Part shown: positions 1 through 64,000 of the stretch, piece by piece
Layout: every line of letters begins with the position of its first letter
Position numbering within the stretch: the stretch's first letter is position 1
Assembly: GCA_947259105.1 (NCBI GenBank)
Contig: CAMYKU010000005.1
Span: forward strand, 9,530-73,529
Source: an uncultured Alphaproteobacteria bacterium
GTDB taxonomy: Bacteria > Pseudomonadota > Alphaproteobacteria > UBA8366 > JADFVY01
Direction: 5' to 3'
DNA: 64,000 nucleotides
Notes under the pieces: generated by a model
What the model saw: only the letters and a program-made list of their open reading frames with translations
Databases searched by the model: none
What the model was told of the DNA's origin: nothing
Program-made: the position numbers and the translations under genes

Positions 1-60
1 ATCAGGCCAGCCGTATAGCGATATTTTCTTCATCCGGGCCCGCATTTGCATACCTCGCAT

Positions 61-2181
61 CTATTCCGCCGCGATCGGGCGATCAATCGCGCGCTCAGGC
101 GGGAAAACGGCGCGAGCGATCGTACCCTTGCCAGGTTCGCTCTCGATTTCCAGAACGCCGCCGTGCAAACCCACGAGGCTCTTGGTCAGCGGCAGGCCGA
201 GGCCGGTCCCCTCGTATTTCCGGGCGAGCGACGAATCCACCTGTATGAAGGGTTTCAGAACTGTCTGCAGGTCCTGCTCGGAAATTCCGATACCGGTATC
301 CGAAATGCCGACGGCCAGGCCCTTGCTAGGGTCATAACTGGCCGACACCGTGACATGCCCCTTGCGCGGCGTAAATTTGATCGCATTCGACAAGAGATTG
401 AGGATGATCTGTTTGAGCGCGCGCTCGTCGGCATAGAGAATCGGCAGAGACTCGGCGATTTCGGTCCTCAGACCAATACCGGAGTCTTGCGCCTTTCCTT
501 CCACGAGATGCAGTGCGTCGGCGACGAGGTCGGACAGAACGATGTTCTGCTCATTGAGCTGGAACTTGTTGGCCTCCACCTTGGACAGGTCGAGGATGTT
601 GTTGATCAGCCCCAGAAGGTGCAGGCCGCTGCTACGAATATCCTCTGCATATCCTCTGTAGCGATCATCGCCAATTGGCCCGAACATCTCGAAAATCAGC
701 ATTTCCGAAAATCCGATGACCGCATTCAGCGGTGTACGCAATTCGTGACTGACCATAGCCAGGAACTCCGATTTCGCATGGCTTGCAACCTCGGCCTGTT
801 CCTTGGCCATGCGGAGCTCTGATTCAACACGCGTGCGCTCGCTGATCTCTCGCTCGAGGGCGGCGTTGGACTCGTTGGCGGCCAGCAGCTGTGCGGTCCG
901 CTGCTCGACACGGCGCTCAATCACTTTCTGCCTGTTCTGGGCAGATACCAGGTAAAGCACCAACAGGCTCGTCAGCAGCAGGCCGGCCAGACCGACGCCC
1001 CATGGCACGATACCCTGATCGAAGCGCATGGTTCCAGGCACGGGCTTCACCAGGATCGACAGTTTCCAGTCCGCCAGTTGATGCTGCACCACAGCGGAGA
1101 ACCCGCCACCGGCGTCCGCGACCAGCTGCAGCGGCTGATCTGCCGACCTGAGAAGCGAGGGCTGTATGTAGATGAGACTGAAGGAGCCGTCATCCGCCTC
1201 TTCGAATACGAACGTATCGAGCCAGCCCGGTGCAGTGAACTCCAGCAATGTCTGCTCGACCAGCAGGTCCACTTCAATGAGGCCGACGACGAACCCGATG
1301 GGCTCCGTTTCGGGTTGCTGCGACGAGTCGTCCGTCTCGCCGCCATCTTTGAGAAAAACGGGCCGGATCAGCAACAGGCTGTTCCCCGTTGTCCCGGCGC
1401 CGGACCGGCCGGCCCAGTCGGCGACGGTCATTCTGCCGGTCTCGCGCGCACGGTCGAGCGCAACCTTGTAGCTGCTCCGCGATCCAAGGTCGAAACCAAG
1501 GAGCTTGTCGTTCCCGTCAAACGGCTCCACATAGTAGACGGGCTCGTATACGGGACGTCTTGCTGCGGGGTATGCGCTGTTTTCCACCCTCCATTCGTTG
1601 AAACTGAACCCGTGCACACCGTCCTCGCGGGCTCTTTGCTCATAAGCCGGCCGACCCGCGGCGGTCACTACCGGGACCCAGGCGATGGCACGGAATCCGG
1701 GATGTATGTCCAGATTACGATCCGCGAATTTACCAAATTCCCAGCGGTCGATCGCTTGGCCATATTCAGAAAAGAGCTTCCCGGCAGACTTCAACACATC
1801 CGCATGCCGGTCGACGGCCTTCTCCAATGCAAGCAGATAATGGCCCGCCTGGCGGTCGAAATCGTGCCGAGCCGCGCCGCGATAAAGGTTCTGTACGACG
1901 ATAATGCCCGCAACGGAGATCGCGATGCCGGCCACGGAGACCAGGACGGCCGCGCGGTGCTCCCGCAGCGTCCGTGCAGACCGCCGTGCGAAGCGCGCCA
2001 GACGCCCCGGCACGTCGGATTTCGGCGCCATCCACGCGCGCAGCCGCACGGGCAGCCACGCGCGCAGCCGTGTAGGCAGCCGCGCACGCAGAAGCGTTGC
2101 GAACTTCGCCGGGACGTTCTTCAGTCCACCCATTTTTACTCCCGCATTGGAAATTATGCTGCGAGTTTTCCCTTTCCGCAC
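61..2181 (-). CDS. CHASE-domain membrane sensor histidine kinase (PleC/DivJ-like HisKA-HATPase)
   Basis: Two TM segments flank a CHASE-like region (YYVEPFDGNDKLLGFDL). H-box FLAMVSHELRTPLNAVIGFSE, N-box NLLSNAIKFT, G-boxes DTGIGI and GTGLGL. The start could be the later MGGLK. Confidence 0.9.
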   Translation of the reverse strand: MRKGKTRSIISNAGVKMGGLKNVPAKFATLLRARLPTRLRAWLPVRLRAWMAPKSDVPGRLARFARRSARTLREHRAAVLVSVAGIAISVAGIIVVQNLYRGAARHDFDRQAGHYLLALEKAVDRHADVLKSAGKLFSEYGQAIDRWEFGKFADRNLDIHPGFRAIAWVPVVTAAGRPAYEQRAREDGVHGFSFNEWRVENSAYPAARRPVYEPVYYVEPFDGNDKLLGFDLGSRSSYKVALDRARETGRMTVADWAGRSGAGTTGNSLLLIRPVFLKDGGETDDSSQQPETEPIGFVVGLIEVDLLVEQTLLEFTAPGWLDTFVFEEADDGSFSLIYIQPSLLRSADQPLQLVADAGGGFSAVVQHQLADWKLSILVKPVPGTMRFDQGIVPWGVGLAGLLLTSLLVLYLVSAQNRQKVIERRVEQRTAQLLAANESNAALEREISERTRVESELRMAKEQAEVASHAKSEFLAMVSHELRTPLNAVIGFSEMLIFEMFGPIGDDRYRGYAEDIRSSGLHLLGLINNILDLSKVEANKFQLNEQNIVLSDLVADALHLVEGKAQDSGIGLRTEIAESLPILYADERALKQIILNLLSNAIKFTPRKGHVTVSASYDPSKGLAVGISDTGIGISEQDLQTVLKPFIQVDSSLARKYEGTGLGLPLTKSLVGLHGGVLEIESEPGKGTIARAVFPPERAIDRPIAAE
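2032..2091. repeat. 24-bp tandem repeat (about 2.5 copies) inside the kinase N-terminus
   Basis: CCACGCGCGCAGCCGCACGGGCAG, then CCACGCGCGCAGCCGTGTAGGCAG, then CCGCGCACGCAG. Encodes LRARLPTRLRAWLPVRLRAW. Confidence 0.75.
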
Positions 2182-2634
2182 TCATGCACCCATGGTTGTT
2201 TCAAGACCCCATCGATCACGGCATGTTTCCACATCATTTGGGTTTTTTTGAGGCTATCTTTCGGCAGCGCACTAACGCCAGAAGGATATCATATTAATAC
2301 TGTCTTAGTATTATCAATTAGTTAAACCTTATATACAATTTGGGCAAAATTCCTTTCTCTCTGTAACAACGTCAAAACCATCTCAACGGCCAGACCATCT
2401 CCAGTCACGATATCCTTGATGCCGGCCTCTGCGGCCCCATATGCCGCACAATTCGCGGGTCGTGCCGCCGCCCAACGGCGAATCAGGCTTGACCATCGCC
2501 GGAACGGACCCCCGTCAGCCCACTGCGCCGGGCTTCAACGGATGCGGGTGCGGGCCGGCTCATCATCCCCACGTACCCGGGACGCATTTTACCAACGGGA
2601 TGTGCTGGCAATGCCGGTCCGCCAACACATGGGA

Positions 2635-4500
2635 TCAGTTTGACACCAGCGGGCCAACCGCACCCTTGTCCCGGTCGAGAACTGGCACGAGCCACGGACC
2701 CGATTCCTTGCTCCGGCAGGCGACCGCCGGATAGGCGCGGGGTTTGGCGGACTGCGAGCGCACCAGGACATAAGTCCGACAAGGCACGCCGTCCGGGCGA
2801 TCGATTTCGCCGGTCGCCTCGATGACGAACGCTTCACCGACGGCGGTGCTTCCCCAACGGGTCTCGGTTCCGATCTCCCCGTTCTCCAGCATGTCCTGTA
2901 CGCTCCGCTCCAGCCCGGCACGCACGGCGGGCGGCCAGTCGTGTCCCCCGGGCCTGATCGCCACCAGTTCGACCCGATGTACGCCTTCGACACCGTCCAG
3001 AAGATCGTCCCGGCGGACATAGTGGCGCACCGCCGGCGCGTAGTACCAGACACGCGTGTGCCAGGTGCCCGGACGGGGATTGGATCGCTTGCAGACAACT
3101 GGGATCGTCTCGAAAGTGCCGGCGGCAACCGACACTCGCTCTCCGCCTTTCCGCCTGCATCCCCATGTTTCGGTCGTCTTGATCGCAGTGCCGGGGGCAT
3201 CCGCGGGCGTCCAGAAAACACTGACGCCAAACGAGACGGCTTTGCGCCTTGTGTTCGGCCAGGCGTCGTCGGCATCCAGATCCACCGTCGCCTCGCCACT
3301 GCCGGCCGCGGTTTGCCACGCGATACGGGGCAGAATGAAGTTGCGGTGCGCGGTCTGGCTGGCACCGGCCCTTGTGCGCCACCAGACCCTGTCGCTGCCG
3401 ACCCGGAGAACCGTCTCCACCCGGCCGTCCGAATAGGCGAACGCATCGCCGACCTCGTAGACCGGCTCGAATTCGTCCCGCTGATATCCGATCACGACGT
3501 CGCCTGGTCCGGCATACGGGGCGTCGCGCGCCGGTATGGCGGCGGACGCATTGAGATGTTCGAGCAGGATCAGCGAAACCTTCCCGTCGACCGGCAGTCC
3601 GGCCCGTGTCTGATAGTCGCGAATTGCAGACGTCGTCTTGCGGCCCGGATAGCCGTCGGCCGGGCCGGGATCGTAACCACGCGCCGCCAGCATCCGCTGC
3701 GCCGATCTGATGGTCTCGCGCGTCAGGTGATCGACCAGTTCCTGTGAGGGCTCGCCGTCAATTTCGAGCCCCGCCCGTTCCTGATACGCGCGGATCGCTG
3801 TCGTCGTCTTGCCGCCGGCCAGGCCGTCGATGACGCCGGCATCGTAGCCGAGCACGGCAAGCATCCGCTGCACCGATCTTACGGTCTCGCGCAACATATG
3901 GTCGACCAGCGCATCGGTGGCCATGCCGTCGACCTCGAGGCCGGCCATGGCCTGATAGTCGCGAATCGCGGCCCTGGTCTTGCGGCCGGAAAACCCGTCG
4001 GCCGGACCGGGATCGTAACCGCTTTCGGCCAGCATGCGCTGTACCGTCGCCACGGTTTCGCGCTTGAGATGGTTGGCAAGTCCCTGGGTCGGCTTGCCGT
4101 CGACTCTCAGGCCGGCCTGGGCCTGATACAGCCTGATCGCCCTGACCGTCTTGCGCCCGGCGAAACCGTCGGCCGGGCCAGGATCATAGCCGCGCGCAAG
4201 CAGCCCGAGTTGTAGCGAGCGTACGGTCTCGCGGGTCATGTGGTCGATCAGAGCCTGCGACGCCCTGCCGTCGACCGGCAGGTCGGCCCGCTTCTGATAG
4301 CTGCGGATCGCGGCAGTCGTCTCGCTGCCGGCGTATCCGTTGATCTGCCCGACATCGTAGCCGCGCGCGGCCAACGCGTTCTGCACCGTTTCCACGATCT
4401 CGCGGGATGCCTCGCCCGGGTCCTGCGCCCGGGCATGCTTTGCGACGACCGAGCCAGCCACAAGAATACCCGCCACGAGCGCCATGAACACAGTGCGCAT
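2635..4500 (-). CDS. Exported protein with five tandem peptidoglycan-binding (PG_binding_1) repeats and a C-terminal region ending in a 17-kDa-surface-antigen-like domain
   Basis: Signal peptide MRTVFMALVAGILVAGSVVAKHARA. Five ~57-aa repeats of consensus VQxxLxxxGYDPGPADGxxGxKTxxAIRxYQxxAGLxVDG. C-terminus W-x-S...CRTY...ACR...GPW. The ORF could extend to 4611. Confidence 0.85.
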   Translation of the reverse strand: MRTVFMALVAGILVAGSVVAKHARAQDPGEASREIVETVQNALAARGYDVGQINGYAGSETTAAIRSYQKRADLPVDGRASQALIDHMTRETVRSLQLGLLARGYDPGPADGFAGRKTVRAIRLYQAQAGLRVDGKPTQGLANHLKRETVATVQRMLAESGYDPGPADGFSGRKTRAAIRDYQAMAGLEVDGMATDALVDHMLRETVRSVQRMLAVLGYDAGVIDGLAGGKTTTAIRAYQERAGLEIDGEPSQELVDHLTRETIRSAQRMLAARGYDPGPADGYPGRKTTSAIRDYQTRAGLPVDGKVSLILLEHLNASAAIPARDAPYAGPGDVVIGYQRDEFEPVYEVGDAFAYSDGRVETVLRVGSDRVWWRTRAGASQTAHRNFILPRIAWQTAAGSGEATVDLDADDAWPNTRRKAVSFGVSVFWTPADAPGTAIKTTETWGCRRKGGERVSVAAGTFETIPVVCKRSNPRPGTWHTRVWYYAPAVRHYVRRDDLLDGVEGVHRVELVAIRPGGHDWPPAVRAGLERSVQDMLENGEIGTETRWGSTAVGEAFVIEATGEIDRPDGVPCRTYVLVRSQSAKPRAYPAVACRSKESGPWLVPVLDRDKGAVGPLVSN

Positions 4501-4812
4501 CAACAGCCCGCACGCTGGTTTTTCGCGCAGCTTGCGGCTCCGTGACGTGCCCGGTTTCACACCGGCCGCCCGGTGAATGGCCCGCGTGTCGTGTGAATCA
4601 ACCCCGGTCATTCGATGCGGTCCACAATGCCTGCTTCGCGCAGGTGTACATCCCGAATGGAACTGTCGGTGCCCCGGACGCGGTATGCGATTCTTCCCAC
4701 ACGCATGATCATTTTACGAAGGCCATTGTTAACAAACGAAAAAGGCCCCGACGCCCAATCGATACGTGCTCGTTCCGTTGTTCTGTTTCGCTGCGCCATG
4801 GACATCATCCTC

Positions 4813-6936
4813 CTATTCGGCCGCCGCGGCTGTCTTCCGGGCAATGACGCGCTCCTTGGGAAAGATGACCTTGACCGTCGTTCCCACGCCTTCCTTGCTC
4901 TTGAGCTCGAGTTCGCCATCGTGAAGCTCCACGAGGCTCTTGGTCAGTGGCAGCCCGAGGCCTGTTCCCTCGTATTCCCGCGAAATGGAGGAGTCTGCCT
5001 GGATGAACGGCTGGAAAATCCGCGCCTGGTCGCGCTTGGCGATCCCGACGCCGTTGTCCGATACCGTCGCGACGAGCCGGCCCTTGTAGTCGATCCGCGC
5101 GCCGACCACGATCCGCCCGCCACGCGCGGTAAACTTGACCGCGTTCGACAGCAGGTTGAGGACAATCTGCTTCAGCGATCTGGCGTCGCCATAAACGACC
5201 AGGAACGGGTGGGCGTACGCCGTCTCTATTGTCACGCCAACGCTTTCCGCCTTGTCGCGCAGCAGGCTGAGCCCTTCCTCGATGATCTCGGTGATATCGA
5301 TCTCCTGCTCGTCCAACTCGAATTTCTTCGCCTCAACCTTGGAGAGATCGAGAATGTTGTTGATGAGGCTCAGCAGGTGCAATCCGCTGTTGCGGATGTC
5401 CTGGCCATACTCCCGATACTTTTCGCTGACCGGCCCGAACAACTCGTAGACGGTCATCTCGGAAAATCCGATGACCGCATTTAGCGGGGTCCGCAGTTCG
5501 TGACTGACCATAGCCAGGAATTCCGACTTCGCCCGGTTCGCCACGTCGGCCTGTTCCTTGGCCTCGCGCAGCTCTTTTTCGACGCGCTTGCGCTGGGCGA
5601 TCTCCTTCCCCAGCGCCACGTTCGACGCGTTGGCCCGCGTGAGTTCCCTGGTTCGCTGTATCACGGCCCGCTCGATCAGCAACTGCCGATCGCGTGTCGA
5701 TTTCAGGTGCATGACCAGCGCCAGGGTGAGCATGAGGCTGACCACGCCGAACCCCCACGGCGCGATACCGGATCCGGATACCATTTGGCCGGGAACCGGC
5801 TTGACGACGATCGACCAGTCGCGATCGGCCAGCCTGAAACCGGCGGATGTGACGAACCCCGCGCGGACTCCCGCTTCATCTGCCGGCGCCGCGTGTTCGC
5901 TGCGCAGCTGCGACGGCCGATAGTACAAGAGGCGTTGGCCCTTGCCCGCATGTTCGTCGATCAGAAAGGTGTCCACCCAATCCGGCGTCGTGAACATCGC
6001 GAGGGTCGAGTCGATGATGGCGCCCACGTCGAGCACGCCAACCACGAAACCGACAAGTTTCTCGCGCCGGTCCGGGATGGTGAGCGGCGTATTGGCGGTG
6101 GTGTATACCGGCGAGATGACGAGCAGCGTCGCTTTGGTGTTGTTCCCCGCATCCGCCGGCGCCGCGAACGCGGTCGACGTCGTGCCGCTGTCACGCGCGC
6201 GGTCCAGGGCATTCAGATATGTCGGCCGAAACGCCAGGTCAAAGCCCAGAAAATCCTCATTCCCGTCGAAGGGTTCGACATAATAAACCGGCGAATATTC
6301 AGGGCGAGAGGCGGCCTCGATCACCGTTCCCTGGGCGCCGCGCTCGGTCACGTGGAACTTGAACAACCCGTCGTCGTTGGCGGCTTGTTCAAGGGCGGCC
6401 CGATCGGATTCCGCCACACGCGGCGCCCATGCCAGCGCCTTTATGCCGGGATATCCGGGCAGCCGGTCCTCGGTGAACTTGAAGAACTCCCATCGGTTGA
6501 CCTGGCCACCGAATTCAGAGATCAAAGCGCCGACTTCGGAGACAACCTCGACGTACCGGTCGGCGGCCTTGCGCGAAACGAGCAGATGATGCGCCGCTTT
6601 CCTGTCGAACTCATGCCGGTCGGCAGCCTCGTCGTAATACCGGATGGTCAGAAACCCGGCCACCGCAATCACGACACCCACCACCAGCACGATCGCTTCC
6701 GGCGCCCGCTCGCGCAGGAACGCAAGTACCCGCGCACGCAGAGGCTCCAGCGACGGCACGAATTCGCGCCACCGCGCCGGCCCGGCAACGGTTCTGCCGA
6801 ACACCCCGAGCACGCCCGCGAGCCGCATGGCCTTGCGGGCGGCAGATTGGAACAGTCCACCCGCGTAGGAACGAACGGCAACGGCGTAAACGGTCATGCC
6901 TGCAAGAACCCGCCTGACGCGCGGATCACCACCCAT
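4813..6936 (-). CDS. CHASE-domain membrane sensor histidine kinase, paralogue of 61..2181
   Basis: Same architecture as the first kinase: YYVEPFDGNEDFLGFDL, identical H-box FLAMVSHELRTPLNAVIGFSE, NLLSNAVKFT and GTGLGL. Confidence 0.9.
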   Translation of the reverse strand: MGGDPRVRRVLAGMTVYAVAVRSYAGGLFQSAARKAMRLAGVLGVFGRTVAGPARWREFVPSLEPLRARVLAFLRERAPEAIVLVVGVVIAVAGFLTIRYYDEAADRHEFDRKAAHHLLVSRKAADRYVEVVSEVGALISEFGGQVNRWEFFKFTEDRLPGYPGIKALAWAPRVAESDRAALEQAANDDGLFKFHVTERGAQGTVIEAASRPEYSPVYYVEPFDGNEDFLGFDLAFRPTYLNALDRARDSGTTSTAFAAPADAGNNTKATLLVISPVYTTANTPLTIPDRREKLVGFVVGVLDVGAIIDSTLAMFTTPDWVDTFLIDEHAGKGQRLLYYRPSQLRSEHAAPADEAGVRAGFVTSAGFRLADRDWSIVVKPVPGQMVSGSGIAPWGFGVVSLMLTLALVMHLKSTRDRQLLIERAVIQRTRELTRANASNVALGKEIAQRKRVEKELREAKEQADVANRAKSEFLAMVSHELRTPLNAVIGFSEMTVYELFGPVSEKYREYGQDIRNSGLHLLSLINNILDLSKVEAKKFELDEQEIDITEIIEEGLSLLRDKAESVGVTIETAYAHPFLVVYGDARSLKQIVLNLLSNAVKFTARGGRIVVGARIDYKGRLVATVSDNGVGIAKRDQARIFQPFIQADSSISREYEGTGLGLPLTKSLVELHDGELELKSKEGVGTTVKVIFPKERVIARKTAAAAE

Positions 6937-7205
6937 TACGACTCCTGTCCTAGCCCCTGTAGGGCCATCGATCTCGAGCGGAAGCCTGTTGCGCTTCCCG
7001 GATTATTCTTTGGTCCCGAATACCGCCCTTATGCCCCGCGGTGTCTCGGGATATAACGAAACCAACCCCATTTTATGTCATGGATTGTAGCAAATTATGG
7101 GGAACGAAACCTTACGAACGGTATGGGATTTTACTCAAATCCGCTTCAGTTGGCCGATCGCGGTCGGGCTTGGCGGCATCCGTGTTACGCGCTGTGCAGG
7201 AGCTT

Positions 7206-7913
7206 TCAGTCCAGAACCGATTCGATATCGAACACGCTGGCGATGACCCGGTCGGCGATCGGCGCCAGACCCTCGCGCGGGGTTGCGCCGGTAAGCACGG
7301 CGACGGCGAGTCCGGTGCCGGCGGCACGGGCCATGGTCATATCGCGGGCGGTATCGCCGACGACCAGGACGTCTGCCGGCGACACGCCGGCCGCAGCGCA
7401 AAACCCTCGAACCATGCCCGGCGCGGGCTTGGATCCATAGCCGCTGTCGTAGCCGCTGATGAACGACAGAAAATCCATTATTTCGAGGGATTTGGCGGTT
7501 GCGCGGGCCACGGCCTCGCCGTCCATGGTGGCCATGCCCAGCACCAGGCCGCGGCCGGCCAGACGGCGAAACAGATCCGCGAGTCCGTCGGCAACGGGCA
7601 CCGGGCGGGCGGTCACGTATTCGTCCATCTCATTGTGGAGTTCCCGCGACAGCTTCCGGCAATCCGCCACACCCGCTTCCGCCGCCCACAGCTCGCAGAT
7701 TTCCAGCGTCGTGCCACTCGCCAGAATGGAGTCCGGGTCGAGAGCGCCGGTCGCCGGGTCGTAACCCCCGAGCCGAAGCAGGCGATCGCCGAGAGCAGGA
7801 TCGCCCGCCACCGCGGAGGCCAGGTCCGAGGCGGCACGGTAGGCGGGAATCCAGGTCTCGAAGAAGTCGACCAGCGTGCCGTCCTTGTCGAACAATATGC
7901 CCCTGATCGGCAT
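7206..7913 (-). CDS. HAD-superfamily hydrolase (phosphoglycolate phosphatase-like)
   Basis: Start MPIRGILFDKDGTL (motif I), plus SKPAP and VVGDT..D motifs. The ORF-track 5' extension is a shadow of the pirin gene. Confidence 0.88.
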   Translation of the reverse strand: MPIRGILFDKDGTLVDFFETWIPAYRAASDLASAVAGDPALGDRLLRLGGYDPATGALDPDSILASGTTLEICELWAAEAGVADCRKLSRELHNEMDEYVTARPVPVADGLADLFRRLAGRGLVLGMATMDGEAVARATAKSLEIMDFLSFISGYDSGYGSKPAPGMVRGFCAAAGVSPADVLVVGDTARDMTMARAAGTGLAVAVLTGATPREGLAPIADRVIASVFDIESVLD

Positions 7914-8093
7914 CGCGGCCTTGCCCTTCCGTTGCGTCGCTTCCCGTGGCTGTCCCGCGCGTCGGAGCGCATACGTCCACGGGCACGATTGTTCGAAAAG
8001 AATAAACAATATTGTTCCCTGCCGAGGGATTATATTCGCCGCAAGGCGGGTTATCTTCAGCTCGTCGGCGGCGGGCAGCGGAGGAGACGGGCG

Positions 8094-8966
8094 ATGACGA
8101 CAAACTGGCGGACGGTGAAAGGCGTAACCTGGGGGCGCGAAACAAGCGACGGCGCGGGGGTGCGGCTGAAACGCGTCATCGGCCAGCCGGAACTGGATTT
8201 CCTGGACCCGTTCCTCATGCTCGACGCCTTTGGCTCGGACGAGGCGGACGACTATATTGCGGGATTCCCGCCACATCCGCATCGCGGCATCGAGACGGTG
8301 ACGTACATGCTGGCCGGACGCATGCGGCACGAGGACGATGCCGGCCACGCGGGCACTCTCGGTCCCGGCGGGGTGCAATGGATGACCGCCGGCCGCGGCA
8401 TCATCCACTCCGAAATGCCGGAGCAGGAAGAGGGTGAAATGCGGGGCTTCCAGCTTTGGGTGAACCTGCCGGCAAAGGACAAGATGTGCACGCCGCGCTA
8501 TCAGAACATCGAGCCCGGCGAGATTCCGGAGGTGACCCGCGATAGCGGCGCCACGGTCAGGATCATCGCCGGCACGGTGTATGGCGTCGAAGGGCCTGTG
8601 CGGGGGATCGCCGCCGCGCCGCTCTATATCGACGAGACGCTGCCGGCGGACACGGTGAGCGATCATCCGGTGGCCCCGGATCACAACGCCTTTTCGTACG
8701 TCTTTGCGGGAACGGCAGAGATCGGCGCCACCGAAGCGGCGCCGGGCAAGCTGGTGCGCAGCGGCGAGCTGGCGGTGCTCGGTCAGGGCGATGCCGTGCG
8801 TATCCGGGCCGGGCAGGATGGAGCGCGGCTGATCCTTGTGGCCGGACAACCTCTGGGCGAACCCATCGTCAAGTACGGCCCCTTCGTGATGAACAGCAAG
8901 GACGAAATCCTGCAAGCCATCAACGACTACCAGAACGGCACGTTCAGCAACCCGCCGGCAGAGTGA
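8094..8966 (+). CDS. Pirin family protein
   Basis: DPFLMLD, GFPPHPHRGIETVTY, WMTAGRGIIHSEMP, QLWVNLP and YGPFVMN. RBS GAGGAG before ATG 8094. Confidence 0.95.
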   Translation: MTTNWRTVKGVTWGRETSDGAGVRLKRVIGQPELDFLDPFLMLDAFGSDEADDYIAGFPPHPHRGIETVTYMLAGRMRHEDDAGHAGTLGPGGVQWMTAGRGIIHSEMPEQEEGEMRGFQLWVNLPAKDKMCTPRYQNIEPGEIPEVTRDSGATVRIIAGTVYGVEGPVRGIAAAPLYIDETLPADTVSDHPVAPDHNAFSYVFAGTAEIGATEAAPGKLVRSGELAVLGQGDAVRIRAGQDGARLILVAGQPLGEPIVKYGPFVMNSKDEILQAINDYQNGTFSNPPAE

Positions 8967-9040
8967 TCGAGAGACCGCAGACGCGGTCTTGAGCGCGGGC
9001 CCGATATGCTCTACACCGTGGGGCAAATCAAGGGTGCAAA

Positions 9041-11482
9041 ATGACCGACCACAAACCGCTGCCGGTTGAAGAGCTGTTCCGGGCGTGCGACCCGTCGCGC
9101 CTCGGTTTCAAGACGACATCCGAGCTGGAGCCGCTGGAAGAGTTGATTGGGCAGGACCGCGCGGTCGAGGCGGTGGCGTTCGGCATCGGCATCCGGCGCG
9201 ACGGCTTCAACCTGTTCGCCGCCGGCCCGGCCGGTACCGGCAAGCACACGCTGATCGGCGAATTCCTGCAGCGCCAGGCGCGCACCGGACCGGTCCCGGA
9301 CGACTGGTGTTATGTTTACAACTTCCAGGAACCGCGGCGGCCCTACGCGTTGCGATTGCCTGCCGGGCGCGCCCATCCGCTGGCCCGGGACATGGAACGC
9401 CTGACCCTGGATCTGCGCGCCGCCCTGCAAACGACCTTCGAAAGCGAGGATTACCGCAATCGCCGCGAAGCCCTGGCCCAGGAATTCAAAGAGCGCCAGG
9501 AACAGGCGTTCGAAGAGATTCAGCAGCGCGCCAAGGAGCACAGCGTCGCGCTGGTGCGCACGCCGCTTGGACTCGCGCTGGCGCCGCTGCGGGAGGGCCA
9601 GGTGCTGAGCCCCGAAGAGTTCGAGGCACTGCCGGAGGCAGAGCGCGACAAGACCAAGGCGGACCTCAAGGTGCTCGAAGAGGAGCTTCAGGCGACGCTG
9701 CGCCAGGCGCCGCGCTGGGAGCGCGAGCACCGCGACCGCGTCCGCGAGATCAACCGCGAGGTCAGCAGCCTCGCGGTGGGCCATCTGATCGAGGAGATCC
9801 GCAAGAAGCACGCGGATCTCCCGGACGTCATCGAATGGCTCCGGGTGGTTGAGGAAGACGTGGTCGACAAGGCCGAGACGCTGCTTGCCGGGCCACAACA
9901 GACATCCGGCGAGGCGGGCCATCAGCCGCAGACCGCGCATGCGCCGGCCCAGGACGGGGCGATGCGTCACTACACCGTCAACGTGCTGGTCGGCAGCGAC
10001 GGCAGCGACGGCGCGCCGGTCGTTTACGAAGATCACCCGACCTATGGCAACCTGCTGGGCCGGATCGAGCACCGTTCGGAGTTCGGCACTCTCGTCACCG
10101 ACTTCACGCTGATCAAGGCGGGAGCGCTGCACCGCGCCAATGGCGGCTACATGGTGGTGGATGCATACAAGCTGCTGACCCAGCCGTTCAGCTGGGACGG
10201 GCTGAAGCGGGTCCTGCGGGCAGGAGAGATCAGCATCGAGCCGCTGGGCCAGACGTTGAGCCTCGTCGACACCGTGTCGCTGGACCCGCAGCCGATTCCG
10301 CTGGACATCAAGATCGTGCTGGTCGGCGAGCGGATGCTGTACTACCTGCTCTGCGCCTACGATCCGGATTTCAACGAGTTATTCAAGGTCCAGGCGGATT
10401 TCGAGGAGGAAATGCCGCGCGACGGGGCCAATGTGGACCTTTACGCCCGGCTGATCGGCACCATCGTGCGCAACGAGGGTATGCACCCGTTCGACGCCGG
10501 CGCAGTGGCCCGCGTGATCGAGCGCGCGGCGCGGCTTGCGCACGACCGCGGAAAACTGACCACCCACATGCGCAGCATCGCCGACCTGTTGCACGAGGCC
10601 GACTACTGGGCGGAAACCGCCGGGCACGAAACGGTGACGGCCGCGGACGTGACGCGGGCCATCGACGCCCATATCCGCCGCTCCGACCGGCTGCGCGAAA
10701 AGGTGCAGGACTCGATTGCCGAGGGCATCGTGCTGATCGACAGCGCGGGCGCCAAGCCCGGCCAGCTGAACGGCCTGTCGGTGATGCAGCTCGGCGGATA
10801 TTCGTTCGGCCGGCCGAGTCGAATCACGGCGCGCGTCAGCATGGGCCGCGGCCGGGTCATCGACATCGAACGCGAGGTCAAGCTGGGCGGTCCGCTGCAT
10901 TCCAAGGGTGTGCTGATCCTGTCGGGATTCCTTGCCGACCGGTTCGGGCGGGATCGCCCGCTGGCCCTGGCCGCAAGCCTGGTCTTCGAGCAGTCCTACG
11001 GCGGCGTGGACGGTGACAGCGCCTCCTCGACCGAGCTGTACGCCCTGATGTCGGCGCTTTCCGGGGTGCCGGTCAAGCAGGGTTTCGCGGTCACCGGTTC
11101 GGTCAACCAGCGTGGCGAGGTCCAGGCGATCGGCGGCGCCAACGAGAAGATCGAGGGCTTCTTCGACGTCTGCGAGGCGCGCGGGCTGACCGGCGAACAG
11201 GGCGTCCTGATCCCGGCGTCGAACGTGCGTCACCTGATGCTGCGCGAAGACGTGGTCGAGGCCTGCCGCAAGGGCGATTTCGCGATCTACGGCGTGGAAT
11301 CCGTTGACCAGGGCCTGGAGATTCTGACCGGCGTGCCGGCCGGCGAGCCGGACCAGGACGGCGTCTATCCGGACGGCACGATCAACCGCATGGTCGCCGA
11401 CCGGCTGGAGGATTTCGCCGAGAAGGTCCGAAAACTGGGCGGTGAAGGCAGGAACGGGAACAACAACGAAAAAAACGGCTAA
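9041..11482 (+). CDS. Lon-type protease, LonC/LonB-like (AAA-like domain with coiled-coil insertion plus Lon_C)
   Basis: IGQDRA, GPAGTGK, GALHRANGG, FEQSYGGVDGDSAS (catalytic Ser) and GGANEKIEGF (catalytic Lys). Confidence 0.92.
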   Translation: MTDHKPLPVEELFRACDPSRLGFKTTSELEPLEELIGQDRAVEAVAFGIGIRRDGFNLFAAGPAGTGKHTLIGEFLQRQARTGPVPDDWCYVYNFQEPRRPYALRLPAGRAHPLARDMERLTLDLRAALQTTFESEDYRNRREALAQEFKERQEQAFEEIQQRAKEHSVALVRTPLGLALAPLREGQVLSPEEFEALPEAERDKTKADLKVLEEELQATLRQAPRWEREHRDRVREINREVSSLAVGHLIEEIRKKHADLPDVIEWLRVVEEDVVDKAETLLAGPQQTSGEAGHQPQTAHAPAQDGAMRHYTVNVLVGSDGSDGAPVVYEDHPTYGNLLGRIEHRSEFGTLVTDFTLIKAGALHRANGGYMVVDAYKLLTQPFSWDGLKRVLRAGEISIEPLGQTLSLVDTVSLDPQPIPLDIKIVLVGERMLYYLLCAYDPDFNELFKVQADFEEEMPRDGANVDLYARLIGTIVRNEGMHPFDAGAVARVIERAARLAHDRGKLTTHMRSIADLLHEADYWAETAGHETVTAADVTRAIDAHIRRSDRLREKVQDSIAEGIVLIDSAGAKPGQLNGLSVMQLGGYSFGRPSRITARVSMGRGRVIDIEREVKLGGPLHSKGVLILSGFLADRFGRDRPLALAASLVFEQSYGGVDGDSASSTELYALMSALSGVPVKQGFAVTGSVNQRGEVQAIGGANEKIEGFFDVCEARGLTGEQGVLIPASNVRHLMLREDVVEACRKGDFAIYGVESVDQGLEILTGVPAGEPDQDGVYPDGTINRMVADRLEDFAEKVRKLGGEGRNGNNNEKNG

Positions 11483-11486
11483 GGCG

Positions 11487-12080
11487 TCAACGCAGCGACG
11501 TCCGCACCCGCTTCCGCAGATCCGGCAACAGATCCGATTCGAACCACGGGTTCCTTCGCAGCCAGGCCGTATTGCGCCAACTGGGATGCGGCAGCGGCAA
11601 ATACTCGGGGAGGTAATCGCGCCAGGCGGCGACGGTTTCGGTCAGGCTGCGGCGGCGCCGGCGGCCCAGATAGTGCGCCTGGGCATACTGACCGACCAGC
11701 AGGACCAGGCCGAGATCGGGCATGTGGGTGGTCAGGCGCCGGTGCCACAGCGGCGCACATTCGCGTCGCGGCGGCAGGTCGCCGCCGCGCTCATACCGCC
11801 CCGGATAGCAGAATCCGATCGGCAGGATGGCAATGCGGGCCTCGTCGTAGAAAGTCTTGCCGTCCACCGCCAGCCAGTCGCGCAAGCGGTCTCCGGAGCG
11901 ATCGTTCCACGGAATCCCGGTGTCGTGCACGCGCGTGCCCGGCGCCTGCCCGACAATCAGCAGCCGCGCCGTCGGCGACGCCCGGAAGACGGGGCGCGGT
12001 CCCAGAGGCAGATGAGCCATACACAGCGTGCAGGCGCGTGCCGCTTCGACCGCCTGGTCAATCGTTTCCCGGCCGCTCAC
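11487..12080 (-). CDS. Uracil-DNA glycosylase superfamily protein
   Basis: CTLC, VGQAPG, WNDRSGDRLRDWL, FCYPG and LPHPSWRN. GTG start overlaps the cobB stop (GTGA). Confidence 0.9.
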   Translation of the reverse strand: MSGRETIDQAVEAARACTLCMAHLPLGPRPVFRASPTARLLIVGQAPGTRVHDTGIPWNDRSGDRLRDWLAVDGKTFYDEARIAILPIGFCYPGRYERGGDLPPRRECAPLWHRRLTTHMPDLGLVLLVGQYAQAHYLGRRRRRSLTETVAAWRDYLPEYLPLPHPSWRNTAWLRRNPWFESDLLPDLRKRVRTSLR

Positions 12081-12796
12081 GCCATCCCGTCCCGGGCCAG
12101 CGTCCCGAACCAGTCCGGCACGAGGGTTCCGGCCGGGCCGTAGATCGCTTCCTCGAACAGGGTCGCGCCCTCGGACGGCTCCAGATTCAGTTCCACCGTC
12201 CGTGCGCCGGCCATGCGGGCCGACTGCACGAAACCGGCGGCGGGGTATACGTTGCCGGACGTGCCGATCGAGACGAACAGATCGCACGCCTCGAGCGCCG
12301 CATAGATGCGGTCCATTTCGAACGGCATCTCGCCGAACCAGACCACGTGCGGGCGCATGACTCCCAGCTCGCCGCAGGCAGCGCACGGAGTCTCGACGAG
12401 CAGATCGGCGCGGCATTCCACGATATTGCCGCAGCGGTCGCAGCGCGCCTTCAGCATTTCGCCATGCATGTGGATCAGGTTGCGGCTGCCGGCGCGCTCG
12501 TGGAGATCGTCGATATTCTGGGTCACCAGCAGGAACGCCCCCGGCCAGCCGGCTTCGAATTCGGCCAGCGCCAGATGCGCCGGGTTCGGCGCGATCTCGT
12601 TGCTCACCAGTTTGCGCCGCCGCGTGTTGTAGAACTCCTGCACGCGTATGGGATTGCGCCGGAACGCCTCGGGCGTGGCGACGTCCTCGATCTTCACCGT
12701 GGCCCAGATGCCGTCGGCATCGCGGAAGGTGTGCAGGCCCGACTCGCGGGATATCCCGGCGCCGGTCAGCACGACGATTGAGCGGGGTTCAGCCAT
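12077..12796 (-). CDS. cobB: NAD-dependent protein deacylase (sirtuin)
   Basis: LTGAGISRESG, TQNIDDLHERAG, HMHG, two CxxC pairs, RPHVVWFGE and GTSGNVYPAA. Confidence 0.95.
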   Translation of the reverse strand: MAEPRSIVVLTGAGISRESGLHTFRDADGIWATVKIEDVATPEAFRRNPIRVQEFYNTRRRKLVSNEIAPNPAHLALAEFEAGWPGAFLLVTQNIDDLHERAGSRNLIHMHGEMLKARCDRCGNIVECRADLLVETPCAACGELGVMRPHVVWFGEMPFEMDRIYAALEACDLFVSIGTSGNVYPAAGFVQSARMAGARTVELNLEPSEGATLFEEAIYGPAGTLVPDWFGTLARDGMA

Positions 12797-12845
12797 AACG
12801 CCGGGCATGCTAAACCAAACGCCCGAAACCGCAAACGGGAAGCGC

Positions 12846-13319
12846 ATGATCCGGATCCTGTTCGTCTGCACCGGCAATATCTGCCGCTCGCCTACCGCCG
12901 AAGGCGTGTTCCGGCATTTGGTGGCCGAGGCCGGCCTGGCAGACAAGATTGCAACCGACTCCGTCGGCCTCGAAGGCTGGCACGTGGGCAGCCCGCCGGA
13001 TTCGCGCTCTACCCGGGCGGCGGCGCAACGCGGGTTCGATATCGCCGACCTGCGCGCCCGGCTGCTGATACGCGACGACTTCGACCGCTTCGACCTGCTG
13101 CTGGCCATGGATAACGGCCATTTCCGGGACATGGCCGGCCGCGCACCGCGGCAGCATGCCGGCAAAGTGCGCATGTTCATGGAGGCCGCGCACGGCGACG
13201 CGGCGCTATCGGTGCCCGACCCCTATTACGGCGCAAGCGACGGATTCGAGCAGGCGCTCGACATGATCGACGAAGGCGCGCGCGCCTGGCTGAAGGAGCT
13301 GGAGGAGAACTGGCTGTGA
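12846..13319 (+). CDS. Low-molecular-weight protein-tyrosine phosphatase
   Basis: FVCTGNICRSP P-loop and VPDPYYG. Confidence 0.95.
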   Translation: MIRILFVCTGNICRSPTAEGVFRHLVAEAGLADKIATDSVGLEGWHVGSPPDSRSTRAAAQRGFDIADLRARLLIRDDFDRFDLLLAMDNGHFRDMAGRAPRQHAGKVRMFMEAAHGDAALSVPDPYYGASDGFEQALDMIDEGARAWLKELEENWL

Positions 13320-14170
13320 CGCCCGCCGCGCGCCGGGCGGTAACGGAGGCCGCGGGTGCCGCGGTCAGCCATGCAAGCCCGGTTTCCGGCGGCTGCATCG
13401 GTGAGGTCTGGCGGGTGACGCTCGCCGACGGGCGGGAACTGGCGGCCAAGACCGCGGGTCCCGACGGAACGCTCGATATCGAAGGCTACATGCTGGACTA
13501 TCTCGCACGTACGAACACCGTGCCCGTGCCGGACGTCATCCACGCCGCGCCGGGCCTGCTCGTCATCTCGTGGATCGCGACCGCCGGGCACCTGACGGGC
13601 AGCGCACAGGAGCATGCGGCGGACCTGCTGGCCGCGCTGCACGGCATCACGGCCGATGCGTACGGGCATGAACGGGATACGCTGATCGGCCCGCTGCACC
13701 AGCCCAACCCCTGGACCGGCTCCTGGATCGCCTTCTTCCGCGACCACCGGCTGCTTCACATGGGGCGGCAAGCCTTGGACAAAGGGACGTTGCGGCGCGA
13801 AACGTACGGCCGCCTGGAGGCGTTCTGCACCAACAGGATCGACACGTACATCGAGGAGCCGGACCGGCCGTCGCTGATCCATGGCGACATGTGGGGCGGC
13901 AACGTGCTGGTCCGCGATGACCGCATCGCCGGTTTCATCGACCCGGCGATCTACCACGCCGATCCCGAGATCGAGCTCGCCTTTTCCACCCTGTTCGGCA
14001 CATACGGCGATCCGTTCTTCCGGCGCTATCAAGAGCACCGCCCGATCCGCCCCGGCTTCTTCGAGGCCCGCCGCGACATCTACAACCTCTACCCGCTGCT
14101 GGTGCACACAAGGCTGTTCGGCGGGCATTACGCATCACAGGTAGACGGGATTCTGCGGCGGTTCGGGTAA
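13316..14170 (+). CDS. Fructosamine kinase family protein
   Basis: VSGGCI, PSLIHGDMWGGN, FIDPAIY and YNLYPLLVH..LFG. GTGA overlap with the LMW-PTP gene. Confidence 0.92.
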   Translation: MTPAARRAVTEAAGAAVSHASPVSGGCIGEVWRVTLADGRELAAKTAGPDGTLDIEGYMLDYLARTNTVPVPDVIHAAPGLLVISWIATAGHLTGSAQEHAADLLAALHGITADAYGHERDTLIGPLHQPNPWTGSWIAFFRDHRLLHMGRQALDKGTLRRETYGRLEAFCTNRIDTYIEEPDRPSLIHGDMWGGNVLVRDDRIAGFIDPAIYHADPEIELAFSTLFGTYGDPFFRRYQEHRPIRPGFFEARRDIYNLYPLLVHTRLFGGHYASQVDGILRRFG

Positions 14171-14191
14171 CGCTCGATGTGGATTGAAAAT

Positions 14192-14256
14192 TAAGATCAA
14201 TCTATTGATCTTATCAAAACATCGAGTTATATTAAGATCAACGAAATGATCTTAAT
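14192..14256. promoter_or_regulatory. Two identical palindromic operator-like sites TAAGATCA-N6-TGATCTTA
   Basis: Sites at 14192-14213 and 14233-14254, 41 bp apart, in the AT-rich gap just upstream of ATG 14265. Confidence 0.7.
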
Positions 14257-14264
14257 AGGATGCC

Positions 14265-15878
14265 ATGCGCGAAATCACTCAAGTTGAAATCAAGAAACGT
14301 CTCGCCTTCGACAATCCATGGTGGGAGAGCGGCACGGTGGACGCGCGTTTCCGAGACTGGCCCAAGCGCGCCTATTTCGATGGTTTTATGGCATTGTTGG
14401 AGCAGGTCAATGTACGGCGCGCCATTGTTCTGATGGGACCGCGCCGGGTTGGCAAGACGGTAATGATCCAGCAGTCGATCCACCGCCTTATCGATGACGG
14501 TACGGAACCGCGGTCGATCCTTTACGCCTCTGTCGATACACCGATTTACACTGGATTAAGCCTCGAACATCTATTCGATCTCTTTTGTGAGATACATGGA
14601 CATGACCGCAGGACGAAGCTCTTCGTACTCTATGACGAGATCCAGTATCATCCTGACTGGGAACGGCACCTCAAGTCACTCGTCGATTCATTCTCGTCCG
14701 TGAAATTCGTGGCTTCCGGATCAGCCGCCGCAGCCCTCAAAATGAAGAGTCAGGAATCCGGTGCGGGCCGGTTCACCGAGTTTCTTTTGCCGCCACTCAG
14801 CTTCGGGGAATTCCTGAAGTTTCGCCCAGACGTATCCGACTTCGAAATGGCGCTGACCGATCCGACCCGTCCTGACCGATTAAACCCAGATTTTGTCGAC
14901 TATATCAACTTTGGCGGCTTCCCAGAGGCGGTTCTGGATGAACAAGTGCGCGACACAATGGACCGGTATATCGCCAACGATATCATAGATAAGGTGTTGC
15001 TGCGCGACTTGCCGAGCTTGTACGGCATAGCTGACACACAGGAACTCAAGCGATTTTTCTCTGTGCTTGCCTATAATTCTGGTGGGGAAATCAGCCTGGA
15101 AGGGCTTTCCAAATCCTCGGGTGTGGCCAAGAATACAATCCGGAAGTATCTCGACTACCTGGAAGCTGCATTCCTGATTCACCGCTTGTACCGGGTCGAT
15201 GAGAATGCGCGACGATTCAAGCGAAATAGTTTCTTCAAGGTCTATCTGACCAACCCATCGATCCGCTCGGCCCTGTTCGAGCCGGTTGGACCGGACGACG
15301 AGGCGATGGGCGGTATGGCCGAAACAGCGGTCGTGGCCCAGATAGCACAAACGGCATGGTCGGAAACATTCCATTATGCTCGCTGGAAACATGGCAAAAA
15401 TGAAGGAGAAGTTGATCTAGTAGTGCTTGACGCACGTGGTCAACGTGCCGCCTTGGCAGTCGAGATCAAATGGGCTGATCGTGCTGTAGAGCGGCCCGCC
15501 CGGGAGCACCACAGCCTCATCGACTTCTGCGAACGAAATCGGCTGACTCTCGCTTTTGCGTCAACGCGAAGCAAGTTCGGGCGGCATGAAACGGACGAGC
15601 TACTACTGTACTTCGTGCCAACCGCCTTCATTTGCCTCAATTTCGCGGAGGTGCTTGATATGCTGCTACGCAGTGGCGTCCATCCTGCTACCGACGAACT
15701 TCTCGGTGATGAAGGCAAGGCGACGGCGGCTGTCGCTAAGAAACTAAAGGAAATCGATCGTTTGGACCGGCGTACATTTGAGAGGTGGATGACCGACCCA
15801 GACGGGGTGGAGGCCTTTCGCAAGGTTCTTGAAAAGGTACCGGACCACCCGCCAATCGAAGGCGACGAGACCGCGTAA
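14265..15878 (+). CDS. AAA_14-type ATPase with winged HTH and DUF4143 PD-(D/E)XK-like C-terminal domain
   Basis: NPWW N-terminus, Walker A GPRRVGKT, Walker B LYDEIQ, SGS, ESGAGR, GGFPE, HTH SLEGLSKSSGVAKNTIRKYLDYLE and EVDLV...VEIKW. Visibly more A/T-ending codons than its neighbours. Confidence 0.88.
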   Translation: MREITQVEIKKRLAFDNPWWESGTVDARFRDWPKRAYFDGFMALLEQVNVRRAIVLMGPRRVGKTVMIQQSIHRLIDDGTEPRSILYASVDTPIYTGLSLEHLFDLFCEIHGHDRRTKLFVLYDEIQYHPDWERHLKSLVDSFSSVKFVASGSAAAALKMKSQESGAGRFTEFLLPPLSFGEFLKFRPDVSDFEMALTDPTRPDRLNPDFVDYINFGGFPEAVLDEQVRDTMDRYIANDIIDKVLLRDLPSLYGIADTQELKRFFSVLAYNSGGEISLEGLSKSSGVAKNTIRKYLDYLEAAFLIHRLYRVDENARRFKRNSFFKVYLTNPSIRSALFEPVGPDDEAMGGMAETAVVAQIAQTAWSETFHYARWKHGKNEGEVDLVVLDARGQRAALAVEIKWADRAVERPAREHHSLIDFCERNRLTLAFASTRSKFGRHETDELLLYFVPTAFICLNFAEVLDMLLRSGVHPATDELLGDEGKATAAVAKKLKEIDRLDRRTFERWMTDPDGVEAFRKVLEKVPDHPPIEGDETA

Positions 15879-15884
15879 CCCGCC

Positions 15885-16424
15885 CTACCCGTCCAGCGGG
15901 TAGCGCGCCTCTTCGACATAGATCGCGCCGCTGGATGACAGGAAGCTGGAGAACAGCACGAACCGCTCCACCGGAAACGGGGCGGAGCGGAAGGCGCCGT
16001 GCGCCGTCGCCCAGTCCTCGACGCGGCCCTTGCGGATGTCCTTGAGGCGCGCGATCGTCACGTGGGGCGAAAACTTGCGGCTCTCAGGCTCCAGCCCCGC
16101 CCGCACCAGCGCCGATTCGATCTTCGACTGCAGGCGCGCCAGCGGCTCCGATTTCGCCACCCCCACCCACAGCGCGTGGGGATGCTTGCCGCGGGCGAAA
16201 TTGCCGATACCGTCCAGCTGAAGCGTGAATCCCGGCGCGCCGATACCCGCCAGCGCAAGGTCGATATCGCCGGCGATATCGTTCGGCACGTCGCCGATGA
16301 AGCGGAGCGTCAGGTGGATATTCTCCGGCTTGATCCAGCGTGCGCCCTGCAATCCGGACTGCAGCATCGAGAGTTGCGTGCGGATCGTGCCGGGCAGCGG
16401 AATCGCCACGAACAGTCTGATCAT
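15885..16424 (-). CDS. thpR: RNA 2',3'-cyclic phosphodiesterase (2H phosphoesterase)
   Basis: MIRLFVAI, HLTLRFIG and FSPHVTIAR (two HxT motifs). Confidence 0.93.
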   Translation of the reverse strand: MIRLFVAIPLPGTIRTQLSMLQSGLQGARWIKPENIHLTLRFIGDVPNDIAGDIDLALAGIGAPGFTLQLDGIGNFARGKHPHALWVGVAKSEPLARLQSKIESALVRAGLEPESRKFSPHVTIARLKDIRKGRVEDWATAHGAFRSAPFPVERFVLFSSFLSSSGAIYVEEARYPLDG

Positions 16425-16440
16425 AATCTGAAGACGTATA

Positions 16441-17568
16441 TTACAGGAACAGCGTGAGCACGCCCGAATAGCCGTATAGGCGATTGTGGTTGATTTCGCC
16501 GTTGGCGAACAGGCCGGCGATCGGGAATTCGCCCAGTTCGTCGGCGATGATCTTCATCTCGCGGCTGCCCGGCCCGAACTGGTTCGGCCCCCGGGCGACG
16601 CAGGTATAGTAAAGCGCGCCCCGGACGCCGTTCGCGGTACGCTGCTTCAGGCGGCCAAGCATGCGGCGCAGATCTTCGCTGGCGCTGCTTTCGTCGCGGC
16701 GGCAGAACATGACCCGGTCCCCCGCCGACACCACGTCGCCGATCGCCAGCAATCCGTTGTCGCGGTCGATGCCCATCAGGTTGCGCACCAGGTAGTCGCC
16801 GGTATCGGACCCGGTCACCGGCAGCGCCGCGAAGATATATCCCCCGACCCGCCGCAGGTCACGGGCCAGGACATCGCCGATATCGTCCTGGAAAACCTCC
16901 AGCGCCGGCTGGTCGTCCAGTTCGATCAGCACATTGCCGTCGGCGCGGGTCACGGTATGGGCCGGCCCGATGGGCGAGCATCCCTGGGTCAGGCCGACGG
17001 CAACCGGCAGCGCGTAGGGCGAGAGCAGCACGCCCGACAGCCCGCCCGACATGGCGCCGCCCGCGACCTGCATCGCACCGGTCTCGCCGGAGGTCAGCCC
17101 GCCGACCAGGTAGGCGTTGGCGCGTTCGGAAAATTCGCCGACCAGATCCTGCACCTGCATATTCCCGGGATCGGCGTGCACCACGGCAAGCGGCGGGTCG
17201 TTGGCGGCCAGCCAGTCCCGGTTCTCTTCCACCACCTCCCCGACGCCAGTTTTGACGCCGCCGAACAGGCGATACCCCTCTGCATCGATCGGCATCACCA
17301 GCACCGAAATCGCGGGCTCGTCGAAGTACTCTGCGCGGAAGCCGCATACGCCCATGCCCACGGCGCCGACCCAGTGCGGCACGCCGGTGCTCTGACGCAG
17401 CAGCACCTCTATGTCCGCCAGCTCCGCGGCAAAGGACTCGGTCACGTAGACGAAGCCCAGCTGGTGCTCGGGGCCGAGCTTGCCGAGACCAACGACAATC
17501 TTGCCTACGGCATCCTGCCAGCGCGGCGTCGCCGCCGCGGCCGCCCTGAATTCGCCCGTATCGCTCAT
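16441..17568 (-). CDS. FIST N/C domain signal-transduction protein
   Basis: TQGCSPIG, YLVRNLMGID, YYTCVARG, GLFANGEI and YGYSGV. Confidence 0.9.
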   Translation of the reverse strand: MSDTGEFRAAAAATPRWQDAVGKIVVGLGKLGPEHQLGFVYVTESFAAELADIEVLLRQSTGVPHWVGAVGMGVCGFRAEYFDEPAISVLVMPIDAEGYRLFGGVKTGVGEVVEENRDWLAANDPPLAVVHADPGNMQVQDLVGEFSERANAYLVGGLTSGETGAMQVAGGAMSGGLSGVLLSPYALPVAVGLTQGCSPIGPAHTVTRADGNVLIELDDQPALEVFQDDIGDVLARDLRRVGGYIFAALPVTGSDTGDYLVRNLMGIDRDNGLLAIGDVVSAGDRVMFCRRDESSASEDLRRMLGRLKQRTANGVRGALYYTCVARGPNQFGPGSREMKIIADELGEFPIAGLFANGEINHNRLYGYSGVLTLFL

Positions 17569-18257
17569 CGCCCGGCCTCCGTCAGCGCATTCGTCACCAC
17601 CGGCAGGATGTTCTCGACGATGACGGCTATTCCCTCTGCCGTTGGATGAATACCGTCCTCCTGGTTCAGCGCCGGGTTCGCCGCCACCCCCTCGAGGAAA
17701 AACGGATAATAGGCGACGTCATGCTTTTCCGCGAGCTCGGTGTAGAGCGCCGAAAACGCCGCGCCGTACTCCGACCCCAGATTCGGGGGCGCCCGCATGC
17801 CGGCCAGAACGACGTCGGCGCCGGCCGCACGGATGCGCGCGACGATCGCATCCAGATTGCGGCGCGTGACGGCGGGGTCCAGGCCCCTCAGGCTGTCATT
17901 CGCGCCAAGCTCGACGATCACGAGGTCGGGTCTCTCCGCGAGCAGCCAGTCCAGCCGCGCGAGGCCGCCCGCACTGGTATCGCCCGACACCCCACCGTTG
18001 AGGACCCGTGCGGCGACGCCGTTGCGCGCCAATGCGGCTTCCAGCTGCGACGGGAAGCTTTTCTCCGGCGCCAGTCCATAGCCCGCCGTCAGGCTGTCGC
18101 CAAGCGCCAGAATAACCGGGGATCCTCTCATCTCCGCAGCCGCCGGGGCGGCAAGAAACGCAATCAGGATAATCGCAGGCAGCAGAACCCGGGCCGGATT
18201 GAATCTCGACCCGGCAGCGCAATATATGGTGGAGCCGTGGCGCGGTTTCGGGTTCAT
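17565..18257 (-). CDS. tesA: Periplasmic SGNH arylesterase / acyl-CoA thioesterase I
   Basis: GDSLTAGYG, GVSGDTS, ELGAND and DGIHP. Signal-like hydrophobic stretch. Divergent from a ybbA/ybbP-like pair. Start uncertain. Confidence 0.88.
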   Translation of the reverse strand: MNPKPRHGSTIYCAAGSRFNPARVLLPAIILIAFLAAPAAAEMRGSPVILALGDSLTAGYGLAPEKSFPSQLEAALARNGVAARVLNGGVSGDTSAGGLARLDWLLAERPDLVIVELGANDSLRGLDPAVTRRNLDAIVARIRAAGADVVLAGMRAPPNLGSEYGAAFSALYTELAEKHDVAYYPFFLEGVAANPALNQEDGIHPTAEGIAVIVENILPVVTNALTEAGR

Positions 18258-18327
18258 CGACGGTCCTGTCGTGCGTCCATCTGCAAACAACGAAGATATA
18301 ACGGACGAATTCCCTATCTAATTGGCT

Positions 18328-19056
18328 ATGCAGGATCGATCGACAACCCCCCTACAGGGCCAGCTGCCCATCGTCGCGCTGTCCGGGCTGGAACTGACCC
18401 TTTCCAGCGCCGCCGGGGCAGTCGAGATCCTGCGCGGAATCGATCTGGAGATCGGGCCGGGCGAGCAGGTCGCCCTGGTGGGCGCGTCGGGGGCGGGGAA
18501 ATCCTCGATGATGATGATCATCGGCGGCCTGGAGCGGGCCTCCGCCGGCTCGGTCCGGGTTGCGGAGTATGACCTGACCGGCATGAGCGAGGACGAACTC
18601 GCCCTGTTCCGCCGCGAGAACGTCGGCATCGTCTTCCAGTCGTTCCACCTGATACCGACGATGACCGCGCTGGAGAACGTGGCGATACCGCTTGAATTCG
18701 CCGGCCATGCCGATGCATTCGCGCTGGCCGCGGCCGAGCTCGCGGCGGTCGGGCTGGGCCACCGCACGGGGCATTATCCGGGTCAGCTTTCCGGCGGCGA
18801 ACAGCAGCGCGTGGCGCTGGCCCGCGCCTTCGTGACCGAGCCGCGACTGCTGCTTGCGGACGAGCCGACCGGCAATCTGGACGGCGACACCGGCGAACAG
18901 ATCATCGACCTGATGTTCGGCCTGTCCGAGCAAAAGGGTACGACGTTGTTGCTGATTACGCACGACCCTGCTTTGGCGTCCCGCTGCGCCCGCGAACTGC
19001 GCATTGCCGACGGCCGGATCGTCGGCGACGTGACGCGCGCGGTCGCGGAACGATGA
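18328..19056 (+). CDS. ABC transporter ATP-binding protein (YbbA-like)
   Basis: GASGAGKS, LSGGEQQRVA, LLADEPTGNLD and ITHD. Confidence 0.93.
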   Translation: MQDRSTTPLQGQLPIVALSGLELTLSSAAGAVEILRGIDLEIGPGEQVALVGASGAGKSSMMMIIGGLERASAGSVRVAEYDLTGMSEDELALFRRENVGIVFQSFHLIPTMTALENVAIPLEFAGHADAFALAAAELAAVGLGHRTGHYPGQLSGGEQQRVALARAFVTEPRLLLADEPTGNLDGDTGEQIIDLMFGLSEQKGTTLLLITHDPALASRCARELRIADGRIVGDVTRAVAER

Positions 19057-21611
19057 CTCTGTCCGCCGGCACACGGCCGCCGTTCTTTCTGACCTGGCGG
19101 CTGGCGCGGCGCGAACTGCGCGGCGGCCTTCACAGCCGGTTTCGGGGATTCCGGATCTTCCTGTCATGCCTGGCGCTGGGCACGGCGGCGATCGCCGCGG
19201 TCGGGTCGGTCTCGTCCTCGATCGGGGCGGGGCTTCAAGGCGACGCGCGGCTGCTTCTTGGCGGCGACATCGAGCTGCGCATCCATCACCGTCCGGCGAC
19301 ACCGGAGCAGCGCGCGTGGCTGGCCTCGTCCGGGCGCCTTTCGGAGATCGTGGGGCTCCGCGCCATGGCCAGCCGGATCGACGGGACCGACCGCCGCCTG
19401 GTCGAGCTGAAGGCGGTCGACGACGCCTATCCGCTGGTCGGAGCCGTCGCGCTGCAGGGCGGCCAGTCGCTGGCGGATGCGCTGGCGCCGCGCGACGGCG
19501 CGCGCGGCCTGGTCGCGGTGGACTCGCTGCTGAACCGGCTGGACCTGGCGGTCGGCGACCGGGTGACGGTTGGCGATGCGACGTTCCGCGTCACCGGTGT
19601 GCTGGTCGGCGAGCCCGACCGCGCAACCCGCGGCATCCAGCTGGGGCCACGGGTGATCGTCTCCCGGGCGGCGCTCGATGCGACGCAGCTGCTGAAGCCG
19701 GGGGCACTGTCCGAGTATTATTACCGCGTTCTCCTGCCGGCGGGAACGCAGAGTGGAGACTTCCGAGCCCGCCTCGCCCAGGCGTTTCCCGACGCACCCT
19801 GGCGGGTGCGCGGACCGGCCGAGGCCGCCCCGGGCCTGACGCGCTTTATCGAGCGTCTTACACTGTTCCTGACCCTGGTCGGGCTGTCGGCGCTGCTGAT
19901 CGGCGGGATCGGTGTCGGCAACGCGGTGCATGCGTTCCTCACCCAGCGGCGGCCGACCATCGCCACGCTGAAATGCCTCGGCGCGCCGGCCGGGCTGGTG
20001 CTGCGCATGTACCTTGCGCAGATCGTGCTGCTGGCGGCACTGGGAATCGCGCTCGGCCTTGCGCTCGGCGCGTTGTCGCCACTGGCCGCCGCGCCGCTGG
20101 TTGCGGACTTGCTGCCGGTCGGCCTGAAAGCCGGGATTTATCCGCGGCCGCTTGCCCTGGCCGCGGTGTTCGGCCTGCTTACGACCCTGGTGTTTTCCCT
20201 CGGACCGCTGATGCTGGCGCGTGACGTGCCGGCGGCAGCACTGTTCCGGCAGGCCGTGGCCCCGGCGCGGCGACGGCTGCGGATCCGCCATGTTGCGGTC
20301 ATGGGGACGCTCGTCCTGGGCCTTGCCACGCTGACCGTGCTGAGCGCCGCGAACAAACCGCTGGCGATCTGGTTCGTCGGCGGTGCGATGGCCACGTTCG
20401 CGGTCTTCCGGCTGGCCGGCTTCGGGGTGACACGACTGGCCGCCTGGTGGCCGCATCCGCGGCATCCGCAGATCCGGCTGGCGCTCGCGAACCTGCACCG
20501 GCCGGGTGCGCCGACCAACAGCGTGGTGTTGTCGCTGGGCATGGGGATCACGGTCCTGGTTGCGATCATGATGATCGAGCGGAACCTGGGCGAACGCATT
20601 GCGGAGGTCGTCGAGGAGCAGGCGCCCGCCTTTTTCTTCATCGACATCCAGCCGCAGCAGACCGACGATTTCGACGCCCTGGTCAAGTCGTTTCCCGGGG
20701 CCGGCGCGGTGCGGCAGGTACCGATGCTGCGCGGCCGCATCACCGCGATGGCCGGCGTGCCGGTATCGGAAATCGCGCCGCCGCCGCACCACGCCTGGGT
20801 CACGCGCGGCGACCGGGGGCTGACCTGGGCGCGCACGCCGCCGGAAAGCGGCAGCCGCATCGTCGAGGGCGAATGGTGGCCTGCGGATTACGACGGACCG
20901 CCGCTCATCTCGTTCGACGCCGAAGCGGCGAAGGCCTACCGGCTCAAGATCGGCGACGAGGTCGCGTTCAACATTCTGGGCCGGCAGTTCGTCGCGACGA
21001 TCGCCAATCTGCGCCGTATCGACTGGGCCTCGCTCGGCATGAATTTCGTCGTGATCTTCTCGCCCGGGGCGCTGGAACGCGCACCGCAGGTCAGCATCGC
21101 CACCGTGCAGATCGACATCGACTCCGAGGACGCGCTGGAAGCGGCAGTCAATACGCAATTCCCGAATATATCGGCGATCCGGGTGCGCGACGTGCTGGCG
21201 GACGTCAGCCGGATCATGGAATCGATCGACATCGCGATGAAGGTGGTCGCGGCGGTGGCGATCATTGCCGGCGTGCTGGTCCTGTCCGGCGCGGTCGCCG
21301 CAGGCCGGCGCCAGCGCATCTACGACGCCGTCGTGCTGAAGACCCTGGGTGCGACCCGGCGCAACGTACTGACCGCCTATCTCATCGAGTTCACCCTGCT
21401 CGGCCTGGTGACCGCCGCCATCGCCGCCGCCGCGGGCAGCCTGGCCGCATGGGCCGTGACCACGGGCCTGATGCATATCGACTGGGCCTTCACCCCTGGC
21501 GCGATGATCTGGACCACGCTGGTCTGCGTCGGCGCGACGCTGTTCTTCGGCGCCATCGGCGCCTGGCGCGCGCTCGGCAGGAAAGCCGCGCCGCTGCTGC
21601 GCAACGAGTGA
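19053..21611 (+). CDS. ABC transporter permease, FtsX/MacB type (YbbP-like)
   Basis: Two FtsX-like TM blocks, LLGGD, ELKAVDDAYPLVG, IATLKCLGA, PAFFFIDIQ and VLKTLGA. ATGA overlap with the ATPase gene. Confidence 0.92.
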   Translation: MTLSAGTRPPFFLTWRLARRELRGGLHSRFRGFRIFLSCLALGTAAIAAVGSVSSSIGAGLQGDARLLLGGDIELRIHHRPATPEQRAWLASSGRLSEIVGLRAMASRIDGTDRRLVELKAVDDAYPLVGAVALQGGQSLADALAPRDGARGLVAVDSLLNRLDLAVGDRVTVGDATFRVTGVLVGEPDRATRGIQLGPRVIVSRAALDATQLLKPGALSEYYYRVLLPAGTQSGDFRARLAQAFPDAPWRVRGPAEAAPGLTRFIERLTLFLTLVGLSALLIGGIGVGNAVHAFLTQRRPTIATLKCLGAPAGLVLRMYLAQIVLLAALGIALGLALGALSPLAAAPLVADLLPVGLKAGIYPRPLALAAVFGLLTTLVFSLGPLMLARDVPAAALFRQAVAPARRRLRIRHVAVMGTLVLGLATLTVLSAANKPLAIWFVGGAMATFAVFRLAGFGVTRLAAWWPHPRHPQIRLALANLHRPGAPTNSVVLSLGMGITVLVAIMMIERNLGERIAEVVEEQAPAFFFIDIQPQQTDDFDALVKSFPGAGAVRQVPMLRGRITAMAGVPVSEIAPPPHHAWVTRGDRGLTWARTPPESGSRIVEGEWWPADYDGPPLISFDAEAAKAYRLKIGDEVAFNILGRQFVATIANLRRIDWASLGMNFVVIFSPGALERAPQVSIATVQIDIDSEDALEAAVNTQFPNISAIRVRDVLADVSRIMESIDIAMKVVAAVAIIAGVLVLSGAVAAGRRQRIYDAVVLKTLGATRRNVLTAYLIEFTLLGLVTAAIAAAAGSLAAWAVTTGLMHIDWAFTPGAMIWTTLVCVGATLFFGAIGAWRALGRKAAPLLRNE

Positions 21612-21615
21612 GCCG

Positions 21616-22395
21616 TTAGCTGGTCAGTGACTCGGTGTGGCCGTCGACGGCAAGCGCCTGGCCGGAGATTTTCGCGCCGGCGGCGGAACACACGAACAGC
21701 GCCATGCCGGCAATGTCCCGCATGTCCACGAACGTGCGCATCGACGCCTGGGCGACGTAGGCTGCCCGCACGTCCGCCGGGTCGAGCCCCCTTGCCGCCG
21801 CGTCCGCCGCGATGACCCGGTCCATCCGCGGGCCGGCGACGCTTCCCGGGCAGATCGCGTTGACGCGGATGCCGTACGGGCCGAGCTCCATGGCGAGTGT
21901 CTTGGTCAGGCCGATCAAGCCCCACTTGGCCGCGGCGTAGGGACTGCGGTTGGGGAAGCCGAACAGCCCGGCGGTCGACGAGATGTTGACGATCGAACCG
22001 CCGCCGGCTCCTTTCAGCAGGGGAATCGCACGCCGGGCGCAGTGGAACGCCCCGTCCAGGTCGACGGCGATGGTGCGGCGCCAGTCCTCGGGCGCGATCT
22101 CCTCGGCCGGCGCCGTGGGACCGGCGATCCCGGCGTTGTTGACCAGGATGTCGAGCCCGCCGAGCGAGTCCCGCGCCGCGTCGAACAGGCGGTCAACCGC
22201 GTCGGCATCGGCAACGTCGGCGAGCGTCCCGCCGAGGCCCGGCAGCGAATCTTTCGCCGCCGAAAGCCTCGCTTCGTCCGAATCGCAGATATGGACGCGG
22301 GCGCCCGCTGCCATGAAGGTCTCCACGATCGCCCGGCCGATGCCGCCGGCCCCGGCGGTCACCACCGCGCGCTGGCCCTCAAGCCCAGTTTCCAA
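21616..22395 (-). CDS. Short-chain dehydrogenase/reductase
   Basis: TAGAGGIG, LVNNAG, YAAAK and VNAICPG. Confidence 0.92.
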   Translation of the reverse strand: METGLEGQRAVVTAGAGGIGRAIVETFMAAGARVHICDSDEARLSAAKDSLPGLGGTLADVADADAVDRLFDAARDSLGGLDILVNNAGIAGPTAPAEEIAPEDWRRTIAVDLDGAFHCARRAIPLLKGAGGGSIVNISSTAGLFGFPNRSPYAAAKWGLIGLTKTLAMELGPYGIRVNAICPGSVAGPRMDRVIAADAAARGLDPADVRAAYVAQASMRTFVDMRDIAGMALFVCSAAGAKISGQALAVDGHTESLTS

Positions 22396-22531
22396 ACCGT
22401 TCTCCTTCTTGAAACGCGTCGAAAATGCCGTAAATCGGCACCGGTTGTTGTTGATTCATTAACGTGATATGCCAATATTAGATCAGTCGTAACAACTGCT
22501 TTTCCGTAGTTGGCATAGAGAGAGAGGAAAA

Positions 22532-23248
22532 ATGGCACTCGATCCGCGCACACAGGTTGTGACACCGGTCGGAGCACGGGCAGGCGAAATCGACGAGGGC
22601 CTGCGTTCGCACATGCTTCGCGTGTACAACTACATGTCGCTGGGCCTCGCGGTCACGGGGCTTGTCGCCTACTTTACGTCCCAGTCAACGACCATGCTTA
22701 ACGCGATTTATGGCACGCCCCTGCAGTGGGTGGTGATGCTGGCGCCGCTGGGCATGGTGTTCTTCATGAGTTTCCGCATCAACAAGATCAGCGCCGCCGG
22801 CGCGCAGCTTGCGTTCTGGATCTTCAGCGGGCTGATGGGGCTGTCGCTGGCATATATCTTCCTGGTGTATACCGGCGCGTCGATTACCCGCGTGTTCCTG
22901 ATCACGACGGCGACCTTCGCGGGGATGAGCCTGTACGGCTACACCACGAAGCGCGACCTTACGGGCATCGGCTCTTTCCTGATCATGGGGCTGATCGGTC
23001 TGATTGTCGCCATGGTCGTCAACATCTTCCTGCAGAGCGCCGCTTTCGATTGGGCATTGTCCGTCGTCGGCGTGCTGATTTTCGTCGGCCTGACCGCTTA
23101 CGATACGCAGAAGATTCGCAGGATGTACTACGAGGCAGATGGCCAGGACGTCATCACTAAAAAGGCGATCATGGGCGCGCTGACGCTCTATCTGGACTTC
23201 ATCAACCTGTTCCTGTTCATGCTGCGGCTGTTCGGCAACCGCAACTGA
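22532..23248 (+). CDS. Bax inhibitor-1/YccA family membrane protein
   Basis: IDEGLRSHMLRVYNYM, YGYTTKRDL, TAYDTQKI and GALTLYLDFINLF. Confidence 0.95.
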   Translation: MALDPRTQVVTPVGARAGEIDEGLRSHMLRVYNYMSLGLAVTGLVAYFTSQSTTMLNAIYGTPLQWVVMLAPLGMVFFMSFRINKISAAGAQLAFWIFSGLMGLSLAYIFLVYTGASITRVFLITTATFAGMSLYGYTTKRDLTGIGSFLIMGLIGLIVAMVVNIFLQSAAFDWALSVVGVLIFVGLTAYDTQKIRRMYYEADGQDVITKKAIMGALTLYLDFINLFLFMLRLFGNRN

Positions 23249-23277
23249 CCGGCAACGCCGTACAGGCGTTCGAATCC

Positions 23278-23313
23278 AAACCGCCCGAAGGAAACTTCGG
23301 GCGGTTTCTTCTT
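23278..23313. terminator. Intrinsic, probably bidirectional terminator
   Basis: AAACCGCCCGAAG-GAAA-CTTCGGGCGGTTT forms a perfect 13-bp stem followed by CTTCTT. It lies between convergent genes. Confidence 0.85.
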
Positions 23314-23342
23314 GTGCCGCAAGGTACGCGGGCGCCGTCGGT

Positions 23343-23543
23343 TCAGACTTCGAAGTCGTTACAGGCGTCTATGTAGCTCTGGATTTTGGCTTTCCATTCA
23401 GGCGTGGAGAGATCCTCGCCCTGCCCGCACATCGAACAGACATACTCGGCATTGTCGACCAGCCAGGAGACCGGCTTTTTCACCTTGTGGCCGCACTGGC
23501 CACAAACGATCTCCGCTTCGACCTGATCCATCAACTTATCCAT
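23343..23543 (-). CDS. Small zinc-ribbon-like protein (CxxC...CxxC)
   Basis: 66 aa with CGQC and CSMC. GAGGAGG upstream. It ends at the terminator. Confidence 0.7.
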   Translation of the reverse strand: MDKLMDQVEAEIVCGQCGHKVKKPVSWLVDNAEYVCSMCGQGEDLSTPEWKAKIQSYIDACNDFEV

Positions 23544-23591
23544 CGGGTGAGTTTGCCCCTCCTCAGCCTGCATGTAAAGTTAATGGTCGCT

Positions 23592-24338
23592 TCAAATGCA
23601 GCGGCCGCCGTCGACCTCAAGGCATACGCCGGTCAGGAACTGCGCCTCGTCGGAGCACAGGAACAGCGCCGAATCCGCGACGTCCCGCGGGGTGCTGAAA
23701 CGGCCAAGCGGGATCGTGGAGACGAACTCCCGGCGGCGCTCCGGCGTATCCGCACCCATGAAAAGGTGCAGCATGCCCGTCTCGCCCGCCACCGGATTGA
23801 GCGCGCAGACGCGAATTGAATCGGGCGCAAGCTCCACCGCCATCGATTTGGTGATCGTGATCACGGCGCCCTTCGAACCGTTATACCAGACCAGACCGGG
23901 ACGCGGGCGCACGCCGGCCGTCGATGCGATGTTCAGGATCACCCCGCCGCCGCGTTCACGAAACACAGGAACGGCGCTCTTCGCCCCAAAATAAAGCGAT
24001 TTCACATTCACCGCGTGGATACGGTCGATTTCCTCTTCCGTCACATCCAGCATCGGGCCGTTGCGATGTGTGAAGCCGGCATTGTTGACGAGAATGTCGA
24101 GCCCGCCAAAGGAGTCCAGCGCCGCCGCAACCATGCCGGCCATTTCGTCGCCACGGCTTACGTCCGTGTGAACGAACCGGCCCGCTGCGCCCAACGAGTC
24201 GGCGACGGCCTGGCCGTTTGAATCGTCGATATCGGCGACGATCACCTTCGCACCTTCATCGACGAACCTGCGGGCGATGCCCTCGCCGAATCCGGACCCG
24301 GCGCCCGTTACGGCTGCAACCTTTCCGTTAAGACGCAC
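23592..24338 (-). CDS. Short-chain dehydrogenase/reductase (FabG-like)
   Basis: TGAGSGFG, LVNNAG, RPRPGLVWYNGSK and EVDGGRCI. Confidence 0.92.
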   Translation of the reverse strand: MRLNGKVAAVTGAGSGFGEGIARRFVDEGAKVIVADIDDSNGQAVADSLGAAGRFVHTDVSRGDEMAGMVAAALDSFGGLDILVNNAGFTHRNGPMLDVTEEEIDRIHAVNVKSLYFGAKSAVPVFRERGGGVILNIASTAGVRPRPGLVWYNGSKGAVITITKSMAVELAPDSIRVCALNPVAGETGMLHLFMGADTPERRREFVSTIPLGRFSTPRDVADSALFLCSDEAQFLTGVCLEVDGGRCI

Positions 24339-24423
24339 TGTCGCACCCCCCTATGAATTGAGTCGCATTCAAGATAATTTCCTCCTCCCCGGTTGGAAAA
24401 CAAGTCGCCGCAACGTATTATAA

Positions 24424-24436
24424 TCGCATATTGCAT
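24424..24436. promoter_or_regulatory. Candidate LuxO-type binding site
   Basis: TCGCATATTGCAT matches 11 of 13 positions of the Vibrio LuxO consensus TTGCA-W3-TGCAA. About 160 bp upstream of the luxO-like gene. Confidence 0.45.
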
Positions 24437-24594
24437 TCGCCGGGACACGCTGCCGAACAAAAAGGCCTGAACACGCACCACCTGTATCTGGTATCTTCGC
24501 GATGGGATTTATACAGTTATGGCAGTGGGATTTTTTGGGCCGTTGTTCGTATTCCTGGCGTGGCGGTTCGAGTTCGGGAAGTAAAGGTTAAAGG

Positions 24595-26022
24595 ATGAGT
24601 AGCGGTACCATATTACTGGTCGAAGACACGCCCTCGCTGGCGCGCCTGTACCAACAGTACCTCGACGGCGAAGACGCGGACGTGATTGCGGTTGGCACCG
24701 GGAAGGAGGCGCTGAAAGCGTTGAGCGGGGAAGCGCCGTCGGTGGTGCTGCTCGACCTCAGGCTGCCGGACATGGACGGGCTGGACATCCTGAAGGAAAT
24801 GCAGGCGCGCGAGTTGCCGAGCGAAGTGGTGGTGATTACGGCGCACGGCTCGATCAACGTCGCGGTCGAGGCCATGCGTGCGGGCGCATACGATTTCCTG
24901 GTCAAGCCGTTCAACGCGGAACGGCTGCTCGTTACCGTGCGCAACGCCCTGAAACACGGGTCGCTGTCGGCGATCGTCAAGAAAATCACCGATGTCTCGC
25001 GCGACAGCTATTTCGGGTTCATCGGCTCGTCGCTGGCGATGCAGGCGGTGTACCGCACCGTCGATGCCGCGGCGACATCGAAAGCGACGGTGTTCATCAC
25101 CGGCGAATCGGGCACCGGCAAGGAAGTGGCGGCCGAGGCAATTCACAGGCAGAGCCCCCGCAAGAACGGGCCCTTCGTTGCGATCAATTGCGGCGCAATC
25201 CCCAAGGATTTGATGGAATCAGAGATCTTCGGCCATGTGAAAGGCGCCTTTACCGGCGCGCATGTGGAACGCGACGGCGCGGCGTCCCGGGCCTCCGGCG
25301 GCACTCTGTTTCTGGATGAAATCTGCGAGATGGACCTGGCCCTGCAGACCAAATTGCTGCGATTCATCCAGACCGGCACCTTCCAGAAGGTCGGCGGCTC
25401 GAAGACCGAGAAGGTCGATGTGCGTTTCGTCTGCGCCACCAACCGGGACCCGCTGGCCGAGGTCGAGGCCGGGAATTTCCGTGAGGATCTGTATTACCGG
25501 CTGCATGTCATCCCGCTGCACCTTCCGGCACTGCACGACCGCAACGGCGACGTTATCGAGATCGCGCGGCATTTCCTCGCTGCGTACGCAGCGGAGGAAG
25601 GCAAGCTGTTCGCCAGCTTCAGCCCGGAGGCGGAGCAGATCATCGGGCAATTCAGTTGGCCGGGCAACATCCGGCAGGTCCAGAACGTTATCCGGAACGT
25701 CGTGGTGCTGAACGACGGCGACGTCGTCACGGCCGATATGCTGCCGCCGCCGTTGAACCAGCCGGCATCGGCCGCCAAGCCCGGGTCGACTGCCGAGCGG
25801 CAACCCGAACAGCCCGAGGACGCGGAAAGGGGCGCCGGCACAGCCGTGGCCGGCGGCGACGGCGACATCGTACCGTTGTGGAAGGTGGAGAAGGATGTGA
25901 TCGAGCGCGCCATCGAGAGCTGTGACGGAAATATCCCGAAAGCGGCGGCCAAGCTGGGGATTTCGCCTTCGACCATTTACCGCAAAAAGTTGAGCTGGGA
26001 CGCCGAGGACGTCGGGTCTTAA
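24595..26022 (+). CDS. luxO: Sigma54-dependent response regulator, LuxO-like (REC-AAA+-HTH)
   Basis: VEDTPSLA, LLDLRLPDM, GFIGSS, GESGTGKE, FGHVKGAFTGA, LFLDEICEMDL, LLRFIQTGTFQKVG, MLPPPLNQP and GNIPKAA..ISPSTIYRK. These closely follow the Vibrio LuxO sequence as I recall it. Confidence 0.8.
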   Translation: MSSGTILLVEDTPSLARLYQQYLDGEDADVIAVGTGKEALKALSGEAPSVVLLDLRLPDMDGLDILKEMQARELPSEVVVITAHGSINVAVEAMRAGAYDFLVKPFNAERLLVTVRNALKHGSLSAIVKKITDVSRDSYFGFIGSSLAMQAVYRTVDAAATSKATVFITGESGTGKEVAAEAIHRQSPRKNGPFVAINCGAIPKDLMESEIFGHVKGAFTGAHVERDGAASRASGGTLFLDEICEMDLALQTKLLRFIQTGTFQKVGGSKTEKVDVRFVCATNRDPLAEVEAGNFREDLYYRLHVIPLHLPALHDRNGDVIEIARHFLAAYAAEEGKLFASFSPEAEQIIGQFSWPGNIRQVQNVIRNVVVLNDGDVVTADMLPPPLNQPASAAKPGSTAERQPEQPEDAERGAGTAVAGGDGDIVPLWKVEKDVIERAIESCDGNIPKAAAKLGISPSTIYRKKLSWDAEDVGS

Positions 26023-26033
26023 CGGATGACGCT

Positions 26034-27872
26034 CTACTCCGGCGGCGGGTAACCGGCGCGAGCGAATTCGCGCCAACTCTCTGCCACCAGGCCGGGCATC
26101 CCGTTCAGGAGGTCGGACGCCAGGCTCGCATCGTTCCCGGTCGCTGCCGCTTCAAGCCGTTCCACCAGCATTTGCAGACGCAGCGCACCGAATGTCCCGG
26201 AACTGCTCTTCATCGCATGCGCTTCGGCAGCGATCGAATCCAGGTCCCCGGCTTGCATGGCCGCCTGCATGCGCAGCAGGCGCTCGTCGGTCTCGGTCAT
26301 GAACGATGCGATCAACTCGCGTACCAGTACCGGACCCGCGTCGTCTCGCAACTGTTCCAGGGTCGCGTTGTCGGCCAGGGTGGCATCGGCCGCACCGGCC
26401 TCGGTGCCTTCCGGCACGCTGTCGCCGTCATCGGCGCCGTCGGCACCGGGCGGACCGACCAGGCGGTGCAACACCGAAGACAGAACGCGCCGATCGACGG
26501 GCTTGGAGACGTGATCATCCATTCCTGACTCGAGGCAAAGCTGCCGATCTTCGGGATTGACGTGCGCCGTCATGGCCACGATGGGGACCGAACGGCCGGG
26601 TTCGGCAAGGCTCCGTATCTTCGCGGTTGCTTCGAAGCCATCCATCCCGGGCATCCTGATATCCATCAGTACCAGCCCGTACGTTCCTTCCCGCACAGCG
26701 TCGACGGCCTGTTGCCCATTCTCCACCGCATCGCATTCATACCCCATCTTCTTGAGGATCGTGACCCCGAGCAGCCGATTGGTCTGACTGTCATCCACCA
26801 GCAATATGCGTTGACTTCGCGCATCGGACGGATCGATCACGCGCGCCGACGTGGCGGGCGCCGCGACCGCCGTCACTTCCGCTGGCACCGCGTCGAAGAC
26901 GCCGACGCCGCAGTAACCCAGAAACACGCCGTCGTCGCCGATCCGGGGCACGCCACTCAGGCGCACGCCACGAGTCCGTTCGCCGTCCTGCAGAATCAGG
27001 CCGACCTGGTTCAGCCTGCGATGCTCTTGCATGTCCTCGATGCATTTCGACAGGGCGGAGTCATCGGCGGCCGCGGCCGGCAACCCCAATTCCGCAAGAC
27101 CACGGCCAATCATCCAGCGAAGCTCATCGCGGTTCAACTCGCTGCGGACAGGAATGGCGCGCGAAATTCGGTGCAGCACATCTGTTTCCCAAATCCACGC
27201 GCCGGCGGCGGAGATGGTCAGGCGCAGTTTTTCCCGTTCGGCACGCGCTTCCGACGTGCGTGTGCGCTCCTCAGTTATATCGCTGACGCTAACGAGGACC
27301 CCGCCGCCATCCAGCCTCGACTCGTCGAACCGCACCCACGTTCCGCCGTCAAGTTGTCGCTCGCCGGCAAGACTGGCTCCGGGGCCGCCGGGCGCCCGCC
27401 TGCCCGAGATCCGAAGCACGGTGTCGCCGTACAAGCTGCCAACCAATGCGAGTCCCTCCATGTCCGCAAATAGCCTGCGCCACGGCTTGTTGCAGAACAC
27501 GAGCCGCCCGTCGGTGTCATACACGGCAAATCCCGTCGGAACCGTATCCAAGATGCCGCCCCAGCTCGCGGCCGGCGGGCCCAAGCCGTCGCTATCGGAG
27601 TGATCGCGCCTGGAAGGGCGTACTGCCACAAATGCAAGTCCGGCGCCGGCCAGTACCGTCGCACCGAGCCAGGGTGCCAGCACAAGCACGGACTCGCCGT
27701 CGGCCGCCATACCGGCGAGCCGGGCGACAAGCCCCGCCAGCGATGCAAGAAACAAAACCGCCAAACCGGTGAATGCTAGAACTCGCGATCTCAAACCCGA
27801 AACTTCCTCCGGCTGCTCAAAGGGCCCATGGCAGAGCCCGCCGCGTGAATGCTCTCCCCCAATTCGGGCCAC
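26034..27872 (-). CDS. Membrane-anchored PAS-PAS-REC-HPt phosphorelay protein with no histidine kinase core
   Basis: Two TM segments and PAS-like regions (GFAVYDTDGRLVFCN; WIWETD). REC: ILLVDD, LVLMDIRMPGMDG, AMTA, SKP. HPt: AHAMKSSSGTFGA. No H-, N- or G-box. Start uncertain. Confidence 0.85.
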   Translation of the reverse strand: MARIGGEHSRGGLCHGPFEQPEEVSGLRSRVLAFTGLAVLFLASLAGLVARLAGMAADGESVLVLAPWLGATVLAGAGLAFVAVRPSRRDHSDSDGLGPPAASWGGILDTVPTGFAVYDTDGRLVFCNKPWRRLFADMEGLALVGSLYGDTVLRISGRRAPGGPGASLAGERQLDGGTWVRFDESRLDGGGVLVSVSDITEERTRTSEARAEREKLRLTISAAGAWIWETDVLHRISRAIPVRSELNRDELRWMIGRGLAELGLPAAAADDSALSKCIEDMQEHRRLNQVGLILQDGERTRGVRLSGVPRIGDDGVFLGYCGVGVFDAVPAEVTAVAAPATSARVIDPSDARSQRILLVDDSQTNRLLGVTILKKMGYECDAVENGQQAVDAVREGTYGLVLMDIRMPGMDGFEATAKIRSLAEPGRSVPIVAMTAHVNPEDRQLCLESGMDDHVSKPVDRRVLSSVLHRLVGPPGADGADDGDSVPEGTEAGAADATLADNATLEQLRDDAGPVLVRELIASFMTETDERLLRMQAAMQAGDLDSIAAEAHAMKSSSGTFGALRLQMLVERLEAAATGNDASLASDLLNGMPGLVAESWREFARAGYPPPE

Positions 27873-27929
27873 GCGTCAAGGAAAGACAGACCGCTTGCCA
27901 GCTTTCGTCACGCGATGCATTAGTGACGG

Positions 27930-28655
27930 ATGATCCTGATTTTCACGGATTTCGGGCTTTCGGGACCCTACGCGGGCCAGATGCGGACGGCTGTGCTGGC
28001 GCAAGATCCCGATGCCGCGATCGTCGACCTGATGCATGACGCGCCGCGCGGCAACCCGCGGGCCGCCGCCTACCTGCTGGCCGCGCTGGCCGAGCGAATG
28101 CCGGCGGAGTGCGTATGCGTTGCCGTCGTCGACCCAGGCGTCGGCGGCGACCGGCCACCGCTTGTCGTTCAGGCCGGCACCCGCTATTTCGTCGGGCCCG
28201 GCAACGGGTTGCTGGACGTCTTGGGCCGTCGCGCGGAAGACGCGCGGGTCTGGCGTATCGACTGGCGGCCCGAGTCCATGTCGGATACGTTTCATGGCCG
28301 CGACCTGTTCGCCCCGGTCGCCGCAATGCTGGCGACGGGCGTGTTTCCGCAAGCTACCGAAATCGGGTGGGACAGCCCGGGCGCAGGCTGGCCCGACGAC
28401 CTGCCGGAGGCAATCTATACCGATGGATTCGGGAACGTCATGAGCGGCCTGCGGGCGTCTCGCATGGCTAACGGCGTACGGATCGCCGCCGCGGGGCATC
28501 TCTTGCGCCGCGCCCGCACGTTTTCCGATGTCGCGGCGGGCGAGGCGTTCTGGTACGAAAATTCCATCGGGCTTGTGGAAATCGCCGTCAATCGGGGCAG
28601 CGCGGCCGATATTCTGGATTTGAAGCCCGGCGATCCCGTATATCCCGCGCCCTGA
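27930..28655 (+). CDS. DUF62 SAM hydrolase (SAM hydroxide adenosyltransferase; chlorinase/fluorinase superfamily)
   Basis: FTDFG, VVDPGVGGDR, GPGNGLL, TFHGRDLFAPVAA, DGFGNV and EIAVNRGSAA. Confidence 0.9.
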   Translation: MILIFTDFGLSGPYAGQMRTAVLAQDPDAAIVDLMHDAPRGNPRAAAYLLAALAERMPAECVCVAVVDPGVGGDRPPLVVQAGTRYFVGPGNGLLDVLGRRAEDARVWRIDWRPESMSDTFHGRDLFAPVAAMLATGVFPQATEIGWDSPGAGWPDDLPEAIYTDGFGNVMSGLRASRMANGVRIAAAGHLLRRARTFSDVAAGEAFWYENSIGLVEIAVNRGSAADILDLKPGDPVYPAP

Positions 28656-28673
28656 CCGAAGGAGGCCTGCGAC

Positions 28674-29600
28674 ATGGACCGCGGCGCACATGCATTCACT
28701 GACGATCCCCGCAATCAGTCGGTTCTTGTTTACGTCAACGGCCAACTGATGCCCCGAGGCGAAGCCGTGGTTTCGGTTTTCGACAGCGGTTTCCTCATGG
28801 GCGACGGGGTATGGGAAGGGATGCGGCTGCACAATGGCAGGATCGCGTTTGTGGAGCGGCACCTCGACCGGCTGTACGAGGGCGCGAAGGCAATCGACCT
28901 CGATATCGGCATGAGCCGGGATACGTTGACCGGGGCGCTTTACGATACGGTCGTGGCAAACGGCATGGAGTCCGGCGTTCATATCCGCCTGATGGTGACG
29001 CGGGGCCTGAAATCCACGCCCTATCAGAGCCCGAATGTGAATGTCGGCGGGCCAACGGTGGTCATCATTGCCGAGCACAAGGCCGCCAGCGAAAGGGTGA
29101 TGGCGCAAGGCCTCAAACTGTTCACCGTGCATGTTCGCCGCGGCGCGCCGGATGTTCTCGACCCGAAGCTCAACATGCATTCCAAGCTCAACTGCATCAC
29201 GGCGGCGATTCAGGCCGACAAGGCGGGGGCGGATGAGGGCCTGATGCTGGACCCGCACGGGTTCGTCGCCACCTGCAACTCGACGAATTTCTTCATCGTG
29301 CGGCGCGGCGCGGTATGGACCTCCACCGGGCGCTACTGCATGAACGGCATCACGAGGGCAAATATGCTGGCGCTGGCGAGCCAGAACGGGATTCCGGCGG
29401 AAGAGAGGGACTTCTCGCTGACCGAGGCCTACAGCGCTGACGAGGCTTTCGTGACCGGCACGTTCGGCGGGCTGACGCCGGTGCGCGAAATCGACGGGCG
29501 TACGATCGGCGACGAGGCGCCCGGCCCCGTTTCCCGGCGGCTGATCGAACTCTACCGCGCGCTGATCGAGCGCGAATGCCCGCCGCCGCTGCAGGCCTGA
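28674..29600 (+). CDS. PLP-dependent aminotransferase class IV (BCAT/D-amino-acid transaminase-like)
   Basis: SVFDSGFLMGDGVWEG, HLDRL, HSKLN (PLP Lys), GITR and ADEAFVTGT. Confidence 0.93.
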   Translation: MDRGAHAFTDDPRNQSVLVYVNGQLMPRGEAVVSVFDSGFLMGDGVWEGMRLHNGRIAFVERHLDRLYEGAKAIDLDIGMSRDTLTGALYDTVVANGMESGVHIRLMVTRGLKSTPYQSPNVNVGGPTVVIIAEHKAASERVMAQGLKLFTVHVRRGAPDVLDPKLNMHSKLNCITAAIQADKAGADEGLMLDPHGFVATCNSTNFFIVRRGAVWTSTGRYCMNGITRANMLALASQNGIPAEERDFSLTEAYSADEAFVTGTFGGLTPVREIDGRTIGDEAPGPVSRRLIELYRALIERECPPPLQA

Positions 29601-29605
29601 GCGCC

Positions 29606-30337
29606 ATGGCCGCAACGCGGATCGCCATGTGGTCGGGGCCGCGCAACGTCTCGACGGCGCTGCTGCGTTCGTGGGGCAACCGGGCCGACACGGCAGTGTG
29701 GGACGAGCCGCTCTATGCCCATTACCTGACGCGATGCACGCCCGATCATCCGGGCATCGAGGAGGTCGTTGCCGCGCACGAGACCGACTGGCGCAAGGTG
29801 GCGGCACGCATTCTGGGACCGGTCCCCGGCGGCCGTGCGATTTTCTACCAGAAGCACATGGCGCACCACATGCTGCCGCATATCGGGGATGAGTGGCTTG
29901 CGGAGTTGTCCAACGCCTTCCTGATCCGCGATCCGGCCGAAGTGCTGCTGTCCATGTCCAGGACCATGCGGGTGGTGACCCTGCAGGACACCGGATTTCC
30001 CGACCAGTTTCGACTGTTCGAACGGGTGCGCGCGTTGACGGGCGCAGCCCCGCCGGTGATCGACGCAAGAGATATCGGCACCGACGCGGAGGGGACGCTG
30101 CGGGCGCTATGCGACGAGCTGTCCGTCCCGTTCGACGATGCCATGCTGTCGTGGCCGCCGGGCCCGCGGCAGACCGACGGCGTCTGGGGCCGGCACTGGT
30201 ATGACCGGGTCAACGCATCCACTGGCTTCAGGCCGTGGAAAGCCCGCAGCGAGCCACTGCCGGACCGCGTCCGGCCGCTTCTGGACGAACTGATGGGGCT
30301 ATACGAATCATTGTACCGGCAAAGGTTGCAACCTTGA
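29606..30337 (+). CDS. Sulfotransferase-fold (P-loop) protein of the BCAT-associated family
   Basis: IAMWSGPRNVSTALLRSW, DEPLYAHYL, YQKHM.HH, FLIRDP and WGRHWY...STGF. Confidence 0.8.
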   Translation: MAATRIAMWSGPRNVSTALLRSWGNRADTAVWDEPLYAHYLTRCTPDHPGIEEVVAAHETDWRKVAARILGPVPGGRAIFYQKHMAHHMLPHIGDEWLAELSNAFLIRDPAEVLLSMSRTMRVVTLQDTGFPDQFRLFERVRALTGAAPPVIDARDIGTDAEGTLRALCDELSVPFDDAMLSWPPGPRQTDGVWGRHWYDRVNASTGFRPWKARSEPLPDRVRPLLDELMGLYESLYRQRLQP

Positions 30338-30346
30338 CCCCGCTGG

Positions 30347-31480
30347 TCACTCCCGCCCCTCGAGGTCCATCTTGAGGCCGATCAGGTGGAGCAGGTCCTT
30401 GAGCGTGACCAGGCCGACCAGCCGGCCGTTCTCCACCACCATCAGCCGGCTGTTGCCGGTGCGCCGCATGAGCTTCAGCGCCTCGATCGCATCCCGTCCG
30501 GCCTCGATCGTATTCTCCGGCGAGGTCGGCGACATGATCTCGAAGACCCGCGCAAGCTCCCATTTCTCGCGCGGAACCTGCTTGATCTGGCCGATTCCCA
30601 CGCACCCGAGCAGGCCGGACTCGTCGACGACCGGGAAGAGCTCATGATAATGGACGTAGACATGATCGTTCACCAGCCGCTGGATGGTGATGTCCGGCGG
30701 CACGGTAACCGGGTCACTCACCATGAAGCGGCGGACGGGCTCGCCCTCGAACACACGGCGGGTCTGAAGCTGCATGTATGAACTCGCGGCGGCGGCCCGT
30801 ATGAACATGCCGATCAACGCATACCAGACCCCGCCGATCACGTTGCCGTTGATGAAATTCAGCAGCCCCAGCCCGATCAGCACGAATCCGAAGATCGACC
30901 CGGCATTGGCCGACAGCCGCGTCGCCCATTGCAGATTGCCCGTCCAGTGCCACAGCGCGGCCCGCAGCATGCGCCCCCCGTCGAGCGGGAAGGCGGGGAC
31001 CAGGTTGAAGACCGCCAGCATCGTATTGACGAAGGCAAGCCACCCGGCAACGGCGAGCACCGGAACCGGAGCCGCGATGCCCGCCCCGAGCAGACCGGCG
31101 AGATGGAACGACACGGCAAGCACACCGCTCGCGATCGGCCCGGCGATGGCCATCAGAAATTCCGCCTGGGCGGTCGGCGGCTCGTCCTCCATCTCGGCGA
31201 CGCCGCCGAAGATGAACAGCGTGATCCCCCGGATCGGCATGCCATACTGGCGGGCCACCAGCGAGTGGCTGAGTTCGTGGAGTATGATCGACGCGAACAG
31301 ACCCAGCGCCCCGGCCACACCCATCCAGAGATACGATGCGGGCGTCAGGTCCTGATAATTCTGGGGGAAGTAACCGCCGGCCAGCGACCAGGTCACCAGC
31401 ACCGCCAGGATCAGCCAGCTGGCGTCGATCTTGACCTCGAATCCAAGAATTTCGAAAAGCCTGATCCCGCGCCCAAACAT
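30347..31480 (-). CDS. Site-2 (M50) intramembrane metalloprotease with tandem CBS domains
   Basis: HELSH, IFGGVA, AGP, FNLVPAFPLDGGR and a C-terminal CBS pair. Confidence 0.95.
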   Translation of the reverse strand: MFGRGIRLFEILGFEVKIDASWLILAVLVTWSLAGGYFPQNYQDLTPASYLWMGVAGALGLFASIILHELSHSLVARQYGMPIRGITLFIFGGVAEMEDEPPTAQAEFLMAIAGPIASGVLAVSFHLAGLLGAGIAAPVPVLAVAGWLAFVNTMLAVFNLVPAFPLDGGRMLRAALWHWTGNLQWATRLSANAGSIFGFVLIGLGLLNFINGNVIGGVWYALIGMFIRAAAASSYMQLQTRRVFEGEPVRRFMVSDPVTVPPDITIQRLVNDHVYVHYHELFPVVDESGLLGCVGIGQIKQVPREKWELARVFEIMSPTSPENTIEAGRDAIEALKLMRRTGNSRLMVVENGRLVGLVTLKDLLHLIGLKMDLEGRE

Positions 31481-31515
31481 CAATCAAACTCCGGGGTCCA
31501 TTCCAGCCGAAACCA

Positions 31516-31788
31516 TCATCCGTCGTCCTTGCGATGGCCGATCTGCGTGCGCCCGCGCCACTGCCGTCGCCGGGGGACGACCCGGTGCAACCATCCGCGC
31601 AGCCGGCGCCGCAGCGTCGGCACATCCAGCGCGATCAGCATCGCACCCAGCGGGACCATCCAGAACCCGAGCACCGGCAGGAAACCGAATATCCCGCCCA
31701 CCATCAACAATAACCCCAATACGGTGCGCAGGCCGACGGGAAGTTTCAGCCGACCCCATGCGAATGCGCGGCGCAACCGGCGCAGCAA
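31516..31788 (-). CDS. Small conserved membrane protein
   Basis: RTVLGLLLMVGGIFGFLPVLGFWMVPLG hairpin flanked by Arg-rich ends. Start codon uncertain. Confidence 0.75.
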   Translation of the reverse strand: MLRRLRRAFAWGRLKLPVGLRTVLGLLLMVGGIFGFLPVLGFWMVPLGAMLIALDVPTLRRRLRGWLHRVVPRRRQWRGRTQIGHRKDDG

Positions 31789-31901
31789 ACCATTCTTGCG
31801 GTCTTCGGACAGTATGAAACGGGCCTCCGGTCAGGGTTTCCGCACGCCGTGGAAATGGGGCGATCGTCCGTTATGTGAGTCTCCACGGGGCCGACTGCAA
31901 G

Positions 31902-32819
31902 TCAAACCACGCCTATCGGCGGCGGTCGCCGGCGCATGCCGCTCAGCGCCTGGCCGGTAATCGCCAGCAGCAGAATGGCGCCGCCCAGCAGGGTCGGCAG
32001 GCCGGGAACTTCGGAAAAGGCAAGCCATACCCAGACCGGACCCAGCACCACCTCGGTCAGCGCAAGCAACATCAGCTCTGCCGCCGGCACATGGCGCGAC
32101 CCGAAGGTGTAGACGGCAAGGCTCCCGGCGATGGCCACCGCGCCATATACGAGACAGATCGCCAGGTCGGTAGCGGTGACGGCGAATCCCGAACCTCCGG
32201 CCGCGATCGCCAGTCCTGCGGCCAGGGCCCCGGCCAGCCCGGCCAGGCAGGTGGCGGGCATCATGTCGGCCCCGCGCCCGCCGCGCAGCGCCACCGCGTA
32301 GCCGGCAAATCCGATCGCCGCGCCCAGGGCGGTCAGGTCCCCGAACGGATCGCCGGCCGCGACACCGTCGCCCACCATCACCGCGACGCCCAGTGCGGCG
32401 GCAGCCATCGCAATCCAGGTCGCGCGGCGCACCGCCTCGCCAAGCAGGAGGCGGGCCAGGATGGCCGCGATGAACGGGCCCGCACTCAGCAGGAACAACG
32501 TGTTCGCCACCGTCGTATGGGTCATCGAGAATACGAAGCAGGTAAATCCGGCGGCCAGGCACAGCCCCGCGATCACGCCGGCGCGCCCGGCCCCGCGGAA
32601 AGCGGCCGCCACCTTACCCTGGCTGCGGAACGCGATGAGAACCAGCAGCGCCGCGGCCAGGCCGAGCGATCGCCAGAACAGGATCTGCCATTCATCGGCG
32701 GCTTCGATGGAACGAATGAACAGACCGCCGAGGCTCATACCGGCCCCGGCGACCAGAACCAGAATTCGGCCGCGCAACAGGACGGCGCGGTCCGCCGCAG
32801 CTGCACCAATGTCACTCAA
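31902..32819 (-). CDS. DMT/EamA family transporter
   Basis: About ten TM helices, TTVANT, LLGE and EVVLGPVWVW...E.P. Confidence 0.9.
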   Translation of the reverse strand: MSDIGAAAADRAVLLRGRILVLVAGAGMSLGGLFIRSIEAADEWQILFWRSLGLAAALLVLIAFRSQGKVAAAFRGAGRAGVIAGLCLAAGFTCFVFSMTHTTVANTLFLLSAGPFIAAILARLLLGEAVRRATWIAMAAAALGVAVMVGDGVAAGDPFGDLTALGAAIGFAGYAVALRGGRGADMMPATCLAGLAGALAAGLAIAAGGSGFAVTATDLAICLVYGAVAIAGSLAVYTFGSRHVPAAELMLLALTEVVLGPVWVWLAFSEVPGLPTLLGGAILLLAITGQALSGMRRRPPPIGVV

Positions 32820-32876
32820 GGGTTGCCAGGATCCCTTCCTGCCGGGCTCTCCCGGGATTCGCGCCAGCGAACAGCT

Positions 32877-33983
32877 CTAACCGCGTGAAAACATCGCGGT
32901 CAGAGCGCCGCCGAAGCTTCCCTCCTCCAGATACTTCATGCCGCAGATTCCGCCCGCGATGATCGAGACCAGCGCGATCAGCGAGCCGATGGCCAGAGTC
33001 GATACGCCGGTAATGCCCTGGCCGATGGTGCAGCCCAGCGCCAGGATGCCGCCGGTACCCATCAGGGCGCCGCCAATCAAATGCCGGATCATGTCACTCG
33101 CATCGGTGAAGCTTTCGATGCTGAAGGTCCGTGTCGCCATCGCCATGACGAAGGAACCCACGATCACCCCGCCGACCGTGGCGATGCCGAAATTGATCGT
33201 CGCGCCCGAGAAGGTCATCAGATAGACGAGGCTTTCGCCGGTCGGGTTCACGAAGGTGAAGGAGGCCAGTTGCGTCGGCTCGAAATCGTCATAGCCGATC
33301 ACGCCGGTCGCATACCAGGCCGCCGGAATCAACAGGCCGATGATGAGGCCGGCTGCGGTATCGCGCCTCGAGGCGCGGAATTCCGCATCCTTGAAGCAGA
33401 AGACGAACAATGCGCCGGCCAGAACGAGCGTCGCCACCCACCGGATGATGTCGGCCGACGCGCCGGTCAGGCCGGCCAGCAGGTCCGGGATCCCCTGCGA
33501 GTCGAATGATCCGGAAAGATCGATATTGGTGGCCGCTTCCAGTTCCACGCGGCCCAGCCCGATCAGCCCGCGCAGCGTCATATACGCGAATATACCGAGC
33601 ACGATGGCGACAACCAGGGACTTCAGGTTGCCGGCGCCGAGCCGCACCAGCGTCTTGTTCCCGCAACCGCCGCCCAGCGTCATGCCGAACCCGAACATCA
33701 GGCCGCCGAGTATGGCGCCGAGCCAGCCGAGATTCGTGGTCAGGTAGATGGATTCGGTCAGGTCGACCACTTCGAGGGCAAACATGCCCTGGCTGACGAG
33801 CATCGCCGTTGCGATTGCCAGCATCCAGGCGCGAAAGCGGTTCCAGTTGCCCATGAACACCATGTCGGAAATGGCGCCCATGGTGCAGAAGTTGGTGCGC
33901 TGGGCCGTCGCGCCGAAAATTCCGCCAAGCCCGAATCCCAGCAGGGCGACGACGGTGCCGATCGGCATATCTTCCATTGGCAT
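32877..33983 (-). CDS. YeeE/YedE family sulfur-compound transporter
   Basis: RTNFCTMGA, GGLMFGFGMTLGGGCG and GGALMGTGGILALGCTIGQG (three conserved Cys). Confidence 0.92.
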   Translation of the reverse strand: MPMEDMPIGTVVALLGFGLGGIFGATAQRTNFCTMGAISDMVFMGNWNRFRAWMLAIATAMLVSQGMFALEVVDLTESIYLTTNLGWLGAILGGLMFGFGMTLGGGCGNKTLVRLGAGNLKSLVVAIVLGIFAYMTLRGLIGLGRVELEAATNIDLSGSFDSQGIPDLLAGLTGASADIIRWVATLVLAGALFVFCFKDAEFRASRRDTAAGLIIGLLIPAAWYATGVIGYDDFEPTQLASFTFVNPTGESLVYLMTFSGATINFGIATVGGVIVGSFVMAMATRTFSIESFTDASDMIRHLIGGALMGTGGILALGCTIGQGITGVSTLAIGSLIALVSIIAGGICGMKYLEEGSFGGALTAMFSRG

Positions 33984-34049
33984 CTTCCTCTCTTTCAGAC
34001 GTCATGCTCAAACCCACCCCACCCTTGCGGGCCGGCGGGCCGGCGGGCT

Positions 34050-34100
34050 GCAGATTACGTCCGTCTTAATTAGTTACGAAAAATCGAATATGTAATCTGC
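34050..34100. promoter_or_regulatory. Inverted repeat and ATTC-N8-GAAT-like site upstream of yeeE
   Basis: GCAGATTAC (34050-58) and GTAATCTGC (34092-100) bracket TTAC-GAAAAATC-GAAT (34074-89). Confidence 0.4.
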
Positions 34101-34233
34101 CACCGGCAGGCGCCGGGATGCAAGCCCGTATCGTACCGCCATGGCGACGGCCGGCCAATGCGCTCAAACCGATCGCCCGTTCGGATCTGGTGTGGCCGAT
34201 TAAGGAAGTCGTTAAGATTCGGGTATAATCTGC

Positions 34234-36477
34234 ATGGTTCTGGAAGCAAGAACCATGACCGCACTCGAAGCGAACCAGCAGCACGACCTGTGGGTCGACC
34301 GGTGCCGACAGCAACTCGAACGAGGCGCGGCCGGCAATGCGCTTGCCGCCTGGATGCAGTCCGAAGGCGTCAGCGCCGACATGGCTGCAGCCATCCTGCA
34401 GGCTGCACGGGGCGGACCGGTGGCGGAGTCCGGACAACCGGTCCACGCGGACCCCGCACCCGCCGCGTCGCCCGAAACCACTGTTCAGGAAACCACGGCG
34501 CCGGAAACGACGGTGCCGGAACCAACGGGATCGGAAACGACGGTGCCGGACACGACGGCCCCGCAGGGGGAGACCGCGCAGTCCCCCGGCGCGGACACTG
34601 CCGTCCCGAACCTGGATGGCGCGTCCGCGGAACACGCGGCGGCTACCACGCCGGCACACACCCCCTGCACGCCCGACAACGCAGCCGCCGTATTCGCCAA
34701 GGCGTTCGGCAAGTCGGGCAAGACGGCCCCTGGCGAGGCAACGCCGGCGCCGCCAGATCCCAGCCAACCGGATGCCGTACCGGCCGTTGAACCGGCACCG
34801 GCCGCGACGGTCCCGTCCCCGGCTGCGCCGCAACCGCCAGCGCAGGCCGTGTTGCCGCAGGAGCCGCCAACAGTGCCGCAGGATCTTGGCGTACATCCGG
34901 AGTCCCCGGCGCCAAGCGACCCGGCGCCGGCCACCGCGGTGCCGGTCACGCCGCCGCTGCCGCAGACCGTTGTGCCGCAGGAACACTCGGTCAACCCGGC
35001 GCCGTCGACCGTGCCTCCGAATCCGTTTGGCACGCCGCGCCCTCCAATCGTATTTCAACCTGTCCCGGCGCCGGCCGAGGACATTCCGCGGCAGGATGAC
35101 GCACTATCGGAATCGCCCCACCAGGAGACTCCTGACATTACAGAGACGAGGGACGGTGCGCGCGAGGACGGAGAGCCGCCGCCAGGCGACGATACCGATG
35201 GAACAACTCCGGACGAGTCGGGCACTTTCATAACGGAGCCCGACCCGGACTCCAGTTCGGATGTCGATCATCGGCCGGATGCCGGCCCGATACCAGGCGA
35301 TGATGCCGATGAAGCGCTGCTCGAGGGGTCAGACACCGCCGTGACGGAGCCCGACCCGGAGCCCGGCATGGACGCAGACACTCCCCCGGATGACGGTGCG
35401 CCGGCCGATTTGGCGCACGAACGTCATCCCGAGGATCCTGAAATATCGGCGCCAGACGAACAGGACGCCCCGGCGGACGATCTGGAGCCGTCCGGCGGCG
35501 ACGACGCTGACGAATTCGATGAAGACGAGCCCGCAGATGCCCATGCTGCTGCGTTCGACGCGATCGAACATCCGTTAGCAATGGAGCCTCCCGCCGAGGC
35601 GCCGGCGCCGGACTCGTCCCTGGACGAACCGCAGCCGGACGACGCATCCTCCGGCGTGGCCGAGCCCGATGAACCATATCGATTCGAGGACTCGCTGGAG
35701 GAAGCCGCATCGCGCATGGGGATGGACCTGCGTCACGACGCGCGCCAGACGCCGGCCGAATCATACGATGATTTCATCGACCAGGAACAACAGCGCGTTC
35801 CGGAGCCGTCAAACGGATCCGCCGACGAATTCGGTGTTGAACCAATCGGTGAAACCGGTGCTGGACCGGATGACGAACCCCACCGGACCGCGCAGGAAGC
35901 TGCCGAACGACGCACGTTCGGCCGGCGCGACAATAGCGGTCCGGCGTCCGACGACGCCACCGGTGAGCCTGCTGAGGCGATGCCCGACGCGGGCGACCAG
36001 GAACCCAGCCCCCGGCCGTCGACTCCGGCGGAAGGTGCCGAAGGGGAACTGGCCCGCACCATCCGCGAAGCTGAACGGGGCACCGACGGCGAGCCCGACC
36101 CCGCGCCCCAGTGGCAGGAGCCGAAAACCGAAGAGGAACTGGCTGCCGCGGCGAAGAAACTGGGGATCAGCTTCCGGGACGAACCCGAAGCCGGCCAGTC
36201 GCCCGCACCCGATGCGCAGGAAGACGAGATGAAGCGCGCAGCGCGTGAACTGGGAATCAGCTTTCGGGACGAACCCGCCGGCCCGGACCCTGCGGCCCCG
36301 GACGATGCCATCGCCAAGGCGGCGCAGGAACTGGGGATCAGCTTTCGCGATGCCTATGAGCCCGAGGCGAAACAGAAGAGCCTTCTGGCACGGTTCTGGC
36401 CCGTCATTCTGGTGATGGTGCTTGCCGCGATCGCCATGCCAATTATCGGGGCATATTTGATGTTCGCCGGAAACTAG
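34234..36477 (+). CDS. Large acidic Pro/Glu/Asp-rich, probably disordered protein with AAxxLGISFRD repeats and a C-terminal TM anchor
   Basis: Short helical N-terminal domain, PETT repeats, a long acidic tract, three LGISFRD motifs and the hydrophobic tail FWPVILVMVLAAIAMPIIGAYLMF. Confidence 0.8.
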   Translation: MVLEARTMTALEANQQHDLWVDRCRQQLERGAAGNALAAWMQSEGVSADMAAAILQAARGGPVAESGQPVHADPAPAASPETTVQETTAPETTVPEPTGSETTVPDTTAPQGETAQSPGADTAVPNLDGASAEHAAATTPAHTPCTPDNAAAVFAKAFGKSGKTAPGEATPAPPDPSQPDAVPAVEPAPAATVPSPAAPQPPAQAVLPQEPPTVPQDLGVHPESPAPSDPAPATAVPVTPPLPQTVVPQEHSVNPAPSTVPPNPFGTPRPPIVFQPVPAPAEDIPRQDDALSESPHQETPDITETRDGAREDGEPPPGDDTDGTTPDESGTFITEPDPDSSSDVDHRPDAGPIPGDDADEALLEGSDTAVTEPDPEPGMDADTPPDDGAPADLAHERHPEDPEISAPDEQDAPADDLEPSGGDDADEFDEDEPADAHAAAFDAIEHPLAMEPPAEAPAPDSSLDEPQPDDASSGVAEPDEPYRFEDSLEEAASRMGMDLRHDARQTPAESYDDFIDQEQQRVPEPSNGSADEFGVEPIGETGAGPDDEPHRTAQEAAERRTFGRRDNSGPASDDATGEPAEAMPDAGDQEPSPRPSTPAEGAEGELARTIREAERGTDGEPDPAPQWQEPKTEEELAAAAKKLGISFRDEPEAGQSPAPDAQEDEMKRAARELGISFRDEPAGPDPAAPDDAIAKAAQELGISFRDAYEPEAKQKSLLARFWPVILVMVLAAIAMPIIGAYLMFAGN

Positions 36478-36545
36478 CGTCGTGGTTTCGACGTTCGAGA
36501 CGCCAAATGAGTCGATCTTAACGGATATTCGCGCGCATTAACCTG

Positions 36546-37058
36546 ATGGCAACCGGGACAGTATATCGTTCAAGCGGGGGCTATCATCGGGTGGAGTCCA
36601 CCATGCGTTTAGAGATTGGCGTTTTCGTTGCGGAAACCCCCCTTACCGACAAGGATGCGCTGCAAAGATTTTGCGCCCAGCGCAGCGACCGAAGTCCGGA
36701 CCGATCGAGCGAACCCGCGCCCGGCATCGCCGCCTTCATGACCGACCTGACGGATCGCTATCCGCGTCTCGAGTCGTTGCCCGAGGAGGGGCGGATGGAG
36801 TCGCCCTGGTCCGGCGATTTCGACGTCTGCGATGGGCAGGTACTGATTGCAATGGGCGGCAGCCAGTGTGGGGATGCGGTCGAATTCATCATGGAGCTTG
36901 CCGAGAAACACGGTCTCGTCTGCTTCGACCCGAAGACCTGCTCGATTCTCACCGCACCGCCTGGCATTCACATGGAAAAACAGTCGGATACGGCGATGTG
37001 GCCGCTCACGCTCGCGACCTTGTCGCTGGCGATTTTCGGGCTGCTGTGGCTGCGCTGA
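36546..37058 (+). CDS. Hypothetical protein with C-terminal TM helix
   Basis: Coding-like codon use, SPWS and LAEKHGLVCFDP segments, hydrophobic tail. The start may be 36603. Confidence 0.65.
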   Translation: MATGTVYRSSGGYHRVESTMRLEIGVFVAETPLTDKDALQRFCAQRSDRSPDRSSEPAPGIAAFMTDLTDRYPRLESLPEEGRMESPWSGDFDVCDGQVLIAMGGSQCGDAVEFIMELAEKHGLVCFDPKTCSILTAPPGIHMEKQSDTAMWPLTLATLSLAIFGLLWLR

Positions 37059-37151
37059 TGGCGGACTGCCGCGACAAGGCGGGCTATCGCTTGCCGCGCC
37101 GCGTGCTACATTGAGCCGAGCGATCCGGCACGACCACGAGCAAGGTGGGTC

Positions 37152-37529
37152 ATGGCAGTCATGGAATGGAAAGATTCGTTCAGCGTCGGCAACGAGAAGA
37201 TGGATGCCCAGCACAAGGGGTTGATCGACCTGGTCAATCTGCTGGATGACGAGGACATGACAGGTATCGCGCTTGAGCGGCTGAAGAGCTATGTCCAGGA
37301 GCATTTCCGCGACGAGGAGAGAATGCTGGAGGCGGCCGGTTACCCCGGTCTCGACGACCAGAAGACGCAGCACCAGGAATTCGAGGACTGGCTGGCGCAG
37401 ACCCACCAGAGCTACGTAACCGGCAGCGGCCCCAAGACCCTGAGGGAAGACGTGCAGGACTACCTGAAGGGCTGGCTGACCGAGCACATCCTGGATTCGG
37501 ACAAGGCCTACTCCTCCTGGATCAAATAA
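37152..37529 (+). CDS. Single-domain bacteriohemerythrin-like protein
   Basis: W..SFSVG...MDAQH, HFRDEE.M...GYP, QHQEF and WLTEHILDSD. Confidence 0.9.
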   Translation: MAVMEWKDSFSVGNEKMDAQHKGLIDLVNLLDDEDMTGIALERLKSYVQEHFRDEERMLEAAGYPGLDDQKTQHQEFEDWLAQTHQSYVTGSGPKTLREDVQDYLKGWLTEHILDSDKAYSSWIK

Positions 37530-37597
37530 GCACGGCCGCCGGGGCGGTGGCGGGCATGGTCCGTCCGGTGCCGGAATTACGGCCCGATGCGCCCGTC

Positions 37598-38122
37598 CTA
37601 TTGCGGCCGCACTTCGAACAGGCAGTGGTCCTGCCCGTCCTCGGCCGCACACCGCGCCTCCATGCAGGTCGTCAAATAGCTGCGGCCCATGGTATCGCCG
37701 ACCCAATTCGTGGCGGCGGCGAATGCGCCGTCGAACATATAGCAGACGCGACGGCCCGACTTCCCGAAACCGGCGGCGATGGCGGAATGGTCGAGGCGCG
37801 CCCGGGCGGTGCCGGCCTCCCAATCCGCCTCGACGAGCGAGAACCGGCCCCAGCCGCGCTTCGACAGCCGGTCCAGGTAATGGCGAAAGACCGCCGGCCC
37901 CGAGATTTCGTGCAGCGCCGCCTGCGTGCCGCACCAGTCGTAGGTCGCCTCGTAGGCCGCCTTGTAGAGCCGTTGGCGGTACTCCTCTGCGCCGATCGCA
38001 TCCTCGACCGCTCTTTGAATGTTCACAAAGAACGCACGCGGCGTATAGATCATCGGGACGCCGTCGGTTGTCCAGTGGCCGGTGGCGGAATCGACCTCGA
38101 TCGGGACGTCCGGTGCGGTCAT
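37598..38122 (-). CDS. DUF5943/V4R-fold small-ligand-binding protein
   Basis: PIEVDSATGHWTTDGVPMIYTPRAFFVN, WC, LSKRGWGRF and YMFDG. RBS AAGGAG. Confidence 0.8.
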   Translation of the reverse strand: MTAPDVPIEVDSATGHWTTDGVPMIYTPRAFFVNIQRAVEDAIGAEEYRQRLYKAAYEATYDWCGTQAALHEISGPAVFRHYLDRLSKRGWGRFSLVEADWEAGTARARLDHSAIAAGFGKSGRRVCYMFDGAFAAATNWVGDTMGRSYLTTCMEARCAAEDGQDHCLFEVRPQ

Positions 38123-38226
38123 TGCAGTCTCCTTCATGGCGTGGTTCGCCTCGCTGGACGATGCTGGGCAGATACGACCACGCTGGTCCATACTATCGTA
38201 GCGGCACCACGCAAACAGGGGAATCG

Positions 38227-39096
38227 ATGGCTATACGCATCATGGCGAAACCGGCACGTCGCGTTCCCGGCATTCTGGCCTGCCTGATCGCTCTCAACTT
38301 TATCGCGCCGCCCGCACGCGCGGACGACGCGGCGCTGGCCGAGGCGATCTGGCAGGCCAATGCGGCCGGCACGGAGACACCGCGGGTCTCGGTGCTCGAT
38401 CCGGGGATCGACCTCGGCGGCGCCTACCGGGTCCAGCAGCTCGTCGTCGACCGAACACTCGCGGCGGGCGGCTCGGTCGCGGGCTATAAGGCGGGGCTGA
38501 CGGGCAAACTGGCGCGCTGGTGGTTCGGCATCGAAGATCCCGTATTCGGCGTGATCCCCGCCTCCGGCCTGCGCCGGAGCGGCGACATGATCGCCGAGCC
38601 GCCCGGCCGGCACATGCTGCTGGAGACCGAAATCGCCTTCGTCGCTGGCGCGCGAATCGACAAGCCGATCGAGGACGTGGCGGCGCTGAAGCCCCTGATC
38701 CGCGGCGTCGCGCCGGTGATCGAGGCGCCCGCCGGCGGTTTTCCCAAGAGCCAGGCCCGCAAGCTGACCGTAACCGATATTGTCGCCAACAACGTCTCCG
38801 CCCATGTCCTGATCGTCGGCGATGAGCGCCCGGCCGAAGGCCTGAACCTGAAGAAACTGAGGGCCACCCTGTCCCGCAACGGCAAGCAGGTCAGCAAGGG
38901 GACCGGCGCGGACGCCATGGGCGACCCGTGGACGGCCGCCCTGTGGCTCGTCAACGTCGCGGTCGCGCAGGGCCGCGTCATCGAGCCCGGACATTACCTC
39001 TCCACCGGCGTCATCGGCGAGCGCGTGGAGAGCGAGCCGGGCCACTACAGCGCCGATTTCGGGGAATTGGGGACGATAGAATTCGAGGTCAGATAG
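38227..39096 (+). CDS. 2-keto-4-pentenoate hydratase-like (FAH superfamily) protein with an apparent signal peptide
   Basis: AYRVQ, GYKAGLT, PVFG, ETEIAF, GDPW.A..WL and STG. N-terminus RRVPGILACLIALNFIAPPARA. Confidence 0.85.
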   Translation: MAIRIMAKPARRVPGILACLIALNFIAPPARADDAALAEAIWQANAAGTETPRVSVLDPGIDLGGAYRVQQLVVDRTLAAGGSVAGYKAGLTGKLARWWFGIEDPVFGVIPASGLRRSGDMIAEPPGRHMLLETEIAFVAGARIDKPIEDVAALKPLIRGVAPVIEAPAGGFPKSQARKLTVTDIVANNVSAHVLIVGDERPAEGLNLKKLRATLSRNGKQVSKGTGADAMGDPWTAALWLVNVAVAQGRVIEPGHYLSTGVIGERVESEPGHYSADFGELGTIEFEVR

Positions 39097-39298
39097 CCGG
39101 GACCGTCTCAGGCGGTATCGTAGAACTGATGCTTGCGAGGCTCGGCGTCTTGCTGGAAGGCCAGCGATTCGGGCGCGAAATGCACGACGCGTTCGAGTTC
39201 CCGCCCGAAATGGCCGAAGCGGTCGACACTGTGCGCCGGCGTCACGTTTTCGCCCTTGCCGCCGATATGCCGCGCCTATAGCGCGATGGAATGCAGGG

Positions 39299-39901
39299 TC
39301 AGCCCGACGCTCCAGTCATTGTTATATCGGCCAGAAACGTGTGAATTTCCCGCCGGCCACCTCCAAGCACCCACGCAAATAACCGGACAATGATGTAGCC
39401 GATCACCGCGAAAAACAGACCACCAACGAGAACACCCGCCGCATTCCTGGAGTAGCCGCAGTAATCACCGTCGACCATTAGACAGCCGCCAGTCTGGTAG
39501 ACAACGACCGATAGGTCGATGAGCAGAAAGACAAGAATCAAATTGACGAAAAGGAGCAGGAATGCCCTCGGAAAGGCCGACTGCCTCAATCGTCCCTTCA
39601 AGGTGCCGTCGGCCAATACGCCGGAGAAATACATGCCGCCGAACAGGCGGGGTATGAGCCACCAGCCGCCCCCGAAGATCTCGATTCTGTTCGATACCAT
39701 GACGTAGACGCTAAATGTGCGCCATGGGGAGACCCAGACTACCACCCCCTTCGGCGCCGGTTTCCTGTTCAGCCGATCATCGATCGCATCGATCAGATCA
39801 GCCAGATCAAGGAAAGCATCGAAGACCCATTCCTCTTCCCGCAGAAAGACCCGCGCCTGCCAAGCCAAGAAGCGCCGCAACCCATGCAGGAGACCGCGCA
39901 T
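39299..39901 (-). CDS. Hypothetical membrane protein
   Basis: ATG overlaps the pepP stop (TGATG). Two C-terminal TM helices with a Cys-containing loop. Confidence 0.65.
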   Translation of the reverse strand: MRGLLHGLRRFLAWQARVFLREEEWVFDAFLDLADLIDAIDDRLNRKPAPKGVVVWVSPWRTFSVYVMVSNRIEIFGGGWWLIPRLFGGMYFSGVLADGTLKGRLRQSAFPRAFLLLFVNLILVFLLIDLSVVVYQTGGCLMVDGDYCGYSRNAAGVLVGGLFFAVIGYIIVRLFAWVLGGGRREIHTFLADITMTGASG

Positions 39902-41667
39902 CAGCCCGTTGCCCGGGTCGCCTGCTCCAGCCACTTCGCCGTATCCTCGTCGACCAGCGGCGCCAGGGTTTCCCGCACCCGCGCTTGGTAGTCGTTGAGC
40001 CAGACGATCTCGGCCGGCAACAACAGCGACGGTTCGACGAGGTTGAGGTCGATCGGCGCAAGGGTCAGGGTCTCGAAGCCGAGCATCGGCTTTTCCGCGC
40101 CGGCGATCTCGACCGGCACGACCGTCACCAGGTTCTCGATGCGGATGCCGTATTCACCGGCCTTGTAATAGCCCGGCTCGTTGGAGACGATCATGCCGGG
40201 CTTCAGCGCCACCGTGTTTGGGATCTTGGAAATCCGCTGCGGGCCCTCATGGACGCCGAGGTAGCTGCCGACCCCGTGGCCGGTGCCGTGGTCGTAGTCG
40301 AGACCCGCCTGCCACAGCGCCCCGCGCGCCAGCGCGTCGAGCTGCGAGCCCGTGGTGCCTTCGGGAAAATGTGCGGTGGCCAGCGCGATATGGCCCTTGA
40401 GCACGCGGGTGAAGCGGTCGCGCATCTCGGCCGTGGGCTCGCCGATGGCGACGGTGCGGGTGACATCGGTGGTGCCGTCGAGATACTGCCCGCCGGAATC
40501 GACGAGATAGAGCTCGCCCGCCCCGAGTTTTCGGTCGCTCTCCTCTGTCACCGAGTAGTGCACGATGGCGCCGTTCGGGCCGGAGCCCGATATGGTGCGG
40601 AAACTGAGGTCGGAGATACGGTCGTTCTCGAGGCGGAAGCTTTTCAGCTTCTCGGCCGCCGCGATCTCCGAAATGCCGGGCGCTTCCGCCGTGAGCCAGC
40701 CGAGAAAGCGGGTCAGCGCCGCGCCGTCGCGGCGATGGGCGGCGCGCGTGCCTTCGATCTCGACCGCGTTCTTGCAGGCCTTGGGCAGCTGGCAGGGATC
40801 GGGTTCCTTGACGATCTTCGCCCCCGCCTTGCCGAGGCGGTCGAGCACCAGCGCCGCGGTGCCGGCCGGGTCGGCCAGCACCCGGGAATTGCCCAGCGCC
40901 CAGAGCGCCGGCTCGAACTCGTTCCGTCCGCGGACCGTTACCTCGTCGCCGAGATGGGCGGCCAGCGCCGGGCTGGTCTTGGCGGGATCGACGAACCACT
41001 CGACGCGGCCATTGGCATAGAGAATGGCGAAGGACAGCGGCAGCGGCGTGTGATCCACGTCGCCGCCGCGAACGTTCAGCAGCCAGGCGATCGAATCCGG
41101 CGCGGTGATTACGGCGGCATCCGCGTCCTGTTCCGGCAACGCCTCACCGACCCTCTTGCGCTTGGCGGCGGCGCTTTCGCCGGCAAAGGCAAGATCGTGC
41201 GGCACGATCGGCGCGGCGGGTTCGGCGGGGCGGTCGGTCCACACCGCATCCAGCGGGTTGGTCTCCGCCGCGACCAGCACGCCGCCCGCCTTTTCAGCCG
41301 CCTTGCGCCAGGTTTCCAGCGCCTTAACCGTATGCAGCCACGGATCGTAGCCGAGGCGGCCGCCTTCGGGCAGGTTCGCGGCGATCCAGTCCTTCGGCGG
41401 CTCTTCGGTGATGTGGCGGATGTCGTACAGCGCTGCGTCGACCTGCTCGCGGATCTGCAGCGTATAGCGCCCGTCGGTGAAGACCGCGGCCTTTTCGGCC
41501 AGCACCACGGCGACGCCTGCGGACCCGGTGAAGCCGGTCAGCCAGGCGAGCCGCTCGGCCGAAGGCGGCAGGTATTCGTTCTGAAACTCGTCGGAATGGG
41601 GAACGATGAAGCCGTCCAGCCCCTGCCGTGCCAGTTCGCTTCGCAATGACTCCAGCCGCTCTCGCAT
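39901..41667 (-). CDS. pepP: Xaa-Pro aminopeptidase (M24)
   Basis: LVDSGGQYLDGTTDVTRT, HGTGHGVG, VHEGPQ, SNEPGYY and GIRIEN. Confidence 0.93.
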   Translation of the reverse strand: MRERLESLRSELARQGLDGFIVPHSDEFQNEYLPPSAERLAWLTGFTGSAGVAVVLAEKAAVFTDGRYTLQIREQVDAALYDIRHITEEPPKDWIAANLPEGGRLGYDPWLHTVKALETWRKAAEKAGGVLVAAETNPLDAVWTDRPAEPAAPIVPHDLAFAGESAAAKRKRVGEALPEQDADAAVITAPDSIAWLLNVRGGDVDHTPLPLSFAILYANGRVEWFVDPAKTSPALAAHLGDEVTVRGRNEFEPALWALGNSRVLADPAGTAALVLDRLGKAGAKIVKEPDPCQLPKACKNAVEIEGTRAAHRRDGAALTRFLGWLTAEAPGISEIAAAEKLKSFRLENDRISDLSFRTISGSGPNGAIVHYSVTEESDRKLGAGELYLVDSGGQYLDGTTDVTRTVAIGEPTAEMRDRFTRVLKGHIALATAHFPEGTTGSQLDALARGALWQAGLDYDHGTGHGVGSYLGVHEGPQRISKIPNTVALKPGMIVSNEPGYYKAGEYGIRIENLVTVVPVEIAGAEKPMLGFETLTLAPIDLNLVEPSLLLPAEIVWLNDYQARVRETLAPLVDEDTAKWLEQATRATG

Positions 41668-41731
41668 GCGCCACTCTCTCTCCCGCCGTCTTTCGACAAG
41701 CTAGGCGCGCCCCGGCCTGCGGGCAAGGGGG

Positions 41732-42952
41732 TTAGCGCAGGAGCTGCAGCGCCAGGAAAGCCGTGCTGACGGCAAAGCCGACCGCCGGAATCCAGATCGG
41801 AAAGGTGCGGACGCTTTCGGGTGGCGGCGTGCCGCGACGCTTGATCAGCACCAGGGCCAGGTTCACCAGGGCGAAGACAATCAGGACGATGACGGACGTC
41901 GTCTCAGCCAGGCGCTCCAGCGGGAAAAACAGCGCCAACGCCAGGATGACCCCTGCGACCAACGCCGTTGCAACCAGCGGCGTGCGACGGCGCGGATGCA
42001 CCCAGGCCAGCGCGGCCGGCAGTTCGCCCTGGTCGGCGAGGCCGTAGATCACGCGCGAGGCCATGATCATCTGGATCAGCGCGCCGTTCAACACGGCAAA
42101 CACGGCGATCGCGCTGACCGCGCCGGAGCCGCCGCCGGTCCCCCGTTCGTAGATCATGGCGAGCGGCGCGGCGCTTTCGGCGAGTTCGGCCGGAGAGACG
42201 GTCAGAACCGCGGCCAGGGACACCAGCACGTAGAACAGCGTCGTGACGACGAGGGTCAGCAGGATGGCCAGCGGCATGGTGCGGGTGACGTCCTTCGCCT
42301 CCTCGGCCACGTTGACCAGGTCCTCGAAGCCGAGGAAGGCATAGAAGGCCAGCATCGCCCCCGCCATGACCCCGATCCATGCCGCGCCCTCCAGCGGCGG
42401 CAGCAGTTCGCCCGCTCGCGCCGGCAGGTCCGCGAAACTACCCTTCGCGGCCCAGATCACCAGCACCAGGCCGCCGATCTCCAGCACCGTGAAGACAGCC
42501 GCCGCGGCCACCGATTCGCCGATACCCCAGGCGGCGAGCGCGGCAAGCAACGCCAGAATCAGGAGGACACCGAGCGCATGGGGCAGGGCCACAAATTCGT
42601 TGAGATAACCGACCGAGCCGTTGACGATGGCGGCCGACGAGACGACGCCGGACAGCGCCACCATCAATCCGACGGCAAGCGCCAGGCGGTGAGAGCGAAA
42701 CCCTTCGCGGACATAGATGGCCTCGCCGGCGCTGCGCGGATAGCGCGCCACCAGCTCGGCGAACGAGAACGCGGTAAAGGCGGCGAGCAGCGATGCGGCC
42801 AGGAACGAGACCGGCGCCCACATGCCGGCGCGTCCCGCCACCTTTCCAACCAGAACGAAGATGCCCGCGCCGATCGTCGTGCCGAGCCCGTAGAGGACGA
42901 GCAGCGGAAGATTGAGGCGGCGGCTGAGCGGAGCATGCATCCGGCCGGTCAT
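41732..42952 (-). CDS. APC family amino-acid permease
   Basis: YGLGTTIGAGIF, FAELVARYP, FYAFLGFEDLVNVAEE and SRVIYG. Start at 42952 or 42940. Confidence 0.92.
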   Translation of the reverse strand: MTGRMHAPLSRRLNLPLLVLYGLGTTIGAGIFVLVGKVAGRAGMWAPVSFLAASLLAAFTAFSFAELVARYPRSAGEAIYVREGFRSHRLALAVGLMVALSGVVSSAAIVNGSVGYLNEFVALPHALGVLLILALLAALAAWGIGESVAAAAVFTVLEIGGLVLVIWAAKGSFADLPARAGELLPPLEGAAWIGVMAGAMLAFYAFLGFEDLVNVAEEAKDVTRTMPLAILLTLVVTTLFYVLVSLAAVLTVSPAELAESAAPLAMIYERGTGGGSGAVSAIAVFAVLNGALIQMIMASRVIYGLADQGELPAALAWVHPRRRTPLVATALVAGVILALALFFPLERLAETTSVIVLIVFALVNLALVLIKRRGTPPPESVRTFPIWIPAVGFAVSTAFLALQLLR

Positions 42953-43187
42953 GATCCGCGATGCTGATCCGCTGCCGCAAGCGCAGCAATGATCCAGCGC
43001 AAAGCCAAGAGATAAAGAGGGGCCGGGTGCGGCGGCGTCCGGCCAGGCTCTCACACGGGCAATGCGGCTTGAGCCTCGTCCGCGGCCGCCGGCCCGGCCC
43101 GATCGGCCCGGACAGCCACCGCGTGTCCGGGCCGGGCGGGGAAGCACGGGCTTCCCCGTGGGCTGAACGGCTTGTCCTTCCCGGCTC

Positions 43188-43454
43188 TCATACTGGCTGG
43201 CCGGGTTCGCAGTTCGCCTCCCCAATTTCCAGCGTCCGCAACAGATCGCCGTAGGTGCGGATCCTGTCGATCTGTTCGTCGCGCGCGATCACCCCGTACA
43301 GCTCTTCGGCCGCGATGACGACGCGTACGAGGTCGAGACCGTCGAGGCCGAGGACCCGGCGCAGGCAGTCGCCCGGCCTGAGGGCCCGCACGTCACGCCC
43401 GGTCAGCCTGGCGATCAATCCCCGCAGCAATCCATCGTTGCGTTTCGTTGCCAT
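43188..43454 (-). CDS. Acyl-carrier-protein-like protein lacking the phosphopantetheinylated Ser
   Basis: LGLDGLDLVRVVIAAEELYG...DEQIDRIRTYGDL follows the ACP pattern, but DSL reads DGL. Strong RBS GGAGGAG. Confidence 0.7.
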   Translation of the reverse strand: MATKRNDGLLRGLIARLTGRDVRALRPGDCLRRVLGLDGLDLVRVVIAAEELYGVIARDEQIDRIRTYGDLLRTLEIGEANCEPGQPV

Positions 43455-43798
43455 GACCGTGACTCCTCCGTGTCGACACTGCTACACGCTGTCATGGAAA
43501 TGAGGAACGTTTTCACTTCCACCAGAACGGCGCCGCGGCATTGCGCCCCGGCGGTGTATCGTACTGTCGAGAGCCGTGATGTCCATACACCTATGGAGCC
43601 ACTGCGGCGCTGAAATGCGAAGCGCTTCGGATTTCCCGGACCCGTCCGGCCGGGCGGAACAACCCCATGCACCGGCGATTTCCGCGGGTTCGGGGCCGTT
43701 GCCGCGGCACCCCGGACCGGATATCTTTTGCCGATACTGTCGACTCCGCCGTTCATTGCGCGAAATCTTAACTTTTGCGCAATCCGGTTGCGGGACAA

Positions 43799-43814
43799 TG
43801 GTAAGGTGATTGCG
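43799..43814 (+). promoter_or_regulatory. Candidate sigma54 (-24/-12) promoter
   Basis: TGGTAAG-GTGA-TTGCG has exact GG-N10-GC spacing, about 40 bp upstream of ATG 43853. Confidence 0.45.
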
Positions 43815-43852
43815 GACCATCCAGGCACCGCACGAATGCAGGAGATGGAGCC

Positions 43853-44338
43853 ATGACCGCCCCCAGGCGAGCCGGGCGGCCCACGCTATACGCGCTGCGG
43901 CCGGTGGAGCCCGGCAATCTGCTGCTCGGCCTGTTCGTGCTGTTCGTCACGCAGATCGTGGCCGTCGCGCTGTGGCAATGGCTGATCGGGCTGTTTCAGG
44001 GCACGCTGGGCGGCCCGGTGCAGCCGTTCGTTGCCGCCATGGCCTGTTCCCTGAATGCGTTCATCACCACGGTGCTGAGCCGCCCGGACGGCCCCCGGGA
44101 GAGTCTCGTTGCCTGCGGCGTCGCGACGCTGAGCGCCGTCGCGGTGGCCGGCGGCGTGGTGCTGGCGGCCCTGGCGGCGCAGGCGGCCGTTCCCGAATAC
44201 AGCAGCAGCCGGCTGGTCCAGGCGTTCGTCGCCACCGTGGGATTCTGGAGCGGCACGCCGGTGATCTACGGCGCGGTGGTGCGGCTTGGCCTGCGCCGGG
44301 TCGACGACCAGCCCGGCAACGGCGGACCGGAACTGTGA
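43853..44338 (+). CDS. Hypothetical membrane protein (about 4 TM)
   Basis: RBS AGGAG/GGAG and four hydrophobic segments. Confidence 0.7.
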   Translation: MTAPRRAGRPTLYALRPVEPGNLLLGLFVLFVTQIVAVALWQWLIGLFQGTLGGPVQPFVAAMACSLNAFITTVLSRPDGPRESLVACGVATLSAVAVAGGVVLAALAAQAAVPEYSSSRLVQAFVATVGFWSGTPVIYGAVVRLGLRRVDDQPGNGGPEL

Positions 44339-44874
44339 GCGGGCAGGAACGCGACGCGGCCGGGACCGCCGCCGCGAAAACGCCGGCACGGGCGCCGCTG
44401 ATCGTGAAAATCCTGCTGGCGCTGGGCGGTTTCGCCGCACTGGCGATCACGCTTGAGGGCGCCCGGACCTGGAGCTGGTGGGCGAGCGCGGTGCTCACCT
44501 CATGGAACGTCGGCGGCATGCCGGCGGCGCCGGAACTGTTCATCTATCCCGCCTTCTTCACGGCGGTGCTGGCGCTCTCGCGGCCGGCGCCGGGGACAGC
44601 GACCGCGCGCTTCCTGCTCGTCGGGATATTGTGGAGCGCAGCGCTGTTTCTGGCCGACCCGGCGCTGCGAACGGCGATCCATGCCGTCGCCCCCGAAGCG
44701 CAGCACTCGCTCGCCGCGGAAACGGTGCGGGGCACGCTGCTCTACGGCCTGCTGTTCGCCTGGATGTACCTGACCTTCCGCCATCTGGTCCCACGCGGGA
44801 AAAACCCGGCGACGCCGGATTCGAGGGGAACGGGCAAGGCCGAGGCCCCGGCAAGCAGAGATGGCGCGGGATGA
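44335..44874 (+). CDS. Hypothetical membrane protein (about 4 TM)
   Basis: GTG start overlaps the upstream TGA (GTGA). Four hydrophobic segments. Confidence 0.65.
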   Translation: MSGQERDAAGTAAAKTPARAPLIVKILLALGGFAALAITLEGARTWSWWASAVLTSWNVGGMPAAPELFIYPAFFTAVLALSRPAPGTATARFLLVGILWSAALFLADPALRTAIHAVAPEAQHSLAAETVRGTLLYGLLFAWMYLTFRHLVPRGKNPATPDSRGTGKAEAPASRDGAG

Positions 44875-45053
44875 GCATGCCAGACGGCTGGGCGTGGCGC
44901 TTGGCGCCGCAACGGGGATTGACGCTGCCCGCCCGGCCCGCGAACAGGGTTACGGCTCTGCGGGGACGCGCAAGCGCCTGATTCGCCAACAAACCGGGGG
45001 ACAACCGTTCGGCTGCCCCCCACAAGAGAATCCCCGCAGGAAACGAGGGGCGT

Positions 45054-46322
45054 TCAGCCGAAAATGTCGGCGGAGATTCCGGCGTACCAGCCCTCCGCCT
45101 CCTCTGCGGTGGCGGTGCGCATCGCCGCATCCTCGCCGGTCTTGCTGATGAAGGTGTCGGTGCTGGCAATTTTCTCCCTGGTCGCCTTGTAGGACGCGCC
45201 GACCTTCACCCCATCGCCGGATGCGATCATGCTCCAGCAAGTGTTGCTGTAACGCGGCTCGAAGGCCCGCGAGCCGGTCAGCTCGGCGCGGATTGCCATG
45301 GCGCAGGCCTTGGCCTGGCTGTTGGCGGCAAATCCCGATTTCGGCATCGCGGCAGCGATGCTGGAATCGCCCAGCACATAGACGTGCGGCGCGCGGGTCG
45401 AGGCCATGGTGAAAGGATCGATCGGGCACCAGCCGGTTTCGTTCGCAAGGCCGGCCGCGGTGGCGATGGCGCCCGCCTTCTGCGGCGGAATGACGTTGAT
45501 GACGTCGCCCTTGAAGCTTTCGCCGCCGGTGTGCAGCGTCATGCCCTTCTCGTCGACCGCCTTGACGCCGCCGGTGATGTTCAGCGGCAGCCATTCGATC
45601 ATGCCGTCGTAGTATTTCGCCCAGCCTTCCTCGAACAGCGCCTGCTTGGAGAACTTGTCCTTGGCGTCAACCGCGATGATCTTCGACTTCGGCTTGTTCC
45701 GCTTGAGGTACTGGGCGACCAGCGCGATCCGCTCATACGGCCCGGGCGGGCAGCGGAACGGATTCGGCGGCGGGGCGATCAGGAAGACGCCGCCATCGTC
45801 CATCGCCTCGAGCTGACGGCGCAGAATCTGCGACTGCGGCCCGGCCTGCCAGGCATGCGGAATCGTCTCGGCCACCTCTTTGCTGTAGCCCTCGTAGGCC
45901 TCGTACTTGAAGTCGATGCCGGGGGCGACCACCAGCTTGTCGTAGGAGACGGACTGACCGCCCGCGACGGTGACGATACGTTTGGCCGTGTCGACGCTGG
46001 TGGCGAAGCCCGTCACGACGTTGATGCCGTGGTCGGATGCCAGCTTGTCGTATCCGTGGGTGATCGAATCGAAACTGCGCAGCCCGCCGATATAGAGGTT
46101 GCTGAAGAAGCAGGTGGTGTGGCGCGCATTCGCCTCGATCAGCGTGACGTCCACAGCGCCCTTGGAATCCTTTGCGATATAACGGGCGGCTGTCGCGCCG
46201 CCGGGCCCGCCGCCGATGACCACGACTTTCGGCTTGCCCTGGGCGATCGCCGGGGCCGCAAGGGTCGACGCGGCAACGCCCGCCATTATCCCGAATTCGC
46301 GCCTCGTGAATTTCCTGTCCAT
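45054..46322 (-). CDS. fccB: Flavocytochrome c sulfide dehydrogenase, flavoprotein subunit (FccB/SoxF)
   Basis: Tat signal TRREFG, GGGPGG, TCFFSN (FAD-linked Cys), PHAW, RCPPGPYER, MPKSGFAANSQA and NTCWS. Confidence 0.92.
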   Translation of the reverse strand: MDRKFTRREFGIMAGVAASTLAAPAIAQGKPKVVVIGGGPGGATAARYIAKDSKGAVDVTLIEANARHTTCFFSNLYIGGLRSFDSITHGYDKLASDHGINVVTGFATSVDTAKRIVTVAGGQSVSYDKLVVAPGIDFKYEAYEGYSKEVAETIPHAWQAGPQSQILRRQLEAMDDGGVFLIAPPPNPFRCPPGPYERIALVAQYLKRNKPKSKIIAVDAKDKFSKQALFEEGWAKYYDGMIEWLPLNITGGVKAVDEKGMTLHTGGESFKGDVINVIPPQKAGAIATAAGLANETGWCPIDPFTMASTRAPHVYVLGDSSIAAAMPKSGFAANSQAKACAMAIRAELTGSRAFEPRYSNTCWSMIASGDGVKVGASYKATREKIASTDTFISKTGEDAAMRTATAEEAEGWYAGISADIFG

Positions 46323-46327
46323 GCCTG

Positions 46328-46657
46328 TTACTCCTGTTGTCCCTGTTTCCCGAAATATACGGCGAGCGCCTGCATGTCCTCGTCGCCCAATCGGCTGGCG
46401 ACGTTTTGCATCAGCGCATGATCGCGCTCGCCTTCCTTGTAGGCCGTCATGACCATAACGAATGATTCGACCGGCCAGCCCGTGATAGGAGGGATACCGG
46501 GCGCCCGGCCTTCCAGCTGGTGGCAGGCCGTGCAGTCTCCCGCGAGATATTCGCCGAGCTCGTAAAGCTCGTCCGCCGAGGCGGGTGCGCAAAGAAAGCC
46601 ACCGGCGCAAAGGCCGGCCAATAGGGTCATCGCGGTCTTCGTGCGGCGATATCTCAT
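46328..46657 (-). CDS. fccA: Monoheme c-type cytochrome, probable FccA partner
   Basis: Signal peptide, CTACH, IPPITG and distal Met in HALMQ. Directly upstream of fccB. Confidence 0.85.
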   Translation of the reverse strand: MRYRRTKTAMTLLAGLCAGGFLCAPASADELYELGEYLAGDCTACHQLEGRAPGIPPITGWPVESFVMVMTAYKEGERDHALMQNVASRLGDEDMQALAVYFGKQGQQE

Positions 46658-46766
46658 TGACGCTCCCTTGTCTTTCTCTCCCCCGCCAGGGTGGAGGCCT
46701 CAAGGGACGGGACCGGACCCGGCCCTTTAGGTCTTCAACGCTTATCCTTATAAGTAATTACACACA

Positions 46767-46782
46767 TTTCTTATTGCAGAAT
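46767..46782. promoter_or_regulatory. ATTC-N8-GAAT-like site upstream of fccAB
   Basis: TTTC-TTATTGCA-GAAT, one mismatch. Confidence 0.35.
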
Positions 46783-46911
46783 CAAGCGCGGATCGGCAGC
46801 GGATGGCTCGCCCTCCATTTCCGCCTGTTACGCCACGCATGCGCCGGCTTGCCCGCGAGGACGGGCAGCGCAATGGGCATACGCCACGAATATCGGGAAG
46901 TTCAACGGACA

Positions 46912-46946
46912 GGGCCGCCGCGGGGAAACATCCCCCCCGGCGGCCC
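46912..46946 (-). terminator. GC-rich hairpin downstream of the choice-of-anchor-I gene
   Basis: GGGCCGCCG...CGGCGGCCC arms with an inner GGGG/CCCC extension, 16 bp after the stop. No clear U-tract. Confidence 0.45.
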
Positions 46947-46962
46947 CAGCTCGTCGAAACGA

Positions 46963-48657
46963 CTAGTCGGACCCGTGCTGGTGGTGTCCGTGTCCGCGCC
47001 CATGGCCGCGGTGGTGGCCGTAGCCGTGGCCGTTGGACGTCCCACGAACCCTGGCCAGTTCACCCCAGAACGGCGTCACTTCGAAGACACTGACCACGCC
47101 GCTGCCTTCGTTGGCGGCATAGACGAACAGCGAACCGTCCGATCTGAGGTAACCAATGCCTTCCGGCGCCTGGCTGCCCAACTCGGTTCCCGGATTGACC
47201 GGGGCCACGTTGACCACGGCCGGATTCGCGGGATCGGCCAGCGAAACGAGCGCGACGGAGTCGGCCCGCTCCAGCCCGACGGCGGCATAGGTGGTGCCGT
47301 GATAGCGGAACGTCACGAGGTTCTCCGGCTCGGACCCCTTGCTGTCGCTGCGGCCGTCCGGATAGACACCCGGGAACGGGATGCCGTCGATCTCATAGGC
47401 CGCGGCGAAGTCGATCTGGTTGCCGGTATCGCCGAGCAGGTCACCCGTTTCCGCATCGAACACGCTGACGGTGCGGCCTCCGGCGGTCGGCAGACCAGCC
47501 GGTGTCTTCGAGGCCTTCGGATCGGTATCGCCCTCGTCGGCGGTTACGAAATACCGGCCGTCGGGAGTGACCGCGATGCCGTCGGGCTCGCGAAGCGCGA
47601 CCAGCGTATCGCTGAAATCGACAAATGCCGGATCGTCGTCGGACAGGTCGGCGGCATGCGTCGTGATGCCAAGACCGTAGCATACGACGAGTTTACCATC
47701 CTCTACGTCGATCACCGCAACGCCGTTATTCTCCTGCAGGACGACATACGCTGTCTCGCCGTCACTGGAAAACGCTGCGAGTTCCGGCTCGAGGAATCTT
47801 GGCGAATTGTCGAGCAGCGGGATCATCACCAGTTCGCCCGCTTCCTCGTTCCCCCACACTTCTTGGCCGTCGATGAAACCGGCCAGGAAATCCAGATCCT
47901 CGATCACGCCGTTGCCGTTGTAATCGAAGCCACCCACGCCGTCTTCGAACTCGTCGGCGATTTCGCCGTCGCCGTTCAGATCGACTCCGCGCTCCAGGAA
48001 GCGGTTGTGGGCACTGCTGACCATGCCTTCAGTACCAGTTTCGTCGGTGAGCGCAACCTGAGTCGCGGTCGCGTCTTCAGGGCCATCCTCCAGATCGACG
48101 ATCGTCACGCTGCCGTCCGGCGAGCTGAACTCACCGGTCGCGGAATTGAAGGTGAACGATTCTCCCTCGTTCGACACCACGGCGTAATCGCCCTGCCGGT
48201 TGATTACCACGGCATCGGGCTCGGAGCCCGACACGAGGCATTTCAGCACCGCTCCGCTGCTCGCATCGCGGATCTCGATCCGGCTGTTCGGCACGCCGCC
48301 CTTGTCGCAGCTTTTGCCGGTGCCGCCCTCGACTTCGATCGCAACGATGAAATAGTCGTCGTCCGGGTGGAACGCGACGGAGGTGATGCCCTCACCGGAG
48401 CCCAGGCCCAGGTCGAAAACGGCGGCCGTTGCCGGCGCAGCCGGATCGCTCAGATCCAGGATGGTAATGGTGCCTTCCGCCGAGTTGGTCAGCGCGGCGC
48501 GGGCAGTCGAGCCCTGCACGCTGATGACTTCCGTTCCCTCGCCGGTTCCACTGTCCCAGTGGCCGACGAGATTCAGGCCTGGCTCGGCCAGAACGGGTGA
48601 ACCGGACGCCAGAATCAGCGCCAGGCCCGCACAAAACGTCGTTGAAATATTCCTCAT
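46963..48657 (-). CDS. Secreted beta-propeller protein, choice-of-anchor-I / alkaline-phosphatase-associated type, with a His-rich tail
   Basis: Signal peptide, EPD, VSNEGE, DGSVTIVD, LEPE, LQENN, ADEGD, DGRSDSKGSEPE, VGLER, APEG and ANEGSG. Tail GHGYGHHRGHGRGHGHHQHG. Confidence 0.8.
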   Translation of the reverse strand: MRNISTTFCAGLALILASGSPVLAEPGLNLVGHWDSGTGEGTEVISVQGSTARAALTNSAEGTITILDLSDPAAPATAAVFDLGLGSGEGITSVAFHPDDDYFIVAIEVEGGTGKSCDKGGVPNSRIEIRDASSGAVLKCLVSGSEPDAVVINRQGDYAVVSNEGESFTFNSATGEFSSPDGSVTIVDLEDGPEDATATQVALTDETGTEGMVSSAHNRFLERGVDLNGDGEIADEFEDGVGGFDYNGNGVIEDLDFLAGFIDGQEVWGNEEAGELVMIPLLDNSPRFLEPELAAFSSDGETAYVVLQENNGVAVIDVEDGKLVVCYGLGITTHAADLSDDDPAFVDFSDTLVALREPDGIAVTPDGRYFVTADEGDTDPKASKTPAGLPTAGGRTVSVFDAETGDLLGDTGNQIDFAAAYEIDGIPFPGVYPDGRSDSKGSEPENLVTFRYHGTTYAAVGLERADSVALVSLADPANPAVVNVAPVNPGTELGSQAPEGIGYLRSDGSLFVYAANEGSGVVSVFEVTPFWGELARVRGTSNGHGYGHHRGHGRGHGHHQHGSD

Positions 48658-48770
48658 CACTGTCTCCAATTTCCTTTTTCCAAGAAATTATTTCATGGTC
48701 GGACCTCGACCATCCACCCGGTACTCCTCGTTGTTGAACCCAGCTTTCCATTGTATGTGCGGCGGCGGGC

Positions 48771-50474
48771 CTAGCTTGCCAGCCGGCCCCCCGCGCCATC
48801 CTTCAATACGTGGCCGGAGGATGCCTCCCCCGTGATCTTCAATCCCTCGAGAAACGTCTCGATTTCCTTGTTCAGCAGGTCGGACTGTCCGGAAAGGCTC
48901 TCCGCCGCCTCCAGAACCTGGGCCGCCGAGGCGCCGGTCTCTCCGGCGACCTGACGGACCTCCTCGATACTGTTCGAGACCACCTGGGTCCCGGCTGCCG
49001 CCTCCTGCACGCTGCGGGCGATCTCCTGCGTCGAGGAATCCTGTTCCTCGATGGCCGCCGCGATGGCCGCCGAATTGTCGCTGATTCGCTGGATGATCCC
49101 GAGAATTCCGTGGGTCGCCTCCACGGTCTTGCCCGTCGCCTGCTGCACTTCCTCGACCTGCATGGCGATCTCGCCGGTTGCATGCGCGGTTTGCTTGGCG
49201 AGGTTCTTGACCTCCTGGGCGACCACCGCGAAGCCCTTGCCGGCCTCGCCGGCGCGGGCCGCCTCGATCGTCGCATTGAGCGCCAGCAGATTGATCTTGC
49301 TCGCGATCTTGTTGATCAAATCGACAACCTGGCTGATCCTTTCCGCAGCGCGCGCAAGATCCTGCACGGTCACATCGATTTCCTTGGCGGCGGATGTCGC
49401 CCGCGCGGCCACCTGGCTGGAGTCCACGATCTGGCGACTGATTTCCTTGACGGAACTCGACAATTGCTCGGTCGCCGTGGCCGCGGTCTGAACATTCATC
49501 GACGACTCCTCCGAGGCGCTGGCCACGGCAGTCGATTGCTGGTTGTTGTGGTCGGCATAGGCTGTCATCGACTTTGCGGTTGCCTCCAGCTGCGTGGACG
49601 CGGTCGAAACGCTGGTGACAATCGCCTTGACACTGGCGTCGAAGTGCCTGGCCAGACGCTCCATGGTCTGGCGTTTCTCCCGGCGAAGATCCTCCTCGAT
49701 CTGGTCCTGCTCGGCCTCGATACGTTCCTTTTCGTCGATGGCGTCTCTGAACACCCGGACGGCGTGGGCCATCTGGACGATTTCATTTTCCTCCGAGCGA
49801 TCGGCCAGCGTCACGTCGCCGTGCGCGCGGGCCAGGTCCAGAAGTTGCTCGATAATGCGGGCCAGCGGCGCGCTGACCAGCCGCCGGAACATGACGATGA
49901 GGAAGGCGATGGACCCCAGCAGGATCGCGGCCGACAGCATGGACGATCTTTGCCACGAAGCGGTGAGGCCGGCTTCGACTCCTCTGAAATCCCAGAAGAT
50001 CAGCACGTGGCCGGCGGGCACGACCTTGCTGTACTTGGCCTGGTAATAGACCGAAGGGGCGGAAACGACGGCGTAGCTATCCGCCATGCGATGCTCGGGC
50101 TTGTCGGAAAGCGCAACGACATTATCCGACAAGCTGTCGGGTAACAGGTCCGCGTCCTTGTCGCGCCATTCATACACCACCGTGCCACTGCTGTTGAGCG
50201 CGACGACCGCCAGCAGGTCAGTCATCGTCTCCAGCGCCAGCGTTTCATGGACCTGACCGAACACGGCACTTTTCCGCCACCGCAATGCCCCCGCCATGGC
50301 GGAGGCGAGCAGGCCGGTCTGCACTTTCTTGTTCTCGATGACCAGGTCGGTGGCGCTGGACCGTTCATTCATGCCTTGAACGGCGATCAGGATCGCGAAA
50401 GACACGGCGAAAATTCCGGCGACCACCATGATCGCGCGTCCCTGGAAACTCTTTGTTCCAAATTTCGAAAACAT
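48771..50474 (-). CDS. Methyl-accepting chemotaxis protein
   Basis: TM-periplasmic-TM-HAMP architecture, with [33 protein letters not shown]. Confidence 0.95.
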
Positions 50475-50649
50475 GATCGCAACCTTCCCCCTGGACGGCT
50501 TCGACAAATGCCGCGTCCGTAATTTTGTTACGTTCGCAAATACGCACCGGCAGCACGCCGTCGCTGTATCTGCGCCTCACTGATCCGTATCAAACCTCTC
50601 TGTTGGCCCCGTTCGGTCGCATTGCTTCACGCTTCACGGCAGACCCGCT

Positions 50650-50685
50650 CCGTCGCGGGACCCGGCTGGCCGGGTACCGCGACGG
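50650..50685. other. Strong intergenic hairpin between the periplasmic sensor gene and the MCP gene
   Basis: CCGTCGCGG-G-ACCCGGC-TG-GCCGGGT-A-CCGCGACGG, 16 nt after the stop at 50702. Confidence 0.6.
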
Positions 50686-50701
50686 CAGCGTTCCGCCTGG
50701 T

Positions 50702-51277
50702 TCACAAATCGTCGATATTGATGCCCACGGTCACGGCGCCGATGGCCTTGCCCGTGTCCGGGTCCCTGACAGTGAAATTGGCCTGGGACTGCATCGCCTG
50801 GGTCGAATTGTCGAACTCGACCTCGTCGACGAACACGGCGTCCGGACCGACCTGGAAGGTTTTCGTGAACTTCACTTCTTCGCCTTGCCAGATATCGGAA
50901 TTCGGGCTGGACTGCGCGATGCTGAGACCCATCGCGTCGATCACGCCGATTTCGTTGATCCTGTTGCCGTCGCTCTCGATCACCTTGCGCATGCGCGCGG
51001 CCAGCGAATTCTCGACGACGCTGTCGATCAGCGGGCGGCTGGAACTGTCGATTTCCTTCTGCCAGACCGCTTCAAGCTTGTCGATGTCCGACTGGGTCAT
51101 TTGGCTGCGCTTGGCATTCGAGGCGCGCAGCGCTTCGATCAGGTCGTCCTGCACGATCATCGACATGATTTCGGGCAGGGCATTCTTGATGGGTTTGACA
51201 TGAGGGTCTTCCGCGAAAGCGGGCGATCCTGCAATCGCTATGAGGCCCGCCGTAATGATTGTAATGGCGCGTAGCAT
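50702..51277 (-). CDS. Stand-alone periplasmic PDC/Cache-like sensor protein
   Basis: Signal peptide, EIGVIDAMGLSIAQS..SDIWQGEEVKF, VFVDEVEFD.ST and DPDTGKAIGAVTVGIN. No TM or output domain. Confidence 0.8.
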   Translation of the reverse strand: MLRAITIITAGLIAIAGSPAFAEDPHVKPIKNALPEIMSMIVQDDLIEALRASNAKRSQMTQSDIDKLEAVWQKEIDSSSRPLIDSVVENSLAARMRKVIESDGNRINEIGVIDAMGLSIAQSSPNSDIWQGEEVKFTKTFQVGPDAVFVDEVEFDNSTQAMQSQANFTVRDPDTGKAIGAVTVGINIDDL

Positions 51278-51341
51278 ACCGTCCTCTTCCTTAGCAGTTT
51301 CACAGTGTACGAATTTCTACCGTAGAGTGCCCCGAAACTTA

Positions 51342-51422
51342 TTAATAAATCGTTGATCGAAATAAAAACTGCACGAGTTATTATTTTACAGTCTATTAGA
51401 CATTTTCCGTCATGTTAACCAT
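51342..51422. promoter_or_regulatory. CtrA-like motifs upstream of the sensor-MCP pair
   Basis: TTAA-TAAATCG-TTGA (51342-56) and TTAACCAT (51415-22). Confidence 0.4.
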
Positions 51423-51652
51423 ATCGTTTAAGGAGAGAAACTTAGCGATAATTGCTTTTTCAGAATTGCAGTGGGTTCGATAAAATTTTGTCGTAAAAAT
51501 TGTATAAATCATGCTGGCGGGATTTAACGGACGCTCCCCAAAGAGCGCCCTGGCGTTGTACAGGCCGATATTTCAGCGGAGATTCGCCGGCCGGGCGAAG
51601 GCAGGGTGAGGGCCCGGAGTGCCGCGAGCGTGGCTTCGCCTTGCGATCCGCT

Positions 51653-52924
51653 CTAGCCGAAAATGTCGGCAGTGATGCCGGCGTACCAGGCCTCGCCGGC
51701 CAAGCCCGCCGCGGCCCGAGTCGAATCGCTCTCGCCGGTCGGGCTGATATCCAGTTCGATACGCTGCAGCGCGCCGGCAACCGCGGCGAATGCCGCCCGT
51801 TCATACACCGCATGAGCGGGGGCGACATGGCTCCAGCAGGCGCCGCCCAGCACGGTCGCCTCCGCCTTATCCCCGGAAAAGGCCTCCAGGATCGCCCGGG
51901 CGCAGGCTTTCGCCTGCTGGTACGCGGCATAGGCCGCCTTGGGCATGGGCGATGCCAGCGCAGCATCGCCGATGACGTGGATGCCCGGCTGATGCGTGGA
52001 TTCGAACGTCATGGGATCGACGGGGCACCAGCCGCGCCGGTCCGCCAGATCCGACTGCAGGGCGATCCGTCCGGCCGTTTGCGGCGGGATCACGTTGGCG
52101 ACGGCAACCTCGAACGCCTCGTCCACGGCCATGACGGTCATGGTCGACGGATTCACCCCTTTGACGCCACCCGAGAAATCGGCGGGCAGGACCTCGATCA
52201 TGCCGGGATAAAACCGCGTCCACGCCTCTTCGAACAGGTCCTGCAGCGGAAAATTGTTCTTGGCATCCAGGATGATGATCCTGGCATTCGGCTTCTCGCG
52301 CTTGAAATAATGCGCGACCAGCGATGCCCTCTCATAAGGCGCGGTCGGGCAGCGATAGGGCGTGTCCGGCGGCGCGATCAGGAACGTGCCGCCGTCTTCC
52401 ATGGCCTCCAGCTGCCGGCGCAGCAGTTCCGTCTGCTCGCCGCCCTGCCAGGCATGCGGCATGATCTTCGCCGCCTCGGGGCCATAGCCGTCGATCGCGT
52501 CCCACCGGAAGTCAATGCCGGGCGCAACGATCAGCCGGTCCCAGGGCAGCACATCTCCGCCGGCGAGGCGCACCGTCCGCCCGGCCGGATCGATCGCGAC
52601 CGCCACCTGGTGCATGAGCTTCACGCCATAGCGTTCCGACACGGCGTCATAGCTATGGGTCAGAGATTCCAGCGAGCGCAGCCCGCCGATATACAGGTTG
52701 GAAAAGAAACAGGTTACGTAGTTGCTCTTGGGCTCGACCAGGGTGATATCCAGCCCCTTGCCGGCCGCCGCGAGCGACCGTGCCGCCGTCGCGCCGCCCG
52801 CGCCGCCTCCGATCACCACGACCCGGCCATTGGCGGCCCGCGCGTCCCGCCGCCACAGGTAGGGTGCGGCGACCAGTGCCGCACCCGTCGCCTTCAGGAA
52901 GTGTCGCCGCCGCGTCCCTGCCAT
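51653..52924 (-). CDS. Second FccB/SoxF-like flavoprotein
   Basis: Tat signal RRRHFLK, GGGAGG, TCFFSN, PHAW, RCPTAPYER and GACWS. Same C-terminus (WYAGI.ADIFG) as 45054..46322. Confidence 0.9.
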   Translation of the reverse strand: MAGTRRRHFLKATGAALVAAPYLWRRDARAANGRVVVIGGGAGGATAARSLAAAGKGLDITLVEPKSNYVTCFFSNLYIGGLRSLESLTHSYDAVSERYGVKLMHQVAVAIDPAGRTVRLAGGDVLPWDRLIVAPGIDFRWDAIDGYGPEAAKIMPHAWQGGEQTELLRRQLEAMEDGGTFLIAPPDTPYRCPTAPYERASLVAHYFKREKPNARIIILDAKNNFPLQDLFEEAWTRFYPGMIEVLPADFSGGVKGVNPSTMTVMAVDEAFEVAVANVIPPQTAGRIALQSDLADRRGWCPVDPMTFESTHQPGIHVIGDAALASPMPKAAYAAYQQAKACARAILEAFSGDKAEATVLGGACWSHVAPAHAVYERAAFAAVAGALQRIELDISPTGESDSTRAAAGLAGEAWYAGITADIFG

Positions 52925-52975
52925 GCATCCCATCCGACCAAGCCAGAGGCGGGCGCCTCCAGACCGCCACTATAC

Positions 52976-52991
52976 ATTCGAAATTTCGCAT
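52976..52991. promoter_or_regulatory. ATTC-N8-GAAT-like site upstream of the second fccB
   Basis: ATTC-GAAATTTC-GCAT, one mismatch, with a palindromic core CGAAATTTCG. Confidence 0.45.
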
Positions 52992-53067
52992 GTTAAGGGC
53001 GATATCGTGCCGCCGGTCTGCGATTTCGCAGGACCGCCCGTGCGCGGATCTTGATCCCGCCGGGGTT

Positions 53068-53763
53068 TCAGGCGGTGCGTGTTCTGCCCGGCGGCGCGCT
53101 GCGGCCGCTGCCGGCCGCCACCTCGATGATCTCCCAGCCCCGGGCCCGCGCTTCGCCGGCGAGGCGCCGATCGGGGCGGACCGCAACCGGCCGCGCGACT
53201 TGCGCCAGCAGCGGGAGGTCGTGGATCGAATCGGCATAGGCCGCTGCCTCGGCAAGGCGTGCCCCGTGCCGGGCGCAGAGATCGGCCGCCGCTGTCACCT
53301 TCTCCTCCCCCAGCGGGTGGAAGATCGGCGGTGTTGCGACAAAGCGTCGCGCCTGCAGGGCATAGCGGGCGGCCTGCCAGCCGTCGGCGCCGACCCGTTC
53401 CGCCAGTGGACCGGCCAGGAACTCCGGGGTCCCGGTCAGCAGCAGGATGGCGTCGCCGGCACGGCGGTGCTCGTCCATGCGCTGCAACAACACCCGGTCG
53501 ATCAAGGCATCCAGATCCCGTTCGACGAAGTCCCGCGCGATGGCGGCCACGTCGTCGAGCGCGAGGCCGGCGAGATAAGCCTTGTTCCTGCGAAAGACAT
53601 GCCGCCCGTAGCGCAGCCCGTTGGCCAGCGTGAACCAGCCGGCGGCGACCGCCTGCCGCGGCCCGATCGCACCGCGCCGCAGAAGATGGCGTATGAACAG
53701 GGCTTCGCTGCTGTGCGATCCGGTCAGCAGTGTTCCGTCGACATCGAATAGCGCTGCGTTCAC
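53068..53763 (-). CDS. HAD-IB family phosphatase
   Basis: LFDVDGTL, LLTGTP, GEEK and YADSIHDLPLL. GTGA overlap with the upstream gene. Confidence 0.9.
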   Translation of the reverse strand: MNAALFDVDGTLLTGSHSSEALFIRHLLRRGAIGPRQAVAAGWFTLANGLRYGRHVFRRNKAYLAGLALDDVAAIARDFVERDLDALIDRVLLQRMDEHRRAGDAILLLTGTPEFLAGPLAERVGADGWQAARYALQARRFVATPPIFHPLGEEKVTAAADLCARHGARLAEAAAYADSIHDLPLLAQVARPVAVRPDRRLAGEARARGWEIIEVAAGSGRSAPPGRTRTA

Positions 53764-54410
53764 TCCGCCGCCTCGTGATAGATCCTCTCAGGCGCCGGCG
53801 CCGCCGCGGAGGCCGGCTTCGCACCCAGGAACTCTATCACAACGGGCGCGCCGCGCACGAGGCACAGAGCCACCGAGATCCACACCAGAACGGTCAGAAC
53901 GGCGCCGGCCGGGCCACCGGCCTCCGCCCAGAAACCGGGGTAAAGCACGGGCAGGGGCTGAAGCAGCAGCGCAAGGCCGAACGTGGCCATCTTGACGGTG
54001 TTGTAGAAGCCGCGCATGAAACGACCGCCCACCAGAAACCGGCCGACGGGCGACTGCATCATTTCGAACGGCGCAACGCCTTCGGACGCGGCGGCGGAAT
54101 TGCGGATCGCGTCGACGATATTGCCGCGCAGGATGAACACGATGGCGGCCCAGATCGGCACCAGCCCGATATGGCCCAGCACGACCCACAGAACCGTTTC
54201 GACCACCCGGTCGGCGGCGATGTCGAAGGTCGCGCCGAACAGCGACGTTTCGCCGAAAGCGCGGGCGACGAACCCGTCCAGCGCATCCATCAGCATGATG
54301 AGGACCAGCAGCGGAAGGCTCCACAATTGCCATGCCGGCGGCGCCCAGTAGATCATGCCCACCAGGACGAAGAGCAACAAGAGCCGGCAGAGTGTGACCA
54401 GATTTGCCAT
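53760..54410 (-). CDS. CDP-alcohol phosphatidyltransferase
   Basis: ANLVTLCR and the signature DALDGFVARAFGETSLFGATFDIAADR. RBS GGAGG. Confidence 0.92.
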   Translation of the reverse strand: MANLVTLCRLLLLFVLVGMIYWAPPAWQLWSLPLLVLIMLMDALDGFVARAFGETSLFGATFDIAADRVVETVLWVVLGHIGLVPIWAAIVFILRGNIVDAIRNSAAASEGVAPFEMMQSPVGRFLVGGRFMRGFYNTVKMATFGLALLLQPLPVLYPGFWAEAGGPAGAVLTVLVWISVALCLVRGAPVVIEFLGAKPASAAAPAPERIYHEAAE

Positions 54411-54552
54411 GTGGGTGCCTCCGCATTGCGTGCGCATCGCGCGCCGGTCCAGTCCGGGCGGGCGATGCCGTTGTCGGTACGCAAGCAATGTTAACGGTCC
54501 TGGCTCTTAGAAATCGTTAAGAGAAGCAGCAATCCCCTGCAAAATAGCAGCA

Positions 54553-55137
54553 CTATTGGGGTGCTTCGGCGCGATCCCGGAACGCCGTCGTCATCGCGCC
54601 CGCATAACCGGCCTGCCAGGGACCGTACAGAGCAAGCCACGCGATGAAGTGGCTTTCGGCGGCGACGGGCGCGGCCAGCAGCGCGCCCAGTCCCGCACCG
54701 GCACCGATCGTCGCGAGGAACACGCGCCGATGCCTGAAATCCGGCATTATCCAGGCGGACAACGCCGTCAGCATGGCCGCCCCGACGGCGCCGGCGATTA
54801 TCCCGACCAGGAAGATGTTCGACAGCGCGCTGACCAGAACCGTTACGGAGAGATGGTACGCCACCCCATACGAAGCCGTGGAAGCGGCGATATAGGCGGG
54901 GTAACGCCAGCCACCCAGCATGCCCTTCCGCCGAAGCGCCAGCCCCGCGACGACGCCGAAAACAAGCCCCGGTCCAATCGACAACGGGCTGAGATCCAGA
55001 GTGATCAGGCCGAGATTCAGGTGTTCCTCGAGATGCATGCTGTTCCACTCGGGAATGAAGATGGTCAGGGTGGCGGCCACTCCCGACCCCGCGCCCATCG
55101 CAGTCCAGACCGCAAGTCTCTTCCAGTGGTATGCCAT
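54553..55137 (-). CDS. Hypothetical membrane protein
   Basis: About six Gly/Ala-rich hydrophobic segments. RBS AAGGAG. Confidence 0.7.
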   Translation of the reverse strand: MAYHWKRLAVWTAMGAGSGVAATLTIFIPEWNSMHLEEHLNLGLITLDLSPLSIGPGLVFGVVAGLALRRKGMLGGWRYPAYIAASTASYGVAYHLSVTVLVSALSNIFLVGIIAGAVGAAMLTALSAWIMPDFRHRRVFLATIGAGAGLGALLAAPVAAESHFIAWLALYGPWQAGYAGAMTTAFRDRAEAPQ

Positions 55138-55579
55138 CCCGCGCTCCTTCTCATTTCGGGTATTGTCGCCGATGGCGAGCACGATAATTCCGCGTTGCCC
55201 GGCGCGCGGCGAAGGCCGGCGAACGGATCCTCGCGCTGGAGGAATTCCGCCAGCACCGGGGCGCCCCGCAGGAAAGCCGCAGGCTGGGCGTTAACGATAA
55301 TTATACCGCAATCGATCAATTTGAGGAGCAGCTTCCCGGCGTGATGAAAGGGTCCGCGGAGGCACCGAACCGAGCGTCGGAACCGGCGGCGGGCAAGGTC
55401 CGACTCCGGATTGCGGCGACGGTGAAGACCGGCCCCGATGTCGCCCGCGGCGTTCTGGAACCGCGTCCCGCATCGGATTGGAAGAGCGGATTACGGGTTC
55501 AGCGTCGGCCCCGGCAGGATATCGGATGGCGCGGATTCGGTCGAACCGCGAGGATCCTCAGCAAGATGGAAACAGCACG

Positions 55580-57568
55580 ATGAAGCGGATTGCCATAACA
55601 CTCATCCTCCTGGCCGGCCTGACGCAGTCGGCGCTGGCCGGGATGGAGGCGGCTCAGGACGCATACGACCGCGGCGATTTCGAGACCGCCTACGCGGAAC
55701 TGCGCCCTCTTGCCGAGGCCGGCGACGCGAAAGCACAGACCTTTCTCGGCATCCTGTACGAGTACGGCAACGGCGTACCGCCGGATGAAGCGGAGGCCGT
55801 ACGCTGGTACCGGCTGGCGGCCGAACAGGAATACGCCAGGGCGCAGTCCTATATGGGCGAAATGTACCAGGAGGGGCGCGGTATCGCGCAGGACGACGCG
55901 GAAGCCGTGCGCTGGTACCGGCTGGCAGCCGAACAGGGCAACGCGCGGGCGCAAACGAGCCTGGGCGATATGTACGATGAGGGCCATGGCACGGATCAGG
56001 ATCCTGCCGAAGCGGTTCGCTGGTATCGCCTTGCCGCCGAGCAGGAATATGCCCGTGCCCAGTCGAATCTCGGCTGGATGCATGAAAACGGACGCGGCGT
56101 TGCGCAGGACGACGTGGAGGCCGGGCGCTGGTACCGGCGGGCGGCAGAGCAGGGGCATGCCGGCGCCCAGGCGAGTCTCGGCTGGATGTACCAGGAGGGC
56201 CGCGGTGTCGCGCAGGATGACGCGGAAGCCGTGCGCTGGCATCGCCTCGCGGCGGAACAGGGTTTCGCGCGGGCGCAGAACAGTCTGGGCTGGATGCACG
56301 ACGTCGGGCGGGGTGTCGCGCAGGATGACGGTGAGGCCGCGCGCTGGTACGGTCTTGCCGCCGAACAAGGCCTTGTTGTCGCTCAGTACAACCTGGGCCT
56401 GATGCATGAAAAGGGCAGAGGGGTCGCGCAGGACAGCGCGAAGGCGGCGCACTGGTACCGGCAGGCGGCGGAGCGGGGGGATGCCGATGCCCAGGTGAAG
56501 CTGGGCTGGCTCTATCTCAATGGAAACGGCGTCGGGCAGGACGACGACGAGGCCGTGCGCTGGTACCGCATGGCCGCCGCACAGGGCGATGCCGTTGCCC
56601 AGACGAATCTCGGCTGGATGTACGAAGAAGGACGCGGCGTCGGGCAGGACGACAAGGAAGCGCTGCGCTGGTACCGGCTGGCGGCGGACCAGGGATACGC
56701 GCGCGCCCAAACCAATGTCGGCGATATGTACGACGACGGCCGCGGCACGGACGCGGATTTTGCCGAGGCACTGCGCTGGTACCGCCTGGCGGCGGAACAG
56801 GATTTTGCGCGTGCGCAGAACAATCTGGGCTGGATGTACGACCGCGGGCACGGGGTCGGGCGGGACGACGGGGAAGCCGTGCGCTGGTACCGCATGGCGG
56901 CGGAGCAGGGGGACGCCACCGCACAATTCAATCTGGGTCTGATGTACGAGAACGGCAGGGGGGTCGCGCAGGACAGTGCGGCGGCAATGCACTGGTATCA
57001 GCTTGCGGCGGCGCAGGAGTACGCCACGGCGCAGTACGAGTTGGGCCTGATTTACGAGAACGGCCGGGGGGGTGCGCAGGACAACGCGACGGCGGCGGAC
57101 TGGTACCGCCGGGCGGGCGAGCAAGGCAAAGCCGAAGCCCAGGCGAGGCTGGGCTGGCTCTATCTCAAGGGCAATGGCGTCGCGCAGGACAACGCCGAAG
57201 CGCTGCGCTGGTTCCGGCTGGCGGCCGAGCAGGACCACGCCACCGCCCAGTACAATCTGGGGCTTATGTACGAGAGCGGCCTGGGCGTCGCGAAGGAGGG
57301 GTCCACGGCGGCCGACTGGTATCGCCGCGCGGCCGCGCGGGGCGACGTCGATGCGCTGTTCCGTCTCGGCATCATCTACGACGGCGGGCGAGGCCTCGAA
57401 CCGGACGACGTCGAAGCCTATAAGTGGTTTTCGCTGGCCACGAGCCGCGGAAGCCAGCCGGCGTCGACCCGCATGATGGTGCTGTGGATCGTAATGAGTT
57501 CGGGGGAGGTCGCGGAGGCCGAGCGGCTGGCAGAGGAATGGAGCGATGCGCACCCGGCGGCGGAGTGA
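55580..57568 (+). CDS. Exported Sel1-like repeat protein (16 repeats)
   Basis: Signal peptide MKRIAITLILLAGLTQSALA. Sixteen 36-aa repeats of consensus AQxxLGxMYxxGxGVxQDxxEAxRWYRxAAEQG. Confidence 0.93.
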   Translation: MKRIAITLILLAGLTQSALAGMEAAQDAYDRGDFETAYAELRPLAEAGDAKAQTFLGILYEYGNGVPPDEAEAVRWYRLAAEQEYARAQSYMGEMYQEGRGIAQDDAEAVRWYRLAAEQGNARAQTSLGDMYDEGHGTDQDPAEAVRWYRLAAEQEYARAQSNLGWMHENGRGVAQDDVEAGRWYRRAAEQGHAGAQASLGWMYQEGRGVAQDDAEAVRWHRLAAEQGFARAQNSLGWMHDVGRGVAQDDGEAARWYGLAAEQGLVVAQYNLGLMHEKGRGVAQDSAKAAHWYRQAAERGDADAQVKLGWLYLNGNGVGQDDDEAVRWYRMAAAQGDAVAQTNLGWMYEEGRGVGQDDKEALRWYRLAADQGYARAQTNVGDMYDDGRGTDADFAEALRWYRLAAEQDFARAQNNLGWMYDRGHGVGRDDGEAVRWYRMAAEQGDATAQFNLGLMYENGRGVAQDSAAAMHWYQLAAAQEYATAQYELGLIYENGRGGAQDNATAADWYRRAGEQGKAEAQARLGWLYLKGNGVAQDNAEALRWFRLAAEQDHATAQYNLGLMYESGLGVAKEGSTAADWYRRAAARGDVDALFRLGIIYDGGRGLEPDDVEAYKWFSLATSRGSQPASTRMMVLWIVMSSGEVAEAERLAEEWSDAHPAAE

Positions 57569-57592
57569 CGCAGCAGGCGGCGGGGCTTACAT

Positions 57593-58462
57593 ATGGGCAA
57601 GGATTCGGAACAGGCAGGAATTCGCGCGGATGACGCGTACGAGCGCGGCGACTATGAGGCCGCCCTTGCCGAATTGCGCCCGCTTGCGGAAGCCGGGGAA
57701 GAGTGGGCCCAGTACAATCTGGCGACGCTGTACGATTACGGGCGCGGTGTGAAACAGAACCATGAAGAGGCCATGCGCTGGTATCGCGCGGCGGCCGACC
57801 AAGGCGATGCCATGGCCCAAAATAATGTGGGCACTCTCTATGAAGCCGGAGATGGCGTCGAACGGGACCATGAAGAGGCGGCGCGCTGGTACCGGCGGGC
57901 TGCCGAGCAGGGTTACGACACAGCACAGTTCAACCTCGCCTTGATGTATGACAACGGAACCGGCGTCGCGGGCGATCCTGTGGAAGCCGCAGGCTGGTAT
58001 CGCCTTGCGGCCGAGCAGGGTCACCGTGGTGCGCAATACAATTTCGGCCAGATCTACGATGAAGGGCAGGGTGTCGCGCAGGATCATGTGGAGGCTGCGA
58101 AGTGGTATCGTCTGGCGGCTGATCAGGGCGATCCCGACGCACAATGTTCACTGGGCGTTAAACTCCATGAGGGGCTTGGTGTTGCGCAGGACGATGGCGA
58201 GGCCATGCGCTGGTATCGCCTTGCAGCGGAACAAGGGCACGGTGGCGCGCTGTATAATTTGGGCATCATTTACGAGCGCGGACAGGGCGTTGAGCGCGAC
58301 TTGGTTCAGGCCCGGGCGTGGAATTTGCTGGCGGTGAAAGTCGGCAACGAAAATGCGGCGGGCCAGCTCGAGGGCCTGGCGGGCGAAATGAGCTTCGAAC
58401 AGATTGCCGAGGCTGAGCGGTTGGCGGAGGAATTGCGAGCGAAAATCGACGCGGCCAATTAG
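57593..58462 (+). CDS. Sel1-like repeat protein (6 repeats), no signal peptide
   Basis: Same N-cap (DAYERGDYEAALAELRPLAEAG) and C-cap (EAERLAEE) as the upstream gene. Confidence 0.9.
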   Translation: MGKDSEQAGIRADDAYERGDYEAALAELRPLAEAGEEWAQYNLATLYDYGRGVKQNHEEAMRWYRAAADQGDAMAQNNVGTLYEAGDGVERDHEEAARWYRRAAEQGYDTAQFNLALMYDNGTGVAGDPVEAAGWYRLAAEQGHRGAQYNFGQIYDEGQGVAQDHVEAAKWYRLAADQGDPDAQCSLGVKLHEGLGVAQDDGEAMRWYRLAAEQGHGGALYNLGIIYERGQGVERDLVQARAWNLLAVKVGNENAAGQLEGLAGEMSFEQIAEAERLAEELRAKIDAAN

Positions 58463-58468
58463 ATCGCC

Positions 58469-59032
58469 CTACGTCCCGTCACACCCGAACGGTTCCCTTC
58501 CAAAGATGCGCCGCACCATCGGCTCGAAATGGTCGAGCGGCATTGTGTCGTAATCGGGGTCGAACGAGGCCTGGTCCCAGTTCTCGCAGAAGTCGGCGGT
58601 GGCCTGGTAGTGCGGATGGTCCCGGAAGCGGTCGCGGGCGTTGCGGTCGCCGCCCAGATGGTGGGCGTAATAGTACGCCTGGAAGATCCCGTGATGCTTG
58701 ACGATCCAGTACGTACGCTCCGACACGTACGGCCGCAGAATGGCCGCCGCGAATTCGCCGTGACTGTGCGGCGCCAGCGCATCGCCGATATCGTGGAGCA
58801 GGGCGGCGACGACCATTTCCTCGTCCGCGCCATCACGCAGCGCCCGGGTCGCGGTCTGCAGCCCGTGTTCCTGGCGGGTGAGGGCATAACCTTCGAAGGT
58901 CTGGTCGAGACCGCGGAAATAATCCAGCACGCGGTCGGCGAGCCCGCCGGCGTACGCGGCCTCGAGCCCGGCGAGGAATTCGTACTCCTCCCTGGTGCCG
59001 TCTTCCATACGGGTGAAGCTGACGACGTCCAT
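58469..59032 (-). CDS. HD-domain metalloprotein (PhnZ/TmpB-like di-iron ligand set)
   Basis: QEHGLQTATRA, ALLHDIGD, HSHGE, KHHG and WDQ. Confidence 0.85.
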   Translation of the reverse strand: MDVVSFTRMEDGTREEYEFLAGLEAAYAGGLADRVLDYFRGLDQTFEGYALTRQEHGLQTATRALRDGADEEMVVAALLHDIGDALAPHSHGEFAAAILRPYVSERTYWIVKHHGIFQAYYYAHHLGGDRNARDRFRDHPHYQATADFCENWDQASFDPDYDTMPLDHFEPMVRRIFGREPFGCDGT

Positions 59033-59063
59033 GGCGGCTTTCCTTTCACGTTCGGACGCTGGC

Positions 59064-59116
59064 GCGACCTCACCCTTCGAGAGGGCCTTCAGGCCCGTCT
59101 CGAAGGGTGAGGTCGC
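59064..59116. repeat. 53-bp intergenic palindromic element
   Basis: Perfect 19-bp arms GCGACCTCACCCTTCGAGA / TCTCGAAGGGTGAGGTCGC, with an inner GGGCC-TTCA-GGCCC. Confidence 0.8.
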
Positions 59117-59134
59117 TCGGTGTTACGCGAATTC

Positions 59135-59917
59135 TCAGACCTTATAGTCCGGCTCGTCCCTGTCCAGGATCGCCTTCATCTCGTTGAAATGGTCGACGGC
59201 GCTGTCGCGCGTGTCGTCGCGCTGCCATTGTGCACTGGTCATTGCGGCAACCTCGTCGGAAACCACGTGCAACGGCTGGCCGGTCGACAGCGCCAGCACC
59301 TGCAGCTTGCAGGCGCGCTCCAGGTAATAGTTCTCATCGAACGCCTGGGCGACGGACTCTCCGATCACGGCGACGCCGTGATTGGCCATGAACACCACGC
59401 TCTTGCCGTCCTCGATCGTTCCGCCGATGCGCCTTCCCTCGCCGTCGTCCAGCGCCATGCCGTTGAAAGTCTCGTCATAGGCGACGCGGTCATGAAATCG
59501 CATGGCGTTCTGGTCGATCATCTGCAGCCGGTAGCCCTTCAGGCAGGCCAGCGTCGTCGCGTAGAACATGTGGGTGTGCAGCACGCAGCGCGCCTTCGGG
59601 CTGCCGGCGTGGATCTTCGAATGAATGTGCCAGGCGGTCGGGTCCGCCTTGCCGGCGCCCTGGCCGATCACATCGTCCGAGCCGTCGGCGTCCAGCAGCA
59701 GCAGGTCGCTGGCCCGGATGCGCGACCAGTGCATGCCTTGCGGGTTCATCAGGAACCGCTTGCCGTCCGCGGAGACCGCGAGGCTGAAATGGTTGGCGAT
59801 GCCTTCATGCCAATTGTAGCGCACCGCGATGCGGAACATCGCGGCAAGGTCGATGCGGCCCTGGCGTTCGGTCTCGTCCATGGGCGCGCGGCCCTTCTCA
59901 ACGGCTTGCAGCGACAC
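59135..59917 (-). CDS. Class II aldolase/adducin family protein
   Basis: RIDLAA, ANHFS, FLMNP, WHIH, LHTH, ANHG and YYLERAC. Confidence 0.92.
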   Translation of the reverse strand: MSLQAVEKGRAPMDETERQGRIDLAAMFRIAVRYNWHEGIANHFSLAVSADGKRFLMNPQGMHWSRIRASDLLLLDADGSDDVIGQGAGKADPTAWHIHSKIHAGSPKARCVLHTHMFYATTLACLKGYRLQMIDQNAMRFHDRVAYDETFNGMALDDGEGRRIGGTIEDGKSVVFMANHGVAVIGESVAQAFDENYYLERACKLQVLALSTGQPLHVVSDEVAAMTSAQWQRDDTRDSAVDHFNEMKAILDRDEPDYKV

Positions 59918-60033
59918 GGCGCAACCTCCTTCGGTCAGTCCACTCCCGACGTCCGCGATGATGCGCCCCGATGGGTATGAAATTCAATACCGGACTGTCT
60001 CCGCACCCCTCGCGCCGATACCGCGGGCCGTGC

Positions 60034-61479
60034 TCAACCGAACACGAGAATCGCAAGCACCACGACCGGCGCGACGAGGATCGCCACCGTGACCGGCAGC
60101 ATCGCGCGGTAGACGGCGCCCTCACGGCCCTGGCAGCCGAGCAGCCCGGCGGCCAGCGCCACGCGGCCCGGCGACAGCATTGTCGACAGTCCGCCGGCGA
60201 TATTCTGGGCCGCCACGACCACAAGCACCGGAACGCCGGTGGCAACCGCGATCGGGGCCATCACCGGCATCATCATGGCGATGGCGGCGGTGTTGCTGCC
60301 CGAGGGCCCGGCGATGGCGGCCGAGAACAGCGGCGCCGCCAGCACCGACACCTCGCCGGCCAGCGCGTGCCACGCCGCGCCCAGGGCCGCCGCGCCGCCC
60401 GAGGCCAGCATCCATTGCGCCTGGACGACAAAGAACAGCGTCACCAGCAGCGGCGTGCGGGCCATGTTCAGGCTGTCGCGCAGCACGTCGGAATAGCCGC
60501 CGCGCCAGACGCTGCGCGGCGCCGCGACGAGGGCGGTTACCAGCAGCCAGAAGCTGGCATGGTAGAGCACCGGGAAGGCCGGCATGTCGGCGAAAGGCCT
60601 CAGATCGAGTGCCGCACGCAGCAACTCCGGCAGGCCGGGCACCAGCCGGGTCGCGAGCAGCGAGACGGCGAGCAGCAGGTAGGGCCAGACGTCGCGGAGC
60701 AGCGCTGCGGCGCCGCCGGGGTCCCGCATCAGGCGCGGCAGGGTGACCGCCACCGCCAGCACGCCCGGCGCCAGGATTCCGCCCAACTCCACCGCGACCC
60801 AGCGGTTGACCGCGACCAGCAGTCCGACGAGAGCCAGGATCAGCATCGTATCGAGAGCCATGTTCCGCCAGCGCAACGCAACCCCGGCGCGGCGCAGCAG
60901 CAGCCAGAAGAACGGCAGCAGCAGCGGCACGGTGAGCGCCGTGACCTCGGCGGTGCGGGTGCCCATCGCCACGAGGTCGACGCCGAGCAGCCCCGCGCCG
61001 ATCCCGGTGCCGACCGCCATCGCGCCCCATGGCACCAGGATCTGGCTGAACACCGACAGCGCCGCGGCGCCGGCGCCGGACAGCCCCAGCCGCATCAGCC
61101 CGACCGCCGCGATGATCGTGCCGACGCCGAAGCCGACCGCGGATTCGACGAAGGTGCCGAACAGGAAACACGCGGCGAAGGCGGCGCGGTGCGGGTCGAT
61201 ACCGGCATCGGCTTCGGGGCGCGCCGCCGGGCGGCGATGCATGACCTGGTAGAGCAGCACGCCGGCGAGGATCACGGACAACCCCTGCCATGCGACCCAC
61301 GCACCCTTCAGGCTTTCCAGCCAGACGAACGATGCCAGCCCGTCCGTCCCGCGCAGATGGACGAGCGACGGGATCGTGGCCGCCAGCGCGACCAGTCCGG
61401 CCGACGCCAGCGTGACCCGGCGCGTGACGATCAGCACCAGCACCAGCACAAGCGGCAGGATCGACAGACCGGCGCCCAT
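60034..61479 (-). CDS. L-lactate permease (LctP) family transporter
   Basis: Very hydrophobic, with FVESAVGFG, PWGAMAVG, GSNTAA, AAQN and MLSP motifs. Confidence 0.78.
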   Translation of the reverse strand: MGAGLSILPLVLVLVLIVTRRVTLASAGLVALAATIPSLVHLRGTDGLASFVWLESLKGAWVAWQGLSVILAGVLLYQVMHRRPAARPEADAGIDPHRAAFAACFLFGTFVESAVGFGVGTIIAAVGLMRLGLSGAGAAALSVFSQILVPWGAMAVGTGIGAGLLGVDLVAMGTRTAEVTALTVPLLLPFFWLLLRRAGVALRWRNMALDTMLILALVGLLVAVNRWVAVELGGILAPGVLAVAVTLPRLMRDPGGAAALLRDVWPYLLLAVSLLATRLVPGLPELLRAALDLRPFADMPAFPVLYHASFWLLVTALVAAPRSVWRGGYSDVLRDSLNMARTPLLVTLFFVVQAQWMLASGGAAALGAAWHALAGEVSVLAAPLFSAAIAGPSGSNTAAIAMMMPVMAPIAVATGVPVLVVVAAQNIAGGLSTMLSPGRVALAAGLLGCQGREGAVYRAMLPVTVAILVAPVVVLAILVFG

Positions 61480-61699
61480 GATTCTCCCTCACTGTCCCGG
61501 GGTTCCGCCCGAACGGCGGCGCATCTAACCGGCCACGCGGTCTTGCGTCAACGGGAGCGGCCCTGGAGCGGCGGTCGGGCAACCGCGGACAGTTTCATCG
61601 GCCGGCCATGCTCCCAAGCCGAAAGTTGATGAAGAACGCACGAAAATACGCGCGCAAATGGCGTATCCTGTTATCGAACACTGACGGGAGCGTTCAGGG

Positions 61700-62791
61700 A
61701 TGGGGTCTTCTGCGGGCGGCGCCGGCGCGCCGGCGATTTCCGATATCAATCCGATGGGCACCGACGGTTTCGAGTTCGTCGAGTACACCGCGCCCGACAC
61801 CGCAATGCTCGATTCGCTGTTCATCTCGATGGGATTCGCCCGCGCGGCGCGGCATCGCTCGAAGGACGTGACGCTGTACCGGCAGGGCGAGGTCAACTTC
61901 ATCGTCAATGCGGAGCCCGGCAGCTTTGGCGCCGAGTTCGCAAAGGCGCATGGACCGTCCGCCTGCGCCATGGCCTTTCGGGTGGCCGACGCGGCCGATG
62001 CGTTGCGGCGTGCCGTCGAGTTGGGCGCGAAGCCGGTATCGGGGCAGATCGGCCCGATGGAAGTGAACATCCCGGCGGTCGAGGGAATCGGCGGCAGCCT
62101 GCTGTATTTCGTCGACCGCTACGCAGAGCGGGGCACGATCTACGATATCGACTTCGCGCCGCTCGGGGAGAGCGAAGGGGAGGGCGTGGGCCTCACCTAC
62201 ATCGACCATCTGACCCACAATGTCGAACGCGGCAATATGGACGAATGGGCCGGCTTCTACGAGCGGCTGTGCGGCTTCCGGGAACTCAGATATTTCGACA
62301 TCGAGGGCAGGCTGACGGGGCTGAAGTCCCGGGCCATGGTCAGCCCGTGCGGCAAGATCCGCATCCCGATCAACGAATCCTCGGACGACAAGTCGCAGAT
62401 CGAGGAGTATCTGCGCGACTACCGGGGCGAGGGCATCCAGCATGTGGCGCTGGGCACCGGCGATATCGTGGCCACCGTCGAGGCGCTCAAGGCGCGGGAC
62501 ATTCCGTTCATGGCGCCGCCCCCGGACACCTACTACGAGGCCGTCGACGCGCGCGTCCCCGGCCATGGCGAGCCGATCGGAGACCTCAAGCGCAACGGCA
62601 TCCTGATCGACGGCGCGCCGACCAGGGACGGCGGGCGGCTGCTGCAGATCTTCACCGAGACCGTCATCGGCCCGATCTTCTTCGAGCTTATCCAGCGCAA
62701 GGGCGACGAGGGCTTTGGCGAAGGCAATTTCCGCGCCCTCTTCGAGTCGATGGAGCAGGACCAGATCAGGCGCGGCGTTCTGAAGGAGTAA
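61700..62791 (+). CDS. hppD: 4-hydroxyphenylpyruvate dioxygenase
   Basis: NPMGTDGFEFVEY, IDHLTHNV, IPINES, GEGIQHVA, LLQIFT and FFELIQRKGDEGFGEGNFRALFES. Confidence 0.97.
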   Translation: MGSSAGGAGAPAISDINPMGTDGFEFVEYTAPDTAMLDSLFISMGFARAARHRSKDVTLYRQGEVNFIVNAEPGSFGAEFAKAHGPSACAMAFRVADAADALRRAVELGAKPVSGQIGPMEVNIPAVEGIGGSLLYFVDRYAERGTIYDIDFAPLGESEGEGVGLTYIDHLTHNVERGNMDEWAGFYERLCGFRELRYFDIEGRLTGLKSRAMVSPCGKIRIPINESSDDKSQIEEYLRDYRGEGIQHVALGTGDIVATVEALKARDIPFMAPPPDTYYEAVDARVPGHGEPIGDLKRNGILIDGAPTRDGGRLLQIFTETVIGPIFFELIQRKGDEGFGEGNFRALFESMEQDQIRRGVLKE

Positions 62792-62825
62792 GGAAACAGC
62801 TTTCCCAATGGATCAGGAAAGATAA

Positions 62826-62886
62826 CCACAGAGACACAGAGACACAGAGACACAGAGAAGCCGGAGAGTTCTTTGTGTCTCTGTGG
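62826..62886. repeat. (CACAGAGA)4 tandem array with a downstream inverted copy
   Basis: Four exact octamers at 62827-62858. TGTGTCTCTGTGG (62874-86) is the reverse complement of 62826-38. Lies between convergent genes. Confidence 0.85.
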
Positions 62887-62911
62887 CGAATTATTCTTTG
62901 GTTTGGTCCCG

Positions 62912-63346
62912 CTACTCGGCGGGTGCGGCCTCGGACCGGCGGCGGATCAGCAGGTATTCGCGCAGGGCGAGCCAGGCGATGAGCAGCGCCCCGGCGGCGG
63001 CGACGTAGATACGCACGGGCTCGAAATACGCCATCAGAAGCTCGCCGCCGAAGATCAGCAGCAGGACCTTGTTGCAGACCGGGCAGGCGATGCCGAGGAA
63101 GGCGAGGATGCCGCCCGCACCCGCGCCCTTGACCGAGCAGAACGGCCGCCGGATCGCGACATAGACTCCGCCGGCCAGCGACATCGCCGCCAGCATGGCG
63201 ATCTCCCAGCCGCCGGCCGGGGTCATGCGCACGAAGACCGGGTTGACCCACAAGGCCGCGACGGTGCCCAGCAGGGCGAAGCCGACGACCGCCACCGCGA
63301 TACCCGCCGCGATCCGTTTCGGTGTCACATGGTCCATGCCGATCAT
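62912..63346 (-). CDS. Small membrane protein with an intramembrane CPVC motif
   Basis: Four hydrophobic segments, NPVFVRMTP and PFC...GIACPVCNK. Downstream of merA on the same strand. Start 63346 or 63337. Confidence 0.75.
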   Translation of the reverse strand: MIGMDHVTPKRIAAGIAVAVVGFALLGTVAALWVNPVFVRMTPAGGWEIAMLAAMSLAGGVYVAIRRPFCSVKGAGAGGILAFLGIACPVCNKVLLLIFGGELLMAYFEPVRIYVAAAGALLIAWLALREYLLIRRRSEAAPAE

Positions 63347-63401
63347 TCCCTCCGTGAGCCGAATCTGGTGACTCGCCGCCGCGACGGCAACCGGCCCGCC
63401 G

Positions 63402-64000
63402 CTACCCGGCGCAGCAGGAGAGCTTGGTTACGTCTTGCTCGAAACCCTGCGCCGCCAGTTTAAGGCCCTCGACCGTGGTGAGATACGGAAAGATCATGGC
63501 CGCGACCTCTTGCACGGTCAGCCCCTGGCGGATCGCGAGCGCCGCGGTCTGGATGGAATCGCCGCCTTCCGGCGCCATGATGTGCGCGCCGAGCAGGCAA
63601 TCGGTATCGGCGTCGGCCACCAGCTTGATGAGCCCCCTGGTATCGCGCGCGGCCAGCGCACGGGGCAGCTGGTCGAGCGGCAGGATCGAGGTTTCGACCG
63701 AATGCCCCTGAGTCCGCGCGGCGGCCTCGGTCAGGCCGACCGACGCCACCTGCGGATCGGTGAAGACGACCTCCGGGACCGCGCTGTCGTCGTACACCGC
63801 GTCGCCGCCGTCGAGCGCATTCCTGGCGGCGATCCGCGCGCCGTGCGCCGCCATGTACACATACATGTCGCGGCCGGTCACGTCGCCGGCCGCATACACG
63901 CCGGACCGCGTCGTCCGCATATGCGCGTCGACCCGGATGCCGCCGTTCCCGGTCGTCTCGATTCCCATATCCTCCAGCCCCATTCCGTCGGAACTGGGCA
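63402..64000 (-). CDS. merA: Mercuric reductase, C-terminal part (gene continues beyond the window)
   Basis: YAAGDV, VYMAA, VVFTDPQVA, PRALAARDTRGLIKLVA, IFPYLTTVEGLKLAAQ and the terminal LSCCAG vicinal Cys pair. Frame is open to the window edge. Confidence 0.92.
   Translation of the reverse strand, partial: PSSDGMGLEDMGIETTGNGGIRVDAHMRTTRSGVYAAGDVTGRDMYVYMAAHGARIAARNALDGGDAVYDDSAVPEVVFTDPQVASVGLTEAAARTQGHSVETSILPLDQLPRALAARDTRGLIKLVADADTDCLLGAHIMAPEGGDSIQTAALAIRQGLTVQEVAAMIFPYLTTVEGLKLAAQGFEQDVTKLSCCAG

Follow-up and report, generated by a model that had tools for sequence, protein, structure and literature searches.

A membrane protein of PAS-PAS-REC-HPt architecture, lacking a kinase core, encoded beside a LuxO-family regulator in Alphaproteobacteria

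Known relays and the architecture of the locus

In Vibrio, LuxU is a single-domain HPt protein of about 110 residues (by its NCBIfam model), and its gene stands in an operon with luxO. RcsD of the Rcs relay retains a degenerate kinase core and is not known to contain a receiver that accepts phosphate. It is membrane-bound and kinase-derived, does not autophosphorylate, and passes phosphate from its HPt to a regulator (PMC7418988, in excerpt). In the ShkA-ShpA-TacA relay of Caulobacter crescentus, the kinase ShkA is soluble and has the order DHp-CA-Rec1-Rec2 (structure 6QRJ), with a pseudo-receiver in which the acidic pair and Thr are missing (PMC6969517, in excerpt); its HPt protein, ShpA, is separate, and a sigma54 activator stands at the end of the relay.

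The gene considered here (26034-27872, minus strand) lies in a window, meaning the whole stretch of 64,000 nucleotides analysed, and its product resembles each of these systems in part. Its HPt domain is encoded beside luxO, as LuxU is, and Vibrio-type LuxO sites occur in the same genome; unlike LuxU, this HPt is the tail of a 612-aa PAS/REC membrane protein, and the gene runs convergent to luxO, the two stop codons being 11 bp apart as first annotated. Like RcsD, it would be a membrane-bound derivative of a kinase that does not autophosphorylate and hands phosphate from its HPt to a regulator, but here the core has been deleted outright rather than left degenerate, and the receiver is fully intact. 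Its REC corresponds to Rec2 of ShkA; unlike ShkA, it has no DHp, CA or Rec1, and only the last receiver survives.

The frame is open over 612 aa from a GTG, or over 586 aa if the in-frame TTG at codon 27 is used. Pfam assigns residues 356-466 to Response_reg (3e-28) and 519-590 to Hpt (1e-12), has PAS_7 starting at residue 108, and finds no match to HisKA or HATPase_c in the 612-aa product down to E=1. The AF2 model (mean pLDDT 70) contains no DHp-like helical hairpin between PAS2 and REC. The first-pass annotation had described the domain order of a hybrid kinase from which the HisKA-HATPase is missing, with a scan for these domains as a check, and the order of two TM helices, PAS, PAS, REC and HPt is borne out by both Pfam and AF2.

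From the N-terminus, a Kyte-Doolittle scan gives two hydrophobic helices at about residues 31-57 and 62-84 (27621-27782, minus strand, as are all parts of this gene), which are the sole hydrophobic stretches of the protein and correspond to AF2 helices 25-58 and 62-84; the loop between them is 4 residues, so a periplasmic domain is absent. PAS1, of the PAS_7 type, occupies residues 102-198 (27279-27569; Pfam, AF2 and Foldseek), and PAS2 residues 225-327 (26892-27200; alignment and AF2). PAS2 is the most conserved sensor portion, with an invariant block W226-D231. The Ala/Pro linker that had been reported as some 30 aa in place of the core is present at residues 327-353 (26811-26891); it is about 25 aa, variable in length and sequence, and disordered in the AF2 model at 331-349 (pLDDT <50). 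Behind it stand the REC, residues 355-472 (26457-26810; Pfam and alignment), with its phospho-acceptor D404 at 26661-26663, and the HPt four-helix bundle, residues 502-605 (26058-26369; Pfam, alignment and AF2), with H552 at 26217-26219. Foldseek matches the N-terminal half to tandem-PAS proteins and the REC to hybrid-kinase receivers, and the protein's best NCBIfam matches lie in the REC-HPt tails of ArcB, BarA and TorS. The protein therefore has the C-terminal REC with Asp, followed by the HPt with His, of an unorthodox hybrid kinase, and lacks the DHp/HisKA with its phospho-acceptor His and the ATP-binding HATPase_c.

The neighbour (24595-26022, plus strand) encodes a sigma54 activator of 475 aa with a REC (D54 at 24754-24756), an AAA+ domain with GAFTGA and an HTH_8, as assigned by Pfam, NCBIfam and structure search. 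Its naming as luxO holds at the level of the family: the NCBIfam model LuxO_Vibrio scores 680 bits, below its equivalog cutoff of 800 and 260 bits above the 420 of NtrC, the closest solved relative is LuxO 5ep0, and the protein is 59-61% identical to proteins of Aeromonas and Enterovibrio. We considered and rejected an identification as TacA, the activator of the ShkA relay, since none of the 80 closest relatives is a Caulobacter record. The genome contains rpoN. Comparison of gene order uses two further flank markers, a short-chain dehydrogenase gene (23592-24338, minus strand) and a SAM hydroxide adenosyltransferase-like gene (27930-28655, plus strand). Because the relay gene and luxO are convergent and do not form an operon, their coupling rests on conserved adjacency.

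Loss of the kinase core and retention of the remainder

To see where such a protein comes from, we examine the same position in more distant genomes of other families. In G017, the slot between luxO and the SAM hydroxide adenosyltransferase-like gene, with the dehydrogenase on the far side of luxO, holds a 1189-aa kinase with HisKA and HATPase, and in G218 a 1179-aa kinase with both domains stands between the adenosyltransferase-like gene and luxO. Both are ShkA-like, with three PAS domains, HisKA, HATPase, REC1, REC2 and HPt. The G017 kinase matches the ShkA structure 6qrj over DHp-CA-Rec1-Rec2 in one stretch (E 2e-86), thus having the ShkA domain order that the relay protein lacks, and its REC1 is without the acidic pair and Thr, as in the pseudo-receiver. 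It differs from ShkA in its TM segment and three PAS domains in front and in its fused HPt behind.

Aligned by BLASTP, residues 63-332 of the relay protein correspond to 93-382 of the G017 kinase (E 4e-18) and residues 355-599 to 912-1179 (40% identity, E 4e-52), while G017 residues 383-911 have no counterpart. The Ala/Pro linker sits where PAS3, HisKA, HATPase and REC1 of the ancestral protein are missing. As a full kinase fills the same syntenic slot in two distant genomes, the relay protein arose through loss of about 530 residues (PAS3, DHp, CA and REC1). A tree of 48 REC-HPt modules recovers the family clade with an SH-aLRT of 99 and places the G017 kinase as its sister (82). The polarity of the deletion is drawn by parsimony from the two syntenic full-length outgroups and this quick tree, in which the key node is supported at 82%. 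A split gene, in which the core would be encoded elsewhere, was considered and rejected: the best matches to the lost PAS3-DHp-CA-REC1 segment in five family genomes are 36-40% identical, no better than the 39-42% of G017's own paralogues, where true orthologues reach 44-53%, and no split-off orthologue was found in those five genomes.

Within the family the protein is a real, conserved membrane protein. All 13 relatives carry the kinase-less form with an intact frame and no internal stops, across at least four genera, and the core is likewise absent from the top 31 of 120 database homologues listed. The first-pass annotation had asked whether homologues also lack the core and had named orthologues with one as the sign of a private deletion or a mis-assembly. 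They lack it within the family but not outside it, where syntenic orthologues retain the full core; these kinases point to the route of origin, a fixed and ancient internal deletion, and not to an artefact. Linkage to luxO is conserved, the gene being adjacent and convergent in 11 of 13 family genomes, with contig ends cutting off the other two.

The transfer residues, which the initial list gave as Asp, Thr and Lys of the REC and His of the HPt, are indeed intact: D361, D404, T435, K457, H552 and K555 do not vary among 29 aligned family members, with identities reaching down to 40%. Values of dN/dS, which are rough because dS is saturated (above 1), are 0.05-0.11 for REC and HPt, with REC the most constrained portion (0.05-0.10), 0.11-0.22 for PAS2, 0.33-0.57 for PAS1, and near 1 for the linkers (0.5-1.5 for the Ala/Pro linker). 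By this measure the retained cytoplasmic PAS pair appears to be under purifying selection. A search of the genome for paralogues gives no second copy of the TM-PAS-PAS region at E <1e-10; outside the family, matches to this sensor have E no better than 2e-15 and fall in proteins of various lengths, and none of the five loci fetched adjoins luxO.

HPt partners of LuxO and the modelled interface

The next question is whether an HPt beside luxO is peculiar to this family. With the HPt of the relay protein as query, a neighbour that carries an HPt turns up at 40 of 80 LuxO loci: 18 full hybrid kinases, 10 HPt-only proteins, nine REC-HPt proteins and three of the kinase-less TM-PAS-PAS-REC-HPt type (nine loci were checked with Pfam). 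An HPt gene adjoining luxO thus recurs across orders in four architectures and, judged from these loci, is generally characteristic of the surroundings of luxO. Regulators of the LuxO family paired with an HPt occur in 61 of 401 sampled genomes of the class and are by this count common in Rhodospirillales-like Alphaproteobacteria. Since some lineages have the HPt alone, a receiver is not required to feed LuxO.

In an Azospirillum clade, proteins of 288-357 aa with only REC and HPt lie beside luxO. They are the same module in the same convergent position, also derived from a full-length kinase; unlike the protein studied here, they have neither TM nor PAS, and they stem from an independent event. 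Eight of them form a clade (100) nested among full-length Azospirillaceae kinases (99) in the tree of modules, which makes theirs a second loss, and on this phylogeny the kinase core was lost at least twice among LuxO-linked modules. A search of titles and abstracts gave no paper on the kinase-less architecture, nor on LuxO in these Alphaproteobacteria including Azospirillum. The earlier naming of the locus as the best candidate for an undescribed system is overstated, because the protein represents one of several states of known modules that occur next to luxO.

We also model the HPt in complex with the REC of LuxO, as had been suggested. The model scores 0.72, against 0.01 for the best of three controls, which are unrelated proteins and not other receivers, and it passes a mark that 58 of 80 solved complexes but just 2 of 110 mismatched pairs attain (counts that hold only roughly because our own alignments were used). 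Runs share at least 96% of contacts, the partners have pLDDT of at least 91, and the interface takes in D54, D11, K104 and H552. As HPt-REC complexes have already been solved, the pass may reflect mere likeness to them; the model supports binding of the HPt to the LuxO REC and does not show it.

Two tandem sigma54-dependent small RNAs, of roughly 50-70 nt, are predicted beside Vibrio-type LuxO boxes in this family. Rfam gives no match in the window at the gathering threshold and, even with E raised to 1, none on the two loci that carry LuxO boxes. The exact 20-mer of the small RNAs occurs as a pair only in MAGs of this family, besides single matches in two Bacteroidota records, and a search of five genomes from other families for the seed accompanied by a sigma54 promoter gave nothing. 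LuxO of this family is probably tied to small RNAs.

Possible routes of phosphate and their meaning

We favor, at a probability of roughly 0.55, a relay in which the protein is a membrane-anchored intermediate, fed in trans and passing phosphate from REC to HPt to LuxO, that descends from a ShkA-like unorthodox hybrid kinase. The ancestor would have been a TM-PAS-PAS-PAS-DHp-CA-REC1-REC2-HPt kinase convergent to luxO, from which PAS3, DHp, CA and REC1 were lost in the ancestor of the family, leaving a protein unable to use ATP. D404 would then be phosphorylated in trans by at least one orphan classical kinase, and the phosphoryl group would move from D404 to H552 of the protein's own HPt and on to D54 of LuxO, which would act on sigma54 promoters, probably those of the two tandem small RNAs. 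The PAS pair may tune the relay step or dock the donor.

Candidate donors within the window are two members of a tandem trio of orphan CHASE-HisKA-HATPase kinases, at 61-2181 and 4813-6936 (within 61-6936, minus strand). These CHASE kinases are confined to the relay protein's family within the order; the restriction covers one clade and counts as one event, so we keep them as a lead only. In the complete genome G004, more than 600 kb separates them from the relay gene. Orphan PAS_7 kinases (C46, C10 and C11 of G000) are further candidates.

The intact residues and the linkage to luxO also fit a phosphate sink, in which LuxO is phosphorylated otherwise, LuxO-P returns its phosphate to H552 and then to D404 for hydrolysis, and the PAS domains set the rate of the drain. 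Reverse transfer with hydrolysis at the middle receiver is standard in four-step relays (PMC3820541, in excerpt), and a drain would likewise explain why kinase loss with retention of REC-HPt happened at least twice. We nevertheless regard this as unlikely, because no other HPt and no LuxO-dedicated kinase was found adjoining luxO in the family, and at HPt-only loci the HPt must be the input route.

Somewhat less probable still is a hub of the LuxU kind, with HPt-less hybrid kinases passing phosphate from their receivers straight to H552 and the protein's own REC merely competing or buffering. The genome does encode five HisKA-HATPase-REC proteins without HPt (C31, 860 aa; C54, 919 and 819 aa; C36, 795 aa; C34, 1217 aa), the design matches that of Vibrio (PMC10328515, in excerpt), and the HPt, which shares the fold and conserved His of LuxU, matches the NCBIfam LuxU model weakly but over its full length (E 2e-5; 25 bits, where the cutoff is 140), although the protein is neither single-domain nor co-transcribed with luxO. 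The REC, however, with its strong constraint and invariant Asp, Thr and Lys, seems to be kept more tightly than a mere buffer would require, and several of the candidate hybrid kinases cluster with HPt proteins of their own (C31). That the protein is the leftover of a decaying kinase, or signals to another regulator and lies beside luxO by chance, would fit the convergent, separately transcribed genes and the fast-evolving PAS1 and linkers, but is very improbable given frames free of stops in all family genomes, transfer residues invariant across 29 sequences, and an HPt-luxO adjacency that recurs across orders in four architectures.

Returning to the relay fed in trans, a bolder and doubtful extension is that signals, which once entered at the kinase, now enter at the transfer step. 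The PAS pair would gate the transfer from REC to HPt to LuxO, or recruit the family-specific CHASE kinases, and the protein would be a sensory phosphotransfer hub feeding a circuit of LuxO, sigma54 and tandem small RNAs. If true, the small-RNA circuit of this hub in Alphaproteobacteria would parallel the LuxO-Qrr circuit of Vibrio, with unrelated RNAs. In the usual picture of a phosphorelay, the kinase senses and the carriers behind it are passive; here a carrier has kept its sensor after the kinase was lost. The series found at LuxO loci, of full hybrid kinase, sensor-REC-HPt, REC-HPt and HPt alone, offers a tractable case of how relays get rewired and of the part that a sensor domain plays in an intermediate that is not itself catalytic.

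A kinase-less sensor protein facing luxO

We begin by considering the relay gene X (26034-27872, minus strand), which reads as 612 codons from a GTG with the frame open; starting instead from a TTG (codon 27) yields the 586-aa version found in the protein database. Pfam places a PAS_7 domain from residue 108, a receiver at residues 356-466 (3e-28) and an HPt domain at 519-590 (1e-12). The HMM scan advised in the first-pass annotation gives no match to HisKA or HATPase_c even at E=1, and the kinase-less TM-PAS-PAS-REC-HPt protein facing luxO that it had read from the sequence is right in all particulars. An AlphaFold model built from 29 family sequences (mean pLDDT 70, pTM 0.43) has two long helices (25-58 and 62-84), PAS1 (102-198), a linking helix (200-220), PAS2 (225-327), a disordered segment (331-349), the receiver (355-472), a second disordered segment (477-498) and a four-helix HPt (502-605). 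Hydrophobic segments are limited to the two N-terminal helices. Only four residues separate these, so that both PAS domains are cytoplasmic and X has no periplasmic sensor. Using Foldseek, the N-terminal half matches the tandem-PAS proteins DosP, MmoS and PpsR, and the receiver matches those of the hybrid kinases GacS (D1) and PA1611.

The convergent gene luxO (24595-26022, plus strand), whose stop is 11 bp from that of X, encodes a receiver, a sigma54 AAA+ domain with GAFTGA and an HTH_8 domain (Pfam). It scores 680 bits against NCBIfam LuxO_Vibrio (cutoff 800) versus 420 bits against NtrC, and its best solved relative is LuxO (5ep0), at 497 bits versus 317 for NtrC1. All 15 LuxO sequences compared share residues D54, D11 and K104, and the genome carries rpoN. 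Of the 401 genomes sampled from the class, 61 contain a LuxO homologue at E 1e-150 or better; named relatives are found in Azospirillum (~64%), Thalassospiraceae, Kiloniella, Nisaea and Magnetovibrio, and further ones in Aeromonas (60-61%) and Enterovibrio (59%). In one compared locus (L084, G277:C44:8000-24000) a 374-aa classical kinase (9750-10874, minus strand) immediately precedes a luxO on the same strand, besides a convergent hybrid kinase, and in another genome (G035, L016) a 403-aa HisKA-HATPase gene is likewise ahead of the luxO homologue. Elsewhere in the window, a Lon-like protease of 813 aa and LonB/LonC type, with AAA_32, LonC helical and Lon_C domains, is encoded at 9041-11482 (plus strand).

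Among 40 relatives examined, a full-length, stop-free counterpart of X is present in all 13 same-family genomes, which span four genera, and those outside the family match its REC-HPt tail only. Twelve of the 13 have luxO, and in 11 the two genes are convergent and adjacent on one contig; in G012 they lie at the ends of two separate contigs, and in G009 (81% complete), where a contig begins with the relay gene, no luxO was detected. Synteny extends to the SAM_HAT and short-chain dehydrogenase genes on either side. Of 8000 sequences scored in a homologue search, 474 reach E 0.001 or better; of the best 120, the top 31 (39-100% identity) contain PAS, REC and HPt families only, and from rank 32 the match is limited to the REC-HPt tail of ordinary hybrid kinases. 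A private deletion or mis-assembly is ruled out by the same form in these 31 and in all 13 family genomes, and the two expectations of the first-pass annotation, that homologues also lack the kinase core and that they keep their linkage to luxO, are borne out within the family.

Across 29 aligned members, D361, D404, T435 and K457 of the receiver, H552 and K555 of the HPt and the PAS2 block W226-D231 are invariant, and the PAS2-REC linker is variable in both sequence and length. Nei-Gojobori ratios computed against four congeners are rough, since dS exceeds 1: 0.05-0.10 in REC, 0.08-0.11 in HPt, 0.11-0.22 in PAS2, 0.33-0.57 in PAS1 and 0.5-1.5 in the linker. Conservation of the PAS pair argues that it serves some function.

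Origin of the kinase-less form

In G017, a genome of the same order and a different family, the dehydrogenase/luxO/X/SAM_HAT slot holds a 1189-aa protein with the order PAS, PAS, PAS_7, HisKA (527-591), HATPase (638-752), REC, REC (913-1026) and HPt (1099-1172). By BLASTP, residues 63-332 of X align with 93-382 of this kinase (25% identity, E 4e-18) and 355-599 with 912-1179 (40%, E 4e-52), and its residues 383-911 have no counterpart in X. The first receiver of the kinase is without the acidic pair and the Thr, and the core matches PDB 6qrj across DHp-CA-Rec1-Rec2 unbroken (E 2e-86). That entry is full-length Caulobacter ShkA, whose Rec1 is described as a c-di-GMP-binding pseudo-receiver (PMC6969517, PMC7010744). 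The more distant G218 has SAM_HAT, a convergent luxO and a 1179-aa kinase with the same domain order (core 44% identical to that of G017), and hybrid kinases with a REC-HPt end are convergent to luxO also in G486, G273, G106 and G277. No separate gene for the lost core was found in the source genome (G000) or in G001, G004, G005 and G007; the best matches there have 36-40% identity, level with the paralogues of the core within G017 (39-42%). Given the full kinase in the slot and no split-off core gene, the simplest history is that X would have arisen in the family ancestor by in-frame loss of PAS3-DHp-CA-REC1 at domain boundaries.

To place X among its counterparts, we surveyed 80 LuxO loci by tblastn with the X HPt, taking neighbours within 4.5 kb. 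An HPt-bearing neighbour is found in 40: 18 full hybrid kinases, nine REC-HPt proteins (281-500 codons; contig ends truncate three of them), ten HPt-only frames (122-151 codons) and three of the X type; the 40 loci with no match include gammaproteobacterial ones, whose LuxU this query would miss. Pfam assigns PAS, HisKA, HATPase, REC and HPt to the proteins of A. brasilense (1156 aa) and A. halopraeferens (996 aa), REC and HPt only to four Azospirillum proteins (288-357 aa), and HPt only to two luxO-locus proteins (115-120 aa). Short Azospirillum REC-HPt genes are convergent to luxO at L082:5003-5869 (minus strand), L083:6975-7919 (plus strand), L094 and L106, the position taken by the full hybrid kinase in A. 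brasilense and A. halopraeferens. In a quick IQ-TREE analysis of 48 REC-HPt modules (SH-aLRT support only; HPt-only and matchless loci excluded), the family of X forms a clade (99) whose sister is the G017 kinase (82). Eight short Azospirillum proteins group together (100) inside an Azospirillaceae clade (99), in which all other members are full-length except for one cut by a contig end. These two placements suggest that the kinase core was lost at least twice beside luxO, the short Azospirillum form being, on this tree, an independent loss of sensor and kinase. Only in the family of X is the sensor kept after the kinase loss.

Candidate small RNAs on the output side

Exact Vibrio-type LuxO sites, whose motif the LuxO ChIP-seq table of PMC10328515 confirms, occur only twice in the genome versus ~1.3 expected by our own base-composition estimate. 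Both are within ~160 bp of a strict sigma54 promoter match, of which there are only 12 genome-wide, and the box in the compared genome G004 has the same sequence as the V. cholerae qrr1 site. Outside the window, contig C1 of the source genome has a tandem pair of sigma54 promoters (~126670-127050, minus strand). Some 12 nt after each promoter comes a 20-nt core that is invariant and includes the anti-Shine-Dalgarno-like CCUUCCUU; behind it lies a GC-rich terminator, in which the stem varies by compensatory substitutions. The predicted small RNAs, ~50-70 nt long, map to L171:1844-1918 and L171:1672-1746 (minus strand; L171 is G000:C1:125099-128449), and the loci have no Rfam match. The pair is present in 11 of the 14 family genomes (22 copies), always with two LuxO-box-like palindromes 23 bp apart, ~135 nt beyond the second core (near G000:C1:126670-126705), after which comes the 3' end of a convergent gene. 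These RNAs look like candidate LuxO-controlled small RNAs in an alphaproteobacterial family. Their design is analogous to that of Qrr, although here the enhancer is downstream of the RNAs.

The second exact box (G000:C54:22131-22195, L170) lies ahead of an ORF, ~30 nt downstream from a sigma54 promoter match on the minus strand, with a chemotaxis cluster and an HK-REC-REC protein of 919 aa nearby. Contigs with an X-type locus or the small-RNA pair also belong to MAG records titled Flavobacteriales or Akkermansiaceae (L018, L090, L191, L195, L197), titles that look like mislabelling or mis-binning.

Proposed phosphoryl flow between X and LuxO

Judged by its domains, X is incapable of autophosphorylation, and the residues for accepting and passing a phosphoryl group are all invariant. 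Because an HPt beside luxO is common to all four architectures, that of X is likely a phosphodonor or acceptor for LuxO D54. We turn to the complex of the HPt (498-612) with the LuxO receiver (1-125), the modeling of which had been suggested earlier. The score is 0.72, and the best of three controls, which were not other receivers, reaches 0.01; of 80 solved complexes 58 pass the mark used, as do 2 of 110 mismatched pairs, figures that are only rough here because the alignments were our own. At least 96% of the contacts are shared between the runs, the partner pLDDT is at least 91, and H552 is opposite D54. HPt-REC complexes have already been solved (e.g., Ypd1-Sln1 in the Foldseek listing), so the pass may reflect mere likeness; the model supports the binding but does not show it.

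Our preferred reading, to which we give a probability of roughly 0.55, is that a classical kinase would phosphorylate the receiver of X itself, with a forward relay onward. That X instead drains phosphoryl groups from LuxO-P we consider unlikely. Still more doubtful is a LuxU-like hub with the HPt fed by the five hybrid kinases of the genome that have no HPt.

For the forward relay, the candidate donors include orphan PAS_7-HisKA-HATPase kinases on contigs C46, C10 and C11, the closest paralogues of the lost core, with no receiver genes on record near them. Further candidates are three tandem orphan CHASE-HisKA-HATPase kinases, two inside the window (61-2181 and 4813-6936, minus strand) and the third just upstream of it; the array is interrupted by a gene (2635-4611) whose product has five peptidoglycan-binding repeats. 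Of the 13 family relatives, 11 have full-length CHASE kinases of this type, and elsewhere in the order (91 genomes) the type is found only as two hybrid proteins (961 and 969 aa). Within the order, the classical form is confined to the family of X, which is one clade and therefore counts as one event. The distance between these kinases and the relay gene is 18-30 kb in G000, G001 and G003, and more than 600 kb in G004. Separately, a dense signalling cluster lies at C31:46600-55800 of the source genome, with a 565-aa protein (542-572 aa in relatives) that has a sub-threshold HATPase match and REC-HPt, an 860-aa HK-REC-REC protein, one stand-alone REC and a pair of HPt-REC-REC proteins (~580 aa).

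The first-pass interpretation, a kinase-less sensor relaying to LuxO, is supported in outline, and its further claim of a wholly undescribed system is not. X is a variant of a known module type, and its evolutionary origin is clear.
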